A stretch of DNA of 64,000 nucleotides from a bacterium (lineage in GTDB: Bacteria; Zhuqueibacterota; Zhuqueibacteria; Residuimicrobiales; Krinioviventaceae): NCBI GenBank assembly GCA_963674595.2, contig CAXXFV010000009.1:32001-96000 (forward strand), written 5' to 3'. Within the stretch, counting starts at the first letter, position 1. Each line of letters begins with the position of its first letter. The position numbers and the translations under genes are program-made. This document shows, one piece after another, positions 1 to 64,000 of the stretch. The notes beneath the pieces were generated by a model. It did no database searches, was not told the origin of the DNA, and saw nothing but the letters and a program-made list of their open reading frames with translations.

Positions 1-2500
1 GGATGCAAATGGCGTATCTATCCTGACAGCAGATCCATCAAGTCGATATGATGCGATGGGCGCTCGTTTAACTGGATGGGTCCCACCAGAAACAGGTGTA
101 TATTATGTTAAAGTGTGGGCATCACCTGACAAGATTGCCGAAGCCACAGATCCAAGTTACGGTATGCGTTTCTGGTACGGCACACCGGTAGCCGAAGCTG
201 CTGTTGTTCATGAACCGGATGATACGGTAGAAGAAGCCGCCTTATTGCCTGCAACGCCGACAGATGGTACCATGATTCGTGGTTATCTGTACAACAATTA
301 TGTTGAAGGTGACAGCATTGATACCAACTGGAATGACTTTGACTTGTACAAAGTTGAAGTACCTGAAGCCGGTATGGTTATGATAGCTGAAACATATACT
401 TCAGCCCGTTTATATGATCATCCTGAATGGATTCGTGATCTTGATACGGAAATTCGTTTGCTGCTTGAAGACGGCACTGAAACAGACATCAAGAACGATG
501 ATAAAGATGCCTGGGCCGGAGATCACTGGGAAGATGATTTACCAGGATGCAGCAATACCTATTCACGATTTGTATCACCTGGATTCCCTGCAGCCGGAAC
601 TTATTATGTACGAGTAAACTCTTATTACAATAGCATTATTCGCGAAAAGAATCCTGCAAACACGGATAGAGATCCGGGTGGCGGCGAATATATGTTCAAT
701 GTACGGGTTGTCCCGGCAGATCATCCAATGTTGGCTGCTCAATCATTACCGCTTAATGAACTCAAGAACAGTTCATTTACGGCAGCAGATACTTTGGATA
801 TTTGGTCAATTTATGCAGAAAATGACAAGATGTATACTTTAGCCACTGTAACAGATCCGAATGTATTCAGTGCTAAAACTACGATTAAAATGGATGTTAC
901 GGATGAAGATGGTGTCTCTATACTGACATCTGATCCATCAAGTCGATATGATGCGATGGGCGCCCGTTTAACAGGGTGGGTACCACCTGAAACAGGTGTC
1001 TATTATGTTAAAGTATGGGCCTCACCGGAAAAGCTTGCAGAGGTTGAAGACCCAAGTTACGGTATGCGTTTCTGGTACGGAACTCCTGTCTCTGTTGCAG
1101 CAGTACCACATGAACCGGATGATACGGTTGAAGAAGCCGCCTTATTGGATCCAACTCCGACAGATGGTACCATGATTCGTGGTTATCTCTACAATCACTA
1201 TGTTGAAGGTGACAGTATTGATACCAACTGGAATGACTTTGACTTGTATAAAGTTGTAGTACCTCAAGCCGGTATGATAATGACGGCTGAAACATTTACG
1301 TCAGCACGTTTGTATGATCATCCGGAATGGATTCGTGATCTTGATACGGAAATTCGTTTGCTGCTTGAAGACGGTACCGAAACAGACATCAAGAACGATG
1401 ATAAAGATGCCTGGGCCGGTGATCATTGGGAAAATGATTTACCAGGATGCAGCAATACCTATTCACGTTTTGTATCTCCTCCGTTCCCTGCAGCCGGAAC
1501 ATATTATGTACGAGTAAATTCATATTACAATAGCATTATTCGTGAAAAGAATCCTGCAAACACCGATAAAGATCCGGGTGGCGGTGAATATATGTTCTCC
1601 GTAACACTTACTCTCCCAGCGGAACAGGAACCGAATAATGATATAGCAGATGCAAACTTGATTCTGCTTGACACAGTTACCGATGCCGCATTGGCCCCGG
1701 AAGATTCTGTTGATTACTTTAAATTTATGGCAGATACCACACGAATGTATACATTAAATACAATCGGCGTTCGTGGTGTTAGTGCAAAATCCATCCTCAA
1801 AATGGACGTTCTGGATGAAACCGGAACCAGCATCTTAAATGCTGACCCTTCCAGTCGATACGATGGTTGGGGCGCCAGATTAACAGGATGGGTGCCGCCG
1901 GCTAATGGTGTGTATTATTGCAAGATCTCTGCAGATGTTTCAGCATTTACTGAAGAATTCCCATATCAGGTCAGATTATGGTATGGAACTCCTGTTTCTG
2001 TTGCAGCGGAAGTTCATGAACCGGATGATTCTGTAGCTGTTGCGCAGAATTTTGAAACAATTGATCTTACCGCAGAACCTTTTGAACTTCGTTCTTATCT
2101 CTATGCCCCGATGTGGGACAGCCTTGGTAACCGTCATAACTGGAACGATTTCGATCTTTACAAAATCCAGTTGACCGCCGGTGATACACTTGTAGCTGAA
2201 GTTTTCACACCAGGTCCTGACAGTTGTATCCGTGATTTGGATACTGAAATTTACCTGCTGTTGGAAGACGGTACCATTACAGATATCAAGAACGATGATA
2301 AGGATGCCTGGGAAGGTGATCCCTGGGAAGACTATTTAACAGGTGTAAGCAACACTTATTCACGGTTCGTTACTCCGCCTGTTCCTGCTGATGGTATCTA
2401 CTATGTGCAGGTTAACTCTTTCTACAACAGTCGTATTCGTGAAAGAAATCCATTGACAGATCATAAAGATCCAGGTGGTGGCGAGTATCTGATTAGATTG
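1..2500 (+). repeat. Intragenic tandem repeat, 900-bp period
   Basis: Bases 1-~700 align at an offset of exactly 900 with 901-~1600, with long identical runs. A more diverged third copy starts near 1813. Confidence 0.95.
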
Positions 2501-2827
2501 AACCTGCAAGATGGAGTTGGTGTTAACGGAAATTCTAATGTTCTACCAACTAAATTTGCACTTAACCAGAATTACCCGAATCCATTTAATCCGACAACAA
2601 CAATCAGTTATGCATTGCCCAAGCAAGAACATGTTAAATTGTATATTTATAACATGTTAGGTCAAAAGGTAACGGAACTGGTTAATAAATCACAGGTTGC
2701 TGGTAATTATTCAGTCGTCTGGGATGCTCGTGATATCAATGGATTGGCTGTTTCTTCTGGTGTTTACTTTTTCAGAATTGAAGCTGGTACATTTACAAGA
2801 ACAAACAAGATGATTTTACTAAAATAA
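1..2827 (+). CDS. Large secreted repeat protein (5' partial) with ~300-aa tandem units of PPC-like beta-sandwich domains and a C-terminal FlgD-Ig/T9SS-like sorting domain
   Basis: Frame is open from position 2. Units recur (HEPDD...NDFDLYK...DLDTEIxLL...NDD...GTYYVRVNSYY...GGGEY) and there is an EQEPNND motif. Ends ALNQNYPNPFNPTTTISY...SSGVYFFRI...KMILLK. Confidence 0.8.
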   Translation, partial: DANGVSILTADPSSRYDAMGARLTGWVPPETGVYYVKVWASPDKIAEATDPSYGMRFWYGTPVAEAAVVHEPDDTVEEAALLPATPTDGTMIRGYLYNNYVEGDSIDTNWNDFDLYKVEVPEAGMVMIAETYTSARLYDHPEWIRDLDTEIRLLLEDGTETDIKNDDKDAWAGDHWEDDLPGCSNTYSRFVSPGFPAAGTYYVRVNSYYNSIIREKNPANTDRDPGGGEYMFNVRVVPADHPMLAAQSLPLNELKNSSFTAADTLDIWSIYAENDKMYTLATVTDPNVFSAKTTIKMDVTDEDGVSILTSDPSSRYDAMGARLTGWVPPETGVYYVKVWASPEKLAEVEDPSYGMRFWYGTPVSVAAVPHEPDDTVEEAALLDPTPTDGTMIRGYLYNHYVEGDSIDTNWNDFDLYKVVVPQAGMIMTAETFTSARLYDHPEWIRDLDTEIRLLLEDGTETDIKNDDKDAWAGDHWENDLPGCSNTYSRFVSPPFPAAGTYYVRVNSYYNSIIREKNPANTDKDPGGGEYMFSVTLTLPAEQEPNNDIADANLILLDTVTDAALAPEDSVDYFKFMADTTRMYTLNTIGVRGVSAKSILKMDVLDETGTSILNADPSSRYDGWGARLTGWVPPANGVYYCKISADVSAFTEEFPYQVRLWYGTPVSVAAEVHEPDDSVAVAQNFETIDLTAEPFELRSYLYAPMWDSLGNRHNWNDFDLYKIQLTAGDTLVAEVFTPGPDSCIRDLDTEIYLLLEDGTITDIKNDDKDAWEGDPWEDYLTGVSNTYSRFVTPPVPADGIYYVQVNSFYNSRIRERNPLTDHKDPGGGEYLIRLNLQDGVGVNGNSNVLPTKFALNQNYPNPFNPTTTISYALPKQEHVKLYIYNMLGQKVTELVNKSQVAGNYSVVWDARDINGLAVSSGVYFFRIEAGTFTRTNKMILLK

Positions 2828-2854
2828 TTATCTAGTTTGCATTAACTTTACTTT

Positions 2855-2890
2855 GGAAGGGATTTGAAAATTTTTCAAATCCCTTCCTTT
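2855..2890 (+). terminator. Intrinsic terminator
   Basis: GGAAGGGATTTGAAAA-t-TTTTCAAATCCCTTCC inverted repeat followed by TTT, just after the stop codon. Confidence 0.8.
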
Positions 2891-3056
2891 AATATATCAA
2901 CTAAAATTTGATTTTATAAACAATGCAGTACGAATATTTAAAACTCGAAATTTGATTTTATAAATTTCCAATTTTAAATATTCGGTCCCTATACAATCCA
3001 ATTATTTTACTCCTTTTCCCTTAACTGATTTATTAAATACACGAGCGGAGATAAAG

Positions 3057-4859
3057 ATGAAACAGGTTATCGGTTTGATATTATTATGTGCTACTGTTTG
3101 TTTTGGACAAGAGTTTGCTGTTTATGAGAGTGTTGAGTATAGTCAGGTTGGTTTTAATCCTGCTCCGTTTGAAAAATGGGGAGCTGCTTTTGGTGATCTG
3201 GATAAAAACGGCTGGCCCGATATTTTTATTCTACGTTGGAAATCTCCTGGCCATAGCCAGGTTTACCTGAATCAAGATGGCGTGTTTACAGAAATTACAG
3301 ATAATACACCTCTTGAAGAAATTGAAACAGAAGAATTACAAACAGCTTCAGTAACATGTGTTGATTATGATAATGATGGTGATCAGGATATTTATTTTGG
3401 AACAGATCTACACATGCATTTATTACGCAACGACGGCAATTCTTTTGTTGATGTTGCAGCCGATGTCGGCCTAACGGCTGGTATGCCGGGTTTTGTTACA
3501 GAATATAAATTTCGTATCGGTATTTGGGCTGATTATGACCTGGATGGTGATCTTGATCTTGTTGTTGGACAACAGAACAATAAAAATGTGTTATTTTACA
3601 AAAATGAACAAGGTCAATTTACTGATGTGGCTGACCAGGTAGGTGTTGCAAATGCCGCTTATCAGCCAGGTGAATATGATTATCCTGAAGGAACCCGTGG
3701 TACCCGACATATGCAATGGGTTGATTACGACCTGGATGGTGATCCTGATTTAAATGTGGGCGGTTATCTCTATCGTAATGATGACGGATATTTTACAAAT
3801 GTATCAGAACAATTAGGCTTTTCCCCTACACAAATTCAAAATGCAGACTGGTTTGATTATGATAACGACGGCGATTTGGATTATTATAAAAATGTTGTCA
3901 GTCCCACTGCTGCTTCGACAAATGAATTGTGGGAAAATCGGGATGGGTCTTTTGTTGATGTTTCTCTGGAAACAGGAGTCGGTCTGAGAGACCGTTACCA
4001 GGGATTAAGTATTGGTGATTATGAAAATGATGGTGATCAGGACATTTTTATTCAGCTAAATACCTATACTGCTAAAGAGTTGTTGCTGCTAAATGATGAA
4101 ACAAGTCCTGGAGTACGGGCTTTTGCTGATATTGCCGAATTTATCGGCCTGGAGGTTACAGGCGACCGAAAGGGCGGTGGATTTTTAGATTATAACATGG
4201 ATGGATTTTTGGATATTTATATTCCATCAGCGGGACAATCTCATATACTTTATAAAAATTTAACCACAAGCAATAACTGGGTTGGTTGTATTCTGGAAGG
4301 AACAGAATCAAATAAAGATGCCATTGGAACATTGGTGAAAATTGTAACAGGTACAAAAACTCAAATTAGATATACAAAATCGCCAACTGGTTGGCTGTCC
4401 CAGGATAACCCGTTTGTTCACTTTGGTGTTGGTACCGCAACTGTCATAGATTCTTTAATTATTCGATGGCCATTGGGTAAAACTGAAGTTTATACCAATG
4501 TGGATATTAATCAATATCACAAGTTTAAAGAAGGAACAAATGTTGCCGTCGAATCCGATGATTCAAAAACTGTTATTCCGGAAAAGTTTAAATTATCTCA
4601 AAATTATCCAAACCCTTTTAACCCCACTACAACATTAACTTATTCTCTGCCTGAAACTGAATATGTAAAATTGAATATTTATAATATGAACGGTCAAATT
4701 ATATCTGAATTGGTTAATGAAATTCAAACACCCGGAACATATTTTCTAAATTGGGATGCAACTGACAAACAAGGGAAAAGTGTTTCTGCAGGTGTTTATT
4801 TTTATAAAATTGAAACAGAAACTTTTTCTGATGTTAAGAAAATGGTACTCGTCAAATAA
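3057..4859 (+). CDS. FG-GAP repeat/ASPIC-UnbV (CRTAC1-like) secreted protein with sorting domain
   Basis: Signal peptide, repeated DYDNDGDxD motifs, UnbV-like GTESNKDAIG...VHFGVG...IRWPLG, and an NYPNPFNP C-terminus. Confidence 0.9.
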   Translation: MKQVIGLILLCATVCFGQEFAVYESVEYSQVGFNPAPFEKWGAAFGDLDKNGWPDIFILRWKSPGHSQVYLNQDGVFTEITDNTPLEEIETEELQTASVTCVDYDNDGDQDIYFGTDLHMHLLRNDGNSFVDVAADVGLTAGMPGFVTEYKFRIGIWADYDLDGDLDLVVGQQNNKNVLFYKNEQGQFTDVADQVGVANAAYQPGEYDYPEGTRGTRHMQWVDYDLDGDPDLNVGGYLYRNDDGYFTNVSEQLGFSPTQIQNADWFDYDNDGDLDYYKNVVSPTAASTNELWENRDGSFVDVSLETGVGLRDRYQGLSIGDYENDGDQDIFIQLNTYTAKELLLLNDETSPGVRAFADIAEFIGLEVTGDRKGGGFLDYNMDGFLDIYIPSAGQSHILYKNLTTSNNWVGCILEGTESNKDAIGTLVKIVTGTKTQIRYTKSPTGWLSQDNPFVHFGVGTATVIDSLIIRWPLGKTEVYTNVDINQYHKFKEGTNVAVESDDSKTVIPEKFKLSQNYPNPFNPTTTLTYSLPETEYVKLNIYNMNGQIISELVNEIQTPGTYFLNWDATDKQGKSVSAGVYFYKIETETFSDVKKMVLVK

Positions 4860-5178
4860 TGTTAACAAATGCTGCGGCGTTATTAATTATATAAAATATA
4901 TCCAGCATCAAAAATCAATTGTGATAAATGAAAAACAGATAAATTTTGTAATATTAAGCGCATTCCTGACAGGGGGGAAGATTTTTTTGATCGCCAAAGG
5001 GTACATTCTTATATCGGAATCACAAATTATACAAAGCCGGAAAATTCTGTACATATCGCCCGTATTTTTTCAACTTTGTGATATGTATCTACAAAACAGG
5101 ATTATAATGTCTTGAACTGTTTTTGGTTTTACCAATTTTGTTTTTATTATTTATTAAAAATCCATAAAAAGGAGAAAA

Positions 5179-7296
5179 TTGTTTATGCACATTTTGGGTC
5201 TTCACATTCTTGATGCTATTTTAATAATAGTATATTTTGTTGCATTAATATTAATAGGTCTGGTCGTTTCAAGACGTATTAAAAATCAGGAAGATTTTTT
5301 AATGGGTGGACGAAAAATCGGCACACTGCTCCAGACATTTATGAATTTTGGAATGGCGACAGGATCTGATGTTCCTGTGGGGGCCTCCCGTGAGACATTT
5401 CGTCAGGGTATGGCTGGTATCTGGGTGCACTTGTTTTCTCTTTTTGCCACACCGTTTTATTGGATTACAACTGTATGGCAACGGAGACTTCGAATTAGTT
5501 CTATGGCGGAGGTGTTTAGACTGCGTTACGAAAGCCGCCCAATGGAAACATTATACGCTGTAATCGGTATTTTTTATTTGATTGCAAATATGAGCCTGGC
5601 TATGGTAACGTTGCAAAAAACAGTGCAAATTGTTATGCCAAAAGAAGAGGCTCATCTTACAACGGAAGAGCGGCAATATATTCAAAATTTTGAAAGAATG
5701 GAAGAATTGAAATCCGTTTTGCAGGATAGAGATTTTACAGATGTTGAAAAATTAGAATATGAAAAACTGGTTGCTCAAAAAAGTGAGGGAAAAGTACAAT
5801 CAAGTGTTTCGGTTATTAATCCAACCATCTTTTTACTTGTATTGTCTGTTATTTTATTGTTTTATACGGTAGCCGGAGGAATTATTGCTGCTGCAATTAC
5901 CGATGCTTTTCAGGGAATTCTCCTAATTGTTTTATCTATATTACTTTTACCGTTCGGGTTAATTAAGATAGGGGGATTTTCCGGTCTGCATGAGATTGTC
6001 CCTGCGTCATTTTTTAATCTGTTTGGAACACTTGCAACCAGCGAATACCCCTGGTATTATGTCGCTGCACTTGTCTGTGTTGGATTAATTGTTTACGAGT
6101 CTGCACCCCAAAATCCTCAGGTAATGGGAAGCGGCAAAGATGAAGAAGCCTCGCGGCTGGGCCGTATCAACGGTAATATGATAAAAAGACTTACCGTAAT
6201 TTTATGGGGTTTTACCGGTGTTATGGGCTATGCTTTATATCGTAACCATATTTCTGATCCGGATATGTTGTGGGGATATATGTCAAGACAACTTTTAGGA
6301 CCGGGATTGATCGGATTAATGGTTATTTGTTTGTTGGCCGCTTTGCAGTCTACAGCCTCTGCTCTTTTGGTTTCTGCCAGTGCTATTTTTACCACAAACA
6401 TTTATCAACCCCTGTTTCCAAATAGAACTGAAAAAGAATATATTCTGGTTAGCCGAATTACCACTGTTGTTGTGCTTTTGGCCGGTGTTTTTATTACGCT
6501 GTATTTTCAGGATTTTTTAAGGGTCTTTAAATTGATGTTGTCTATCGGTCTTGTTTTTGGTCCCCCGTTTTGGATTGCTATAATGTGGCGTAAAGCAACT
6601 CCAAAAGCTATTTGGGTTGCCATTATTTACAGCGCACTGTTTACTGTTTTGTTGGGTAATTTTGGGCCGGATATTAAACCTATTGCCGGGTCCCAATATT
6701 TTTGCCAGACAACTTATGAAAAAAATATTACTGTTACAGCAGGAGCAACGCAGGAAGATGTCGATAAAGGACGGGCTGATGAGGTCGGTCAGGTTATTCA
6801 AAAGGAGACAAGAGTACAACCCCGTGGCGTTTATTTTGAGCATATTGTAAGGGAATATGCCAGTGATCCGAATTCACCTCTTGTCGGTAAAGGCCGTTTT
6901 CGGGCCAGTTTGATGTTGCCGAGCCTGTTGGGAATTGATTTGAAAAATATGGGAATAGGTGATTTAAATGCACTCGGTTTTTATCTGGATATACTTATTC
7001 CTTTTCTTATTATTATTTTGATTTCATTTTTTACCCGTAGAAATAACAAAGCTGTTCTGGACCAGTTTTATGGCCGCTTGCATACACCTGTTATTGGAAC
7101 ACCCGAAGACGATGCACGGGAAATGGAATTGACCCGCAAAAATCCAACACGTTTTAAAGATCAAAAGTTGTTTCCAAACAGTGATTTTGAGCTTTTAAAA
7201 CCGACAAAACGGGATATTTCAGGATTCATTGCCATCTGGGGAATTGTATTATTGGTTATTGTATTTTTATATCTTTTAACAAAAATTGGCGCTTAG
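5179..7296 (+). CDS. Sodium:solute symporter (SSS family)
   Basis: EDFLMGGRK, YTVAGGIIAAAITDAFQG and LAALQST motifs with many TM helices. Start could be the ATG at 5185. Confidence 0.9.
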   Translation: MFMHILGLHILDAILIIVYFVALILIGLVVSRRIKNQEDFLMGGRKIGTLLQTFMNFGMATGSDVPVGASRETFRQGMAGIWVHLFSLFATPFYWITTVWQRRLRISSMAEVFRLRYESRPMETLYAVIGIFYLIANMSLAMVTLQKTVQIVMPKEEAHLTTEERQYIQNFERMEELKSVLQDRDFTDVEKLEYEKLVAQKSEGKVQSSVSVINPTIFLLVLSVILLFYTVAGGIIAAAITDAFQGILLIVLSILLLPFGLIKIGGFSGLHEIVPASFFNLFGTLATSEYPWYYVAALVCVGLIVYESAPQNPQVMGSGKDEEASRLGRINGNMIKRLTVILWGFTGVMGYALYRNHISDPDMLWGYMSRQLLGPGLIGLMVICLLAALQSTASALLVSASAIFTTNIYQPLFPNRTEKEYILVSRITTVVVLLAGVFITLYFQDFLRVFKLMLSIGLVFGPPFWIAIMWRKATPKAIWVAIIYSALFTVLLGNFGPDIKPIAGSQYFCQTTYEKNITVTAGATQEDVDKGRADEVGQVIQKETRVQPRGVYFEHIVREYASDPNSPLVGKGRFRASLMLPSLLGIDLKNMGIGDLNALGFYLDILIPFLIIILISFFTRRNNKAVLDQFYGRLHTPVIGTPEDDAREMELTRKNPTRFKDQKLFPNSDFELLKPTKRDISGFIAIWGIVLLVIVFLYLLTKIGA

Positions 7297-7311
7297 AAGG
7301 AGATTTTTATA

Positions 7312-9084
7312 ATGAACTGTGAACCACTGCTTATCATTAACGTAGATAACAGAAAAACAAAAAGTTTGAATGGAAAATGGCAGACTATAATAGATTTATA
7401 TGATACGGGTTACTTTGATTCACATATGGCGATTGAAGAAAATGGGTTTTTTAAAAACGAAAAACCAACAAGCAAAAGCGACCGTATAGAATACGAGTTT
7501 TTACCCGCCAACAATCTGCTTGTGCCCGGTGACTGGAACACACAGCAGGAAAAATTATACTATTATGAAAGTACAATCTGGTATAAAAAAGATTTCGACT
7601 ATGATTTACCAAAGGATAAAAGGCTGTTTGTTTATATTGGCGCAGCCAACTATATAACCAATGTATATTGTAACGGTGTTAAACTGGGTGACCATGAGGG
7701 TGGTTTTACTCCTTTTAATTTTGAAATAACTGATCTTGTTAAAAAAGGCGAAAACAATATCATTACCAGGGTAAATGCTGCCCGAAGCAATGATGCCGTT
7801 CCAATGGGTATGACGGATTGGTTTAATTATGGCGGTATGACGCGTCGGGTTATGCTCGTTGAAGTGCCCACCACATTTATAAGCGACTATTTTATCCAGC
7901 TTGAAAAAGGCTCCCTGAATAAAATTGCCGGATGGATACAGCTTGACGGCAAACAAACTCAACAAAAAGTGACGGTCACCATTCCGGAAGCCGGTATTGA
8001 ACAAACCGTAACAACAAATGCAGATGGTTTTGCAAAAATAGAATTTGATGCTGATTTGGAGTTATGGAGTCCTGAAAATCCAAAATTATACACGGTTGTT
8101 ATAACGTCAGAAACCGATAAAGTTGAAGACCAGATCGGGTTCCGTTCTATTGAAACAAGAGGACAGGATATTTTATTAAACGGCAAATCCATATTCTTGA
8201 GAGGCATTTGTCTGCATGAAGAAAGTCCTTTTCCAAACATGGGACGTGCCAGCCGCAAGGATGAAGCTGAAATAATGTTGGGATGGGCCAAAGAACTCAA
8301 TTGTAATTACGTTCGTCTGGCGCATTATACCCATAATGAATACATGACCCGCACCGCCGACAAGCTTGGTTTAATGGTATGGGCGGAAATCCCTGTTTAC
8401 TGGAACATGAATTGGAAAAACCAGCATACACGGGATGTTGCAAAAACCCAGTTGTATGAAATGATCCAGCGTGATAAAAATAAATCATCGGTCGTTTTAT
8501 GGTCCATTTCCAATGAAACACCACTAAGTCTGAAAGAGCGGGATGATTTTCTTTTGGAACTGTTGCAGATTGGTCGAAAACTGGACCCGACGCGGTTGTT
8601 TACGGCTGCCTTGCATACGGCACATCCCACGGTTTTTACCACAACCCAGAAATATTTTAAAATGGAAGACACCATGGGTGAACATTTGGATGTTGTGGCC
8701 TTTAACCGATATATCGGCTGGTATGATTCATTACCCGATTTTTGTGATGAAATTACATGGGACACAGTTTACAAAGATAAACCTCATATTGTCAGCGAGT
8801 TCGGCGCAGGCGGTCTGGCTGGTCATTACGGTGATAAACTGACTCGCTGGACAGAAGATTTTCAAGAGTATTCCTATGAAAAACAGCTTGCCATGTATAA
8901 AAAAGTGCCGTTTTTAAGAGGTCTTTCTCCCTGGATTTTAAAAGATTTTCGTACACCGAAAAGGTTGCTGCCGGGTATTCAGGACGACTGGAACCTGAAA
9001 GGCGTGGTTTCTTATCACGGTGAAAAGAAAAAATCTTTTTATGTGTTGCAGCGCTTTTATAAAGAGCTGATGCAGGAAAGGTAA
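7312..9084 (+). CDS. GH2 beta-glucuronidase-like hydrolase
   Basis: HEGGFTPF, RLAHY, WSISNE (acid/base), SEFG (nucleophile) and the NxKG motif (NLKG) typical of glucuronidases. No signal peptide. Confidence 0.88.
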   Translation: MNCEPLLIINVDNRKTKSLNGKWQTIIDLYDTGYFDSHMAIEENGFFKNEKPTSKSDRIEYEFLPANNLLVPGDWNTQQEKLYYYESTIWYKKDFDYDLPKDKRLFVYIGAANYITNVYCNGVKLGDHEGGFTPFNFEITDLVKKGENNIITRVNAARSNDAVPMGMTDWFNYGGMTRRVMLVEVPTTFISDYFIQLEKGSLNKIAGWIQLDGKQTQQKVTVTIPEAGIEQTVTTNADGFAKIEFDADLELWSPENPKLYTVVITSETDKVEDQIGFRSIETRGQDILLNGKSIFLRGICLHEESPFPNMGRASRKDEAEIMLGWAKELNCNYVRLAHYTHNEYMTRTADKLGLMVWAEIPVYWNMNWKNQHTRDVAKTQLYEMIQRDKNKSSVVLWSISNETPLSLKERDDFLLELLQIGRKLDPTRLFTAALHTAHPTVFTTTQKYFKMEDTMGEHLDVVAFNRYIGWYDSLPDFCDEITWDTVYKDKPHIVSEFGAGGLAGHYGDKLTRWTEDFQEYSYEKQLAMYKKVPFLRGLSPWILKDFRTPKRLLPGIQDDWNLKGVVSYHGEKKKSFYVLQRFYKELMQER

Positions 9085-9135
9085 TGACCTTTACATATTA
9101 TAAAAGTATTTGTTGAATAAAAAAGATAATTATCT

Positions 9136-11064
9136 ATGTCAGATCAAATGAAAATTGTGTTTTTCTTTACTGTATACAACCTTTTCACGCTTTTAAATGT
9201 TGTAACAGCAAAGGAAAGATTAATTTACTGGACAGACACACAGGATAAAAAGATATATTGCGGAGATGCTGACGGCGGTCAATATGAAAAAGTGCTTTCT
9301 TCCCGTGATGTAACGTTGTTAACCGCAGCCCAGGGATATATTTATTATTATGAAGAGAACGCCATCCGGCGTGAGAATATGGAGACACGAAAGGTTGAAA
9401 CGTTGATTTCCGAAACAAGCCGGGCAAGCAGTATGGTTATTGACACGCTTCACAGCACAATGTATTGGAGCGCTGATAGCGGCAAGATTTGGCGGGCTGA
9501 TATAACCGGTTCAAACAAACAGGAGTTTATTTGTGGACTGACCCGGCCCAACAATCTGGCCTTGGATCTGGTTTATGAAAATCTCTATTGGATGAATGAC
9601 ACGCGTGATACACTCTTTTGCGCTGGTCTGGATGGGGAAAAAATAAAATCAGTCATAGAACATACTGAAAAGATAATTGATTATGTTGTAGATGGAAGAG
9701 ATCGTCGAATTTATTTTTTAGATGATAACGGTCGTGTTCTCAAGAGTGTAAATCTGGACGGGAATGAAGAAGAGATTGTGTATGTCTTTGATAATATAAA
9801 TCCTCAAATGGAGATTCAATTAGATCATAATAACCAAAAGATTTATTTAACCGATTGGTGTGGGATATGGAGCATGAACACCGATGGAACTGAATTTATA
9901 GAACTGGTTAGCGGTTTTATTTATGGTGTTCAAAATCTAAGTCTGGATTTGTCAAAGGGAGAGATGTACTGGTTTTATCTTTATTGGTCTATGACGATTT
10001 ATCGTTCCCATTTGGATGGTCGAAATGTCGAACCACTGATTGTTAATTATGAATATCCTGTTTGTATTGCTCTTGACCCTGAAAGTGAAAAGATATACTG
10101 GGCAAATTCTTATGCCAATATTTACAAATGTAATACAGACGGTTCCAATGTTGAGTTTCTTACAAACGAGATTTATCCGAATGCTTCATTAAATGATATT
10201 GCTTTGGATGTTGTAAATGAAAAGATGTATTGGGCTAGGCAATCAGAGGGCATAACTGTTGGTTTTGCTAATCTAGATGGCAGCCGGGTTGAATACCCTT
10301 ATTACATACATGGATTTGCGTATGGAGTTGCAGTTGACCCTTTTGATGGAACATTATATTGGAGTAATTCACTTAATACGGTTCTAGGTGCCAATTTGAA
10401 TAACAGCAGTAATGATGTTGAAAAAATTATAAAGTCTTCAGGACAACCGGACGATATTGCTCTTGATTTAAAACATAAAAAGATATATTGGACTGAAAGG
10501 GCTGTAGATTTTAGAGGTGTTAAACGCGCCAATTTAGACGGCAGTGATATTCAGGATGTTGTTACCAGTCTTGAATGGCCCTCCGGTATTGCCCTGGATG
10601 TTGACGGCGGTAAAGTATACTGGATTGAACATCAAGCCGGTAAAATCAATCGGGCAAACCTTGACGGAACAGACATAGAAGAACTGTATACCGGTTTGTC
10701 TTATCCCTATCGACTGGCCTTGTCCTTTGAAAATAACGGTTCGACCGGTGTTGAGAAAAAAGACGATGATCCGAATTTAATACCGCAGGAATTTGAACTT
10801 TCTCAAAATTACCCCAATCCCTTTAATTCGCAAACCGTGCTAAAATATGCCTTACCGGAAGCCTGTCACGTAAGCTTAAAAATATACAACATGCTGGGAG
10901 AAGAGGTGCGTGTTTTGGCGAACGGAACGCAGGGAGAAGGTTATAAATCAGTTGTATGGGATGGCCGGGACAAAAGCGGCGAACTGGTATCCAGCGGCGC
11001 TTATATTTGCAAACTCATCGCAGGCACGTTTACCCGGTCCAGTACAATGATGTTTATCAAGTAA
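9136..11064 (+). CDS. Secreted YWTD (LDL-receptor class B-like) beta-propeller protein A with sorting domain
   Basis: Repeated IALD..KIYW.. and RANLDG motifs, signal peptide, NYPNPFN C-terminus. Confidence 0.85.
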   Translation: MSDQMKIVFFFTVYNLFTLLNVVTAKERLIYWTDTQDKKIYCGDADGGQYEKVLSSRDVTLLTAAQGYIYYYEENAIRRENMETRKVETLISETSRASSMVIDTLHSTMYWSADSGKIWRADITGSNKQEFICGLTRPNNLALDLVYENLYWMNDTRDTLFCAGLDGEKIKSVIEHTEKIIDYVVDGRDRRIYFLDDNGRVLKSVNLDGNEEEIVYVFDNINPQMEIQLDHNNQKIYLTDWCGIWSMNTDGTEFIELVSGFIYGVQNLSLDLSKGEMYWFYLYWSMTIYRSHLDGRNVEPLIVNYEYPVCIALDPESEKIYWANSYANIYKCNTDGSNVEFLTNEIYPNASLNDIALDVVNEKMYWARQSEGITVGFANLDGSRVEYPYYIHGFAYGVAVDPFDGTLYWSNSLNTVLGANLNNSSNDVEKIIKSSGQPDDIALDLKHKKIYWTERAVDFRGVKRANLDGSDIQDVVTSLEWPSGIALDVDGGKVYWIEHQAGKINRANLDGTDIEELYTGLSYPYRLALSFENNGSTGVEKKDDDPNLIPQEFELSQNYPNPFNSQTVLKYALPEACHVSLKIYNMLGEEVRVLANGTQGEGYKSVVWDGRDKSGELVSSGAYICKLIAGTFTRSSTMMFIK

Positions 11065-11114
11065 GTTGTTAGTGATATAAAAGTAGAAGTATTTTGAATT
11101 AAAAGTTAATCAAA

Positions 11115-11150
11115 CCTGTCATCATTCGGTTATAACTGTTTGATGACAGG
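11115..11150. other. Intergenic stem-loop between the YWTD paralogues
   Basis: CCTGTCATCA (11115-11124) pairs with TGATGACAGG (11141-11150). No U-tract, so its function is unclear. Confidence 0.6.
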
Positions 11151-11198
11151 ATATTATAATGTTATATGAGAATTGTGATAAATGAAAAGGATACAGCC

Positions 11199-13136
11199 AT
11201 GTTAAAAAGAGCAGCATTTGTGTTTTTCTTTACTGTATACAACCTTTTCGCGCTTTTAAATGTTGTTACAGCCAAAGAAAGATATATTTACTGGATCGAT
11301 AGAGTTGACGACAAAATATATTGCGGAGATGCTGACGGCGGTCATTATGAAAAAGTACTTTCTTCCCGTTATGTAAGGTTGTTAACTGCAGCCCAGGGAT
11401 ATATTTATTATTATGAAGAGGATGCTATCCGGCGTGAGAATATGGAGACAAGAACGGTTGAAACCCTGATTTCCGAAACGGGCCGGGTTAGCAGTATGGT
11501 TATTGACACGCTTAACAGCACAATTTATTGGAGCGTATCAGACAGCGGCAAGATTTGGCAGGCTGATATAACCGGTTCAAACCAGCAAGAGTTTCTTTGT
11601 GGTTTGGTTCTGCCCAATAATCTGGCCCTGGATCTGGTCTATGAAAATCTCTATTGGATGAATGATACCCGTGATACCGTTTATTGTGCTGGTCTGGATG
11701 GTGAAAAAATAAGATCGGTTATAGAACACAATGAAAAGATAAGTGATTATGTTGTAGATGGAAAAGCACATCGAATTTATTTTACTGATGATAATGGTCG
11801 CGTACTCAAGAGTGTGAACCTGGACGGCAACGAAGAAGAGATTGTTTATACCTTTGAAATTGAGAGTTTTCATAGAGATCTTCAACTTGATTCCAGGAAC
11901 AAAAAGCTTTATCTGACACATCATTCCCAGATATTGAGAATCAATACCGATGGAACTGAATTAAAGGAACTGGTTAATAATTATGATTTAGGTAGTCAAT
12001 ATCTAAGTCTTGACCTGTCAAGGGGGGAAATGTACTGGTATACTCCTCTATGGACTTATACGATTTATCGTTCCCGTTTGGATGGGCGAAATATTGAACC
12101 AGTGATTGTTAATTATAAAAATTTGACTTGCCTTGCTCTTGATCTTGAGGGAGAAAAGATGTATTGGTCAGGTAATTTTTATAATATTTATCGTTCTAAT
12201 ATTGACGGTTCTGAAGTAGAGTTCCTTATATATGATTTTATTGCAAATGCTGAGTTATTGGATATTGACCTGGATATGGTAAACCAAAAGCTATATTTTG
12301 CAAGTGCAGCAGAAGGTCAAGCTCTTGGCCGAGCAAATCTTGACGGCACTGATGTAGAATTTCCCTATAATGTTTTTTGGCATTGGACATTCGGTATCAC
12401 CGTTGATCCATCTCAGGAAAAGGTCTACTGGAGTCAACTTGGGTCAACAAGGACCACTTCAATTTGTTGTGCTGATTTGAACGGTCAAAACATTGAAATG
12501 CCCGTTGATAGTCTTGAATTTCCTGACGATATTGCTCTCAACCTGAGAGATAATAAAATCTTTTGGACCGAACATTTAAAAGTTGGTCGAATCTGTTGCG
12601 CTAGTTTAGATGGCAGTGATATTCATGATGTTGTTACCGGTCTTAAATGGCCCTGTGGTCTTGCCCTGGATGTTGAAGGTGATAAAATATACTGGATTGA
12701 AAGAGAACCCGGTAAAATAAAACGGGCGAATCTGGACGGAACAGATATTGAAGAACTGTATAGCGGTTTTACCTGGCCCTATCGCCTGGCCTTGTCCTTT
12801 GAAAACAACGGTTCGACCGGTGTTGAGAAAAAAGACGATGGACCCAATTTAATTCCGCAGGAATTTGAACTGGCTCAAAATTATCCCAATCCATTTAATC
12901 CGGAAACGACAATAGAATATAACTTGCCAAAATCATCACACATTGTTTTAACTGTTTATGATATCCTCGGACATGAGATTATTACACTGGTCGATGAAAA
13001 GCAGCAGGCAGGATTACATCAGCAAAACTGGAATGCTTGTGATTGTTTCGGCAACCAGGTCTCTTCAGGTATTTATGTATATAAAATCAAAACCGATGAT
13101 GCTGTTTGTTCTAAAAAGATGCTTTATATAAAGTAG
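11199..13136 (+). CDS. Secreted YWTD beta-propeller protein B, paralogue of A
   Basis: Same repeats as gene A. Start moved to the ATG at 11199, which follows an AAGGA RBS and gives a clean signal peptide (track start 11166). Confidence 0.85.
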   Translation: MLKRAAFVFFFTVYNLFALLNVVTAKERYIYWIDRVDDKIYCGDADGGHYEKVLSSRYVRLLTAAQGYIYYYEEDAIRRENMETRTVETLISETGRVSSMVIDTLNSTIYWSVSDSGKIWQADITGSNQQEFLCGLVLPNNLALDLVYENLYWMNDTRDTVYCAGLDGEKIRSVIEHNEKISDYVVDGKAHRIYFTDDNGRVLKSVNLDGNEEEIVYTFEIESFHRDLQLDSRNKKLYLTHHSQILRINTDGTELKELVNNYDLGSQYLSLDLSRGEMYWYTPLWTYTIYRSRLDGRNIEPVIVNYKNLTCLALDLEGEKMYWSGNFYNIYRSNIDGSEVEFLIYDFIANAELLDIDLDMVNQKLYFASAAEGQALGRANLDGTDVEFPYNVFWHWTFGITVDPSQEKVYWSQLGSTRTTSICCADLNGQNIEMPVDSLEFPDDIALNLRDNKIFWTEHLKVGRICCASLDGSDIHDVVTGLKWPCGLALDVEGDKIYWIEREPGKIKRANLDGTDIEELYSGFTWPYRLALSFENNGSTGVEKKDDGPNLIPQEFELAQNYPNPFNPETTIEYNLPKSSHIVLTVYDILGHEIITLVDEKQQAGLHQQNWNACDCFGNQVSSGIYVYKIKTDDAVCSKKMLYIK

Positions 13137-13199
13137 AGGTACTCGTTAACTTTTGTAAAAAATAGATTAACAATACTGGAATTGAGTTTATAAACAAAT

Positions 13200-15314
13200 A
13201 TGAAGACGGAAATTAAAAATAGTTTTCTTTTTATATTGCTTACAGCCTTAAATCTGACTGCGCAAGAACCGCTTGTTGGCCGTTGGACGTTTGAGGATAC
13301 GGATAATCTTGTCAAAGCAACAGTCGGTAACGATCTGGTATTAGTTGGCAGTCACTCATCTGTCAGTGGTCCGGATGCTGAAAATCGTGCTATAAATATC
13401 GGCATAGGTAGTTATTATATCTGTCAACACAATATTCCGCCAAACGGCAATGGTGAAAAGGTCAATGAATTTACAATCGTAATGGATGTCAAGTTTAATC
13501 AGACAAGTGTCTGGTACACATTATATCAAACAGATGTTTTAAATCAAACGGACGGCGAGTGGTTTGTTGATCGTTCCGGTAAAATGGGTGTTCATGCAAC
13601 AGGCTATTCCAGTCCGGTTATCACAGCGAACAAGTGGTATCGGTTGGCCATCGCTGTTAAAAATGGTGAACGATATGACTATTATGTTAACGGCAATCCG
13701 GTGCTCAGGGGACAGCCCGGTGTTATTGATGACCGGTTTTCTCTGGAACCCACTGTTTTGTTATTTGCGGATGACAATCAGGAAGATAATTCTGTCGATG
13801 TCTCTGAAATACGGATATACTCGCAGGCACTGTTTGACGATGAAATTGATGAACTGGGAGGTTTTGATCAATCCGGGACTACTGATGAGTCTGATCCATT
13901 TTTAACGGTTGATTATCTCTCAGAGCATGAGCTTAGGTTGGTTCTTGATAATGAAATTCATGATAATTATGGATTTGTCTATCCAGTAACTTATAAAATA
14001 GATATTCATGCAAACAGTTCAGATTTAATCACCTATATACGATATTCAACGTCAGAGTCATGGCAGCAGGTTGAGGAAAAACAATCAAGTGACTTTTTTA
14101 ATGGTATAGAAGCGGTACGGTTTGATTATTCTGCGGGTTTGGCTTTTGTCTCCGCAGCGTTTAGTAGCGCGTCCGATTCTTTGTTTATAAAAATTTCAGA
14201 TGGTATTCAAGAAATTCCAATATCTTTTTTAGACATCTGCAAGTATTATGATGACCGTAAGGCTGTTGTAACCGCTTCTGCTGATGATTGGGCAGACAGT
14301 GGAGACCAAACCTGGTATCAGTCTGATGAAGCATTTCAAATAACATGCAGACAATTTAGAAAACACAAATTGTGGCTGACCTGTGGAATTATTACCCAAT
14401 ATTGCGGCAGTGAAACATGGCAGCATATTCAAACCCAGCTTGATTCCGGCTATGTTGAAGCCTGTTCTCATTCCCGGACACATTCCTATGGTCCCTATGA
14501 AGATCCGGAGGGCGAAATAGCCGGCAGTAAACAGGATATTTTTGATAATTTGGATTTACCATTGTTATTCAAAAAGCATGATTTAGAGTACGTGTACACA
14601 TGGCTCGCACCGGCGCATTATTATGATGAAATTGTAAACACACTTGTCGGCGCTGAAAAATACCTGGTGAACCGGCTTTACAATTGGCCCTATGATATAT
14701 TTTCTGACTGGAATCCGGCTGCGGGATATTATTTCCCAATTGGCATGTCCCGTGAAGTTTCACCTATTTGGGAAGGCACAACCGATCTTGATGATTTAAA
14801 CTCGTATTTTGATATAGTTGTGGATAAAGGCGGAATATACCATGTTATGACGCACCCGTATTTTTTACTTGAGAATGGTTTCAATGCCGCACAATATGCC
14901 TGGGATCATCTCGACTATATTAGTCAGAAAAATGATATTTGGTATGTTTGTCTGGGTCATTTGTATTTATACCATTATCTAAAGGAAAATGTTGCAGTTG
15001 CAACCTCAGTTACTAAATCTGAAGATAAGATAACACCTGAGTTGATGCTTTTACAAAATTATCCCAATCCTTTTAACTCACAGACCGTGATAAAATATGC
15101 CTTACCAAAAGCTTGTCATGTTAGCCTTAAAATTTACAATATGCTGGGAAAAGAGGTACGGGTATTAGTAAATGATCCTCAAGCAGATGGAAATAAATCT
15201 GTTGTCTGGGACGGCAAGGACAACAGCGGTGAAATGGTAACGAGTGGTGCTTATATTTACAAGATCGAGGCTGGAAAATTTAACCAGTCAAATATTATGA
15301 TGTTTATAAAGTAA
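13200..15314 (+). CDS. Secreted LamG-like + polysaccharide deacetylase-like protein with sorting domain
   Basis: GRWTFE...EFTIVMDV...WYRLAI...IRIYSQAL (LamG-like). TASADD and ACSHSRTH are NodB/CE4-like motifs. NYPNPFN C-terminus. Confidence 0.75.
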   Translation: MKTEIKNSFLFILLTALNLTAQEPLVGRWTFEDTDNLVKATVGNDLVLVGSHSSVSGPDAENRAINIGIGSYYICQHNIPPNGNGEKVNEFTIVMDVKFNQTSVWYTLYQTDVLNQTDGEWFVDRSGKMGVHATGYSSPVITANKWYRLAIAVKNGERYDYYVNGNPVLRGQPGVIDDRFSLEPTVLLFADDNQEDNSVDVSEIRIYSQALFDDEIDELGGFDQSGTTDESDPFLTVDYLSEHELRLVLDNEIHDNYGFVYPVTYKIDIHANSSDLITYIRYSTSESWQQVEEKQSSDFFNGIEAVRFDYSAGLAFVSAAFSSASDSLFIKISDGIQEIPISFLDICKYYDDRKAVVTASADDWADSGDQTWYQSDEAFQITCRQFRKHKLWLTCGIITQYCGSETWQHIQTQLDSGYVEACSHSRTHSYGPYEDPEGEIAGSKQDIFDNLDLPLLFKKHDLEYVYTWLAPAHYYDEIVNTLVGAEKYLVNRLYNWPYDIFSDWNPAAGYYFPIGMSREVSPIWEGTTDLDDLNSYFDIVVDKGGIYHVMTHPYFLLENGFNAAQYAWDHLDYISQKNDIWYVCLGHLYLYHYLKENVAVATSVTKSEDKITPELMLLQNYPNPFNSQTVIKYALPKACHVSLKIYNMLGKEVRVLVNDPQADGNKSVVWDGKDNSGEMVTSGAYIYKIEAGKFNQSNIMMFIK

Positions 15315-15321
15315 GAGAGTT

Positions 15322-17808
15322 ATGTTTATGAATTTCAAATTTTTAAAAATGTATAAAATATTAGGATTTTCATTTCCTCATTTTTTACTATTCTTTATGT
15401 TATTTTTTGGTTTTTCCAGTGCTCAAATTTTGGCATTACCTGTCGATGAACAAAACATATTGGATAAATCCAAATCCGGAAATCAATTAAACGGGAATGA
15501 CAATAAAGTTCAGGTTTTAACGAACAACCAAGCGCTTTCGGTTAAAGTGCTCACCTTGAACATTTGGGTGAATGGAAAAATTTGTACCCCTCAACAAGTT
15601 GCTGATTTGATTTTGTCCCTGGATGTGGATTTTGTGGGCCTTCAGGAATGTAATAGCACCTTTGGTAATCAGGTCGCCTCATTAACCAATATGTATTTGG
15701 CTTCATACTCTGACTGTTTTTTATTTTCAAGAACGCCATATACGAAAATAAATCAAATGTTTGTTAAGGGTATTAACGCATGGACAAATTTAAACGGTCA
15801 AACCGTATCAGTATATAATTTTCACATACGCTGGGATGAGGAAGGCGACCGCAATGCACGAACGATGGTGAATACGTTTGCTCTTGATCCAACCTCGATC
15901 CAAATTGCAATTGGTGATTTTAATGATGAACATTATAGCACCCAAATAACCATCATCGAAGAGCACATGCGTTATTGCCTGATGGATTTAGGCTGGGCAC
16001 CCAGTCAGCGGGTTACATGGCCGGCCTTTGGTTTTTATGGCGGTGAAGGCGCTCAAACTATCGATTTGATTTTTTGTAATAAAAAAAGTAAAGGCCGCGT
16101 TGTTGATGGTGAGATTATGAATTTATCTCCTGTAATATCAGATCATAAACCGGTGTGGGCAGAAATTGATTTTCCGGCTGATCCGAATCTGATAGGCCCT
16201 GAAATTTCTAAAATCGTACCCTGTTTTGATAATTCAACGATTGAAATCTGGTTTGATCAGGATTTGGACCAAGAATCTGCCCAACAAATTTCAAATTATC
16301 AAATTGTCCCGGTTGATAATGGTGCATCCGTTTCTGTTAATGATGCCGTTATTCTCAAAGATCCCAGACGGGTCCGGTTATTAACATCTCCTCATGATTT
16401 TGATAAAAAATATAAATTGGTTTTATCCGGTATAACGGATGAATTTGGGATTGCGATAAATCCCGGCTCCGAGATGGAATATATCATCCGGGAAAATCTT
16501 GTAAAAAATTCAGGTGCTGAGCTTGGTACGGAGAATTGGGATACATCCGGTGGGATAGAAATTGTTTCCGATCGTGAAAATCAATATCCATACCTTGGTG
16601 ATTACTTTTTTACCGGTGCAAATTTACAGGATTTATCAACTGCATCTCAAAGCATTGATTTAGTAAATTGGGAACAGGAAATTGATGCCGGTTTGCTTGC
16701 TGCTGAATGGAATTGCTACTTTGCAACAGGATATGAATTATTGGGAGATATTCAGGCAAGCCGTTGTGAACCCTATGACGAAGGTGAATTTTACATCGAA
16801 TTTGTTGATCAGGATGATCATGTTTTGATGCAGGCCACCAGTAAGCGTTGGGATACATTGTACTGGCATCCCTATGGAGAGACAACCAATATTCCACCCG
16901 GAACCAGAAAAGCGATATTATATTTAAAATCATATCGAAAAACAGCAAATGGTTTGTCAAATGATGCCGCATTTGACCAGGTGTTCTTTTCTCTAAAGCA
17001 TTTACAGGGACCTCATGGCTTTGAAAGTAATTTACTTGTTAACCCATCCGCAGAGACTGCCGATACCCAGGGTTGGAATATCAACGGTTCAATAAAAGCC
17101 CGTGCGCATGAGGAAGATAAAGGCCGTCCTGTTTCCGGTTATTATATGTTTGCAAATGATGGTATTTCAACAGCCCGGGCTTTTCAGAGATTAGACTTTA
17201 GCAGCTATTCAGATCAGATTGATGCACAGTCAATGGCTGTTCGATGGGGCGGATACATGAGAGATTACCGTGGCGATAGTGGTGGTGAAATTAGTATCGA
17301 ATTTCTTGATCAGAATAAAGAAAGAATTGATTATGCGACTACCGGAGATCAGAGAATTGCCGAATGGTCCTTTTACGATAATACCACTATAATTCCTGTC
17401 GGGACCCGATCAATAGATTTTATTCTTAGTCTTGATGCTGTTGCAGATGAGGGAGTTTATTTTGATCTGCTTCACATAATTCCGGTTTCAATTGCAACTA
17501 CAGGTATTTCTGACAAGATTGTAACGAATGTTGACTATAACCTTTATCAAAATTATCCCAATCCGTTTAATTCTCAAACAGTGATAAAATATGCACTGGC
17601 AAAAGACAGCTTTGTTGAACTTATAATATATAATATCCTTGGTAAACAAGTGCGAACGCTTGTAAATAATCGTCAGTCAGGCGGTTATAAATCTGTTGTA
17701 TGGGATGGTAAAGACAGTCAGGGCAGGCTATTGCCAAGCGGTGTGTATTTTTATACATTATCAACAACAGATTTTACACAAACACATAAACTATTGATGA
17801 TAAAATAA
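15322..17808 (+). CDS. Secreted endonuclease/exonuclease/phosphatase (EEP) protein with Ig-like and two galactose-binding-like modules and a sorting domain
   Basis: LTLNIW, VGLQE, GDFN, IDLIF and SDHKPV motifs. Two NLxxNxxAE modules. NYPNPFN C-terminus. Confidence 0.8.
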   Translation: MFMNFKFLKMYKILGFSFPHFLLFFMLFFGFSSAQILALPVDEQNILDKSKSGNQLNGNDNKVQVLTNNQALSVKVLTLNIWVNGKICTPQQVADLILSLDVDFVGLQECNSTFGNQVASLTNMYLASYSDCFLFSRTPYTKINQMFVKGINAWTNLNGQTVSVYNFHIRWDEEGDRNARTMVNTFALDPTSIQIAIGDFNDEHYSTQITIIEEHMRYCLMDLGWAPSQRVTWPAFGFYGGEGAQTIDLIFCNKKSKGRVVDGEIMNLSPVISDHKPVWAEIDFPADPNLIGPEISKIVPCFDNSTIEIWFDQDLDQESAQQISNYQIVPVDNGASVSVNDAVILKDPRRVRLLTSPHDFDKKYKLVLSGITDEFGIAINPGSEMEYIIRENLVKNSGAELGTENWDTSGGIEIVSDRENQYPYLGDYFFTGANLQDLSTASQSIDLVNWEQEIDAGLLAAEWNCYFATGYELLGDIQASRCEPYDEGEFYIEFVDQDDHVLMQATSKRWDTLYWHPYGETTNIPPGTRKAILYLKSYRKTANGLSNDAAFDQVFFSLKHLQGPHGFESNLLVNPSAETADTQGWNINGSIKARAHEEDKGRPVSGYYMFANDGISTARAFQRLDFSSYSDQIDAQSMAVRWGGYMRDYRGDSGGEISIEFLDQNKERIDYATTGDQRIAEWSFYDNTTIIPVGTRSIDFILSLDAVADEGVYFDLLHIIPVSIATTGISDKIVTNVDYNLYQNYPNPFNSQTVIKYALAKDSFVELIIYNILGKQVRTLVNNRQSGGYKSVVWDGKDSQGRLLPSGVYFYTLSTTDFTQTHKLLMIK

Positions 17809-17845
17809 ATTGATATATTACTAAAATAAATATTCAGGCTGTAAT

Positions 17846-20029
17846 ATGATTATTGTAAAAAGAAAAGTGGTTTATAAATTTATCGTACTTTTAATTTTGG
17901 CGAGTGCTTTAACTGTCTTCTGCCAGGATGATCCGGAGAATTTAAATGTGCTGGATGACTGGCTGGAATGGAGCAACGGTCCTAATTTGCTGGAACTCCA
18001 TCTATATAATCAGGCGTGTAATTATCTTGATACAAGAGATAGTGAGATCGCCGGATTGGAAACCAAATCGGACTGGATAAAACGTCAACAGCACGTTAAA
18101 AAGTTATTAAATGAAATCGTCGGCCCGTTCCCTGAAAAGACACCTTTGAATCCGCAAATTACCGGCATCGTGCAGAAGGATGGCTATCATTATGAAAAGA
18201 TTATTTTTGAATCTATGCCCGGCTACTATGTAACGGGCTGCTTGTTCGTTCCTGATGGCATCCGTGAAAAAAGACCGGCCATACTTTATGTAATAGGCCA
18301 TTCCCTTCCCGCGTTTCGCAGACCATACTATCAAATATTGCTGCTTAAACTGGTGAAACAGGGCTTTGTTGTTTTTACCTTTGATCCCATGGGGCAGGGT
18401 GAACGTATACAATATACTGATGAGGAGAAAAAAGGGGTTGGTGTTAAGGTTACAAGTTCAACCCATGAACACTCTTATGCCAATAATCAATGTTTTCTGT
18501 CCGGCAAGTGTGCGGCCAGATATTACACCTGGGACGGCATTCGTGCGCTCGATTATCTCATGTCCCGCAGTGAAGTGGATACAAGTAAAGTCGGCGTCAC
18601 CGGTCTATCCGGCGGAGGGACCCAAACTGCTTATATTTCAGCATTTGATGAACGTGTCAAAGCCTCGGCATCGGCCGGATATATAACCAGTATGCGTAAA
18701 CTATTGGGAACGATTGGTCCCCAGGATGGTGAGCAGATATTTATCGGAGGCGTTGCCAGGGGATTGGACCATGGCGATCTGGTTGAAGTGTGTGCCCCCA
18801 AACCATACCTGATCGTTGCCACGACCCGGGATTTCTTTAATATTGTCGGTACCAGAGAGACCTATGCTGAAGCTAAAAAGGCCTATTGCGCTTTCGGTAA
18901 CCCGGAAAATCTGGGTATGGTGGAAGACGATTTTAAACATGGCTATACGGCAAAGAACAGAAATGCCATCTGTCATTTTTTTGGTGATGTATTTGATATG
19001 CCGGCAAATGTTGATGATTTTGAACCTGAAACAATGGAAATAGATGAATTGCTTGTTACACCGACCGGACAGTTGGCAACTTTTCTCAACGGCGAAACAA
19101 TGTCCAGTGTTAACAAAGGTGAAACAGCGGAGTTGATAACCAGACTGGAGCAGAACCGTAAAAACGGCCAGGCCCATCTGCAAAATGTGAAAGTAAAAGC
19201 AAAAGAACTTTCCGGATTTGAAACACCCTGTGAATTTAAAGATGTCATGTTTAAAGGCCGGTATCATCGGGATGGGTATAATGTTGAGCTTTATGCGGTT
19301 CGCGGTGAAGGCGAGTATGTGGTTCCGATTTTATTAATGGTTCCGGCTGACGGTGAAAAACACCCGGCAATGATATATCTGAATCCGGATGGCAAAATAC
19401 AAGATGCTGCACCCGGAGGTGAGATCGAAAAATGGGTGAAGCAAGGGTTTATTGTTGCCGCAACAGATGTTATCGGAATTGGTGAAACCAGGGGTGCATA
19501 CAAATATCCCGGAAGACCAGGTTATGGTGCCGTTTTGCTCAACCGCAATATCGTTGGCATTCAGGCAGGTGATATTATCCGTGTTGTCGAGTTGTTAAAA
19601 ACCCGTCAGGACGTTGATGCAAACCAGATCGGAGCAGTTGCTTTTGATGAATTATGCCCGGCGTTGCTGCATGCATCTGTGTTTGAACCAACTATCAGTC
19701 AAACGGTTTTGATCAATGCACCGGTTTCTTACAAAGAGATTGTCAATCACATGCTTTATAAATACAGTATAACTTTTATTTGGGGCGTTGCCGGTGCCTT
19801 GACAGAATACGATTTGCCTGATCTCGCGGCATGTATCGCTCCAAGAAAGCTATTGATGGTTGATCCAGTGGATTGTATGAAAAATACAGCTTCAAAGCAG
19901 CTCATTGATCAGGAGTTTGGTTTTCCCCGTAAGGTTTATTCGGAAAAAAAAGCAGCAAAGAATTTTAAAGTCTGTGATTGGTCTACGGATAAAAATATTG
20001 ATGAAATAATTGATTTATTAGCAAAATGA
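17846..20029 (+). CDS. Acetylxylan esterase-like alpha/beta hydrolase with tandem domains
   Basis: DPMGQGER, RALDYL, GLSGGG nucleophile elbow, DFF and HGY. The second domain is degenerate (YDLPDL..APR). Confidence 0.8.
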   Translation: MIIVKRKVVYKFIVLLILASALTVFCQDDPENLNVLDDWLEWSNGPNLLELHLYNQACNYLDTRDSEIAGLETKSDWIKRQQHVKKLLNEIVGPFPEKTPLNPQITGIVQKDGYHYEKIIFESMPGYYVTGCLFVPDGIREKRPAILYVIGHSLPAFRRPYYQILLLKLVKQGFVVFTFDPMGQGERIQYTDEEKKGVGVKVTSSTHEHSYANNQCFLSGKCAARYYTWDGIRALDYLMSRSEVDTSKVGVTGLSGGGTQTAYISAFDERVKASASAGYITSMRKLLGTIGPQDGEQIFIGGVARGLDHGDLVEVCAPKPYLIVATTRDFFNIVGTRETYAEAKKAYCAFGNPENLGMVEDDFKHGYTAKNRNAICHFFGDVFDMPANVDDFEPETMEIDELLVTPTGQLATFLNGETMSSVNKGETAELITRLEQNRKNGQAHLQNVKVKAKELSGFETPCEFKDVMFKGRYHRDGYNVELYAVRGEGEYVVPILLMVPADGEKHPAMIYLNPDGKIQDAAPGGEIEKWVKQGFIVAATDVIGIGETRGAYKYPGRPGYGAVLLNRNIVGIQAGDIIRVVELLKTRQDVDANQIGAVAFDELCPALLHASVFEPTISQTVLINAPVSYKEIVNHMLYKYSITFIWGVAGALTEYDLPDLAACIAPRKLLMVDPVDCMKNTASKQLIDQEFGFPRKVYSEKKAAKNFKVCDWSTDKNIDEIIDLLAK

Positions 20030-20062
20030 TTTTTAGAGTTTAATATTTTAAGGACTTTATTC

Positions 20063-20926
20063 GTGAAATATTTCATGTTCATAGTTTTGATATTATTTGG
20101 AAACAGCGCTATTTGCAGTGAATTGACTGATTCTCTTACAATAGCCGGCCTTTCTTTCATCCCGGAAAAATGGGACAAACCGGCAAATGTGAAAAAGATT
20201 GAATCGATGACACGACAAGCCGTTGATCGTGGGGCCAAACTGGTGGTGATGCCGGAAGGCGCTTTGGAAGGTTATGTTGTTAACGATGTCATTAACGAAA
20301 AAGATGCCGTTAAAAAAGCAGCTCTTGAAAAACAGTTTGCAGCATTAGCAGAACCGATTGATGGCGAAAATATATCAAAGCTTTATAACCTGGCTGATGA
20401 ATTGGATATTTATTTTGTTATCTGTTTTTTAGAAGCAAAAGGAACGGATATTTACAATAGTGCGGTATTTGTAGGTCCCGATGGCAAGCAGATCGGTTGT
20501 TATCATAAAACACATTTTTGGCAGGGATATGAGGTAAACCCGCCGGGCTACACAACAGGCGATTCATTTCCCGTATTTTCATTGAGAAATATGAACCTCG
20601 GTATTATGATTTGTGCGGACCGCCGTTTCCCGGAAGTAGCCAGAAGTTTAATGCTCAACGGCGCCGATTTAATTGTTAATCCTGCCTATGGAAATCACGG
20701 TGAATTGAATACCGCCCTTATGCGTACGCGTGCGTTTGAAAATCAGACCTTTATTGTATTTTCACATCCCATGCATAGTTTGATAATTGATAATGATGGT
20801 AATATTTTAAATGAATGCGGTACCGATTCTCTTGTTCTTGCAAACATTCCCTGGCGAAAAGTAGAGAAAAAACGTCCGACTGTTCGGTTTCGCCGTCCGG
20901 AATTGTACAAGGTTTTAACGCAATAA
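20063..20926 (+). CDS. Secreted carbon-nitrogen hydrolase (nitrilase superfamily)
   Basis: E-K-C triad in MPEG, YHKTH and ICADRRFPE. RTRAFEN motif. Signal peptide. Confidence 0.9.
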   Translation: MKYFMFIVLILFGNSAICSELTDSLTIAGLSFIPEKWDKPANVKKIESMTRQAVDRGAKLVVMPEGALEGYVVNDVINEKDAVKKAALEKQFAALAEPIDGENISKLYNLADELDIYFVICFLEAKGTDIYNSAVFVGPDGKQIGCYHKTHFWQGYEVNPPGYTTGDSFPVFSLRNMNLGIMICADRRFPEVARSLMLNGADLIVNPAYGNHGELNTALMRTRAFENQTFIVFSHPMHSLIIDNDGNILNECGTDSLVLANIPWRKVEKKRPTVRFRRPELYKVLTQ

Positions 20927-20966
20927 GTAACTTTTTTTTATTAAAGTATTAAAACGAGAAAGTATT

Positions 20967-23144
20967 ATGAAAGTTAAAAGTCTATATATAATACTGCTGG
21001 TTGTTATGGCGGTTGCGCCTTTTAGCCTGTCGCAGACATCTGCGGATGGCCCGGACTTGCCGCCGATTCTTGATACCTGGCTGGAATATACGGATGCTCA
21101 AAACTTTTTTTATCATTATATCAGCCATCAGGCACAGCACTTATTGCAGCAGCGCAGGGAGATGGTTTCGCAAATAAAAACAAAAGAACAATGGCAAGCG
21201 CGTCAGCAGGAAATCAGAAAGACCATAATTAAACTTGTGGGGCCGTTTCCCGAACGTACACCGTTAAATGCCCGAATTACAGGCAGAGTTGATAGTGCAA
21301 ATTACTATATCGAACATATTCTATTGGAACCACAACCTGAAAATTATATGTCAGCCTGCATGTTCATTCCCAAAGGTTTGACCGGTAAATTGCCGACAGT
21401 TATTTATTGCAGCGGCCATTCTCCGATTGGCTTTCGAAATCCGAAATATCAACATATTATTATGAACCTGGTGAAAAAGGGATTTATCGTCTTTGCTTTT
21501 GATCCCATGGGACAGGGGGAGAGGTTGATGTATGTCGATCCGGAGACCGGAGAATCCCTGGTTGGTCGCCCAACCCGGGAACATTCCTATCCCGGTGCAC
21601 AGTGCTTTTTAATCGGCAGCTCTGCTGCCCGTTATTATATCTGGGACGCCTTGCGGGCCATTGATTATGTCTATACAAGACCGGAAGTCGATACGACAAG
21701 AGTCGGTATGGCGGGTCGTTCCGGCGGCGGTACACAATCTGCTTATATCGCAGCGTTGGATAACCGGGTTGATGCTATTGCTACCGAGTGCTATATCACC
21801 AATTTTACACGCTTGTTTCAAACCCGCGGACCGCAGGATGCGGAGCAAAACTTTTTTCATGGAATTTTATCCGGGATCGATCATCCGGATTTGTTGACGG
21901 TCTGGGCGCCAAAACCATTGCTGATGATCTCTGCAACACGTGATTTTTTCAGCATTGAGGGTGTTCGCGAAACAGCACAGGATTTAACAAAGGTCTACCA
22001 GGCATTTGATGCTGAAGAAAGTTTTAGCAAAGTAGAGGATGATGCGGAACATGCGTCTACCAAAGCGAATCGTGAAGCATTGTATGCGTTTTTCCAAAAA
22101 TACTTGGATAATCCCGGCGATTGTACGGATACGGTAATTGACACCTTAACTCATGGAGAATTGCAGGTCACTCAAACCGGACAAATTCAGACATCAATGG
22201 GTGGTCGCACTGTTTTTGATATTAATCGTAAAGAGGCAAAGCAGGTTTTTGCGAAACGATCAAAAGAAATTGACGTTGCCAAAATTCGGCAAGCGGCAGC
22301 CTACTGGAATGGGTATCAGCCGCCGCCATCAGAACCAAATGTCGTTTATTGTGGTGCTTATAATCAGAGTGACATGCGCCTGGAGCGTTATTTTATGCAT
22401 GGTGATGGAGAGTATGTCATTCCGTTTTACATTATAAAACCGCTCACACGTGGACCCTATCCGGCAGCGCTTTACCTGCACCCGGACGGCAAGTCTGCTG
22501 CAGCCCGTCAATCGGTTGTAAAAAAACTTGTTGAGAATGGATTTGCTGTTGTTCTTCCCGATTTGTTGGGACGTGGTGAAGTCGGACCCGGTGTTCATCG
22601 TGGCGATGCCTATGAATACAAACAGGGAAATGCCAATTATAATCTTTGGTTTGGCGCCATTCAGATCGGTCGCAGTTTGGTGGGAATTCATGCCGGCGAT
22701 ATTAACAGCCTGATGCTGCACTTGCAGGCACGTGATGATATTCAGGATGATGCGGTTCGTGCAATTGGCGAAGAAACAATGGCGCCTGTCTTGTTACATG
22801 CGGCGGTTTTATCAAATAAATTTTGTGCTATAGATTTAATAAAACCACTTGGTTCCTATGAATCGCTGGTTATGAATAAATATTATATACCCAAATTCAT
22901 GTTGGCCGCTGTACCCGGCGGTTTAAAAGATTATGATCTTCCCGAATTATGTGCCGTACTAGCGCCGACACCCTTACGAATAATTAATCCGGTTAATAAT
23001 AATGATAAATACCTTTCAACCAAAGAAACAGAAAAACAGTATACAATTGTTAAAAAACACTATATGGAGAAAGGAGTTGCCTCAAATTTACAATTAAAAA
23101 CAGAATTAACGGATCAGGATATAGCTGATTTATTAGCCCATTGA
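20967..23144 (+). CDS. Acetylxylan esterase-like alpha/beta hydrolase, paralogue of 17846..20029
   Basis: DPMGQGER, GRSGGG and GPQDAEQ. Same architecture as the upstream paralogue. Confidence 0.8.
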   Translation: MKVKSLYIILLVVMAVAPFSLSQTSADGPDLPPILDTWLEYTDAQNFFYHYISHQAQHLLQQRREMVSQIKTKEQWQARQQEIRKTIIKLVGPFPERTPLNARITGRVDSANYYIEHILLEPQPENYMSACMFIPKGLTGKLPTVIYCSGHSPIGFRNPKYQHIIMNLVKKGFIVFAFDPMGQGERLMYVDPETGESLVGRPTREHSYPGAQCFLIGSSAARYYIWDALRAIDYVYTRPEVDTTRVGMAGRSGGGTQSAYIAALDNRVDAIATECYITNFTRLFQTRGPQDAEQNFFHGILSGIDHPDLLTVWAPKPLLMISATRDFFSIEGVRETAQDLTKVYQAFDAEESFSKVEDDAEHASTKANREALYAFFQKYLDNPGDCTDTVIDTLTHGELQVTQTGQIQTSMGGRTVFDINRKEAKQVFAKRSKEIDVAKIRQAAAYWNGYQPPPSEPNVVYCGAYNQSDMRLERYFMHGDGEYVIPFYIIKPLTRGPYPAALYLHPDGKSAAARQSVVKKLVENGFAVVLPDLLGRGEVGPGVHRGDAYEYKQGNANYNLWFGAIQIGRSLVGIHAGDINSLMLHLQARDDIQDDAVRAIGEETMAPVLLHAAVLSNKFCAIDLIKPLGSYESLVMNKYYIPKFMLAAVPGGLKDYDLPELCAVLAPTPLRIINPVNNNDKYLSTKETEKQYTIVKKHYMEKGVASNLQLKTELTDQDIADLLAH

Positions 23145-23222
23145 ATTTTATCTTCAATTAAAAGGTGAATTCATAATTAACCCAAACACTGAAATATAAA
23201 TATTAAAATTTAACTTAAAGTA

Positions 23223-24854
23223 ATGATTATGTCCAAATTATTTGTCAAGATATTCATCGCAGGAATTGTTTGTTTTTCATGCAATTATTCCAATAGTCGG
23301 GTTGACAGAAAAGCAACACCGATTAATATAATTCCGACTCCAACAGAGTTGAATGCTGCAAAAGGTACTTTCAAGTTAACTCCTGCTTCAGTTATTGTCG
23401 CAGAAGACAGTATAAAATACATTGCTGAATTTTTACAGGAAAAGCTCAAAGGCACCGGTTATAATATTCGTATTGTAAATGAAAATAAGGATTTTAAGAA
23501 TGTTATTTATTTCAAACCCAAAAATCCTTTTGATGAAAAGAACGGTCTGTCCTATCAATTAAATGTATCTTTAAAAAAGATTGTTATTTCAGCGGATGAG
23601 CCTTCCGGTTATTTTTATGCTGTTCAAACGTTGCTGCAACTATTTCCTCCTGAAATTTTAAGTAAAGATTCACACACAAGAAAAGAATGGTCCGTACCCT
23701 GTGTTGATATCAAGGATGCAGCGAAATATAATTGGCGCAGTTTTATGCTCGATTCCGGCAGACAGTTTCAAACGGTAGACTTTATAAAGCGTTACCTTGA
23801 CATTCTTGCAATGTTGAAAATTAATGTTTTTCACTGGCATTTAACAGAAGGTCAGGGATGGCGTATTGAAATAAAAAAATATCCAAAATTAACGGAAATA
23901 GGTTCCAAAGTAGCTGACGGTGAGGAACAACAGGGTTATTATACCTATGAGGACATTCGGGAGATCGTTGAATACGCAAAAAAACGATTTATTACAGTTG
24001 TTCCTGAAATTGACATTCCAGGCCATTCCGATGCTGCTTTAATCGCCTATCCGGAATTGACGTGTCAGAAACAGGCGCCAAAAGCAACTATGGGTGTTTC
24101 ACCTGTTTTATTTTGTGCCGGTAATGAAAAAACATATGAATTTTTACAAAACGTTTTAGATACGGTATGCGAACTTTTTCCCGGTGAATATATTCATCTC
24201 GGCGGAGATGAAGCGCCCAAGGCTATTTGGGACCAGTGCCCGGTTTGCCAAAATAAAATCAAACAATTGCATTTAAAAAATTCTGATGATTTGCAAAGAT
24301 ATTTTTCAAAACGTCTTGCCGATTATCTTGGCAAAAAAGGGAAAAAAGTTATTTTTTGGGGTGATGTTGTCTATGATGATGGAGAAACCCTGCCTGATAA
24401 TGTTATTGTATACTGGTGGAATTCACGCGGTCATGGAGATTTGGCCTATAAAAATGCCATAAAACGCGGACATTCTGTGATATGCGGAACCAATGCATAC
24501 TGTTATTTAAACTATCCGGTTGTACCCTGGTCTAAGTATGATTCAACCCGAACATTTGATTTTAAAACGGTTTATGAAAAAAATCCTTCTGATATTTTAG
24601 TACCTAATGATCTTGTCATGGGCATGGGGTGTTGCCTGTGGACGGATTGGTATGTAAAAATGGATATGATCGATCAGCGTGTTTTTCCGCGTATCTATGC
24701 CCTTGCTGAACAAATGTGGCACGTTGGTGAGCGTCTTACCTTGGATGAATTTTATATGCAGGTTAAAAGCACCTATGATCGTTTGAAAATACTTGGCATT
24801 GATTATGGCCCGGCTTTCGCCAATGAAGTTCCGGACGGTTACAAGTGGGATTGA
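23223..24854 (+). CDS. GH20 beta-N-acetylhexosaminidase, probable lipoprotein
   Basis: WRSFMLDSGR, FHWHL, PEIDIPGH, HLGGDE catalytic motif and FPR..ALAE. Confidence 0.92.
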   Translation: MIMSKLFVKIFIAGIVCFSCNYSNSRVDRKATPINIIPTPTELNAAKGTFKLTPASVIVAEDSIKYIAEFLQEKLKGTGYNIRIVNENKDFKNVIYFKPKNPFDEKNGLSYQLNVSLKKIVISADEPSGYFYAVQTLLQLFPPEILSKDSHTRKEWSVPCVDIKDAAKYNWRSFMLDSGRQFQTVDFIKRYLDILAMLKINVFHWHLTEGQGWRIEIKKYPKLTEIGSKVADGEEQQGYYTYEDIREIVEYAKKRFITVVPEIDIPGHSDAALIAYPELTCQKQAPKATMGVSPVLFCAGNEKTYEFLQNVLDTVCELFPGEYIHLGGDEAPKAIWDQCPVCQNKIKQLHLKNSDDLQRYFSKRLADYLGKKGKKVIFWGDVVYDDGETLPDNVIVYWWNSRGHGDLAYKNAIKRGHSVICGTNAYCYLNYPVVPWSKYDSTRTFDFKTVYEKNPSDILVPNDLVMGMGCCLWTDWYVKMDMIDQRVFPRIYALAEQMWHVGERLTLDEFYMQVKSTYDRLKILGIDYGPAFANEVPDGYKWD

Positions 24855-24930
24855 TTCAATTTATATAAGGAAATGAATTTAAATCAAGTTAAACATTGAT
24901 AATAAATATTAACTATTATGGAGATGAAAT

Positions 24931-26052
24931 ATGACGGATTTAGTTCAAAGAAAATGCAATATTGGTAATGGACAAGAATTTCTGGTTGATATCAATAATC
25001 CTGTTGTCAGGTTTCCCGGAAATCCCGTTATAAAAGCTTCGGATATAAACAACTCATGGCCAAATCCTGCCCATAAAGTAATGACGACGCATAATGCCGG
25101 TGCAACAATTTATAATGGTGAAACTATATTGCTTTATCGTTCACACTTGCGTTGTGGTATGAGCATTCTTGGAATGGGTAAAAGTAAAAATGGTCTTACT
25201 GACTGGAATTTATATGACGGACCGGTTTTAACACCCTGTTCAAAGGACAGTGATTTTGCCCCGGGTGTAGATATTGATACCCTGATCGAAAATGAAGAAG
25301 GCGGCCTCGAAGATCCCCGTATTACAAAGTTTGGTGATGAATATGCGATCACCTACAGTGCCTATCATGCAATGGTCGAAGACCGGGTTCGGGTTTCTTT
25401 AATAACTACCAAAGATTTCAAGTCTTTTAAACGATTTGGACCGGTGATGAATTTAGATATGCGAAACGTAGTCCTTTTCCCGGAAAAGATTAACAATAAA
25501 TATGTTGCATTGTTTCGCCCTAATGACGTTTCTGAGAATGAAACAGGTGGTAAATACACACAAATAAGAATTGGTTATTCTGACGATTGGAAATCAAACG
25601 AATGGGAAATGGAAGAGACACCCGTTATGCAAACCGGTTTTGGACCAAGCGCTTTTTCCAACAAAATTGGTCCGTGCGCTCCACCAATCAAAACAGAAAA
25701 GGGATGGTTGAATATTTTTCATGGCGTGCGTACTACCATGGACGGCAATCCTTATGTTTTAGCAGTGGCATTGCACGATTTGAATGAACCCAGTAAAGTT
25801 AAAATGTGCAGTATACCGATTCTTTTTCCGACTCATGCGGATTGTAATGTTAATCAGGATGAATATATACACGTACCCCATGCTGTTTTCTGTTGTGGCG
25901 CTGTTCCTAAAGATGATGGTTCAATATTCATTTATTATGGTGGTAACGATACGGTCATGAATGTTGGTATAACGCATGTGGATGTTCTGTGTGAAATGTG
26001 TGAACGTTTCCCTCAGGATGCCCACAACGGACGTTTATTATATGAAATTTAG
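24931..26052 (+). CDS. GH130 beta-mannoside phosphorylase/glycosidase
   Basis: HNAGA, EDPRIT, RNVVLFPEKIN, PPIKTEKGWL.IFHGV and IYYGG motifs. Confidence 0.88.
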   Translation: MTDLVQRKCNIGNGQEFLVDINNPVVRFPGNPVIKASDINNSWPNPAHKVMTTHNAGATIYNGETILLYRSHLRCGMSILGMGKSKNGLTDWNLYDGPVLTPCSKDSDFAPGVDIDTLIENEEGGLEDPRITKFGDEYAITYSAYHAMVEDRVRVSLITTKDFKSFKRFGPVMNLDMRNVVLFPEKINNKYVALFRPNDVSENETGGKYTQIRIGYSDDWKSNEWEMEETPVMQTGFGPSAFSNKIGPCAPPIKTEKGWLNIFHGVRTTMDGNPYVLAVALHDLNEPSKVKMCSIPILFPTHADCNVNQDEYIHVPHAVFCCGAVPKDDGSIFIYYGGNDTVMNVGITHVDVLCEMCERFPQDAHNGRLLYEI

Positions 26053-26091
26053 TTGTGATACAATATTATACTATTTAGAAAGGTAAATATT

Positions 26092-26973
26092 ATGAAGAAA
26101 AAACATATTATGTTGGCCGTATTGGTTTTTGGTTTAATCATGTTGTTTGGATGTGCTGAAAAAGTTGAACAAACACCCTTCCGTGTTATGACTTTTAACG
26201 TTCGTTTGAATACGCCAAACGATGGTGACAATGCATGGCCGAACCGCAAAGATATTGCTACAAGTATGGTTCGTTTTTATGATGCGGATATTTTCGGTGT
26301 TCAGGAAGCACTTAAAGATCAGATGGATGATTTGACCGAACGACTACCCGATTATGGCTGGTATGGTGTTGGCCGTGATGACGGTAAAGATGCCGGTGAG
26401 TTTATGTCCGTATTTTATAAAAAAGACCGATTTGAAGCTATAAAGGACTCTACCTTTTGGTTGTCCGAAACACCGGATAGTGTATCAAAAGGATGGGATG
26501 CCAGGTGCTTTCGCGTTGTGACCGTGATGGAATTTAAAGATAAAATGACAGGCAAGATATTTTATCTGTTCAATACTCATTTTGATCATATGGGCCAGGT
26601 TGCGCGAAGAGAAAGTGCAAATTTACTTTTAAAAAGCGTGAAACAAATTGCCGGAGACTTGCCGGTTATTATAACGGGTGATTTTAATTCGAGTCCTGAA
26701 TCCGAACCATACAAGATATTGACTCAAGGCTTACCGGATGATTCGGCGAGTAAAGTTATAGATTCAAAACTGGTTTCAAAATATCCGCATCATGGACCGA
26801 GTGGTACGATAACTCGTTTTGAGTCGGCAAATTTGCCGGATAATTGGGCTATCGATCACATTTTTATTAAAAACAATGTATCCGTCATTCGACACGGTAC
26901 ATTATCAGATACATTTGACGGACGTTTCCCGAGCGACCACATGCTGGTATTGGCAGAGGTGCTGGTTTTTTAA
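26092..26973 (+). CDS. EEP-family lipoprotein
   Basis: Lipobox LFGC. MTFNVR, GVQE, NTHFDH, GDFN and PSDH motifs. Confidence 0.9.
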   Translation: MKKKHIMLAVLVFGLIMLFGCAEKVEQTPFRVMTFNVRLNTPNDGDNAWPNRKDIATSMVRFYDADIFGVQEALKDQMDDLTERLPDYGWYGVGRDDGKDAGEFMSVFYKKDRFEAIKDSTFWLSETPDSVSKGWDARCFRVVTVMEFKDKMTGKIFYLFNTHFDHMGQVARRESANLLLKSVKQIAGDLPVIITGDFNSSPESEPYKILTQGLPDDSASKVIDSKLVSKYPHHGPSGTITRFESANLPDNWAIDHIFIKNNVSVIRHGTLSDTFDGRFPSDHMLVLAEVLVF

Positions 26974-27142
26974 AATACTTTTTAAACCTGTTAATTTAAC
27001 AGGACAATTAGTTCATTACCATTTTTAGTATTTTTCTGTTTACAAATAAATAATTAACCAATGATTTTTTACGAATGTTTTGAATTTATTATGAATGATA
27101 CAAGCTTCCAAACCATAAAAATAAAAAAGAAAGGGTGCGATT

Positions 27143-27523
27143 ATGAAAACATTCAAAAAAGCATTATTTGTCGGCATATTATTATTATTGGTTATTTCTA
27201 CATTTGCCTTAGCAGAAACTAGTCCTTCCATAACCATAATGACGGATTCAATTTATGGAACGGAAGATTTTTCTTCTACCGTAGAATTGGATGCAGGTAC
27301 ATATAACTTTAATGCGTCTATTTCCGATTGGGTAGAAGATTGGGCGTGGGCTGAATTGTGGAATGCGGATACGAATACTATGGTGGAATCCCTGTTTATC
27401 TGGGCCGCTAATTGTTATGAGGATTCGGATTTATATTTAGCTGCAGGCCATTACTATATCAGGCTGGAAGCTGTATCCGGTAAAGGTCAGATGATATGGT
27501 GCAGTGCCGGAGTAAGTTGGTAA
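27143..27523 (+). CDS. Small secreted hypothetical protein, acidic and Trp-rich
   Basis: RBS-like AAAGGG, signal peptide ending ALA, two LxAGxY motifs. Confidence 0.75.
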   Translation: MKTFKKALFVGILLLLVISTFALAETSPSITIMTDSIYGTEDFSSTVELDAGTYNFNASISDWVEDWAWAELWNADTNTMVESLFIWAANCYEDSDLYLAAGHYYIRLEAVSGKGQMIWCSAGVSW

Positions 27524-27563
27524 TGTATTAATAAATTAAAATAATAAATGGTTTGGAAGGTCG

Positions 27564-27602
27564 GCCGGGGGGGGATAATCCCCCGGCTATTTGTTTTATT
27601 TT
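27564..27602 (+). terminator. Intrinsic terminator
   Basis: GCCGGGGG...CCCCCGGC stem followed by TATTTGTTTTATTTT. Confidence 0.8.
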
Positions 27603-27712
27603 GTAAAAAAAGAGTGTTTTATTTGTTTAAAATCAGTATTTATAAGAAAGCTAAGTATCTTAAATAAAAAGATGTTGTCCATGTTTATTTCACTGTATTA
27701 TGGAGGGTTTTA

Positions 27713-29143
27713 GTGATGAACATTAAAAGAACTTTATTCGCTTTGTTGTTTGCTGTTTGTGTAATAGCAAGTTGTAAAAATGATTCTAATGAACTTGTCG
27801 GTGTTGTTAACAAACCTCCGGAAATTAAAAGCATCAATGCAGAGCCTGCTCAGATTGGTATAAACCAATCATCAACGCTCTCTGTAAATGCAACGGATGA
27901 TAATAAAGATGAATTGACCTATTTGTGGACTACAAATGGCGGCTGCTTTTTACAAGGAAGTGACAGAAAATATGCCATGTGGAAAGCTCCAACTGAATTG
28001 GGCCGTTATGAATGTCTGGTTACAGTGAGTGACGGCGCTGAGCAAGTTCAAAAGAGCATCTCAGTCGATGTCATTGATGTTCCAGTTTTAAAAGTGTCGC
28101 ATACAGTAATAGACTTTAGTTACAATCTTTTAACGCAGACTTTTGAGATTGAAAATAACGGCAATGTTGAATTAGACTGGACGGTTCAAACAAAATCAAA
28201 CTGGATAACAATAACCCCTGCGAACGGAACAACGACGGATGAATCGGACAAGATAACCGTAACAATTGATAAGACCAATCTTATGGCCGGAGAGTTTATA
28301 GGAGTCATTGGCGTCAAATCAAATGGTGGAAATCGCGATATTCTTCTCTCCGGTTCCAAGTTTATTAAACCGGAAATGGTGTATGTCCCTGCTGGTGAAT
28401 ATACGATTGGAAGTGACGATGGCGACGAGGCTGATGGACCGGTCCATACAGTCTCTCTTGAGGGGTTTTGGATCGATAAATACGAAGTAACATATTTGGA
28501 ATATGTAGAGTTTTTGAATGACCTTTTTAGAAAAGGAGAGTTAGAGGTTGGAGACTGTCTGAATGGAAAGGGTGTTAAACGCGATGATAAGTGGTTGTTA
28601 AGTTATTATAATGTATTTTTCGAACCTGTAGGTGTTGACAGTCCTATTGATTTTGAGGATTTAACTTTTACTGTTGAGCGTGGTTATGAAAATCACCCGG
28701 TTCAATTCGTAACCTGGTATGGAGCCCAGGCCTTTGCAGAGTATCATAACAAACGTTTACCGACTGAGGCTGAATGGGAAGTAGCTGCCAGGGGCAGGGA
28801 TGCTTTCATTTATCCCTGGGGTGAAACTGATCCGAACCATTATATTTGTAATGCTAACGACAAAATTAAAGCACCGACAATGGTCGGCAGTTATAGCCCT
28901 TCGGGTGACAGTCCCTTTGGATGTTGTGATATGGCCGGAAATGTATTTGAATGGTGCAGCAGTCTTTTTATAAGTTATCCCTATGATGCTTCGGACGGCC
29001 GGGAAGATTTATCGAGCACTGATTATCGTTGTATAAGAGGCGGTTCTTTTGACGCGCCTTATATGGCAGTCAAGTGCTCTGCACGTTCATATAATGCACC
29101 TGATTTTTTTCACATTAGTTATGGTTTTAGGTGTGCAAAATAA
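27713..29143 (+). CDS. Lipoprotein with Ig-like/BACON domains and a C-terminal FGE-sulfatase (C-type-lectin fold) domain
   Basis: Lipobox IASC. IDKYEVT, HPVQFVTW, RLPTEAEWE.AARG, DMAGNVFEW, RGGSF and GFRC motifs. Confidence 0.9.
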   Translation: MMNIKRTLFALLFAVCVIASCKNDSNELVGVVNKPPEIKSINAEPAQIGINQSSTLSVNATDDNKDELTYLWTTNGGCFLQGSDRKYAMWKAPTELGRYECLVTVSDGAEQVQKSISVDVIDVPVLKVSHTVIDFSYNLLTQTFEIENNGNVELDWTVQTKSNWITITPANGTTTDESDKITVTIDKTNLMAGEFIGVIGVKSNGGNRDILLSGSKFIKPEMVYVPAGEYTIGSDDGDEADGPVHTVSLEGFWIDKYEVTYLEYVEFLNDLFRKGELEVGDCLNGKGVKRDDKWLLSYYNVFFEPVGVDSPIDFEDLTFTVERGYENHPVQFVTWYGAQAFAEYHNKRLPTEAEWEVAARGRDAFIYPWGETDPNHYICNANDKIKAPTMVGSYSPSGDSPFGCCDMAGNVFEWCSSLFISYPYDASDGREDLSSTDYRCIRGGSFDAPYMAVKCSARSYNAPDFFHISYGFRCAK

Positions 29144-29212
29144 ACTAGTAATTAGAAACTAACTGTATAATTATATTTAAAATGAATTCGATTATGGAAA
29201 GGAAAGGAAACA

Positions 29213-30724
29213 ATGCATGGAGTTGATCTGTTTATTGTTATTGCGTATCTAACGGCTATACCTGCTTTTGGTTTTTATTTTCGAAAGTTTATAAAAACAG
29301 ATCAGGATTATTTTTTAGCCGGCAGAATGCTGCCCTGGTGGGTTATCAGTATGTCTATTATCGGCACTCAAGTTGGCGCCACAGATTATGTGGGTGCGGC
29401 CGGTGGTGCTTACCGGTTTGGTATTGCTCAGGCACACTATGAATGGATCGGTGCGCTTCCGGCAATGGTAATTTCTGCATTACTATTTATACCATATTAC
29501 TGGAAAGCCGGTGTCTATACCGTACCCGAATTTTTAGGTAGACGTTACAACTCTACTGTTCGGCTTGTTCAGGCGGTATTGTGGGCATCCTGGTTGATCT
29601 TTTTTTTAGGTGTTTTATTCTGGACCAGCGGGTTAATGCTGAATGAATATCTGGGGCTTCCCTTATGGTTGGGTTTATTGATAACGGCAACCATTGTAGG
29701 TGCTTATACCATTACAGGGGGGTTGGCGGCAGTAGCAATGACGGACGTCATTCAAACAGTTATTATGTATATTGGTGGAATTGCTTTATCAGCCTTGGGT
29801 TTGTGGGTTATCGGAGGATGGTCCGGGCTTGTCAGCAAAGTAACACCAACACATCCAAATCACCTGAAACTGTTTTTGCCGCTCGACCATTCAACCTATC
29901 CCTGGTTGGGAGTACTGTTAGGTTTGGCCTTTGTCATGGCGCCTGCATGGTGGTGTTGTAACCAGGCAATGATTCAACGAACCCTGGGTGCCAGATCAGA
30001 ATGGGACGCTAAAGCAGGGATGATCTTTGCAATGTTTCCTAAAATGCTTATCCCCTTCATTACTGTTTTACCAGGACTTATTGCTCTGTCTTTAAATCCG
30101 GAACTTGTCGGTGTAGATATGGATAAAGCCTATCCCTGGCTGATTAAAACACTATTGCCGACCGGACTTGCCGGATTGGTTTTTGCCTCATTTATGGCAG
30201 CACTCATTTCAAGTGTCGATTCAATTATCAATTCTGCAGCAACAATAATAACCTGGGATATTTATAAACGATATTTTGTTCAGGATGGCAGCAGTAAACA
30301 TTACCTGAATGTCGGCCGAATAATGACACTGGCATTTATTATTCTAGCCATAATTTTAGCGCCATTAACAAAATTATTCCCCGGTATTTTTGTCGCTGGT
30401 GCCACCATGTTGTCAATATTTCAGGGACCAACTTTTGGCATTACGTTGATAGGAATTTACTGGCGTCGATCAACACAATGGGGAGGCCTGGCCGGCTTAA
30501 TCGGTGGTGTAATAGTTTCCAGTATTTTATTTTTTGGTATTCATTGGAAATTTTTGTATATCGCCTGGTGGTCATTTGTAGCTTCCGTTATTATCAACTT
30601 TATAGTAAGCTGGTTGACAAAACCTGATCCTGTTGAAAAATTATACGGATTGGTTTATGGCCTGGTTATGCAAGATGATGATATTCAAAATGTTTTAAAC
30701 GATCGACTTGAAGGAGATAAATAA
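29213..30724 (+). CDS. Sodium:solute symporter (SSS family)
   Basis: DYFLAGR, TVPEFLGRRY, YTITGGLAAVAMTDVIQ and AALISSVDS motifs. Confidence 0.93.
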   Translation: MHGVDLFIVIAYLTAIPAFGFYFRKFIKTDQDYFLAGRMLPWWVISMSIIGTQVGATDYVGAAGGAYRFGIAQAHYEWIGALPAMVISALLFIPYYWKAGVYTVPEFLGRRYNSTVRLVQAVLWASWLIFFLGVLFWTSGLMLNEYLGLPLWLGLLITATIVGAYTITGGLAAVAMTDVIQTVIMYIGGIALSALGLWVIGGWSGLVSKVTPTHPNHLKLFLPLDHSTYPWLGVLLGLAFVMAPAWWCCNQAMIQRTLGARSEWDAKAGMIFAMFPKMLIPFITVLPGLIALSLNPELVGVDMDKAYPWLIKTLLPTGLAGLVFASFMAALISSVDSIINSAATIITWDIYKRYFVQDGSSKHYLNVGRIMTLAFIILAIILAPLTKLFPGIFVAGATMLSIFQGPTFGITLIGIYWRRSTQWGGLAGLIGGVIVSSILFFGIHWKFLYIAWWSFVASVIINFIVSWLTKPDPVEKLYGLVYGLVMQDDDIQNVLNDRLEGDK

Positions 30725-30932
30725 ATGAAAGAATGGTTGAATAATATTCCATTGTTTTGGGCCCAGGTAATTGCTGTTATTACTTTTATTAGTGTCATTA
30801 TCTGGACCTGGTTCAGACCAAAAAAATATATTTATAAAGATGCTCCAAGTCAAAAAACTTTGGAGAGATTTAAGAGTTTGGGTTACAATATTTATGTTTT
30901 TTCAAATAGTTGCTTATTTGTATTTTGGTTGA
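30725..30932 (+). pseudogene. Small two-TM protein, apparently frameshifted at the A6 run 30852-30857
   Basis: Removing one A gives ...APSQKLWRDLRVWVTIFMFFQIVAYLYFG with a TGA stop at 30930-30932, restoring a clean second TM helix. Probably an assembly indel. Confidence 0.6.
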
Positions 30933-30971
30933 GTTTAGGTTAAATATATTTTATTAAGATTGAGGAAAATT

Positions 30972-31187
30972 ATGAGTGAAACAAGTGAAAATAAAAACCA
31001 ATTTAACCCGTTAACCGTTATGGGAGTGTTTTGGTTTTCTTTCGGGGTTATTGTTTTGTTTGCTACAATTTTTATTAAGGAAACCCCTTATGTACCTATG
31101 ATAGCCAGCGTTATTACAAATTTACTGGCTGGTTCAATTTTATTTGGTGCCGGATTGTTATGTTTGTGGAAAGCTAAAAAACAATAG
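30972..31187 (+). CDS. Small two-TM membrane protein associated with the symporter
   Basis: GAGG RBS before the ATG at 30972 and two hydrophobic helices. Confidence 0.7.
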   Translation: MSETSENKNQFNPLTVMGVFWFSFGVIVLFATIFIKETPYVPMIASVITNLLAGSILFGAGLLCLWKAKKQ

Positions 31188-31225
31188 TGATTCATCGATT
31201 TGATAATATAATTTAAGGAGTAATA

Positions 31226-32275
31226 ATGGCTATTTCTCGCTCACCATATAATCCGATTATTTCACCCGAGGATGTTAAACCATCCCGGGAAGATTTTCAG
31301 GTTGTATGTGTTTTTAATGCCGGGGTAATCCGTTATAAAGAAAAAATATTGCTGTTAATGCGTGTTGCTGAAAAACCAAAAAATACGGATACATCGGTTG
31401 AGCTGGTTCCTGTTTTTGAACCTGGTGAAGGGAAAATTATTATAAAGTCTTTTCCAAAAAGTGATACGACAATTGATTTTTCTGATTCACGTTTTGTAAG
31501 AACTCCGACCGAACAATACCTGAGTTCCATTTCTCATATTCGTATAGCTGAAAGTACGGACGGTATTCATTTTGATATTCATGAACACCCTGCAATGGAA
31601 CCGGCTGATAAATATGAAATGTTTGGTATAGAAGATCCACGGATCGTTGAAATTGACGATACTTTTTATATTAACTATAGTGCGGTTTCTCCATTAGGAG
31701 CACAAATTGCACTTGCTTCAACCAAAGATTTTATCACATTTCAGCGGCATGGTATTATGTTTTGTCCGGATAACAGAGATGTTGAAATTTTCCCTGAAAA
31801 AATTAATGGTAAATATTATGCATTACACAGACCAAATTCCGGTGAATATAAAAAACGTGATGTCTGGATTGCCGAATCGAATGATTTGATATCATGGGGA
31901 AATCATAGACACGTAATGACTCCCCGGGCTCACAGTTGGGACAACGGCAGAGTCGGCGGCAGTGCGATTCCTATCCGGGTAAAAGACGGTTGGCTGGAAA
32001 TTTATCACGGCGCTGATGTTGATGATCGTTACTGCCTCGGAGCTGTTTTGCTGGATGAACATGAACCGTGGAAAGTATTAGCAAGATCAAAATTGCCTTT
32101 TATAGAACCTCAGGAAAATTATGAGATGGAAGGTTTTTTTGGCAACGCTATTTTTAATTGTGGTGTGCTTTTTGAAAATGATATCATCAAAATTTATTAT
32201 GGCGCAGCAGATACACATATATGCTATGCTGAAATTTTTCTTGATGATGTTTTAAAAGGTCTGGAACCCTGTTAA
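31226..32275 (+). CDS. GH130 beta-mannoside phosphorylase/glycosidase
   Basis: VFNAG, LLMRVAE, EDPRI, FPEKINGKYYALHRP, GWLEIYHG and IYYGAAD motifs. Confidence 0.92.
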   Translation: MAISRSPYNPIISPEDVKPSREDFQVVCVFNAGVIRYKEKILLLMRVAEKPKNTDTSVELVPVFEPGEGKIIIKSFPKSDTTIDFSDSRFVRTPTEQYLSSISHIRIAESTDGIHFDIHEHPAMEPADKYEMFGIEDPRIVEIDDTFYINYSAVSPLGAQIALASTKDFITFQRHGIMFCPDNRDVEIFPEKINGKYYALHRPNSGEYKKRDVWIAESNDLISWGNHRHVMTPRAHSWDNGRVGGSAIPIRVKDGWLEIYHGADVDDRYCLGAVLLDEHEPWKVLARSKLPFIEPQENYEMEGFFGNAIFNCGVLFENDIIKIYYGAADTHICYAEIFLDDVLKGLEPC

Positions 32276-32299
32276 TCCGCTGATATTTATATTAAAAAT

Positions 32300-32346
32300 A
32301 AATCCGGGTATGTTTGTAATTTACAAATGTCCCGGATTTTTTATTT
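32300..32346 (+). terminator. Intrinsic terminator ending the SSS-GH130 operon
   Basis: AAATCCGGG...CCCGGATTT stem followed by a T-run. Confidence 0.75.
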
Positions 32347-32840
32347 CCACTAATTTTTTTATCTGTTCACGTTCAGTACACTTGATACCGGCTGAACAGA
32401 TAAATATTCATTTCTAATAAAGTATAAAGGGGAGACATGTTTGCCATCGATTTTTCTGCAGGACGAAAATAAAAGTGCCGGTAATCATAGAGGAGGGTGA
32501 CTACCGGCTTGAGGGATACTGGAAACAAAGCATGTCAAAAGTTGGAAATTTTTATTGTAATGACTGATTTGATACTTGGATTTTATTATTTCAATATGTT
32601 CATCAACAATTATCAGGCCACTTTTTATGGTTTTGTAAAATATTGTTTTTGTGTTATTTGTATATTTCACGTAATTCAAAAGTTAGTAATAGTTTTTAAT
32701 AATTATTATTAATAATGATATTTTAATTTAAAACCTGAATTTTCTGATATATTGTCAGAGATTGCTTGAATTTTGTACAAGACTTTATTACTATGGGAGC
32801 ATAAAAAATAACAGATACTTTACAAAGCAGGTTTTATATT

Positions 32841-34127
32841 TTGGATATTCATACTAAAAAGGCAATGCGAAATATCATTGTCGCCCAATGTGCCGGTGTA
32901 CCGGCATCAATATTTTATTCAAATGGGGTCATGCTGGCTTTTTTATCCTCTTTGGGTTTTTCCAGTGCTGTGATTTTGCAATTACTTGCCCTTCCGAATT
33001 TTATTGCGTTGTTTGTGATGATTCCTGCGGCGTTACTTTCAGACCGTTATGGAAAAAAAATATGGGGTAATATTGGTTTGCTGGGAACGGTGGTCGGCTT
33101 TGCCTGTGTTGCCTTTGCCGGAAATGGTAACGTCCATTATGGTAAATTTTTAGCAATATTGGGAAATATTATATTTGGCATTGGATTGGCCATGTTCAAT
33201 TCAAACTGGTTTGCTCTGTTAAGCCCGATTATTCCCGAAAATATTATCGGACGTTTTTTTGGTAAATTACGTTTCTCCTGGCAATTTGTATCGATTGTGC
33301 TGACGTTGGTTACGACGGTTTTATTGAACAAATTTCACAATGAAAAATTGTTTCAATATATTTTTATTTTTATTGTGGTTACATTGTTTGTGAGGTTCTT
33401 GTTTTATCTCAAAATTCCTGAACTTGAAAAGCCTACCATGTCAAAACTGGCTCTTGTTTATCCTCTAAAACAAATTATAAAAAGTCCCGGTTTTATGCCG
33501 TTTTGTTCCTATACCTTTTTGCTGACATTGTGTACGGGAGCTTGTCCCTGGCTTTTCGGACTTTTGGAAAAGGATGTTTTACATTTTACAAATACCAATA
33601 TCGTGTTGATGGGAACATTGCTTTTAACCGGGTCTTTGATCGGTTTCATTCTGGGAGGGAGAATGGTTGACAAACGGGGAACACGATATGTATTTTTAAA
33701 CAGTCATTTATCCTATGGACTTGTTTTATTAATGTTTCTTTTTAGAGATTTTATACCGGTTTCAGAATTATTCTACATTGGATTATTAACCATGTTTTTT
33801 GGTTTTATACAGGCAGCATCCGGTATTGCCATTACTTCCGAATTGCTCAGTGTTATACCTGTTGAATATAAATCTCTTTCAACGGCATTTGCAACCACCT
33901 TAACAAGCAGTGCGTTGGCATTGTCCAGCCTTGCGTTTTCACAAATGTTAAATTCCGGGATGCTGACAAAAGAGTGGTATTTTTTCAGTCTCCCCATGAG
34001 TCAATATGATTCTATATTTTTAATATGCAGTTTGTTGATTATCCTGTTTATTGTCACTTTAGGGCTAATCCCTTCAGTGATTAAATCCGCTCAATGGATT
34101 CCAAGAAGCGGAATGCTGGATAGTTGA
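32841..34127 (+). CDS. MFS transporter
   Basis: About 12 TM segments with LSDRYGKK and MVDKRGTR motif-A loops. Confidence 0.85.
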   Translation: MDIHTKKAMRNIIVAQCAGVPASIFYSNGVMLAFLSSLGFSSAVILQLLALPNFIALFVMIPAALLSDRYGKKIWGNIGLLGTVVGFACVAFAGNGNVHYGKFLAILGNIIFGIGLAMFNSNWFALLSPIIPENIIGRFFGKLRFSWQFVSIVLTLVTTVLLNKFHNEKLFQYIFIFIVVTLFVRFLFYLKIPELEKPTMSKLALVYPLKQIIKSPGFMPFCSYTFLLTLCTGACPWLFGLLEKDVLHFTNTNIVLMGTLLLTGSLIGFILGGRMVDKRGTRYVFLNSHLSYGLVLLMFLFRDFIPVSELFYIGLLTMFFGFIQAASGIAITSELLSVIPVEYKSLSTAFATTLTSSALALSSLAFSQMLNSGMLTKEWYFFSLPMSQYDSIFLICSLLIILFIVTLGLIPSVIKSAQWIPRSGMLDS

Positions 34128-34297
34128 TTTTTTCAAGTTGATTAATTTTCGGAAAATTTGTTGTTATATAATCGATTTCGTAATTGAATAAAAATTTTTA
34201 ATTTTGCGTTATATTTGTATATAGGTGCTGTTTTTGAATCTTAAATATGATTTATGAATCTAATAAGAAAATAAAAATTTTACTCTGGAGATTTAAT

Positions 34298-34807
34298 ATG
34301 AAGTCCCGACTTTTTTACACGTTTTTGTTAATTGTTTTAGTACCTGTTCTGGCTGCTGCTGCCGGAAAGGGAACATGGCACAGTTTTGATGAAGGCATTA
34401 GTCTGGCCGCCAAACAAGACAAAACAATTCTAGTCGATTTTTATACAAATTGGTGCCACTGGTGCAAAGTTATGGATGAGAAAACTTTTCAAAACGAAAC
34501 TATTGCTAAAAAATTAAAAGATCGTTTTGTAACAGTTCGCCTGAATGCGGAAGATTCACAAAGTTATTCAAACTATCAGGGCGTCACTTATAGTAATGTT
34601 GAGTTAACCCGGGCTTTTGGAATTACCGGTTATCCTTCATTAGCTTTTCTGGATTCGAGCGGAAAACCAATAACTATTATCCCTGGTTTTGTACCACCGG
34701 AACAGTTTGTTGACATTTTGGATTATATCGATAAAAAATGTTATGCTAAAGATGTATCTTTTGAAGATTTTTTAAAAACAAAAGACTGTGGTGACAAGGC
34801 TGACTAG
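34298..34807 (+). CDS. Exported thioredoxin-fold protein (SoxW-like)
   Basis: WCHWC active site and cis-Pro GYP. GGAG RBS before the ATG at 34298 gives a signal peptide (track start 34247). Confidence 0.85.
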   Translation: MKSRLFYTFLLIVLVPVLAAAAGKGTWHSFDEGISLAAKQDKTILVDFYTNWCHWCKVMDEKTFQNETIAKKLKDRFVTVRLNAEDSQSYSNYQGVTYSNVELTRAFGITGYPSLAFLDSSGKPITIIPGFVPPEQFVDILDYIDKKCYAKDVSFEDFLKTKDCGDKAD

Positions 34808-34819
34808 TTGATTTTAGTG

Positions 34820-34858
34820 GATGCAGATTTTTATTGAATATTAAAATCTGCATCTTTA
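34820..34858 (+). terminator. Probable terminator
   Basis: GATGCAGATTTT...AAAATCTGCATC stem followed by TTT. Confidence 0.65.
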
Positions 34859-34913
34859 TCTTGAGCATATTCTTCCTTTTAATTATTAAATATTTCCCAA
34901 ATTAAGAGTTTGT

Positions 34914-36338
34914 ATGACTATGAATAACCGGATTAAGCCACTATTGTTTATCGGATGTGGAGTATTAATCGTTATATCGGCGTTTTTATGGCATGTTCCG
35001 GTTCAGGTTGTTGATTCTCTCACAAAAGAACCTGTTTCAGATATTTCCGTTCATATTTCATGGATTAGAATTGTTTTTGAACCTTTTTTTGGTCCCTGGT
35101 TTTATCTTTTGCGGGCAGACCAGCCCTTGTTACAGGCTGTTGTTGTATTTTGGTGGGGTGTCATTTTTCTTTTATTTTTTTATTTTTACAAAGCCGTCAA
35201 AAGTTACAAATCTTTAAAAACGGCAATTTACATTTCGTTTTTAAAATGGATTAAAGTTTTTCCGCTTGTGCTTGTAGTTTGGATGTTTATTGTTTTTGCC
35301 CTCGTATTTCTACCATTACCGACAAATAGCATAAAAAATTTCAATCCTGAATGGGTATTGGTTAATGCCCATAGTCATTCTCATTACAGCCATGACGGTG
35401 TTATCTCTCAAAAAAGGCTGATGAAATGGCACGAGAAAAACGGTTTTGATGCTTTTTTTCTCACGGAACATAATAATCACTTGAAAACACTTGAATTAAT
35501 AGGCGCACAAAAAAGCGGTGAAATACCTGAAACCCCTTTGGTTTTATGCGGTCAGGAATATTCCGGCAGTATCCATATTTTGTTACTGGGATTAACACAG
35601 GATTTTCTAACAAAGGACATACCGGACTCTACAGCCATTAACACAGCCCATTCTCAAAATGGAATCAGTATCATTCCTCACTGGTTTGACAAATGTAAAA
35701 ATACTGTAGACTATTACATACAACAGGGTACTGACGGGTATGAAATTGCCAATCAGGGAGAAGGCATTCAATATGATCCAAAGGTTATTAAAGAAATCGT
35801 AGAGAAATGCCGGGAACATGGATTGATTTTATTGGGAAATTGTGATTACCACGGATATGGAAACGCCGCTTTTGTTTGGAATGCACTGTATATTCCAAAT
35901 TGGAAACAGCTTGATCAGGATGGAAAACGAAATGAGATTATGGAAATTTTCAGAAACCGGGAAAATGACCGTATTCGTACCTTTAATTATTCTGACAGGA
36001 CTGTTTTTTCTCTCAAGTACTTACCGATTAGTCCTGTTTATAATTTAAGCTATTTTCGAACACTCGATATTTTTCAAGTCTTGTCATGGTTGGTTTGGCT
36101 TGGATTTGGATATATTCTTTTTATTAAAACCAATTTTTTCCAAACAAGAATTTTGCCGTTTATTTCCCTGGCAAGTTCTGTTTTTATCGTTGTCCTGGGA
36201 ATTGTTTTTTTGAGGCAGGGTGTTAAGTTGGGCGACTATAATCATATCTATACTGATTATGGAAATTATTTTCTTTGGGGCGGTCTTTTTTTTCTAATAT
36301 ACTCTCTTTTGGCATTAAAATTTTTTAAAAAAAATTAG
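34914..36338 (+). CDS. Membrane-anchored PHP-domain phosphoesterase
   Basis: HSHSHYSHDG, TEHN, GQEY and DYH metal-binding motifs, with TM helices on both sides. Confidence 0.8.
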   Translation: MTMNNRIKPLLFIGCGVLIVISAFLWHVPVQVVDSLTKEPVSDISVHISWIRIVFEPFFGPWFYLLRADQPLLQAVVVFWWGVIFLLFFYFYKAVKSYKSLKTAIYISFLKWIKVFPLVLVVWMFIVFALVFLPLPTNSIKNFNPEWVLVNAHSHSHYSHDGVISQKRLMKWHEKNGFDAFFLTEHNNHLKTLELIGAQKSGEIPETPLVLCGQEYSGSIHILLLGLTQDFLTKDIPDSTAINTAHSQNGISIIPHWFDKCKNTVDYYIQQGTDGYEIANQGEGIQYDPKVIKEIVEKCREHGLILLGNCDYHGYGNAAFVWNALYIPNWKQLDQDGKRNEIMEIFRNRENDRIRTFNYSDRTVFSLKYLPISPVYNLSYFRTLDIFQVLSWLVWLGFGYILFIKTNFFQTRILPFISLASSVFIVVLGIVFLRQGVKLGDYNHIYTDYGNYFLWGGLFFLIYSLLALKFFKKN

Positions 36339-36381
36339 AAAAATTTTTTCGCAAAAAAACAGTTCTGCTTGTAAATAATAA

Positions 36382-36410
36382 TTGCATAGTAAGAACCTAT
36401 GTGATATAGT
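36382..36410 (+). promoter_or_regulatory. Sigma70-type promoter upstream of spoVG
   Basis: TTGCAT-N17-TATAGT with an extended TG before the -10. Confidence 0.6.
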
Positions 36411-36600
36411 ACAAACAGTTTAGATTGTTTTGACCCCTGCCAATTTTATATCCTGGGCAAGGTATAGAGTTCAAAAGTCAAAACAGAAAAGGTTCAATGC
36501 AACAGAGGAAAGTAAATCGTGTGCAGCATGGCCATGTGTGGTGGTTTTGTATGCATGAGGGTCAACCTATGAATGCAACAAGGAAGTGGTGAGGGGTTGT

Positions 36601-36927
36601 ATGGAAATTACTGAAATCAGTATCAGGCTGCGAAACGAACCAAAATTAAAAGCGTTCGTAAACGTTACTTTTGATAATGTTTTTGCTATCAAAGGTCTAA
36701 AAATCATCCATAGTAAAAAAGGTTTTCTATTGTGTATGCCGTCAAGAAGAGCTGAAGACGGCACACAGCGAGATATCGCGCATCCGATTTCCCGCACTTT
36801 TCGCGAAAAACTCGAACACGAAGTTTTGGACGAATACAAAAGAGCGGTCAAGAGAGCCGAACGTGGTGATTTTAAAGTCCTTGATGAAGAAATGGACTCT
36901 TGGACATTAACTTCAGATCGGAATTAA
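36601..36927 (+). CDS. spoVG: SpoVG family nucleic-acid-binding protein
   Basis: MEITEISIR..PKLKAFVNVTFDNVFAIKGLKII...MPSRR..DG..RDIAHPI. GAGGGG RBS. Confidence 0.93.
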   Translation: MEITEISIRLRNEPKLKAFVNVTFDNVFAIKGLKIIHSKKGFLLCMPSRRAEDGTQRDIAHPISRTFREKLEHEVLDEYKRAVKRAERGDFKVLDEEMDSWTLTSDRN

Positions 36928-36985
36928 CATCAATCAAAAGAATTTGATCAATGATCCTTTGAGATCATTTTACAATTCTGGTTAT

Positions 36986-37018
36986 AAAAAGGCTAAATAT
37001 TTAGCCTTTTTTCTTTTT
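36986..37018 (+). terminator. Intrinsic terminator, possibly bidirectional
   Basis: AAAAAGGCTAAATATTTAGCCTTTTT palindrome followed by a T-tract. Confidence 0.8.
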
Positions 37019-37062
37019 ATCTCCAATTTACTGTATTAGAGCCAATATGAAAATAGCATCAA

Positions 37063-39603
37063 TTGTCAAGCCTAAACAGGAGCCTCATTAGAATGTATGT
37101 GAGAAATACTGTAATATTTTTAATCAATTTATTTATAGGTGTTCATTTATTATCAGCCGCTGAGATAATGTATGAAAAGGATTGGGATAGACTTGTTTCC
37201 GGGGGACAAGCTGCACGATTGACCCGGGGTATTACAGAAGACCCTGTTTCAACAAATTTGTCTGAAAAAACAATAGAGACAATATTTGAATCCTTGAGGT
37301 TGCCTGTTCCCGAACAGAATCTGTTAACAATTTGGATCAACACCATTAAAAGCTACGGATGGGCACAATTTGAAACAGAGCCTGAATATCAGGATTATGC
37401 GGCCGTTCAAATTTTGGTTTTAAATCATTTTGGTGAACGCGTTGTCGCGCGTCAGTTTGATGAGCAGGGGAAAATTGCCGAAATTAGATGTGACCTTGAC
37501 GGAAACGGACTCTCTTTAAAACGTTTACAACAGCCTCAAGACAATGACCGGACTGTTTTTAGTACTGTTAAATCGCCCATTACATTTGTTTTAAATCAGG
37601 AACATTTTGAAAAATTTTTCTTTGAATCTCTCATAAATCTGGAATATCCGGGGTTTGAAAAAATAAAAAAAGCCTATAGTGAGAAAAAAACATTACTGGC
37701 TGTTTATGAACTGGCAGAATATTTTCGAAACAAACAAAGCAATATTTGGCCTGTTATTGAGCCGTCACATGATAACTTGATAAACGATGCTGCAGAAATG
37801 GTATTAAATCATCAGTTTGAATATAATGATCAACTTGTAACCTATGGTGACCATATCAACTGGTTTGATAACCCGATAGATGATTCAGAATGGCTGTGGA
37901 CGCTTAACCGCATGCCTCACTGGAAAACGCTTTTGCAGGGATATATTGAAACGACAAATGAATCCTATGCTCAAGAGTATAACGACGAGGTTTTGGATTG
38001 GATCATTCGAAATCCGGCGCCTGCTTTTCGACTTACCAGGGTCCCGGCATGGCGTAATTTGGAAGCGGGTATTCGCTGTTCGTCTGTCTGGCCGGAAACT
38101 TTATATGGATTTTTAGCATCACCGTCTTTTCAAGCTCACACAATTCAATTGATGCTTGCTTCATTATGGAGCCATGCTGAACATATTTATAAATTTCCTT
38201 CAGGCATGCGTTTTGTAAATAATTGGGTCATCATTGAATCTAGCGGACTTGCTGTTGTGGGAATGGGGTTTCCGGAATTTATAAATTCCGAAAAGTGGTC
38301 TGCTGAAGGACTTTCAAGGTTATCCGAGCAATTGGCAAAACAGGTTTACCCGGATGGTGTACAGCATGAGTTAGCCTCAGGGTATCATCTTTCCTGCCTG
38401 AGCAGTTTTTGCACGGCCTATGAAATCGCCAAAAAGAACAATGTGCAGATACCGGATAGTTACAGCACTACCTTGGAAAAAATGTTTGATTATTTACTTT
38501 ATGCAGCAACACCTTCCAGGGAATTGCCGCCTACTAATGACTCTTTTCGCAGTAATATTGTTACGTGGTTAAAAAAGGGTGCCGCACTTTTTAACAGACC
38601 GGATATGTTGTTTGTCGCTGAAAACGGACAGGAAGGCACCATGCCGGAAAAAACTTCCTATCATTTCCCGCATGCCGGACAAAGCATTATGCGCAGTAAC
38701 TGGTCTAAAAACGCCCTTTATTTGTTTTTTGATGCCGGTCCCTACGGTGTCAGCCATCAGCATGAAGATAAACTGCATATCGATGTATCCGCCTATGGCC
38801 GTGATTTTATTACAGACGCAGGAAAAGGGTCCTATGTTCCGGATAAATGGCGGTCCTATTTTACATCAACGGCGGCACACAATACCATTCTGATTGACGG
38901 CCTGGGACAAAATCGCAATGATAAAAAGGAAACTCACCGGTATAATACAAATGATAACTATTGGTTTACCGGAGATTCTGTTGATTTTGCCTATGGTTTT
39001 TATAACGATGGATATGGGCCCCAAAAGATAAATGTTGAACATAAAAGATTTATATTTTTCAAAAAAAATGAATATTGGCTTGTTTTGGACCTTTTGGATG
39101 GTTTACAATCTCAAAAGTTCGATGTTTTATACCATTTTCTGCCATGTGATTTTGATATTGATCCTGATAACAAGATGATCAGTACAACATTTTCCGACGG
39201 CAAGAATATTCTTTTATGTTCGCAAGGAACTGTTCCTCTTGAAACAAGTATCATTAAAGGACAGGAGGGACCGGAGCAGGGTTGGATATCAACAGCAACT
39301 GAAAAACGCCTTGAAGCGCCCACAGTTGTTTTTAGCGGTGAAAGTCAATTACCTGTCCTTGTAGCAACGCTGATAAAACCGTTCCAGGGAAATATGGATG
39401 CGAACGTAAATATCACCATTTCCCGGTCACCAGAGTACCAGGCCGCCGTTATTATTCATGCCGATTGGGGTGAAGATTGGTGGGTCGTTAATCTTAAAAA
39501 TGAAAACAAAATTACAATCGGTGTTGTGGATGAAAAAGCCAAATTCGGTTTTTGGCGAATTGTTAATGAGAATATTGTTCAGGAAATTCTCAAGGATTTT
39601 TAG
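37063..39603 (+). CDS. Heparinase II/III-like polysaccharide lyase with N-terminal extension
   Basis: WRNLEAGIR, NNW, PDGVQHELASGYH, HQHEDKL and AHNTILIDG motifs. Start may be the ATG at 37093. Confidence 0.85.
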   Translation: MSSLNRSLIRMYVRNTVIFLINLFIGVHLLSAAEIMYEKDWDRLVSGGQAARLTRGITEDPVSTNLSEKTIETIFESLRLPVPEQNLLTIWINTIKSYGWAQFETEPEYQDYAAVQILVLNHFGERVVARQFDEQGKIAEIRCDLDGNGLSLKRLQQPQDNDRTVFSTVKSPITFVLNQEHFEKFFFESLINLEYPGFEKIKKAYSEKKTLLAVYELAEYFRNKQSNIWPVIEPSHDNLINDAAEMVLNHQFEYNDQLVTYGDHINWFDNPIDDSEWLWTLNRMPHWKTLLQGYIETTNESYAQEYNDEVLDWIIRNPAPAFRLTRVPAWRNLEAGIRCSSVWPETLYGFLASPSFQAHTIQLMLASLWSHAEHIYKFPSGMRFVNNWVIIESSGLAVVGMGFPEFINSEKWSAEGLSRLSEQLAKQVYPDGVQHELASGYHLSCLSSFCTAYEIAKKNNVQIPDSYSTTLEKMFDYLLYAATPSRELPPTNDSFRSNIVTWLKKGAALFNRPDMLFVAENGQEGTMPEKTSYHFPHAGQSIMRSNWSKNALYLFFDAGPYGVSHQHEDKLHIDVSAYGRDFITDAGKGSYVPDKWRSYFTSTAAHNTILIDGLGQNRNDKKETHRYNTNDNYWFTGDSVDFAYGFYNDGYGPQKINVEHKRFIFFKKNEYWLVLDLLDGLQSQKFDVLYHFLPCDFDIDPDNKMISTTFSDGKNILLCSQGTVPLETSIIKGQEGPEQGWISTATEKRLEAPTVVFSGESQLPVLVATLIKPFQGNMDANVNITISRSPEYQAAVIIHADWGEDWWVVNLKNENKITIGVVDEKAKFGFWRIVNENIVQEILKDF

Positions 39604-39710
39604 AATTATTAAAAACATTACGTTTTGTTTTTTAAGTAAAAATTTTTATCTTTTATTCGAATGTTTTTAGTGATTCTCAAAAAATATTGATTGTGGGAGG
39701 ATATAGAATA

Positions 39711-40727
39711 ATGCTTCCAATTCTTTTAACTAAAAAGAATAAGCTGTTTTTTTCATGTTTAATATTTTGCCTTGTCGTTTTTCAATGCTTTTTAGTTTAT
39801 GCGGAAAATGCGCCTAAAATGATTATTGAAAATGACGACATTGATATTGGCTTTGTCAATCCCGGTGAGGATGCTGTTGCCGAATTTTTGGTTATTAATA
39901 AAGGTGATGCTGACCTGGTGTTGGATAAAGTAAAACCTACGTGAGGCTGCACAGTGGCCAAATATGATTCGGTCATCCCGCCTGGTCAGACGGGAAAAAT
40001 AATTGCAAAATTAAAAACAAAAACATATCGTGGAAAAGTTCGAAAAAGTATTCGTGTGGTTTCCAATGATCCAAAGGAGCCGTCCCGATTTTTATCGTTA
40101 AATTGTGTCATTCGTGGCATCAAAATGTTTCCATCGTCCCGTCTTTATTTTACCGTGTTTGAAGGACAACCGCAAGCCCGTGAAATAACATTGGCAACAG
40201 TAGGAGAGGATGAAATTAAGGTTAAAATTGACAAAGGTGATTTTGACGGAGAAATTTCGCTGGTTAAACTGGACCAACCAAAACCGGATGATGATAATGA
40301 TTATTGGAACCAATATAAAATGACCTTTACATTGCCTGTTGACGAAAAAGAGGGCCGTTTTAATGGTAAAATAAAATTAAGCACAAACAGTAAATATGAT
40401 CCTGAAACAGAACTTTATTATTTAGTAACAGTCAACTCTTCCATTAATATTAATCCTCAAAATTTGAACTTTGACGATAATAATATTCAGCATTCTGTTT
40501 TTGTAAATAATAAGTTCGGTGATGATCTGAAAATTTTGGATGTTAAAGTTGAGCCGAATGTTATTGCTGTAGAGATTGAACAATTGGAACCGGGCCTGCA
40601 ATATGTGTTAAAATGTAAAAAACAAAATGGTTCGGAGGACGCTCCTGTTAAAGGTAAAATTCAGATAAAAACAAACAATCATTTTCACTCTAAAATAGTC
40701 ATTCCATTTACAATTACCGGTTCGTAA
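39711..40727 (+). CDS. DUF1573-type secreted Ig-like protein with an in-frame UGA (probable selenocysteine, U-G-C-T motif)
   Basis: Track ORFs 39687..39944 and 39954..40727 share a frame. The junction reads KVKPT-TGA(39942-39944)-GGC-TGC-ACA-GTG, at the position of the family CGCT motif. GGGAGG RBS before the ATG at 39711. Confidence 0.85.
39955..39995 (+). promoter_or_regulatory. Candidate bacterial SECIS hairpin(s)
   Basis: TGGCC...GGTCA (39955-39975) and TCCCG-c-CT-GGTC-AG-a-CGGGA (39976-39995, G-initiated loop) lie just downstream of the UGA. Confidence 0.5.
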
Positions 40728-40747
40728 TAATATGCAAAGGTAACGAA

Positions 40748-40937
40748 ATGAAGATAAAGCTGATGGTTTTGGCGCTTTTGTTTGCGGGAACATCACATGC
40801 CGGGGACAAATGGGTATGTAAAATTTTACCATCAGAACATAATGTTAGCTGAAACTCTGACAGACACAGCATGGAATATACTTGAAAAAAATGGCAATCC
40901 GGATGTTTGTATTGCCGGAATAATAAATGACTGGTAA
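40748..40937 (+). pseudogene. Possible gene remnant: signal peptide followed by a frameshifted short frame
   Basis: MKIKLMVLALLFAGTSHA is a good signal peptide, but that frame stops at 40852. Another frame reads YVKFYHQNIMLAETLTDTAWNILEKNGNPDVCIAGIINDW. Confidence 0.3.
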
Positions 40938-40940
40938 AAA

Positions 40941-41618
40941 ATGCACGGTAATTCTCTACAGGTTTTCAGCAACCAAACGGACATTCATCCAAACCTTGAA
41001 AAAACAATTGCCCATCACAAAACATCTGCTTATAAACGTCCCTATTCTGACCACACAGTAAAGGCCTTTCAAGAAATCATATCTATCTGGGAACAACATA
41101 GCGGTATTGTTATTCTGGATTCCTGTTGTGGTACAGGTTCCAGTTCAGTTTATTTTGCAAATAAAAATCCTGAAAGCCTTGTTATAGGTATAGACAAGTC
41201 ACCGGTTCGCCTGAAGAGAGGGTTGCATCACCCTGCGGTCATTCCGGATAATTTAATTCTTGTTCAGGCAAATGTTATTGATTTTTGGCGTCTTGCTCTT
41301 GAAAACCAAATGAGAGTCGATTACCATTATTTATTATACCCGAATCCCTGGCCGAAAAAGAAACACTTTAAACGAAGGTTTCACGCTCATCCGGTTTTCC
41401 CGGATTTTATTAAGCTGTGCCGAAATATTGAAATACGAAGTAATTGGGAAATCTATATCAGAGAATTTTCCCTGGCCATTGAGATAATAACGGGCGAAAA
41501 ATATACTTTTGAATCCTTTATACCGGAAAATTACATCAGTGATTTTGAAAAAAAGTATAAAAATAGCGGACATTTGCTTTATAAATTATTTTACAAAAAT
41601 AATGAAAAAATTATATAA
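40941..41618 (+). CDS. TrmB-like tRNA (guanine-N7) methyltransferase family protein
   Basis: LDSCCGTG SAM-binding motif, IGIDKS, YPNPWPKKKH..RR and RSNW..Y...FEKKY. Confidence 0.8.
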   Translation: MHGNSLQVFSNQTDIHPNLEKTIAHHKTSAYKRPYSDHTVKAFQEIISIWEQHSGIVILDSCCGTGSSSVYFANKNPESLVIGIDKSPVRLKRGLHHPAVIPDNLILVQANVIDFWRLALENQMRVDYHYLLYPNPWPKKKHFKRRFHAHPVFPDFIKLCRNIEIRSNWEIYIREFSLAIEIITGEKYTFESFIPENYISDFEKKYKNSGHLLYKLFYKNNEKII

Positions 41619-41623
41619 ATAAC

Positions 41624-41652
41624 TTGCATTCTTTTATAGATATTGTTAGATT
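41624..41652 (+). promoter_or_regulatory. Sigma70-type promoter for the ABC/kinase operon
   Basis: TTGCAT-N17-TAGATT with an extended TG, about 250 nt upstream of the first gene. Confidence 0.5.
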
Positions 41653-41901
41653 TAGGTTGTGGCACATAATTTGATCTCATAAAAATGAGATGAAAAGGCT
41701 GTTTTTTTTAAGCTTAAATGTGCAATGTAATGTGGCATCAAATGGCAAATGGGACGATGATGGGACGTGTGTGTGTGAAATTTGCTCCTCTTTATATCTT
41801 CATTCTCTTGTTTGTCCAAGATTATTTCAAATTTATGCATCATAGGAACGCATCCGCATTTATCATCTTGAAATTTTAAAACGATAAAGGTTAATACTTT
41901 A

Positions 41902-42864
41902 TTGGATCAAGACGTATTGTTAAATGTCGAGAATTTGTCCGTTCAGTATCATAATAACGGGCGAGTTCATCATGCTGTTAAACACGTTTCATTTTCTGTT
42001 TGCAAAGGGCAGCATACAGCCATTATCGGCGAGTCCGGTTGCGGCAAAAGCTCTTTGGCAACGGCACTTTTGCGATTACACCGTTATCTGGATGGCGCAC
42101 ATGTTTCCGGCCATATTTTTTTGAACGGAAATAATATCATGAAAATGAATGACTGTGAGATGAATAATATTCTCAGTAAAGATATTAGTCTGATTTTTCA
42201 GGATTTGTCGCTGTCTCTGGACCCGGTTATGACGGTGGGTAAACAAATAGAAAACGTGCTTAAAATTGCCAACAGTAATTCAGGCCCATTCTGTCGGAAT
42301 GAAACATTTTCTTTGTTGAAAAATGTCGGCCTGACACCGGAAAATGAAATATACAAAAAATATCCGCATCAGCTAAGCGGTGGAATGCGGCAGCGTGTTT
42401 TGCTGGCAATTGCTCTAGCCAATAATCCGGATGTGATAATAGCAGACGAACCGACGTCATCTTTGGATATGGTCCTCCAGGACGAGATCATGCGGCTTTT
42501 GTTTTCCTTTTGTCAGGAAAAACAGGCTACATTGTTATTTATAACACACGATCTTTCTTTGGCTTTTCAATATTTTTCCCGTTTTATCATTATGTATAAC
42601 GGGCAAATTGTTGAAATAGGTACCAGTGCTGATATACTGAAACAGGCTAAACATCCTTATACAAAATTATTGTTGAATGCTTTTTATAGTGATTGTGGTC
42701 AATCGGATACAAGTTTTACTTCCAGAAACGGACAGGACTCTGGTTGTATTTTTTACGCATTTTGTAACCAAAGAAAAACAAAATGTTTGCAAAATCCGCC
42801 GCTGATTTCTGTAAGTCACGAACATAAAGCAAGATGTTGGTTTATTGATGAAGAAACGAATTGA
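41902..42864 (+). CDS. oppD: Oligopeptide ABC transporter ATPase (OppD/DppD-like)
   Basis: GESGCGKS, YPHQLSGGMRQR, ADEPT and HPYT motifs with a Cys-rich C-terminus. Confidence 0.9.
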   Translation: MDQDVLLNVENLSVQYHNNGRVHHAVKHVSFSVCKGQHTAIIGESGCGKSSLATALLRLHRYLDGAHVSGHIFLNGNNIMKMNDCEMNNILSKDISLIFQDLSLSLDPVMTVGKQIENVLKIANSNSGPFCRNETFSLLKNVGLTPENEIYKKYPHQLSGGMRQRVLLAIALANNPDVIIADEPTSSLDMVLQDEIMRLLFSFCQEKQATLLFITHDLSLAFQYFSRFIIMYNGQIVEIGTSADILKQAKHPYTKLLLNAFYSDCGQSDTSFTSRNGQDSGCIFYAFCNQRKTKCLQNPPLISVSHEHKARCWFIDEETN

Positions 42865-43670
42865 TGAACAAGATTTTGTTAAAAATTGAACATTTGGCTA
42901 AAACCTATCATGGGCAAACTTTGTTTAAAGTGACTATGGATAAGAATGTTTTGTCGGATGTTTCTTTTTCTATTCAACAAAATGAATTTTTTGCACTGAT
43001 CGGATTGTCCGGAAAAGGCAAGTCCACTATTGCCTCAATCATCACAGGCTTGGAATCCTTTGACAACGGACATATTTATTTAGATGACGTGCCATTAAAA
43101 CAATTGTCGCAAGACGGAAAAGTTTCTTCATTTTGTCAAATGATTTTTCAGGACCCAATGGCGTCCTTGAATCCTTATAAAAAGATTCAGTTTTTGTTGA
43201 CTGAAGTTTTGCAGCTTGAGAATAAAAATCAGGATTTTTATCAGCAAGCAACGATTTGTCTGGAGCAGGTTGGTCTGGATAAATCTTTTTTATTAAAATA
43301 TCCGCATCAACTAAGCGGAGGAGAAGCGCAGCGTGTTTGTATAGCACGGGCACTCATTAGAAAACCAAGGCTTTTGATCTGTGATGAAATTACGTCCAAC
43401 CTGGACCGTGTGACGGAAAATGAGATAATGAATTTGGTAAATGGCCTGAAGGAAAATAAAAACATGTCGGTTTTATTTATAACCCATTCAATGGCCCTGG
43501 TTGAAAAATATGCAGATCGTATTGGAGTATTGCATAACGGACATATTGTGGAACAAGGTCCATCGGATAAAATTTGCCGATATCCGCAGCATAAAATAAC
43601 GCAGAAACTGGTTGAAATTACGCGATCCAGGCAGATAAATACATCAAACATGTGTTTGAGCGAGTGTTAA
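42861..43670 (+). CDS. oppF: Oligopeptide ABC transporter ATPase (OppF/DppF-like)
   Basis: GLSGKGKS, FQDP..SLNP, YPHQLSGGEAQR and CDE motifs. Confidence 0.88.
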   Translation: MMNKILLKIEHLAKTYHGQTLFKVTMDKNVLSDVSFSIQQNEFFALIGLSGKGKSTIASIITGLESFDNGHIYLDDVPLKQLSQDGKVSSFCQMIFQDPMASLNPYKKIQFLLTEVLQLENKNQDFYQQATICLEQVGLDKSFLLKYPHQLSGGEAQRVCIARALIRKPRLLICDEITSNLDRVTENEIMNLVNGLKENKNMSVLFITHSMALVEKYADRIGVLHNGHIVEQGPSDKICRYPQHKITQKLVEITRSRQINTSNMCLSEC

Positions 43671-44642
43671 ATGTCTAAATATATTTTTAAAAAAATATAT
43701 TCGGCCGGATTCCTGCTAATTGGAATTATTGTTTTTACTTTCTTTTTGTCCTCCATCGCACCGGGAAGTCCTGCTGCAAGATTGTTCAATCCGGCAGCCG
43801 GTGTAAAGGTAATGAAGGATATGGAGAAAAATATAGGATTTGACTTGCCGGTTTATAAACAGATGTTTAACTGGTTTAAAAATATACTAAAAGGTAATTT
43901 TGGACGTTCTTTCTCAAAAAATGAATCGGTGAACCATATGCTGGCGGAAGCAGTACCCAACACACTGCTGCTTACTGTTCCGGCTCTGGTTTTTCAGATT
44001 ATATTTGGTATGACTATCGGTGTTGTTCAGGTTTTACATCGCGGACAGAGCATAGACCGATTTTTAAGCATCATGGTACTGTTCATAATTGCTGTTCCAA
44101 CATTTTGGCTGGCCTTGATGTTGGTTATGTTGTTTTCGCAAAAATTAGGACTGTTACCGTCGTCGCACATGTTTACGTTTTCTTTTCAGCAAATGAATAT
44201 TGCCGAAAAATTTTTAGACCGCTTATATCATTTGGTTTTACCTGTTCTTTCTCTCGGACTGGTATCCGGTGCTTCCCTAGGCAGGTATGTGCGTAATTGT
44301 TTACTGGATGTAATGAGCAAACCTTTTGTTCGAACATTAAGATCAAAGGGTTTTTCAGATAGATATATTGTTTTAAAACACGCTTTGAGAAATGCAATGG
44401 TACCGATTGTAACTGTTATCGGACAATATTTCCCGGCGCTTATCGGCAGCTCTATTGTTATAGAGCTGATCTTTTCATGGCCGGGCATGGGACGAATGAT
44501 GATTTTTGCATGTTATGCCAGGGATTTTCCGGTAATTCTGGCCTGTACGCTTGTCATTTCTGCGTTTGTTGTTACAGGAAACCTGTTAGCCGATTTGCTC
44601 TGTGCATGGCTTGATCCGCGTATTCGATTTCAAAGGTATTAA
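43671..44642 (+). CDS. oppB: Oligopeptide ABC permease (OppB-like)
   Basis: RSKG....HALRNA, IELIFSWPGMG and LDPRIR motifs. Confidence 0.9.
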   Translation: MSKYIFKKIYSAGFLLIGIIVFTFFLSSIAPGSPAARLFNPAAGVKVMKDMEKNIGFDLPVYKQMFNWFKNILKGNFGRSFSKNESVNHMLAEAVPNTLLLTVPALVFQIIFGMTIGVVQVLHRGQSIDRFLSIMVLFIIAVPTFWLALMLVMLFSQKLGLLPSSHMFTFSFQQMNIAEKFLDRLYHLVLPVLSLGLVSGASLGRYVRNCLLDVMSKPFVRTLRSKGFSDRYIVLKHALRNAMVPIVTVIGQYFPALIGSSIVIELIFSWPGMGRMMIFACYARDFPVILACTLVISAFVVTGNLLADLLCAWLDPRIRFQRY

Positions 44643-45464
44643 ATGTTGAAACGAATTAAAAATAACAGACTATTTATCGTTTTAATATCATGTTTTGTCC
44701 TGATATTATTATTTGTTGCTTTAGGACCATTCATGATAAGCGCGGATGCTGTATCGCACCATTTAGATCAAAGCTATAAAGCACCGACTCTAAACAATTG
44801 GTTTGGGACCGACAAATTTGGTCGTGATGTTTTTAGCCGTGTTATGTATGGCGGCAGAATATCTTTTACTGTTGCTCTACTATCTGTTGTTTTGGCAGTT
44901 ATAATAGGCATACCCTATGGTTTGCTGGCAGGCTATACCGGTGGAAAAGTGGACGAGATTTTAAGCTGGTTTATTAATTTGTTTATGTCGATACCACAGT
45001 TTTTGCTGATCCTAACGGTTGTAGCCCTGTTTGAACCCAATTCTATTTCATGGATTGTTGTTGTTATCGGATTGTTAAGCTGGATGGATATTGCACGGTT
45101 GGTTAGAAATCAAACATATTCAATTAAGGAACAAACCTTTATTAAAGCGTCCGTAACATTGGGCCTTTCAAAAAAGAGAATTTTATATCATCATATTTTA
45201 CCCAACATGATGCCTTCGCTGATAGTGGCCTCGGCTTTGATGTTGGGAAATGTAATACTTTTAGAAGCAGCATTAAGTTTTATAGGTCTGGGTGTTCAGG
45301 CGCCCATTCCAAGCTGGGGAAATATAATTAATGACGGCAGACAAGTCCTTTTGGATGGATGGTGGATCAGTTTTTTCCCTGGCGTGGCTATTTTAATTAC
45401 AGTGACATGTTTAAATTTATTAGGAGAACAATTACAAAATATACTCGATATCAGAACAATATAA
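44643..45464 (+). CDS. oppC: Oligopeptide ABC permease (OppC-like)
   Basis: FGTDKFGRD, HILPN and EAALSFIGLG...PSWG motifs. Confidence 0.9.
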   Translation: MLKRIKNNRLFIVLISCFVLILLFVALGPFMISADAVSHHLDQSYKAPTLNNWFGTDKFGRDVFSRVMYGGRISFTVALLSVVLAVIIGIPYGLLAGYTGGKVDEILSWFINLFMSIPQFLLILTVVALFEPNSISWIVVVIGLLSWMDIARLVRNQTYSIKEQTFIKASVTLGLSKKRILYHHILPNMMPSLIVASALMLGNVILLEAALSFIGLGVQAPIPSWGNIINDGRQVLLDGWWISFFPGVAILITVTCLNLLGEQLQNILDIRTI

Positions 45465-45524
45465 CTAAAATTTTTGTGTGAATATTTTAACTTCAAGGGC
45501 GTAATAAATTTGGAGGATGATGGG

Positions 45525-46955
45525 ATGAAGGATGTGGATGACAGATATTATTCGCGTAAGGAACAAGAAAACAATAACACGGATTCGGATTTATTGGATG
45601 TTTTTGACGAGCTCGATCAGGAGTTGCTGACTCTGGATCAGGAAATTTCCGATAAATCTGAAGATGAAAAAATTGGAGACTGGAAATTCATTGCTGAGGT
45701 TTTGGAAACCTTCAGACTGATGAACAGTTCTCTTGATTTAAAGTCTGTGCTGGAACATGTGATGGATTCTGCTGTTTCTGTTATCAGAGCAGAGAGAGGT
45801 TTTCTTGTTCTTAAAGATTCCAATGGAAATTTGGAGTATAGAATTGCACGGGATTCTGACCGGAATTCGTTAACAGAAGGGGAGTTCAAAGTCAGTCAAA
45901 GCTTTTTAAAGGAAACTATACGAACAAAACAGTTTGTTTATGTAGAAGATGTATTGACGGAACAGGAATATTCTCCCAGTTTGAGTATTCAGCAGTTGAA
46001 ATTGAGAAGCATTGTATGTTGTCCTATGATCATTAACGAGGACCTGGTTGGTGTTATCTATGCTGACAGCTCAAAGCCTTTGATCGGAAAATCAAAAACA
46101 AAAAAACAGCTTTTCCAGCTATTTGCTGATCAGGCTGCCGATGCCATTCGTAATGCGCAATATTATGAAAGATTGAAAAAATCCTACGAACAACTTCAAA
46201 ACGCCCAGGAAAGTTTGTTATATGCGGAAAAAATGGCAGCCCGCGGTAAAGTTGCCGCAAAAATCGGACATGAGTTGAATAATCTTTTGTCAGGTATTTA
46301 TGGTAATCTGGAAATCGGTATCCTTTATGTTCAACGAGAAGAAAGTAAAGAAAAAGTATTAAATCACCTGAACAAGGTTGCTGAAATGCTGACAAGCATG
46401 ACCCGATTTTCACAGGGTTTAATGGACAACACTCAAATGGACACCAAACTTTGCGAAAGTAATTTAAATGATGTTGTTCATAGCTTTATAGAATTTGTAA
46501 AACCGGTATATCGCCGAACCAAGGCGACATTTGAAGAAAAGTATGATAATGATATACCACTTATCTATTTGGATCGCGGCCAAATTCAGCAAATTTTATA
46601 TAATTTAACCAAAAATGCTATTGAAGTTGAGCCGCAATCTCATATTACAATTGAAACCAGGTTTAAAAGGGAAGAAGGTAATATCGAATTACTTTTATCT
46701 GATAACGGCCCGGGTATGAAAAAAGAAAAAATTGATAAATTGTTTACACCTTTATTTACTGATAAATCCGACGGGCATGGATATGGTTTGAGTATTTGCC
46801 AGGCTATTGTCAAAAACCATAGCGGTTCTATTAAAGTGGAAAGTGAATTTGGAGAAGGAACTACCTTTATCATAACGATACCGATATTGCAGGAAGAAAT
46901 AAAAAATTCTCCTGATATTCAGTTAGCTGAAAATATTGACGAATTTATATATTGA
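45525..46955 (+). CDS. Cytoplasmic GAF-domain histidine kinase
   Basis: GAF motifs AERGFL and GVIYAD. H-box HELNN, N-box NLTKNA, DNGPG and GYGLS. No TM segment. GGAGG RBS before 45525 (track start 45474). Confidence 0.9.
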   Translation: MKDVDDRYYSRKEQENNNTDSDLLDVFDELDQELLTLDQEISDKSEDEKIGDWKFIAEVLETFRLMNSSLDLKSVLEHVMDSAVSVIRAERGFLVLKDSNGNLEYRIARDSDRNSLTEGEFKVSQSFLKETIRTKQFVYVEDVLTEQEYSPSLSIQQLKLRSIVCCPMIINEDLVGVIYADSSKPLIGKSKTKKQLFQLFADQAADAIRNAQYYERLKKSYEQLQNAQESLLYAEKMAARGKVAAKIGHELNNLLSGIYGNLEIGILYVQREESKEKVLNHLNKVAEMLTSMTRFSQGLMDNTQMDTKLCESNLNDVVHSFIEFVKPVYRRTKATFEEKYDNDIPLIYLDRGQIQQILYNLTKNAIEVEPQSHITIETRFKREEGNIELLLSDNGPGMKKEKIDKLFTPLFTDKSDGHGYGLSICQAIVKNHSGSIKVESEFGEGTTFIITIPILQEEIKNSPDIQLAENIDEFIY

Positions 46956-46964
46956 GAGTAGATT

Positions 46965-48539
46965 ATGAATAGAAAAACTTTATCTAAAGTTATTATTCTG
47001 CTGCTGCTGGTTTTCTCTTTTCATTGTGGAAAACAATCATCACAATCTGATTCATTGATTGTTGGAGTCAGCGGGGATACGGATTCTTTAAATCCATTGT
47101 TTTCCGTCTCTCGTTTGGGAAAAGAAATTTCACAAATGTTGTTTCTTAATCTTTTGGAAGAACAGCCTGACTTTTCGGAATTTAAGCCTGAACTTGCAGA
47201 TTCATGGGAAACACTGAACAATGGTGAAATTGTCAGGTTCCATTTAAACACCAGGGCCTTATGGACAGATGGCGTACCCGTAACGGCAAACGATGTGGAA
47301 TTTACTTTTGGTTTGCAAACAAACGAAAAAATTGGCTGGTCCGGGGCATCTGTTAAAGACCGTATTTCAAAGGTTGTTGCAGTTGATGATTCAACAGTAG
47401 AGTTTCATATATCAGAACCCTATCTGGACCAGTTAATGGATATTAATGACGGCGTTATTCTTCCAAAACACCAGCTTGAGGGTTTATCCGTTGAAGAGCT
47501 TAAAGATTTTTCATTTTCCAAAATGATTGTTGGTTCCGGGCCCTATAAAATAAAATCCTATGTTTCAAATCAGTATATTGAATTTATCAATAATCCGGAC
47601 TGCTTTAGAATTCAGCCTAAAATTAAACACATTGTATTTAAAATTATTCCGGATCAGAACCAAATGTTTACCCAATTGCAAACAGGTGAAATTCAGGTTC
47701 TGGATGGTTTGACACCTCAAAATGCCGCTGGTATCAAAGACAAAAAGTTAAATATAAATGTTCAATCTTTCCCCTATGTTCAGTATGTTGAAATTGCCTG
47801 GAATTTGAATAATCCTTTATTTGATAGTAAGGAAATAAGGACCGCCCTAACACAAGCGATAGATCGGGATGCTCTTGTAAATCATTTGTTGATCGGATAT
47901 GGCAGCAAAGCAAACAGTCCGATTCATCCGATGTTATGGGCCTATAAACAAGACCTGCCTGAACTCGCGTTTGATCCGCAGGCCGCAAAAAATATATTAA
48001 AGGCAAATGGGTGGATTGATTCTGATGGTGATGGTGTTATATCTAAAAATGGCAAACCTTTTGAGTTTAAGCTGGTTACCAATATTGGCAGCCAGGTTAG
48101 AGAGGATGCCATTATCATGGTCCAGGAAATGTTGGGAAAAGTAGGTATTAAGGTGGTTCCTCAAAAACTGGAATGGTCTGTTTATGTGGAAAAACTGTTG
48201 GGTAAACAATACGATGCCGTCTTGTTGGGTATGATGTCTCCGACCAAAGTTGATGTATACCCCGCGTGGCATTCATCAATGGCCGGACCGGATGGTTTTA
48301 ATTTCTCATGTTATCAAAACAGCACTGTTGATAAATTAATTGAAAATGCACGTAATTTAAAGGACAGAAAAGACGCCTTACCACTCTGGTACGAATTTCA
48401 GGAAATCATTGTATCTGACCAGCCTGCATCCTTTTTGTGGATTCCGGACAGAATTGTTGCTCTTGATCCTTCAATTAAAGGATTTAAATTCTCTCCTGTT
48501 TCAACGTTTTTTAATATATCAGAATGGTATTTTGATTAA
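46965..48539 (+). CDS. Peptide ABC substrate-binding lipoprotein (family 5, OppA/AppA-like)
   Basis: Lipobox SFHC. WTDGVPVTANDV, GSGPY and R.ALTQAIDR motifs. Confidence 0.9.
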   Translation: MNRKTLSKVIILLLLVFSFHCGKQSSQSDSLIVGVSGDTDSLNPLFSVSRLGKEISQMLFLNLLEEQPDFSEFKPELADSWETLNNGEIVRFHLNTRALWTDGVPVTANDVEFTFGLQTNEKIGWSGASVKDRISKVVAVDDSTVEFHISEPYLDQLMDINDGVILPKHQLEGLSVEELKDFSFSKMIVGSGPYKIKSYVSNQYIEFINNPDCFRIQPKIKHIVFKIIPDQNQMFTQLQTGEIQVLDGLTPQNAAGIKDKKLNINVQSFPYVQYVEIAWNLNNPLFDSKEIRTALTQAIDRDALVNHLLIGYGSKANSPIHPMLWAYKQDLPELAFDPQAAKNILKANGWIDSDGDGVISKNGKPFEFKLVTNIGSQVREDAIIMVQEMLGKVGIKVVPQKLEWSVYVEKLLGKQYDAVLLGMMSPTKVDVYPAWHSSMAGPDGFNFSCYQNSTVDKLIENARNLKDRKDALPLWYEFQEIIVSDQPASFLWIPDRIVALDPSIKGFKFSPVSTFFNISEWYFD

Positions 48540-48541
48540 AT

Positions 48542-51500
48542 TTGATGAAAGATAATTTGACACAACCTGAAAATTTTCAAAATACGGATGAGTTAATCAA
48601 TAACAGATACCGTGTTTTGAAAGAGTTAGGGCGGGGTGCAACGGGAATCGTATATCTTGTTCAGGATATGATTCGCGAACAAAAGGAATGTGTCCTCAAA
48701 ATTTTAAACAATTCAGTAAACAAAGATGATTTGATTATAGCGCAATTGCGTCAGGAGTTTAGCATTCTCTCCGCTATACATCACCCCAATTTAGTTAATG
48801 TTTACGATTTAAATCGGATAGCCGGTACACAAAAGTACTTTTTCACAATGGAGTTTGTAGCCGGTAAACCTTATCTGGAAAAAGCATCTGAATATGATGT
48901 TCAACAGCATTTACAGTTGTTTGTGCAGATTATTTTAGCGCTTGACTATATACATGCCAAGGGATTATATCACGGGGATCTGAAAAGTGATAATTTGTTT
49001 ATTATTCAGGATACCTGGGGTAAAGACCAGGTTAAAATTATGGATTTTGGCATGTCCGGTCAAAGAGGCAGCAAAGCAAAGGAAAATATCGGCGGCACAT
49101 TGGAATATGCTGCACCGGAATTGTTTCGCGGCAGCGGACATTCCATCCAATCCGATATTTATGCCCTTGGTATTTTATTTTATTGGGCCCTGGCAGGGAA
49201 ACCTCCGTTTAAAGGTTCGCCTGACGCTCTTAAAAAGGGCCATCTAAGTGCTTCTCCACCGGCTCTTCAGGGCCAAGTTCCCTATGATCTTGAACGTATT
49301 ATTATGCGAATGCTGGCAAAAGAACCGGACGAACGTTATAAATCCTGTGAGGATATTCTTGTCGATCTGGAAAATTCACTGGATTTGGATATTAATTCGC
49401 AATCTATTCTGGAATCATTGTTTTGGGATGGATTTGTTCAACATAATAAAAATATTTTAGAAAAGGTTATAAACAGGCATAATAGCAGTCCTTCTGACAG
49501 GGATGGACAAATAATCACGTTGTCCGGTTCGGAAGGGTCGGGAATAGATCGTGTTTTAGATGAGATTAAAAATAACCTCCAAATGCAGGAAGTGAACGCT
49601 TATGAAATTTGGTGTCAACATACACACTTGTCACCCTTTCAACCATTGGCAAATACCTTTAGAAATTTGGACGGGTTTGGCAAAATAGAAGAAAATTTTA
49701 AAGAATTTTTTGACAAACATTTTAACGCTGATTTTTTCAAAAAAGACAATCAAAAACACCGCCAGATAAACTTGACGACATTTATGGATGAGTGGGTTTC
49801 CTTTTTTTCCGAGTTGGGCCAAAAAAATCCTGTTTATATTATTCTCAGAAATGCCGAACAGGCTGCTGACTTGTTAATTAAGCTCTTTTACTATATTGCC
49901 CGTGCTTTGGACGGTCAAAATGTATTTATCTGTCTTACTTTTTCACCTGAAAAAAGTCAGGCCCAGGCCCTTATTCATCACGAAAATGCATCGTTGGAAA
50001 AGGTAAGTGAATTATCACTTGAACCTTTTTCTTTAAATGAAATGGAAGAGTTTCTTAAACTTGCTTTTTATGATATTTCCATACCAGCCCGATTTATTAA
50101 TGATTTAATAAAACATAGCGGCGGGCATCCGTCTGCCGTTGTTTCCATATTAATTGAATTATATAATAAAAATTATTTTATTCGGTCAGAAGGCCGGTGG
50201 ATTTTAAATGATGATTATCATTTAACCGATCTGGACCTGAGTAATTTTAACAAAATCTATTTATCTCTATACAGTTCTCTTACTGAAAATGAAAAAAAAC
50301 TGGCCCAATATATTGCTGTTTGGGGTGCGGCTGTTACCAAACCGATTATCAAAAGTTTAAATATTGCTGTTGATGATGTTGAGGATTTATTTCAACCTCT
50401 TGTTACGAAACGGCTTTTGAGGATTTTTACAATAAAAGATGAAGAGTTTTTTGATTTTGTTTCAGACTCTTTACGTCAGTTTGTTTACAATTCAATCTCC
50501 GCTACTCTGGTAAAAACTTTACATAAAGAAATTGTTGAATATCTTAAAAGCTATCCGGATAGTTTTCTTTCGCTGCATCTCAAAGCATTGCACTATTTAA
50601 AGAGCGGTGATTTTGAAAACGGATTTAAATTTTCAACAAGATCCATAAAACAGCTAAGCTTTTCTCAGGAAAATCGAAATGCTTTAATATTAGCGCGTTT
50701 TACCAGTTCATTGGCAAAAAAACAAAAAAAACGCATAAGAATGACTCTTTTACGGCGTATTGCAGAACTGGAACAGAATCTTGGAGAGACTGTTGATGCC
50801 ATTAAACACTTTATCCAACTCGTGGTCATGTATAGAAAAGGTGTCGCCAAATCTGCTGTATACCGGCGAATCTCTACACTGTATCAAAAAATGGGTGATA
50901 TTGATAAAGCCACAGAGGCGTTAAATTCCGCCTTGAAACAAATCGGTAAACAAGCTTTTATTGAACAGGCGCTTGTTTTGCGTGAATTGGCATGGATTGC
51001 CCTGATAAAAGGAGAAAATAAAAAATCCCTGGAATTGGGTCATCAGGCCCTTCAATCTCTTGATAATCAGACACCTTCCAAAGCGCTTGGACTGGCTTTG
51101 AACAGTATGGGGTCTGCATATTATTTTAATGGTGAAATAGATAAGGCAATCGAATATTTGCATAAAAGCATAGATATTCGGAAAAAATTGCATGATGATT
51201 GGGGTACGGCCGCCACGTTGAATAATTTGGGTGTTTTTTACAATGTAGCCGGCAAACAAGAACAGGCAATAAGTGTTTGGACCCAGGGTTTGGAATTACG
51301 TGAAAAAATTGGTGATATTTCCGGTATTGCCCAAATTTTGATGAATATGGGTGTGCTGTTGCTGGAGAGAGGGCAGTTTTCCCGTGCCTATTTAAATTAT
51401 AATAAATGTAAAATAATTAGGAAACGGACCGGTGATATACGCGGCCTTGTTGAAGTTTTGGGTAATTTGGGTGAATTGGAACGACTTCGGGAAGATTTTG

Positions 51501-52285
51501 ATTCCGCTTTAAGCGCGCTTGAAGAAGGAATTAGCTATGCAAATAAACTACAGGATTTTCCAAATCAGGCTGAAATGTTGTATCAGGAAGCTTTTGTCTA
51601 TTTGGAACTAAACCAGGTTTTATTGGCAAACAAGAGTATTGATTTTTGTCTCAATATCGCCGAAGCTCACAGTCCTAAAGTAAGGTTGGCACAATATAAT
51701 GTTTTAAAAAGTCGTATTTGTTTACGATTAAATGATAACAATGCAGAATTGCACCTGAATAATGCCAGGGAGCTATCACATCAATATCAGGATGAAACGT
51801 TAAAGCTGGAAATTTTGTTTCTGGAACTTGAAATGTATATTCTTTTGCAAAAAGACAAACAGGTTTTAGTAAAGGTCAGACCCTATTTACAAAATTTCAA
51901 TGATATAAAATTCAAATGGCAGCAGGTTGAACTTTTAAAATTGCTATCATTTGCATTAATTGCCGACAAAAATGATCCGAACAGGATTAAAAAATTCTTA
52001 ATAAATGGTTTGAATATTGCCGATTCTCTTAACCGAACGCTAGACCAAAAAAACATCCATCAATTATTGGGTGATATTGATTATAAAAATGGTAATCTTG
52101 TTGATGCCTTTCAACATTATAAAACTGCCTACCAATGTCTGCGAATTTGTATAACATCTCTTCGTACGCCTGGATTTAAAAAGTCACTTTTATCCCTGCC
52201 GGAGAATGTTGAATTGATTAAAAAGATTAAGTTGATTAAAGAGTCTATAAAAAACCAAATGTCGCCCGCTAAAACCGATCCCTAA
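48542..52285 (+). CDS. Ser/Thr protein kinase fused to a degenerate AAA/STAND NTPase and TPR repeats
   Basis: Kinase motifs LGRGATG, LKIL, HGDLKSDN, DFG and YAAPE. The P-loop position reads GSEGSGID. TPR motifs such as LNNLGV occur in the C-terminal half. Confidence 0.88.
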   Translation: MMKDNLTQPENFQNTDELINNRYRVLKELGRGATGIVYLVQDMIREQKECVLKILNNSVNKDDLIIAQLRQEFSILSAIHHPNLVNVYDLNRIAGTQKYFFTMEFVAGKPYLEKASEYDVQQHLQLFVQIILALDYIHAKGLYHGDLKSDNLFIIQDTWGKDQVKIMDFGMSGQRGSKAKENIGGTLEYAAPELFRGSGHSIQSDIYALGILFYWALAGKPPFKGSPDALKKGHLSASPPALQGQVPYDLERIIMRMLAKEPDERYKSCEDILVDLENSLDLDINSQSILESLFWDGFVQHNKNILEKVINRHNSSPSDRDGQIITLSGSEGSGIDRVLDEIKNNLQMQEVNAYEIWCQHTHLSPFQPLANTFRNLDGFGKIEENFKEFFDKHFNADFFKKDNQKHRQINLTTFMDEWVSFFSELGQKNPVYIILRNAEQAADLLIKLFYYIARALDGQNVFICLTFSPEKSQAQALIHHENASLEKVSELSLEPFSLNEMEEFLKLAFYDISIPARFINDLIKHSGGHPSAVVSILIELYNKNYFIRSEGRWILNDDYHLTDLDLSNFNKIYLSLYSSLTENEKKLAQYIAVWGAAVTKPIIKSLNIAVDDVEDLFQPLVTKRLLRIFTIKDEEFFDFVSDSLRQFVYNSISATLVKTLHKEIVEYLKSYPDSFLSLHLKALHYLKSGDFENGFKFSTRSIKQLSFSQENRNALILARFTSSLAKKQKKRIRMTLLRRIAELEQNLGETVDAIKHFIQLVVMYRKGVAKSAVYRRISTLYQKMGDIDKATEALNSALKQIGKQAFIEQALVLRELAWIALIKGENKKSLELGHQALQSLDNQTPSKALGLALNSMGSAYYFNGEIDKAIEYLHKSIDIRKKLHDDWGTAATLNNLGVFYNVAGKQEQAISVWTQGLELREKIGDISGIAQILMNMGVLLLERGQFSRAYLNYNKCKIIRKRTGDIRGLVEVLGNLGELERLREDFDSALSALEEGISYANKLQDFPNQAEMLYQEAFVYLELNQVLLANKSIDFCLNIAEAHSPKVRLAQYNVLKSRICLRLNDNNAELHLNNARELSHQYQDETLKLEILFLELEMYILLQKDKQVLVKVRPYLQNFNDIKFKWQQVELLKLLSFALIADKNDPNRIKKFLINGLNIADSLNRTLDQKNIHQLLGDIDYKNGNLVDAFQHYKTAYQCLRICITSLRTPGFKKSLLSLPENVELIKKIKLIKESIKNQMSPAKTDP

Positions 52286-52679
52286 TATATTAAATTTTAA
52301 TAAATAAAGGTTACTATCCCAGGGTTATCCCCGTTTTATCTTTGTCTATTCTTTAAAAAGCAATCGGACAAATAAAACTAAAGACAATACCCAGTATTAA
52401 AATTAAACCCATGAAAAACATGGAAAGAGAATTTTTAATTTTGTTGAAAATTCGATTATTTTTGATCACTATACTTGTCATATTCTGCCATCTTTCGTAA
52501 TAAATCTGTTGTATTTTGGACACCAGAATACATACAAAATAAATGCCAAAAAGTGGTGATGCGATTTGAAATTTTAATTTTATAAGTGTAATAAAAATAA
52601 GGTGTGTTTGCAGCCTTCTGTCGAATGGACAAATAAACGAATAAATATGTGTCTAATATTTGTCCCAGGTGTCCTTTTT

Positions 52680-53378
52680 TTAGGACAGTTGTTGATGTTT
52701 CCGAATAATAATGACATCATTCCCATGGAATTCAATACCCGCCTGCCAATGTTCTGCTAGCCACTGAAAGGCTGTTTTTGAATAAAAGCAAATATGTGTC
52801 GGGTCATTTTTATAGTGCCAGGTTTTAAAAGCCTCCTTGTTTGTCAAAAGTTTTGTCATTATTCCCAAAACACCTCCGGATTTCAGACATGATAGCAGAC
52901 GTTCGAGTTCATATTTTGCATCACTTAAATGTTCCAGCACTTCTGTTGCCGTTATAAAAGTGTAATTTTGCTGCAATAGCCCGGGGTGATCTGCATAAAA
53001 TTTATCATAAATATTCATATCGCAGCCGATTTCCTGAAACATAACCGAAAGGGTGGGGCCGGGGCCGCAGCCAAAGTCCAAACCTTTGTCACCTTTTATA
53101 ATATATTTTTGCATAGGCTGAAAAAGCCGGTTCAGGAATTTTCGATAATTCATGTCGTTTGGACTGTTTTGATGAAAATCATATTGCTTTTTTTCTTCTT
53201 CAGCAGATAAATGGTATTGCGGAGGCACAAAGACAAGCGAGCATTCTTTACATTCAAGATAGACACGATATTTGTCCTGCCAATAGTCAGAAACCTTTTG
53301 TCCGTAACACAACGGACATTTGTAATGTTCTTTTTTATTTTGTGTCATTGCCAAATATTGATTGATGATTGAATTCAA
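52680..53378 (-). CDS. Class I SAM-dependent methyltransferase with N-terminal zinc ribbon
   Basis: CPLC...CKEC, LDFGCGPG, EVLEH and WHY..DPTHICFYS motifs. Confidence 0.9.
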   Translation of the reverse strand: MNSIINQYLAMTQNKKEHYKCPLCYGQKVSDYWQDKYRVYLECKECSLVFVPPQYHLSAEEEKKQYDFHQNSPNDMNYRKFLNRLFQPMQKYIIKGDKGLDFGCGPGPTLSVMFQEIGCDMNIYDKFYADHPGLLQQNYTFITATEVLEHLSDAKYELERLLSCLKSGGVLGIMTKLLTNKEAFKTWHYKNDPTHICFYSKTAFQWLAEHWQAGIEFHGNDVIIIRKHQQLS

Positions 53379-53420
53379 TTGGTTGGAATGTAAAAAGAAT
53401 TGCTGAAAAAGAAAACTTTT

Positions 53421-54998
53421 TTACAACATCTGTTGGGTTCTCTGATTATTTAAATCAACAGGAAGAACGACTGTAAAAGTTGAGCCTTTTCCCGGTTCAC
53501 TTGCAACCTTAATTTCACCATGATGCTCCTGAACAATTTGGTAGGATATGGATAATCCCAAACGGGCCCTGACAATCGGTCCTTTTGTTGTAAATCCAGG
53601 GTCAAAAATTGAATCCAGCTCTGTTTGTGCGATGCCCTTGCCGGTATCTCTAATAACGATGTGAACTTTATCGCCTTGCTGACTGGTGGTAATGGTGATT
53701 TGTCCCTCATCCTCAATCGCCTGTCCGGCATTTTTTATCAAGTTTAAAAACACCTGGTTCATTTTTCGCGGTTGAAAAATAAATTCCGGTATATCTCCAT
53801 ACTCTTTTACAACCGTGATATTTGAAAGATACTCGTGCTTTATGAGTGCTAAAACACTGTCAAGCCCTTCATGGATGTTTGCTTTTACTGTTTCGGCTTC
53901 ATCAAGCCTTGTAAAATTTTTCAAATTTTTGATAATTTCGTTCAGCCGTTCTGTTCCCTGTGAAATTGAGCCCTCTGCATTCAGGATGATTTGCATGAGT
54001 TTTGTTATTTCCTGATCTTTACGGTCTGTTTCAGGGACAATGTTTTTCATGATTGTTTCAAGTTTTTTAATGGCTTTGGATATTGTATCATTCATACTGC
54101 GTACAGCGCCTATCGGTGTGTTGAATTCGTGTGTTAATCCTGCCACCAATTGCCCGAGTGAGGCCATCTTTTCCTGAACAATAACCTGTTTCTGCATTTG
54201 TTGCAGTTTTAAAAGTGTGTCTTTCAGTTCGATGTTTTTTTGTAACAGTTCCTGAGTTCGGTCTTTTACCTTTTGTTCAAGACCAATATTCAGTTCGTTA
54301 ACCTTGTCGAATTGATAATTAAGAATTGCCACAAAATAAAAAACAGCCATTAAAAATGTGCCGATATAATTGATAAGCTGCCACTTTTCATTTGATGTAG
54401 GAAAAATAATTGCTCCTCCGTATCCAACAAAAAGCCATATCAATGTCCCAATTGATAGTAAAAGTATGAATCGTTTTTGAGGTTCTGCTGCTGTTTTAAA
54501 ACTTTTATATGCCATTGTAAACAAGTAGAAAAATACAACCAGAAACAAAGGAAATAGAAAACTTCCAATAGCACCAAATTCCACGTCCCAGATATGTTTG
54601 GGATTGTCGGATATTTTGATAATAAGGTCGGTAAACTGGGAAAATATAATACACATGAGAATGCCAAAAAGCGATGCGATTTTAAAGTTTTTTACTTTGA
54701 TTTTCAGGACTTTGGCATCCGGTTTTTTATCATATCCGGTAAAGGCAAAAAAGAAGTATAACAGTGTTATGGGCACAAAAAATCCTGCTGTAAATGTAAT
54801 CCGCATCCAGGTATTGATATGTTCCGTCCTTCCAAATTGGAACCAGGCAAAAAAAGCAAAACTGTCAATTGCCAGAGCAAGCGTAAATAAAGAAAACATT
54901 TTGTTGATTGTATCACGATTGCGAAATAGCCAGGTAATAATCGAAAGCAGTATGCAGAAAATACCTGAAATAAGCATGGGGAGGAATAAAATGTTCAT
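53421..54998 (-). CDS. 7TM sensor histidine kinase
   Basis: Seven N-terminal TM helices. EKMASLGQLVAGLTHEFNTP, NLIKNA, DTGKG and LGLS motifs. Confidence 0.9.
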   Translation of the reverse strand: MNILFLPMLISGIFCILLSIITWLFRNRDTINKMFSLFTLALAIDSFAFFAWFQFGRTEHINTWMRITFTAGFFVPITLLYFFFAFTGYDKKPDAKVLKIKVKNFKIASLFGILMCIIFSQFTDLIIKISDNPKHIWDVEFGAIGSFLFPLFLVVFFYLFTMAYKSFKTAAEPQKRFILLLSIGTLIWLFVGYGGAIIFPTSNEKWQLINYIGTFLMAVFYFVAILNYQFDKVNELNIGLEQKVKDRTQELLQKNIELKDTLLKLQQMQKQVIVQEKMASLGQLVAGLTHEFNTPIGAVRSMNDTISKAIKKLETIMKNIVPETDRKDQEITKLMQIILNAEGSISQGTERLNEIIKNLKNFTRLDEAETVKANIHEGLDSVLALIKHEYLSNITVVKEYGDIPEFIFQPRKMNQVFLNLIKNAGQAIEDEGQITITTSQQGDKVHIVIRDTGKGIAQTELDSIFDPGFTTKGPIVRARLGLSISYQIVQEHHGEIKVASEPGKGSTFTVVLPVDLNNQRTQQML

Positions 54999-55138
54999 AA
55001 GAAAAGGTCCGGATTTTTAAGGAATTTTTTCAAAATTTACTTTTAGATTATATTTTAACAAATCGGAGCTGGTTTTTTACAACTATGATTTTGATGATTT
55101 GAGAATATTTTATAATCAATTCCTGTTTTAAAATACCA

Positions 55139-55519
55139 TTAAAAGTTTTCTAAACTATCTCCAAATGAAATTACCAAACAAACCCAGATCGATACTAAAA
55201 GTGTAATAGTAGAAACAACTATGGTTGTCTTTTTTTTATTAATTTCTATTTTATTCATAGTTTTTATCTGGTTGAATGGCAGTTTTATTTCATATTCTGT
55301 ATTATTGTACTTATGGGGTACCACGATAATCAAAGTATCTCCTGAAATGGAATACTGTTCGAACTCGAAAGATTCATGTTCAAATGTTGTTATTCTGTAA
55401 ACCGAATTTCTTGTCTTATTATTCTCTTTAAATTCAGCAGGTGATGTTCTTATAGCTCTGGTACAGGATAAAAAAATCAAAATACAGCAGAACGAAAAGA
55501 TGATGAGCAGATTTTTCAT
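55139..55519 (-). CDS. Hypothetical lipoprotein with C-terminal TM helix
   Basis: Lipobox FLSC, GGGGA RBS, hydrophobic C-terminus. Confidence 0.7.
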   Translation of the reverse strand: MKNLLIIFSFCCILIFLSCTRAIRTSPAEFKENNKTRNSVYRITTFEHESFEFEQYSISGDTLIIVVPHKYNNTEYEIKLPFNQIKTMNKIEINKKKTTIVVSTITLLVSIWVCLVISFGDSLENF

Positions 55520-55629
55520 ATTGATCCCCGTTTTACAAGGCCGACAGGTTTAAAAATAATACAAAATAAAAACCATGACAGTAGAACTAATATCTCCAAA
55601 GGATGCTTTTTTACCTGGGAAGCAGGAAA

Positions 55630-56193
55630 TTAAATAATATTAAAGCTTGAGACAAATTGTAATATTTCTTTATTAATATAGGGAAAAATTTCTTTTGTGG
55701 AATCAACTAATATCAATACACCGATTTGATCTTTTTTCATTAAAGTGAAATAATAGCAGTCATGGGGTTCATTGAAATTGTCTGTGTATTCACTTACAAA
55801 ACCATAAAATGGTTTGTAATTTGATTGGTATTTAATTGGTGGTTTTAATTTACTTAACTGGTATTCTTTTAGGACAACCGGCGGTGCATAATTTAATAGT
55901 ACGACCAAAGTCATCATATCAAAAGGATCACTATCGTCTTTTTCTTCGACATTTTTATGGTTGATTATTTTAAACACCAATATTTGAATATTTGGTATCA
56001 CATCAATATTATTACTGTCTCTTATTGGATTGCGTTTGTATAAAAGTCTTTTTATCCCTTCAGTAGAATCTCTTACCGCTATATTCCAGGAATTGTTTAA
56101 CTTGTATTCAAAGCTGTTGCTGCCCAATGTTATTACTTGCGATGATGATATTGGAGGAAAACAAAATAACAAAATCATCATAAACTTTTTCAT
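55630..56193 (-). CDS. Hypothetical secreted protein
   Basis: 187-aa ORF with a signal peptide and a GGTG RBS. Confidence 0.7.
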   Translation of the reverse strand: MKKFMMILLFCFPPISSSQVITLGSNSFEYKLNNSWNIAVRDSTEGIKRLLYKRNPIRDSNNIDVIPNIQILVFKIINHKNVEEKDDSDPFDMMTLVVLLNYAPPVVLKEYQLSKLKPPIKYQSNYKPFYGFVSEYTDNFNEPHDCYYFTLMKKDQIGVLILVDSTKEIFPYINKEILQFVSSFNII

Positions 56194-56347
56194 TAAATCA
56201 CCATTATTTATTTCGTTATCATTCTCTCATTGCCATGTTAAAAAAAAATACAAAATATAGCATCACAGTACAAGGCTTTTCTGAAAATTATAAAACATCG
56301 TGAATATTTAATACTTTTTTAATTCAGTGATAGTTTGTTAAAGTCTG

Positions 56348-56701
56348 TCATTGATTTTCATATACGGATTTTGTAATGGAATACAAAATTAATAGAATAA
56401 TTGTTATGCCAAGCCCTAAAGAGACTGATGCTAAAATGGAAGATATTCCCTGGTGAATAATTGATGGTAACAAATCATTCACTTTCGCAATTGTGCCAAA
56501 TGCCTGGGAAACCGCTGTTAATGCTTTTGCGATGATTAACATAAAGGGAAGAAATACGGACACTTTGCAGGCAGTTATCAGCTTTACTTTTTTACGAAAA
56601 ACTATTTGATAAATACAAAGTATTATTGAAATCGCTGAAAAAATAACAACTATGACTGAAATTCCGGAAGGTAAATTTGCATTCATTTTTTCTTCTTCCA
56701 T
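56348..56701 (-). CDS. Small 3-TM protein with weak resemblance to short MotA/TolQ/ExbB-family proteins
   Basis: AFGTIAKVNDLLPSIIHQGISSIL segment lies between TM helices. Confidence 0.5.
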   Translation of the reverse strand: MEEEKMNANLPSGISVIVVIFSAISIILCIYQIVFRKKVKLITACKVSVFLPFMLIIAKALTAVSQAFGTIAKVNDLLPSIIHQGISSILASVSLGLGITIILLILYSITKSVYENQ

Positions 56702-56757
56702 TTCTATGGAGATGTTCGTTTAATAATATCCTGTGATTAGTAATAGCCGGTTTTTTT

Positions 56758-57384
56758 TTAATTATTGGGTAATTTATTTGAGGTTGCGCTCGTTATTTTC
56801 GAGAGAAAACGGTCTCGCATTGGTAACCATTCATCAATTGAATGAATTTGGCTTGTTTTAGTGAAAATAATTGTTGTACCTGTTCTCAGTGTATCATTAA
56901 ATAGTAGATAATAACCTATCAGTTCATCATTTTTTATTTTTTTAATATCGGCGCTGTGGTCCCCGATACAATGATATTCACCATATTCTTTAGTGAAATT
57001 TTCCAGTTCTTTGTTATTTTGTATGGCCCATTCTCTTTGATATAAAAATCCCTGTTCTATAATTTCTTTGCTTTGCGGATAAAGTTCGGAAACGTATTCT
57101 TCTGTTGCAAGGATGGCAAAGATATTATCTTTTTGATAAAATTCTATTGTAAATCCGATTAAAAACGAAATATTTGCTATTCCGTCACTCGTCTCGACTT
57201 GTTTTGTATACGGCTTATTGGATGGTTTGGTTATGGTAAATTTTTTGGAATAAACACCGTCGTCAAACTCTAATGTGGGATAGTATTCAAATAAAGATAC
57301 CATATTTCTTGTTTTATATGGGTATTGATGCGCACATGACAGACAAAACGTTAGGCTAAATATTATTAGTGTGAGCTTTTTCAT
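56758..57384 (-). CDS. Hypothetical lipoprotein
   Basis: Lipobox CLSC and an AAGGGA RBS. Confidence 0.72.
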   Translation of the reverse strand: MKKLTLIIFSLTFCLSCAHQYPYKTRNMVSLFEYYPTLEFDDGVYSKKFTITKPSNKPYTKQVETSDGIANISFLIGFTIEFYQKDNIFAILATEEYVSELYPQSKEIIEQGFLYQREWAIQNNKELENFTKEYGEYHCIGDHSADIKKIKNDELIGYYLLFNDTLRTGTTIIFTKTSQIHSIDEWLPMRDRFLSKITSATSNKLPNN

Positions 57385-57493
57385 TTTAGTCCCTTTTGTT
57401 AAAAGTGAGTGTGTAATGTTGCCGGTTTGTGCTAGTAATTATCGATCGACGTGATTGAAATTTATTTCAATAGATATTTATTTTTTTTGTAGT

Positions 57494-57949
57494 CTAATCG
57501 TGGTCATCTTGTTTTGATTCAAATTTTAAAATAATAAATGCAGCATCTGCTGTATCATAAAGAATATGCACTGCAAAGCAAAAAATAGATAAAATTAAAA
57601 CATCAAAAATAAAATTATAATATGGTACATTTTCTTGAACAACAATACTATGTTTCAATATAAATAATAAAAAACTCGTTATTAATAACCAGACTTGTTC
57701 GCAGACAGATTTTCGCATTTCATGCATTGTAGTATTAAAATCATTCCCATATTGTTCAGCTATTTCTCTAAGTTTCGTCATAATAATACTTGTCGTAGTT
57801 GTGTTAATTGCCATAAGGGCAATTATTATTAATACTAAATTTGTATCAAGAAAAGATGAAATATATGAACTTTTTAGTAATATTGATAATAAGGTGAGAA
57901 TAATGCTTATAGTTATATACATAGAAATATTTTTTAGTTGGTCAATCAT
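57494..57949 (-). CDS. Hypothetical 4-TM protein, translationally coupled to the upstream gene
   Basis: Four hydrophobic segments. ATGA start/stop overlap with 57946..58803. Confidence 0.75.
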   Translation of the reverse strand: MIDQLKNISMYITISIILTLLSILLKSSYISSFLDTNLVLIIIALMAINTTTTSIIMTKLREIAEQYGNDFNTTMHEMRKSVCEQVWLLITSFLLFILKHSIVVQENVPYYNFIFDVLILSIFCFAVHILYDTADAAFIILKFESKQDDHD

Positions 57950-58803
57950 GAGACAATTTCCTTTAAAATTGGTATCGCCTTATCTATATCTGATATAGAT
58001 AGTTCTATTTCATCAATTTCCGTTTCTTGAACACTTTCTGACATTGTAATATTTTTCCTGATACCTTTAACTTTCATCGTAACTTCACCCCCTCCCTCGG
58101 AAGAGTAGTCAAGCAAGCTTTCGATCATTTCATTCTCTGGTTTAATTGTTAAGTATGAAGTTTTAGGGCTATTTAACTCTAGTTTTGTTTTATTTGTATT
58201 TGTTTCTTCATTTAATTTTGGTAAGTCGAGTTTTAGTGCTCCTGAAATATTCGCTAAATTCGGTGATACCAAATTGAATGTTAGGCGGGTTAATGATTTC
58301 GGATACCTATTGATAATTTCCCAAAAGTCCTCTTTACCAAACATCGGCTCAATAAATATACCAAGGTGAAATTTTTTAAGGAAGTGGGACAAATTGCGTT
58401 CTAAAAAACTGGCAACTGTGTTCGTATTTGCAAATACTTTTGTATTTTTTTCAATAAATATTTTTTGGATTTCAGGTTTATTGTTGATTAATACACTGAT
58501 TGGTGTCCAATCGTCAACTGGTTTTTGATCAAAATTTTTATCTGTTATTTTTAAAATTTTTTGATGTCCGATTTTTAGTATTGAAAAATCTGATGAATGG
58601 TAAATTACTTTATGAGCAATTTCAGAACGACTATATTCAAATTTTTTAAGAGACCCAAGTGCTTCGGCAAAATAATTATTTTTTTGTTTCTTTAAATCCT
58701 CCAATGAAATGTTATCAGAAAATAATGATAACTGAGGGGATTGCTCAAGTGGTAAAATTTGATATCTAAAGATATTAAAAATGTGTGTTGAATCATCGTT
58801 CAT
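57946..58803 (-). CDS. Hypothetical cytoplasmic protein, possibly DUF4747-like
   Basis: AAGGAG RBS. 285 aa with FW..I......L.F.LVSPN and Y...GGG motifs. The family call is from memory of such motifs and is tentative. Confidence 0.7.
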   Translation of the reverse strand: MNDDSTHIFNIFRYQILPLEQSPQLSLFSDNISLEDLKKQKNNYFAEALGSLKKFEYSRSEIAHKVIYHSSDFSILKIGHQKILKITDKNFDQKPVDDWTPISVLINNKPEIQKIFIEKNTKVFANTNTVASFLERNLSHFLKKFHLGIFIEPMFGKEDFWEIINRYPKSLTRLTFNLVSPNLANISGALKLDLPKLNEETNTNKTKLELNSPKTSYLTIKPENEMIESLLDYSSEGGGEVTMKVKGIRKNITMSESVQETEIDEIELSISDIDKAIPILKEIVS

Positions 58804-59184
58804 ATCAAGGCTCCTTTTTATCTAAATAGATGTAGAGAATAGTATAAATTAGCTAAAAAACTATCCATAGTGTGATAGCTTATTCAAACTCTATCCAGTT
58901 TAGTTAAATTTGGCTATTGGTAGTTTATTCATTGGTTCCTATATTAAATTTATTTTTACAGAATTTATCTCTTAATTGGTGATTCTAAATAGCTGCCCAT
59001 CCCCACCCAACCCAATTATTCTGACACTGAAATAAAGGAATATGATCTTGAATCCGACACAATCTCTCCTCGTGTGTGCTGCTGAAACCCATATTTGAAA
59101 AAATGATTATCAGGTAAAAGACATCAGGAACGCCCATGATCGACCAATCGTCCTGAAAAATAGTCCTTAATATCTGATAAGAGA

Positions 59185-59213
59185 ATAATACGTAATATTT
59201 AAAAACAGCGCAA
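59185..59213 (-). promoter_or_regulatory. Sigma70-type promoter
   Basis: The minus strand reads TTGCGC-N17-TATTAT. Confidence 0.55.
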
Positions 59214-59457
59214 GGGAATTTTATTTAAGCGTGAGAAATTAAAATGGCGGATTTTGATGGAATTATAATAATTGGCCTGATTTATATTAATATGTCATTC
59301 CTTTGGGATTTTATTCGGGTCTATTGAAAAATGGCATCAGCCCCGACATTCGTAAACCGTATTCTTTTCGTACTTTTTTTATTTCCCCCAACATATTCTA
59401 TATGAGCTGTGTGCAGATTGATGATTTCAATCTGCACATTTTGGCAGCCTATTTATC

Positions 59458-60036
59458 TCAATCCATCAATTTCGCGGCACAATAAGGGCAAACCTTCCAG
59501 TCACTTTCGACCTTTTTCTCACAAGCAGGACATGTCATTTTTAACGATGTGCCGCAATGGGGACAGACATTAAAATCGTTTCTAACCGGTTTTGAACAAG
59601 CCGGGCAGGTTTGTGGTGAATTTGCCGTTACCTGAGGAGTAATCGAAACAACCGGTGTACTACCGGTACGGACCAGCAGATAAATTATCAGACCGATCAC
59701 GTTACCGACAAACACAAGCGATCCCCATAAAAAGCCGTTCAACTTTCTTCGTTCCGCATCAATATAAACCCAGATTGTCACTATTAACCAGAATATAAAG
59801 AGCACTGAAGGAAATAAAAACATATGGTAGGCTTCAATGGGCTGAATTCCGTTGTGGGGGGAGATCATTTTGGGAAATATACCATGAAAAAAAGAATGTG
59901 AGAATGGATTAACAACAATAAATACAAATACAATAAGAAAAATAAGCAGTAACAGTCCGAGAGTTTTTCCGGTTGAAGTTGCCATAATAATTCTCCTAAA
60001 AATAATTCGGGTTTTGATTGCTGCCGGTTTTATCAT
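59458..60036 (-). CDS. Membrane protein with C-terminal double zinc ribbon
   Basis: WVYIDAERR...GLIIYLLVR followed by CPAC, CPHC, CPAC and CPYC. Start may be the ATG at 59985, after AGGAG. Confidence 0.85.
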   Translation of the reverse strand: MIKPAAIKTRIIFRRIIMATSTGKTLGLLLLIFLIVFVFIVVNPFSHSFFHGIFPKMISPHNGIQPIEAYHMFLFPSVLFIFWLIVTIWVYIDAERRKLNGFLWGSLVFVGNVIGLIIYLLVRTGSTPVVSITPQVTANSPQTCPACSKPVRNDFNVCPHCGTSLKMTCPACEKKVESDWKVCPYCAAKLMD

Positions 60037-60487
60037 TAAACGGCGAATAAAACAGTGGGATAAAGATTGCCATGATCATATTTTGAATTAAAATTGTCAG
60101 CACCAAAGAGATATTAAAATCAAATACCTCTCCATTGTCCTTTTGTATGATGAGGCCAATTATCAATAATAACAACGTTGCCAGAAACAAAATTGAAAAA
60201 CCGATGCCAAGTTTTGGGGATTGCCATAATAAGTGCAGCTTTTGTTTTAAAGAGAGCTTTATTTTCTGTTTTTCTATAATAGTTTTGCACCATACCAATG
60301 TAGCCTGACTTAATTCTTCCGGTACTTTAATTTTTGTCTGGTTGAATGTTCGCTTAATTTCAATCATCTCTTGCTGAAACGCATTGCATTTTTCACAGGA
60401 AGTTATATGGCCCTGTTCTTTTTCATCAAGGTTTTGCTGCAACAAGAGTTTTTTTTGAATTGATTTACAGCGCATTTTAGAACTCAC
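59996..60487 (-). CDS. Zinc-binding (ZAS-type) transmembrane anti-sigma factor
   Basis: HITSCEKC (HxxxCxxC), two TM helices, overlaps the ECF sigma stop codon. Confidence 0.75.
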   Translation of the reverse strand: MSSKMRCKSIQKKLLLQQNLDEKEQGHITSCEKCNAFQQEMIEIKRTFNQTKIKVPEELSQATLVWCKTIIEKQKIKLSLKQKLHLLWQSPKLGIGFSILFLATLLLLIIGLIIQKDNGEVFDFNISLVLTILIQNMIMAIFIPLFYSPFNDKTGSNQNPNYF

Positions 60488-61047
60488 ACTGATTGATTAA
60501 CATATTTTTTAATTTTTTGCACAGCCTGGAAAAGAGTGGCCTTGACTGTACCTTGTTTTCTTTTTACTATTACAGTGATTTCCTGAATCGATAAATCCTG
60601 AATATAAAACAGACTGAATACGGCTCGTTGCCGTGGCGTTAAGGACTTGAGGGCCGCTTGAATATCCTGCCATTGCTCAATATTTTGAAAGCTTGTAAGA
60701 GAATTCGAAACCGTATTTTCAGCATAAAGATAGCCATCTTTATCCGGATCAGCTTCTTCACCAAGAAAGAACCGTCGCACTCTTAGTTTACGCAATTCGT
60801 CCCGATACAGATTGGTGGCGATAGTAAATATATAATGTTTAAAATTTTTTATTTTGGATTTTCCCGGAAGGGCCCTGACGGCACGCAGCCATGTTTCCTG
60901 AAACAGGTCTTGCACAAGCCATGACTCTGAGCATAAATAGCAGAGATAGCGATAGACGTCCGCTTGGTATGTTTTATATAGTTGTGTAAAAGCGTCCTCA
61001 TCTCCACAAGCAGCAGATTCGATCAGCTCCGCATCCTTTTGCGGCAT
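60484..61047 (-). CDS. ECF RNA polymerase sigma factor
   Basis: DLFQETWL, IATN..RD.LRK, LTPRQRAVF and GTVKATL motifs. GGAGG RBS before the ATG at 61047 (track start 61074). Confidence 0.92.
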   Translation of the reverse strand: MPQKDAELIESAACGDEDAFTQLYKTYQADVYRYLCYLCSESWLVQDLFQETWLRAVRALPGKSKIKNFKHYIFTIATNLYRDELRKLRVRRFFLGEEADPDKDGYLYAENTVSNSLTSFQNIEQWQDIQAALKSLTPRQRAVFSLFYIQDLSIQEITVIVKRKQGTVKATLFQAVQKIKKYVNQSV

Positions 61048-61081
61048 CGTTTCCTCCGGAAAATCATTTGTCATAATAATA

Positions 61082-61107
61082 GACGTTTGAGAAGGAAAAA
61101 GGTTTAG
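61082..61107 (-). promoter_or_regulatory. ECF-type autoregulatory promoter
   Basis: The minus strand reads CTAAAC-N16-CGTC directly upstream of the sigma gene, matching the AAC/CGT ECF consensus. Confidence 0.65.
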
Positions 61108-61136
61108 TGAGATATATAAATGACGGACATAATTTT

Positions 61137-61166
61137 AAGCCGGATTCGGTATTTTGAATCCGGCTT
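61137..61166 (-). terminator. Hairpin, probable terminator insulating the ECF operon
   Basis: AAGCCGGATTC...GAATCCGGCTT perfect 11-bp stem. The T-tract lies on the + strand side, so orientation is uncertain. Confidence 0.55.
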
Positions 61167-61313
61167 GCTTTTTAAATTTTTTTCAATATCCCAATCAAGC
61201 AATCACTGTTTTATATTGCTTGTTTGTTATGTCATAAATAGAAATTCGCCAAACTTTTGACGATGAATAAAATTGAAAGTTTTCTGAATTTAGACACTTG
61301 TAAATACAAGTGA

Positions 61314-61943
61314 TTATATATTATTTTTGATTTTTATATTTTCTAATAATTTTTCAAACTCTTCTTTATATTTCAATTTTGGATTTTTACTATATCTTTG
61401 GTTTGGACCAGTTTCAGCATGATGAGCAATAAATATAAAATTTTTATTATTGGGAATATGGATATATAAATTACCATAGTTTAAAATTTGTTCTGTAAAG
61501 GTTGCATATCTCATTGTATAAAATGTTTTGTTTTGTATTACACAATTACCAGAATTAATATCTTTGGATAAATTATATTTTCCCTTATTTACTCCCAGCT
61601 CAATCATTCCATTAATTTCATTTTGTCTGTATATATCTGCAATTTCTGAAATCGATTTTTGTTTTAAATTTTCATCTAATATTTGAAATATTTGAAATGA
61701 TAGTTCGAATCCAAATAATTCGTTTTTTTTATTAATATTTACGATTTCCGACTCGCCGCCAATTCTATTTATATACCATCCTTTTAAAAGGTTTCCTTGT
61801 TTTTTATTCCTCAAGCTGAGAGAATAATGGGCCATATCAACAGTTAAATAATTATTGTCAAGCTTTATCCCTTGACCTGAATAACAGGTAATAATAAAAA
61901 TTATTGGAATTAAAATGGCATTTAATTTTAATACAGCCCTCAT
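61314..61943 (-). CDS. Hypothetical exported protein or lipoprotein, very AT-rich
   Basis: GGAG RBS before the ATG at 61943. Hydrophobic N-terminus ending IITC. Confidence 0.65.
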   Translation of the reverse strand: MRAVLKLNAILIPIIFIITCYSGQGIKLDNNYLTVDMAHYSLSLRNKKQGNLLKGWYINRIGGESEIVNINKKNELFGFELSFQIFQILDENLKQKSISEIADIYRQNEINGMIELGVNKGKYNLSKDINSGNCVIQNKTFYTMRYATFTEQILNYGNLYIHIPNNKNFIFIAHHAETGPNQRYSKNPKLKYKEEFEKLLENIKIKNNI

Positions 61944-62059
61944 AGTATCGTCTCCAGAAATAGTTGTTGTCAAAAATCGGATTCCAAAAAGAATTATCCA
62001 GCCTTTAGCTTAAATTTTATAAAACAATATCGGGTGCCTAAAAAGCCCCATTATACATT

Positions 62060-64000
62060 TTATTCAATAAACAACTTGTCCGGCGGCAGTTGCTGCTTTT
62101 CGATCCCCGGTCCTTTGTAATATACCTCTAAACCATTATCGCCACCGGCGTCAAAAAAATCGAGGTGTAACGGATATTTGCCTGGTTTTAAATATACAGT
62201 GCCCTGGCGTTCCACCATGCCGTGCCTTCCACCGTTTTCCACGACAAGCTTGCCGTTCAGGTAGGTCATACTGCCGTCGTTAGAGTTTACAAAAAACGTA
62301 TAGTCGCCTTCCGTATCTATTTGCAGAATTGTGTCAAATTGAAAGGCAAATTTTTCTCTTCTTTGTTTGAGTTTTTGAGAGTCAAACGTGTATGATTGGC
62401 CGGAACTTTTAACTTTTATGGCATTAAAATCCGGCATGTCTTCATCAACTGTTTCATAATATTTGTAGGTAATACCATTCTTTGCGCTGTTTACAACGTA
62501 TATGCCATTTGTCACCAGGTCGCTTTCAATCATATCATCTTTAAAGGCGCGTACTTTAACAATGGCACTCTTTTTTAAAGTAATTGGCGCTGTATATAAC
62601 ACCGATGTCTTTGTCGGTTCACTGCCGTCCAATGTATAGCGTATTTCCGCACCCTGTGAGGTACAGGCTAACTGAATGTTGGCGGGTGAATCCTCGTAAA
62701 TGGACTGAAAATTTTTAAACTCAGGTTTGGCTGTTTTATAGTCCCGCCAGTAAACACGCTGTGCCGGTCCGGTACTTTCAATGACGCTAAAGTCCCTGAA
62801 TAGGCCATAATCAATAAAATCATAATCGCTGCCTGCCGGTATATGGTCCGGTGCTGTTTGAAATGAATTCGGCCATGCGGAACCTCTAACACTTCCCATG
62901 TGGTGTGGTCCCAGCAGATTTTTTAAGGTACCATAAACCGTAACAGAGATTTTATTTTCGCCTTTATGGACCAAATCTGTAATATCCAGCTCATAGGGAG
63001 CGGAAATAATCAGCCCGGCTTCTTTATCATTAACTTTAACCTGGGCAACACTTCCCAGCCAATCGGTGAGTTTAACGATGTGGCGTTTGTCTTTCGTATC
63101 AAGTTTAAAACTTGTAGCGTATTCCACACCGTCCGAATAAAAGGGCAGTCCCTGTTTTTTCCAACTCTCCAATACGAGTTTTTCTGACGGAACGAGTTTC
63201 CAACCCTTGGTTTGTGATTCAAGTTGAAAATCACCCAGCAGATAAATCGGTTCCAGTTCCGAATGAATTGTCATGGGCGAAGCTTTTAGGGTGATTTTAT
63301 TTGTACCAACCTTTATATATTTGCCGATATCATACACGCCAATGGCCCTGTCCAGCCAGGTTTCTCCATTGGGAGCGATACTTTTACCGTTAATAGATAC
63401 CTTCCAGCATTCCGGACGTTCTACAGCGGCTTTTATTGTGCCTGTATCCAGGCCTTCGGCTGTATCAAAATAAAAATCTGCCTGAAAACCGGAATCCTGA
63501 GCAAAGTTATCACGGTCAAGAATAGATGTTTTATACTGAACTGATCTGCTCCAGGGATCACCTTCGAATCCGAAATGAGTGAATATTTTATCAGACGCCT
63601 TAAAAAAAGTAAATGTCCTTTTCTATCTTTCCGTCCAATGTCAAATCGCAATAATCCAGTGTAAGCGTATTGGGCGTTAAACGGTTGATTTGCAGATCTG
63701 ATACTGATTTCAAAACTTTAATTTCAGCGGCTTTTTGTGGTAACGGTGTGTTTGCCCCTGAATTACCAACAAACAGTAAAAGACTTCCGGCAGGGGGAAT
63801 GTCAAACGCAATATCCAGTTTGCCGTTTTTTTGTTGTGCCGGATAACCGGACAAACAGCCGCAATCAGGATTGAGCTCTTTAACAGACTGCCCGTTGATG
63901 GTAAAAGAACCTGTTGACCAGTCCTCAGAACTTGAGTTGACAAGGAACACAATCTGTCCGTCGTCCAATACCCGGCGATGATGAAACAGTTTGCCGCCGG
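62060..64000 (-). CDS. Large glycoside hydrolase (GH106/GH2-like) C-terminal region with chitobiase-type Fn3 and PA14 domains; 5' partial and frameshifted
   Basis: Removing one base from the A7 run at 63602-63608 joins 63600..63968 to 62060..63337 through an open linker (YFFKASDKIFTHFGFEGDPWSRSVQY...WLDRAIGVYDI). IRYTLDGSEP indicates Fn3 and SNDGS...NGGRHG indicates PA14. Confidence 0.75.

Follow-up and report, generated by a model that had tools for sequence, protein, structure and literature searches.

The question raised by this locus, part of a 64,000-nucleotide stretch of bacterial DNA analysed here as a whole (the window), is whether an in-frame TGA at positions 39942-39944 ends a short gene or is read through as selenocysteine (Sec). 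The ORFs 39711..39944 and 39954..40727 on the forward strand share one frame and are separated only by TGA-GGC-TGC-ACA, exactly as the original prediction had noticed, with the first ORF starting at an ATG that lies 10 nt downstream of a Shine-Dalgarno-like GGGAGG (39695-39700) and the common frame ending at a TAA (40725-40727). Read through, the gene comprises 338 codons plus the TAA, and translation gives a product of 338 aa, ...DKVKPT-U-GCTVAKYDSVIPPGQTGKI..., the length that had been estimated. Gene callers divide it into pieces of 77 and 257 aa, and both are recorded as separate predicted proteins, P0014 (77 aa) and P0002 (257 aa, 98% identical). Taking together the Sec genes of the same genome, the exchange of TGA and cysteine in the homologous column, the retention of the TGA in diverged contigs and the synonymous conservation over the hairpins behind it, we assign a probability of about 0.9 to the reading that 39711-40727 is one Sec-decoded selenoprotein gene split by gene callers, in which the ribosome would read the UGA at 39942 as Sec with the SelA, SelB, SelD and tRNA-Sec of this genome.

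The predicted protein is continuous across the junction. The Pfam profile DUF1573 (PF07610) matched residues 39-126 (39825-40088), spanning the TGA, with 74.2 bits against a gathering cut-off of 26.1, and the stop falls on the first cysteine of the CGCT motif of this domain, as originally proposed. An AlphaFold2 model built from a 48-row alignment (mean pLDDT 93.3) contained a hydrophobic helix at residues 9-33 (39735-39809) followed by three beta-sandwich domains, namely the DUF1573 domain, a second at residues 136-242 (40116-40436) and a third at residues 245-335 (40443-40715), with the fold running through the TGA position. In this model U78-G-C80 forms a turn between strands 69-76 and 81-85 of the first domain, in which Cys80, encoded by the TGC at 39948-39950, is the partner of U78. 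The N-terminal helix is a possible signal peptide or membrane anchor with a possible cleavage site after VYA, such that the product would consist of a signal or anchor helix and three Ig-like beta-sandwich domains, the first carrying the U-G-C motif in a tight turn. Scans for promoters and terminators gave counts not above those of shuffles, and one RNA run contained 0.07 of the sampled words.

Aligning homologues, a check that the original prediction had suggested, gave nothing but cysteine or TGA at this position. A search of 40 relatives together with the window's own genome found full-length matches in two of the relatives (G001 and G011) at 38-39% identity, each with one TGA, and 31 of 167 genomes of the phylum contained a match at E ≤ 1e-8. 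At E ≤ 1e-60 there were five full-length places (the window itself in G000, G001, G011 and two in G118), each again with one TGA and, the window aside, 37-39% identical. Across 34 loci from the searches of relatives and phylum, seven carried TGA exactly at the first cysteine of CGCT and 27 carried a cysteine codon (22 TGC and 5 TGT), a count that omits a weak match in a 1374-aa frame (L025) and the place G161:C442, and that includes, as does the figure of 31 genomes, one Cys row (L033, genome G162) on which no conclusion rests. Among named genomes, searched with a five-sequence alignment as the query, 80 three-domain loci were found, 72 with CGCT in the column and eight with TGA; seven of the eight read UGCT and one read UGCS (L084), and four duplicated loci already counted. 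The distinct Sec loci thus number 11 with the window included, nine of the three-domain type and two shorter (L045 and L047), and these loci are only 28-39% identical. Every examined homologue without TGA in this column has cysteine there, and neither tryptophan nor glycine was ever seen. A homologue library search gave 11,991 matches at E ≤ 0.001, and seven representative clusters of homologues begin at query residue 82-84, directly past the TGA column, which is the pattern expected from truncated calls of Sec forms.

In 48 aligned three-domain proteins, with U written as C, the sole invariant columns were G47, N63, G65, L69, C78 (the TGA) and C80, so that the two chalcogen positions of the motif account for two of the six. 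A quick, unrooted maximum-likelihood tree of 81 rows, computed with the U column scored as a gap and flagged for long branches, contained a branch (SH-aLRT 96) that parts nine Sec rows from 72 Cys rows, the latter mostly from Acidobacteriota/Thermoanaerobaculia. One Sec/Cys change suffices on this tree, with no direction given because the tree is unrooted. No member of its clade has a longer terminal branch than the window protein, and the nearest named relatives carry the titles Calditrichota, candidate division KSB1 and, in one case, Actinomycetota. The clean separation of Sec and Cys clades and the invariance of the motif positions single out U-G-C as the functional core of this widespread domain, and a Cys variant or the Sec form of a DUF1573 protein would be a sensible choice for initial biochemical work.

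The search for selA, selB, selC and selD, likewise proposed at the outset, recovered all four from the same genome above curated cut-offs. SelA scored 485 bits in a profile search, the SelB wing domain was found within a 642-aa frame, and the tRNA-Sec gene, at 65.9 bits (gathering score 47), was called by ARAGORN as tRNA-SeC with anticodon tca. SelD, with 389 bits, has one in-frame TGA (...KCAGUAAK...) at what we take to be the known Sec/Cys site of this protein; its locus (L011; G000:C4:13190-14113, forward strand) is thus itself Sec-containing, and a long hairpin begins right behind its UGA. A peroxiredoxin gene (L135; G000:C4:224638-225033, reverse strand; AhpC/TSA, 127.9 bits) also has an in-frame TGA (...FTFVUATE...) and is probably another selenoprotein gene that callers would truncate, and the single molybdopterin oxidoreductase match in the genome is without an in-frame stop. 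The gene described here joins SelD and the peroxiredoxin in the selenoproteome seen in this genome. The original prediction had inferred Sec machinery in a poorly studied lineage; the machinery is present, but that part was less new than supposed, as passages of a survey of KSB1 (PMC9012183) already report selA, selB and selD in most clades. The same passages give selC as absent, against which stands the clear tRNA-Sec gene found here, KSB1 being the label of some of the closest named relatives.

SelB would be recruited through RNA structure in the roughly 50 nt just past the UGA, and two conserved hairpins lie there. RNAalifold applied to nine Sec-type sequences gave two adjacent hairpins at columns 13-18/30-35 and 36-42/47-53. 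Hairpin 1 (39954-39976; stem GUGGCC/GGUCAU) starts its stem 9 nt past the UGA, with five of its six pairs kept in all nine sequences and the remaining one in eight of nine; it showed no covariation among the nine sequences, its codons GTG and GTC are invariant at synonymous sites, and its 11-nt loop is without a fixed leading G. Hairpin 2 (39977-39994; arms CCCGCCU and AGACGGG) has an apical GGUC that begins 39 nt past the UGA, and its single covarying pair, 39-50, changes from G-C to U-A in three sequences (L059, L126 and L084) that form one clade, which means that this compensatory change may be one event. In a 12-pair version of both hairpins, with pair 13-35 omitted and pair 40-49 added, 89.8% of cells were paired, compared with at most 52.8% when the partners were slid, and the covariation score was matched by 16 of 500 shuffles. 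A strain variant in run X10, present in one contig at a depth of 2.6, carries C>T at 39981, which converts a C.A mismatch in hairpin 2 into a U-A pair and a proline into serine.

Conservation at the nucleotide level is also elevated in this region. Mean pairwise codon identity at invariant residues was 0.72 over the 15 such columns in the 20 codons past the UGA, compared with 0.40 over the 53 columns outside that stretch, a contrast in synonymous constraint with a Mann-Whitney p of 4.6e-4 from four orthologues, a value that overstates the case because the sequences are related. The downstream peptide VIPPGQTGK is itself conserved, which explains part of the nucleotide conservation past the UGA. 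The hairpins that the original prediction had seen behind the UGA held up as two conserved structures by RNAalifold, but the folding energy past the UGA was not better than that of shuffles (z 0.33 and z -0.55). Folding energy was discarded as a SECIS test, given that the 66-nt z-scores of seven Sec-type and 27 Cys-type loci overlap, and an Rfam scan of 39880-40080 at E ≤ 10 returned just a chance lncRNA match.

In the fdhF SECIS of E. coli, a stem-loop about 11 nt past the UGA presents an apical GGUC loop, of which G and U contact SelB. The window resembles it in having stem-loop structure immediately downstream of the UGA inside the coding region, with the same GGUC in hairpin 2 and a comparable spacing in hairpin 1; it differs in having two adjacent hairpins, of which the one with GGUC sits about 20 nt farther downstream than that of fdhF. 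The usual SECIS rules of spacing and loop are thus each followed by just one of the two hairpins, and a GGUC loop 39 nt from the UGA is farther away than is usual for classical bacterial SECIS elements. Hairpin 1 is a candidate SECIS by its spacing, which is like that of the candidate elements of the peroxiredoxin gene (stem from +16, AGUU loop at +20) and of L045, and hairpin 2 is a candidate for a second SECIS or an auxiliary stem. Conceivable, though less probable, is that Sec insertion here uses both hairpins as one SECIS, in which SelB would bind the GGUC loop at the unusual distance of 39 nt from the UGA.

Sec decoding has to be weighed against the readings in which the TGA is an error, is decoded as a standard amino acid or is a true stop. 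If the TGA were an artefact of sequencing or assembly in place of TGC or TGT, a one-base difference would suffice, and low-depth assemblies of metagenome-assembled genomes (MAGs) do contain errors, the depths here being 2.6-4.35. However, positions 39942-39944 are covered by contigs of four public runs from four studies, compared as contigs rather than as raw reads, and no other letter occurs there. Two of the four contigs match the window exactly, and its own source may be among them, while the remaining two show 20 and 31 differences over 1201 positions (2-3% divergence) and retain the TGA; the same column also holds TGA in 10 further distinct loci. The TGA is not an assembly error, a point that the original prediction had proposed to confirm in reads, and we regard the residual chance of an error as negligible. 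Decoding as a standard amino acid, by Trp or Gly recoding or near-cognate read-through, has in its favour that an open frame alone cannot separate Sec from another residue and that some uncultured lineages reassign TGA. This reading is nevertheless highly improbable, as TGA terminates seven of the 31 frames of at least 250 codons in the window and also ends two orthologues, indicating that it is not reassigned in this genome, while the aligned residue is cysteine in 72 of 80 and 27 of 34 homologues and never Trp or Gly, and a full Sec machinery accompanies SelD and peroxiredoxin genes whose Sec sites are TGA as well.

A true stop would make the locus either a pseudogene with a nonsense mutation or two genes, encoding a 77-aa exported peptide and a 257-aa protein started at the GTG at 39954, three codons past the TGA. 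The gene callers' treatment, with P0014 and P0002 as separate records, agrees with it, as does a downstream structure that is not energetically distinctive. We nonetheless consider it very unlikely, since a TGA replaces the same, always invariant cysteine in 11 loci as dissimilar as those described above and persists in strain variants that have diverged by 2-3%, and since both the DUF1573 match and the confident AlphaFold2 fold extend across the junction, whereas the second piece would be left without a signal peptide and without half of the first domain. In addition, no second DUF1573 gene was found in the genome, which leaves no Cys copy to take its place. The Cys/TGA column and the sel genes instead bear out the proposal of a selenoprotein split by callers, and reading 39711-40727 as a whole restores the genome's only DUF1573 protein, which public protein sets carry in pieces or truncated.

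The proposed Sec-decoded gene belongs to a family that has been known since 2007. OS_HP2 was first described as a selenoprotein family on the basis of two Sec sequences in the metagenome of Olavius symbionts (Zhang & Gladyshev 2007, PMC1976440, Table 2), a row of the 2008 GOS study lists OS_HP2 as pfam07610 with a UxC motif, 2 Sec sequences and 354 Cys homologues (PMC2398784), and entries in reviews give the family as PF07610, UGC (PMC9312934, PMC13188914). A DUF1573 gene also figures in an iron-stimulon table (PMC10434189), and the term DUF1573 appears in PMC10682907; the passages on DUF1573 in this literature contain no function and no experiment on the selenoprotein. Since the UxC/UGC family of DUF1573 proteins was already in the literature and in NCBIfam, the original prediction had set the novelty too high: the gene is a divergent new member of the DUF1573/OS_HP2 family, overlooked in annotation rather than novel in kind, and it leaves the knowledge of Sec decoding unchanged.

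U78-G79-C80 lies inside the PF07610 match, in line with the definition of OS_HP2 in the literature. Against the NCBIfam model NF041425 (OS_HP2 family (seleno)protein, of type subfamily_domain), the window protein scored 92.2 bits with C written for U, below the cut-off of 100, which is passed by its clade-mates L084 (123.5), L059 (102.3) and P0010 (101.6) and missed by P0009 (88.3), P0011 (86.1), L056 (89.3) and L126 (94.2). By these scores the window protein may best be described as a divergent relative just outside the trusted range of NF041425. It shares with OS_HP2 the Pfam domain, Sec as the first residue of U-G-C and Cys homologues in that column, and it falls inside a Sec clade that contains members passing NF041425; it differs in that the closest named relatives of its genome are KSB1/Calditrichota, while the original sequences came from deltaproteobacterial symbionts and ocean samples, a comparison that does not extend to architecture. 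The Cys forms of Acidobacteriota (Thermoanaerobaculia; for example P0004 and L057-L131) likewise have an N-terminal helix, DUF1573 and two more beta-sandwich domains, are about 330-380 aa long and 24-31% identical over nearly the full length, and match the motif context P-[TS]-C-G-C-T-V-A-x-[FY]-D. In contrast to the window protein, they have Cys for Sec, lie on the opposite side of the tree split and in many cases have a divergent upstream Mur-ligase gene that is absent at the Sec loci.

What the U-G-C motif does can be approached from motif, fold and neighbourhood. No PDB entry was found by sequence under E 0.04, and a Foldseek search against the PDB matched only chains of a generic type (tandem Ig, ASH-like, ciliary central-apparatus, titin and cadherin) at TM 0.2-0.34, giving no functional lead. 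The window gene is flanked by a heparinase II/III-like gene and a methyltransferase gene, and no gene partner conserved across the Sec loci was found in a neighbour scan that covered 44 of 83 listed neighbour ORFs; elsewhere the neighbours encode proteins with T9SS tails, URO-D-like, Gfo/Idh/MocA and thioredoxin-like proteins. Because the neighbourhood is not conserved and the fold matches are generic, it is the motif that carries any functional reading. In redox proteins, related motifs of the C-x-C / C-G-C and G-C-U-G type occur in the C-G-C shuttle of Erv2, in CGC peptides that mimic PDI and in the C-terminal GCUG of thioredoxin reductase. Two chalcogen residues one position apart in a turn could, as in those systems, form a strained and readily exchanging (selenenyl)sulfide, a likeness that we take as a mechanistic lead and not as membership, given that the window protein is an unrelated Ig-like beta-sandwich without a flavin or thioredoxin domain in the same chain. 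A further parallel, between U-G-C and the active-site motif of SelD, was dropped, as SelD here reads CAGUAAK.

With both positions invariant, a motif class known from the literature, two thioredoxin-like neighbours and one fusion to cytochrome c, we tentatively suggest that U-G-C outside the cytoplasm might serve as a redox or ligand-binding centre, cycling between selenol/thiol and selenenylsulfide or binding a soft metal or chalcogen, although the odds are somewhat against it. More doubtful is the idea that the U-G-C turn on an Ig-like domain could be the active centre of a new class of extracytoplasmic redox proteins, selenol/thiol relays of non-thioredoxin fold that would pass electrons to or from c-type cytochromes or periplasmic thioredoxin-like proteins; it is suggested by L045/L047, where the domain is fused to cytochrome c, and by L059/L126, which adjoin TPR-AhpC/TSA genes. 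In two of the nine Sec-clade loci (L059 and L126), the next gene directly downstream encodes a protein with TPR and an AhpC/TSA thioredoxin-like domain. In the window, a thioredoxin-like protein of 186 aa (Thioredoxin_2/7, DsbH-like) is encoded on the forward strand at 34247-34807, about 5 kb upstream, and is a possible redox partner, though not adjacent.

The same phylum holds another Sec-type subfamily of DUF1573 proteins, about 253 aa long, at L045:1195-1953 and L047:1159-2016 (both on the reverse strand; genomes G048 and G049). Its proteins have a signal peptide, a DUF1573 domain with ...RGS-U-GCTAALL... and a C-terminal cytochrome c domain (PF00034) with two CxxCH motifs, and their genes form a neat hairpin with an AGUU loop 15 nt past the UGA.

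Other features of the neighbourhoods were particular to single genomes or lineages. Two paralogous Sec-type loci of one MAG titled candidate division KSB1 (L054 and L055) each adjoin a URO-D-like gene (PF01208), which precedes one locus and follows the other, and a protein of about 550 aa with a T9SS sorting tail is encoded downstream of both L053 and L054. At the Cys-form Thermoanaerobaculia loci L058-L131, the neighbour scan covered 15 loci and showed a divergent upstream Mur-ligase gene at 12 of them, an association that is lineage synteny. Right after the selenoprotein gene of the window itself, a short forward-strand ORF at 40748-40850, noticed by eye, opens with a signal-peptide-like start (MKIKLMVLALLFAGTSHA...) and ends at a TGA.
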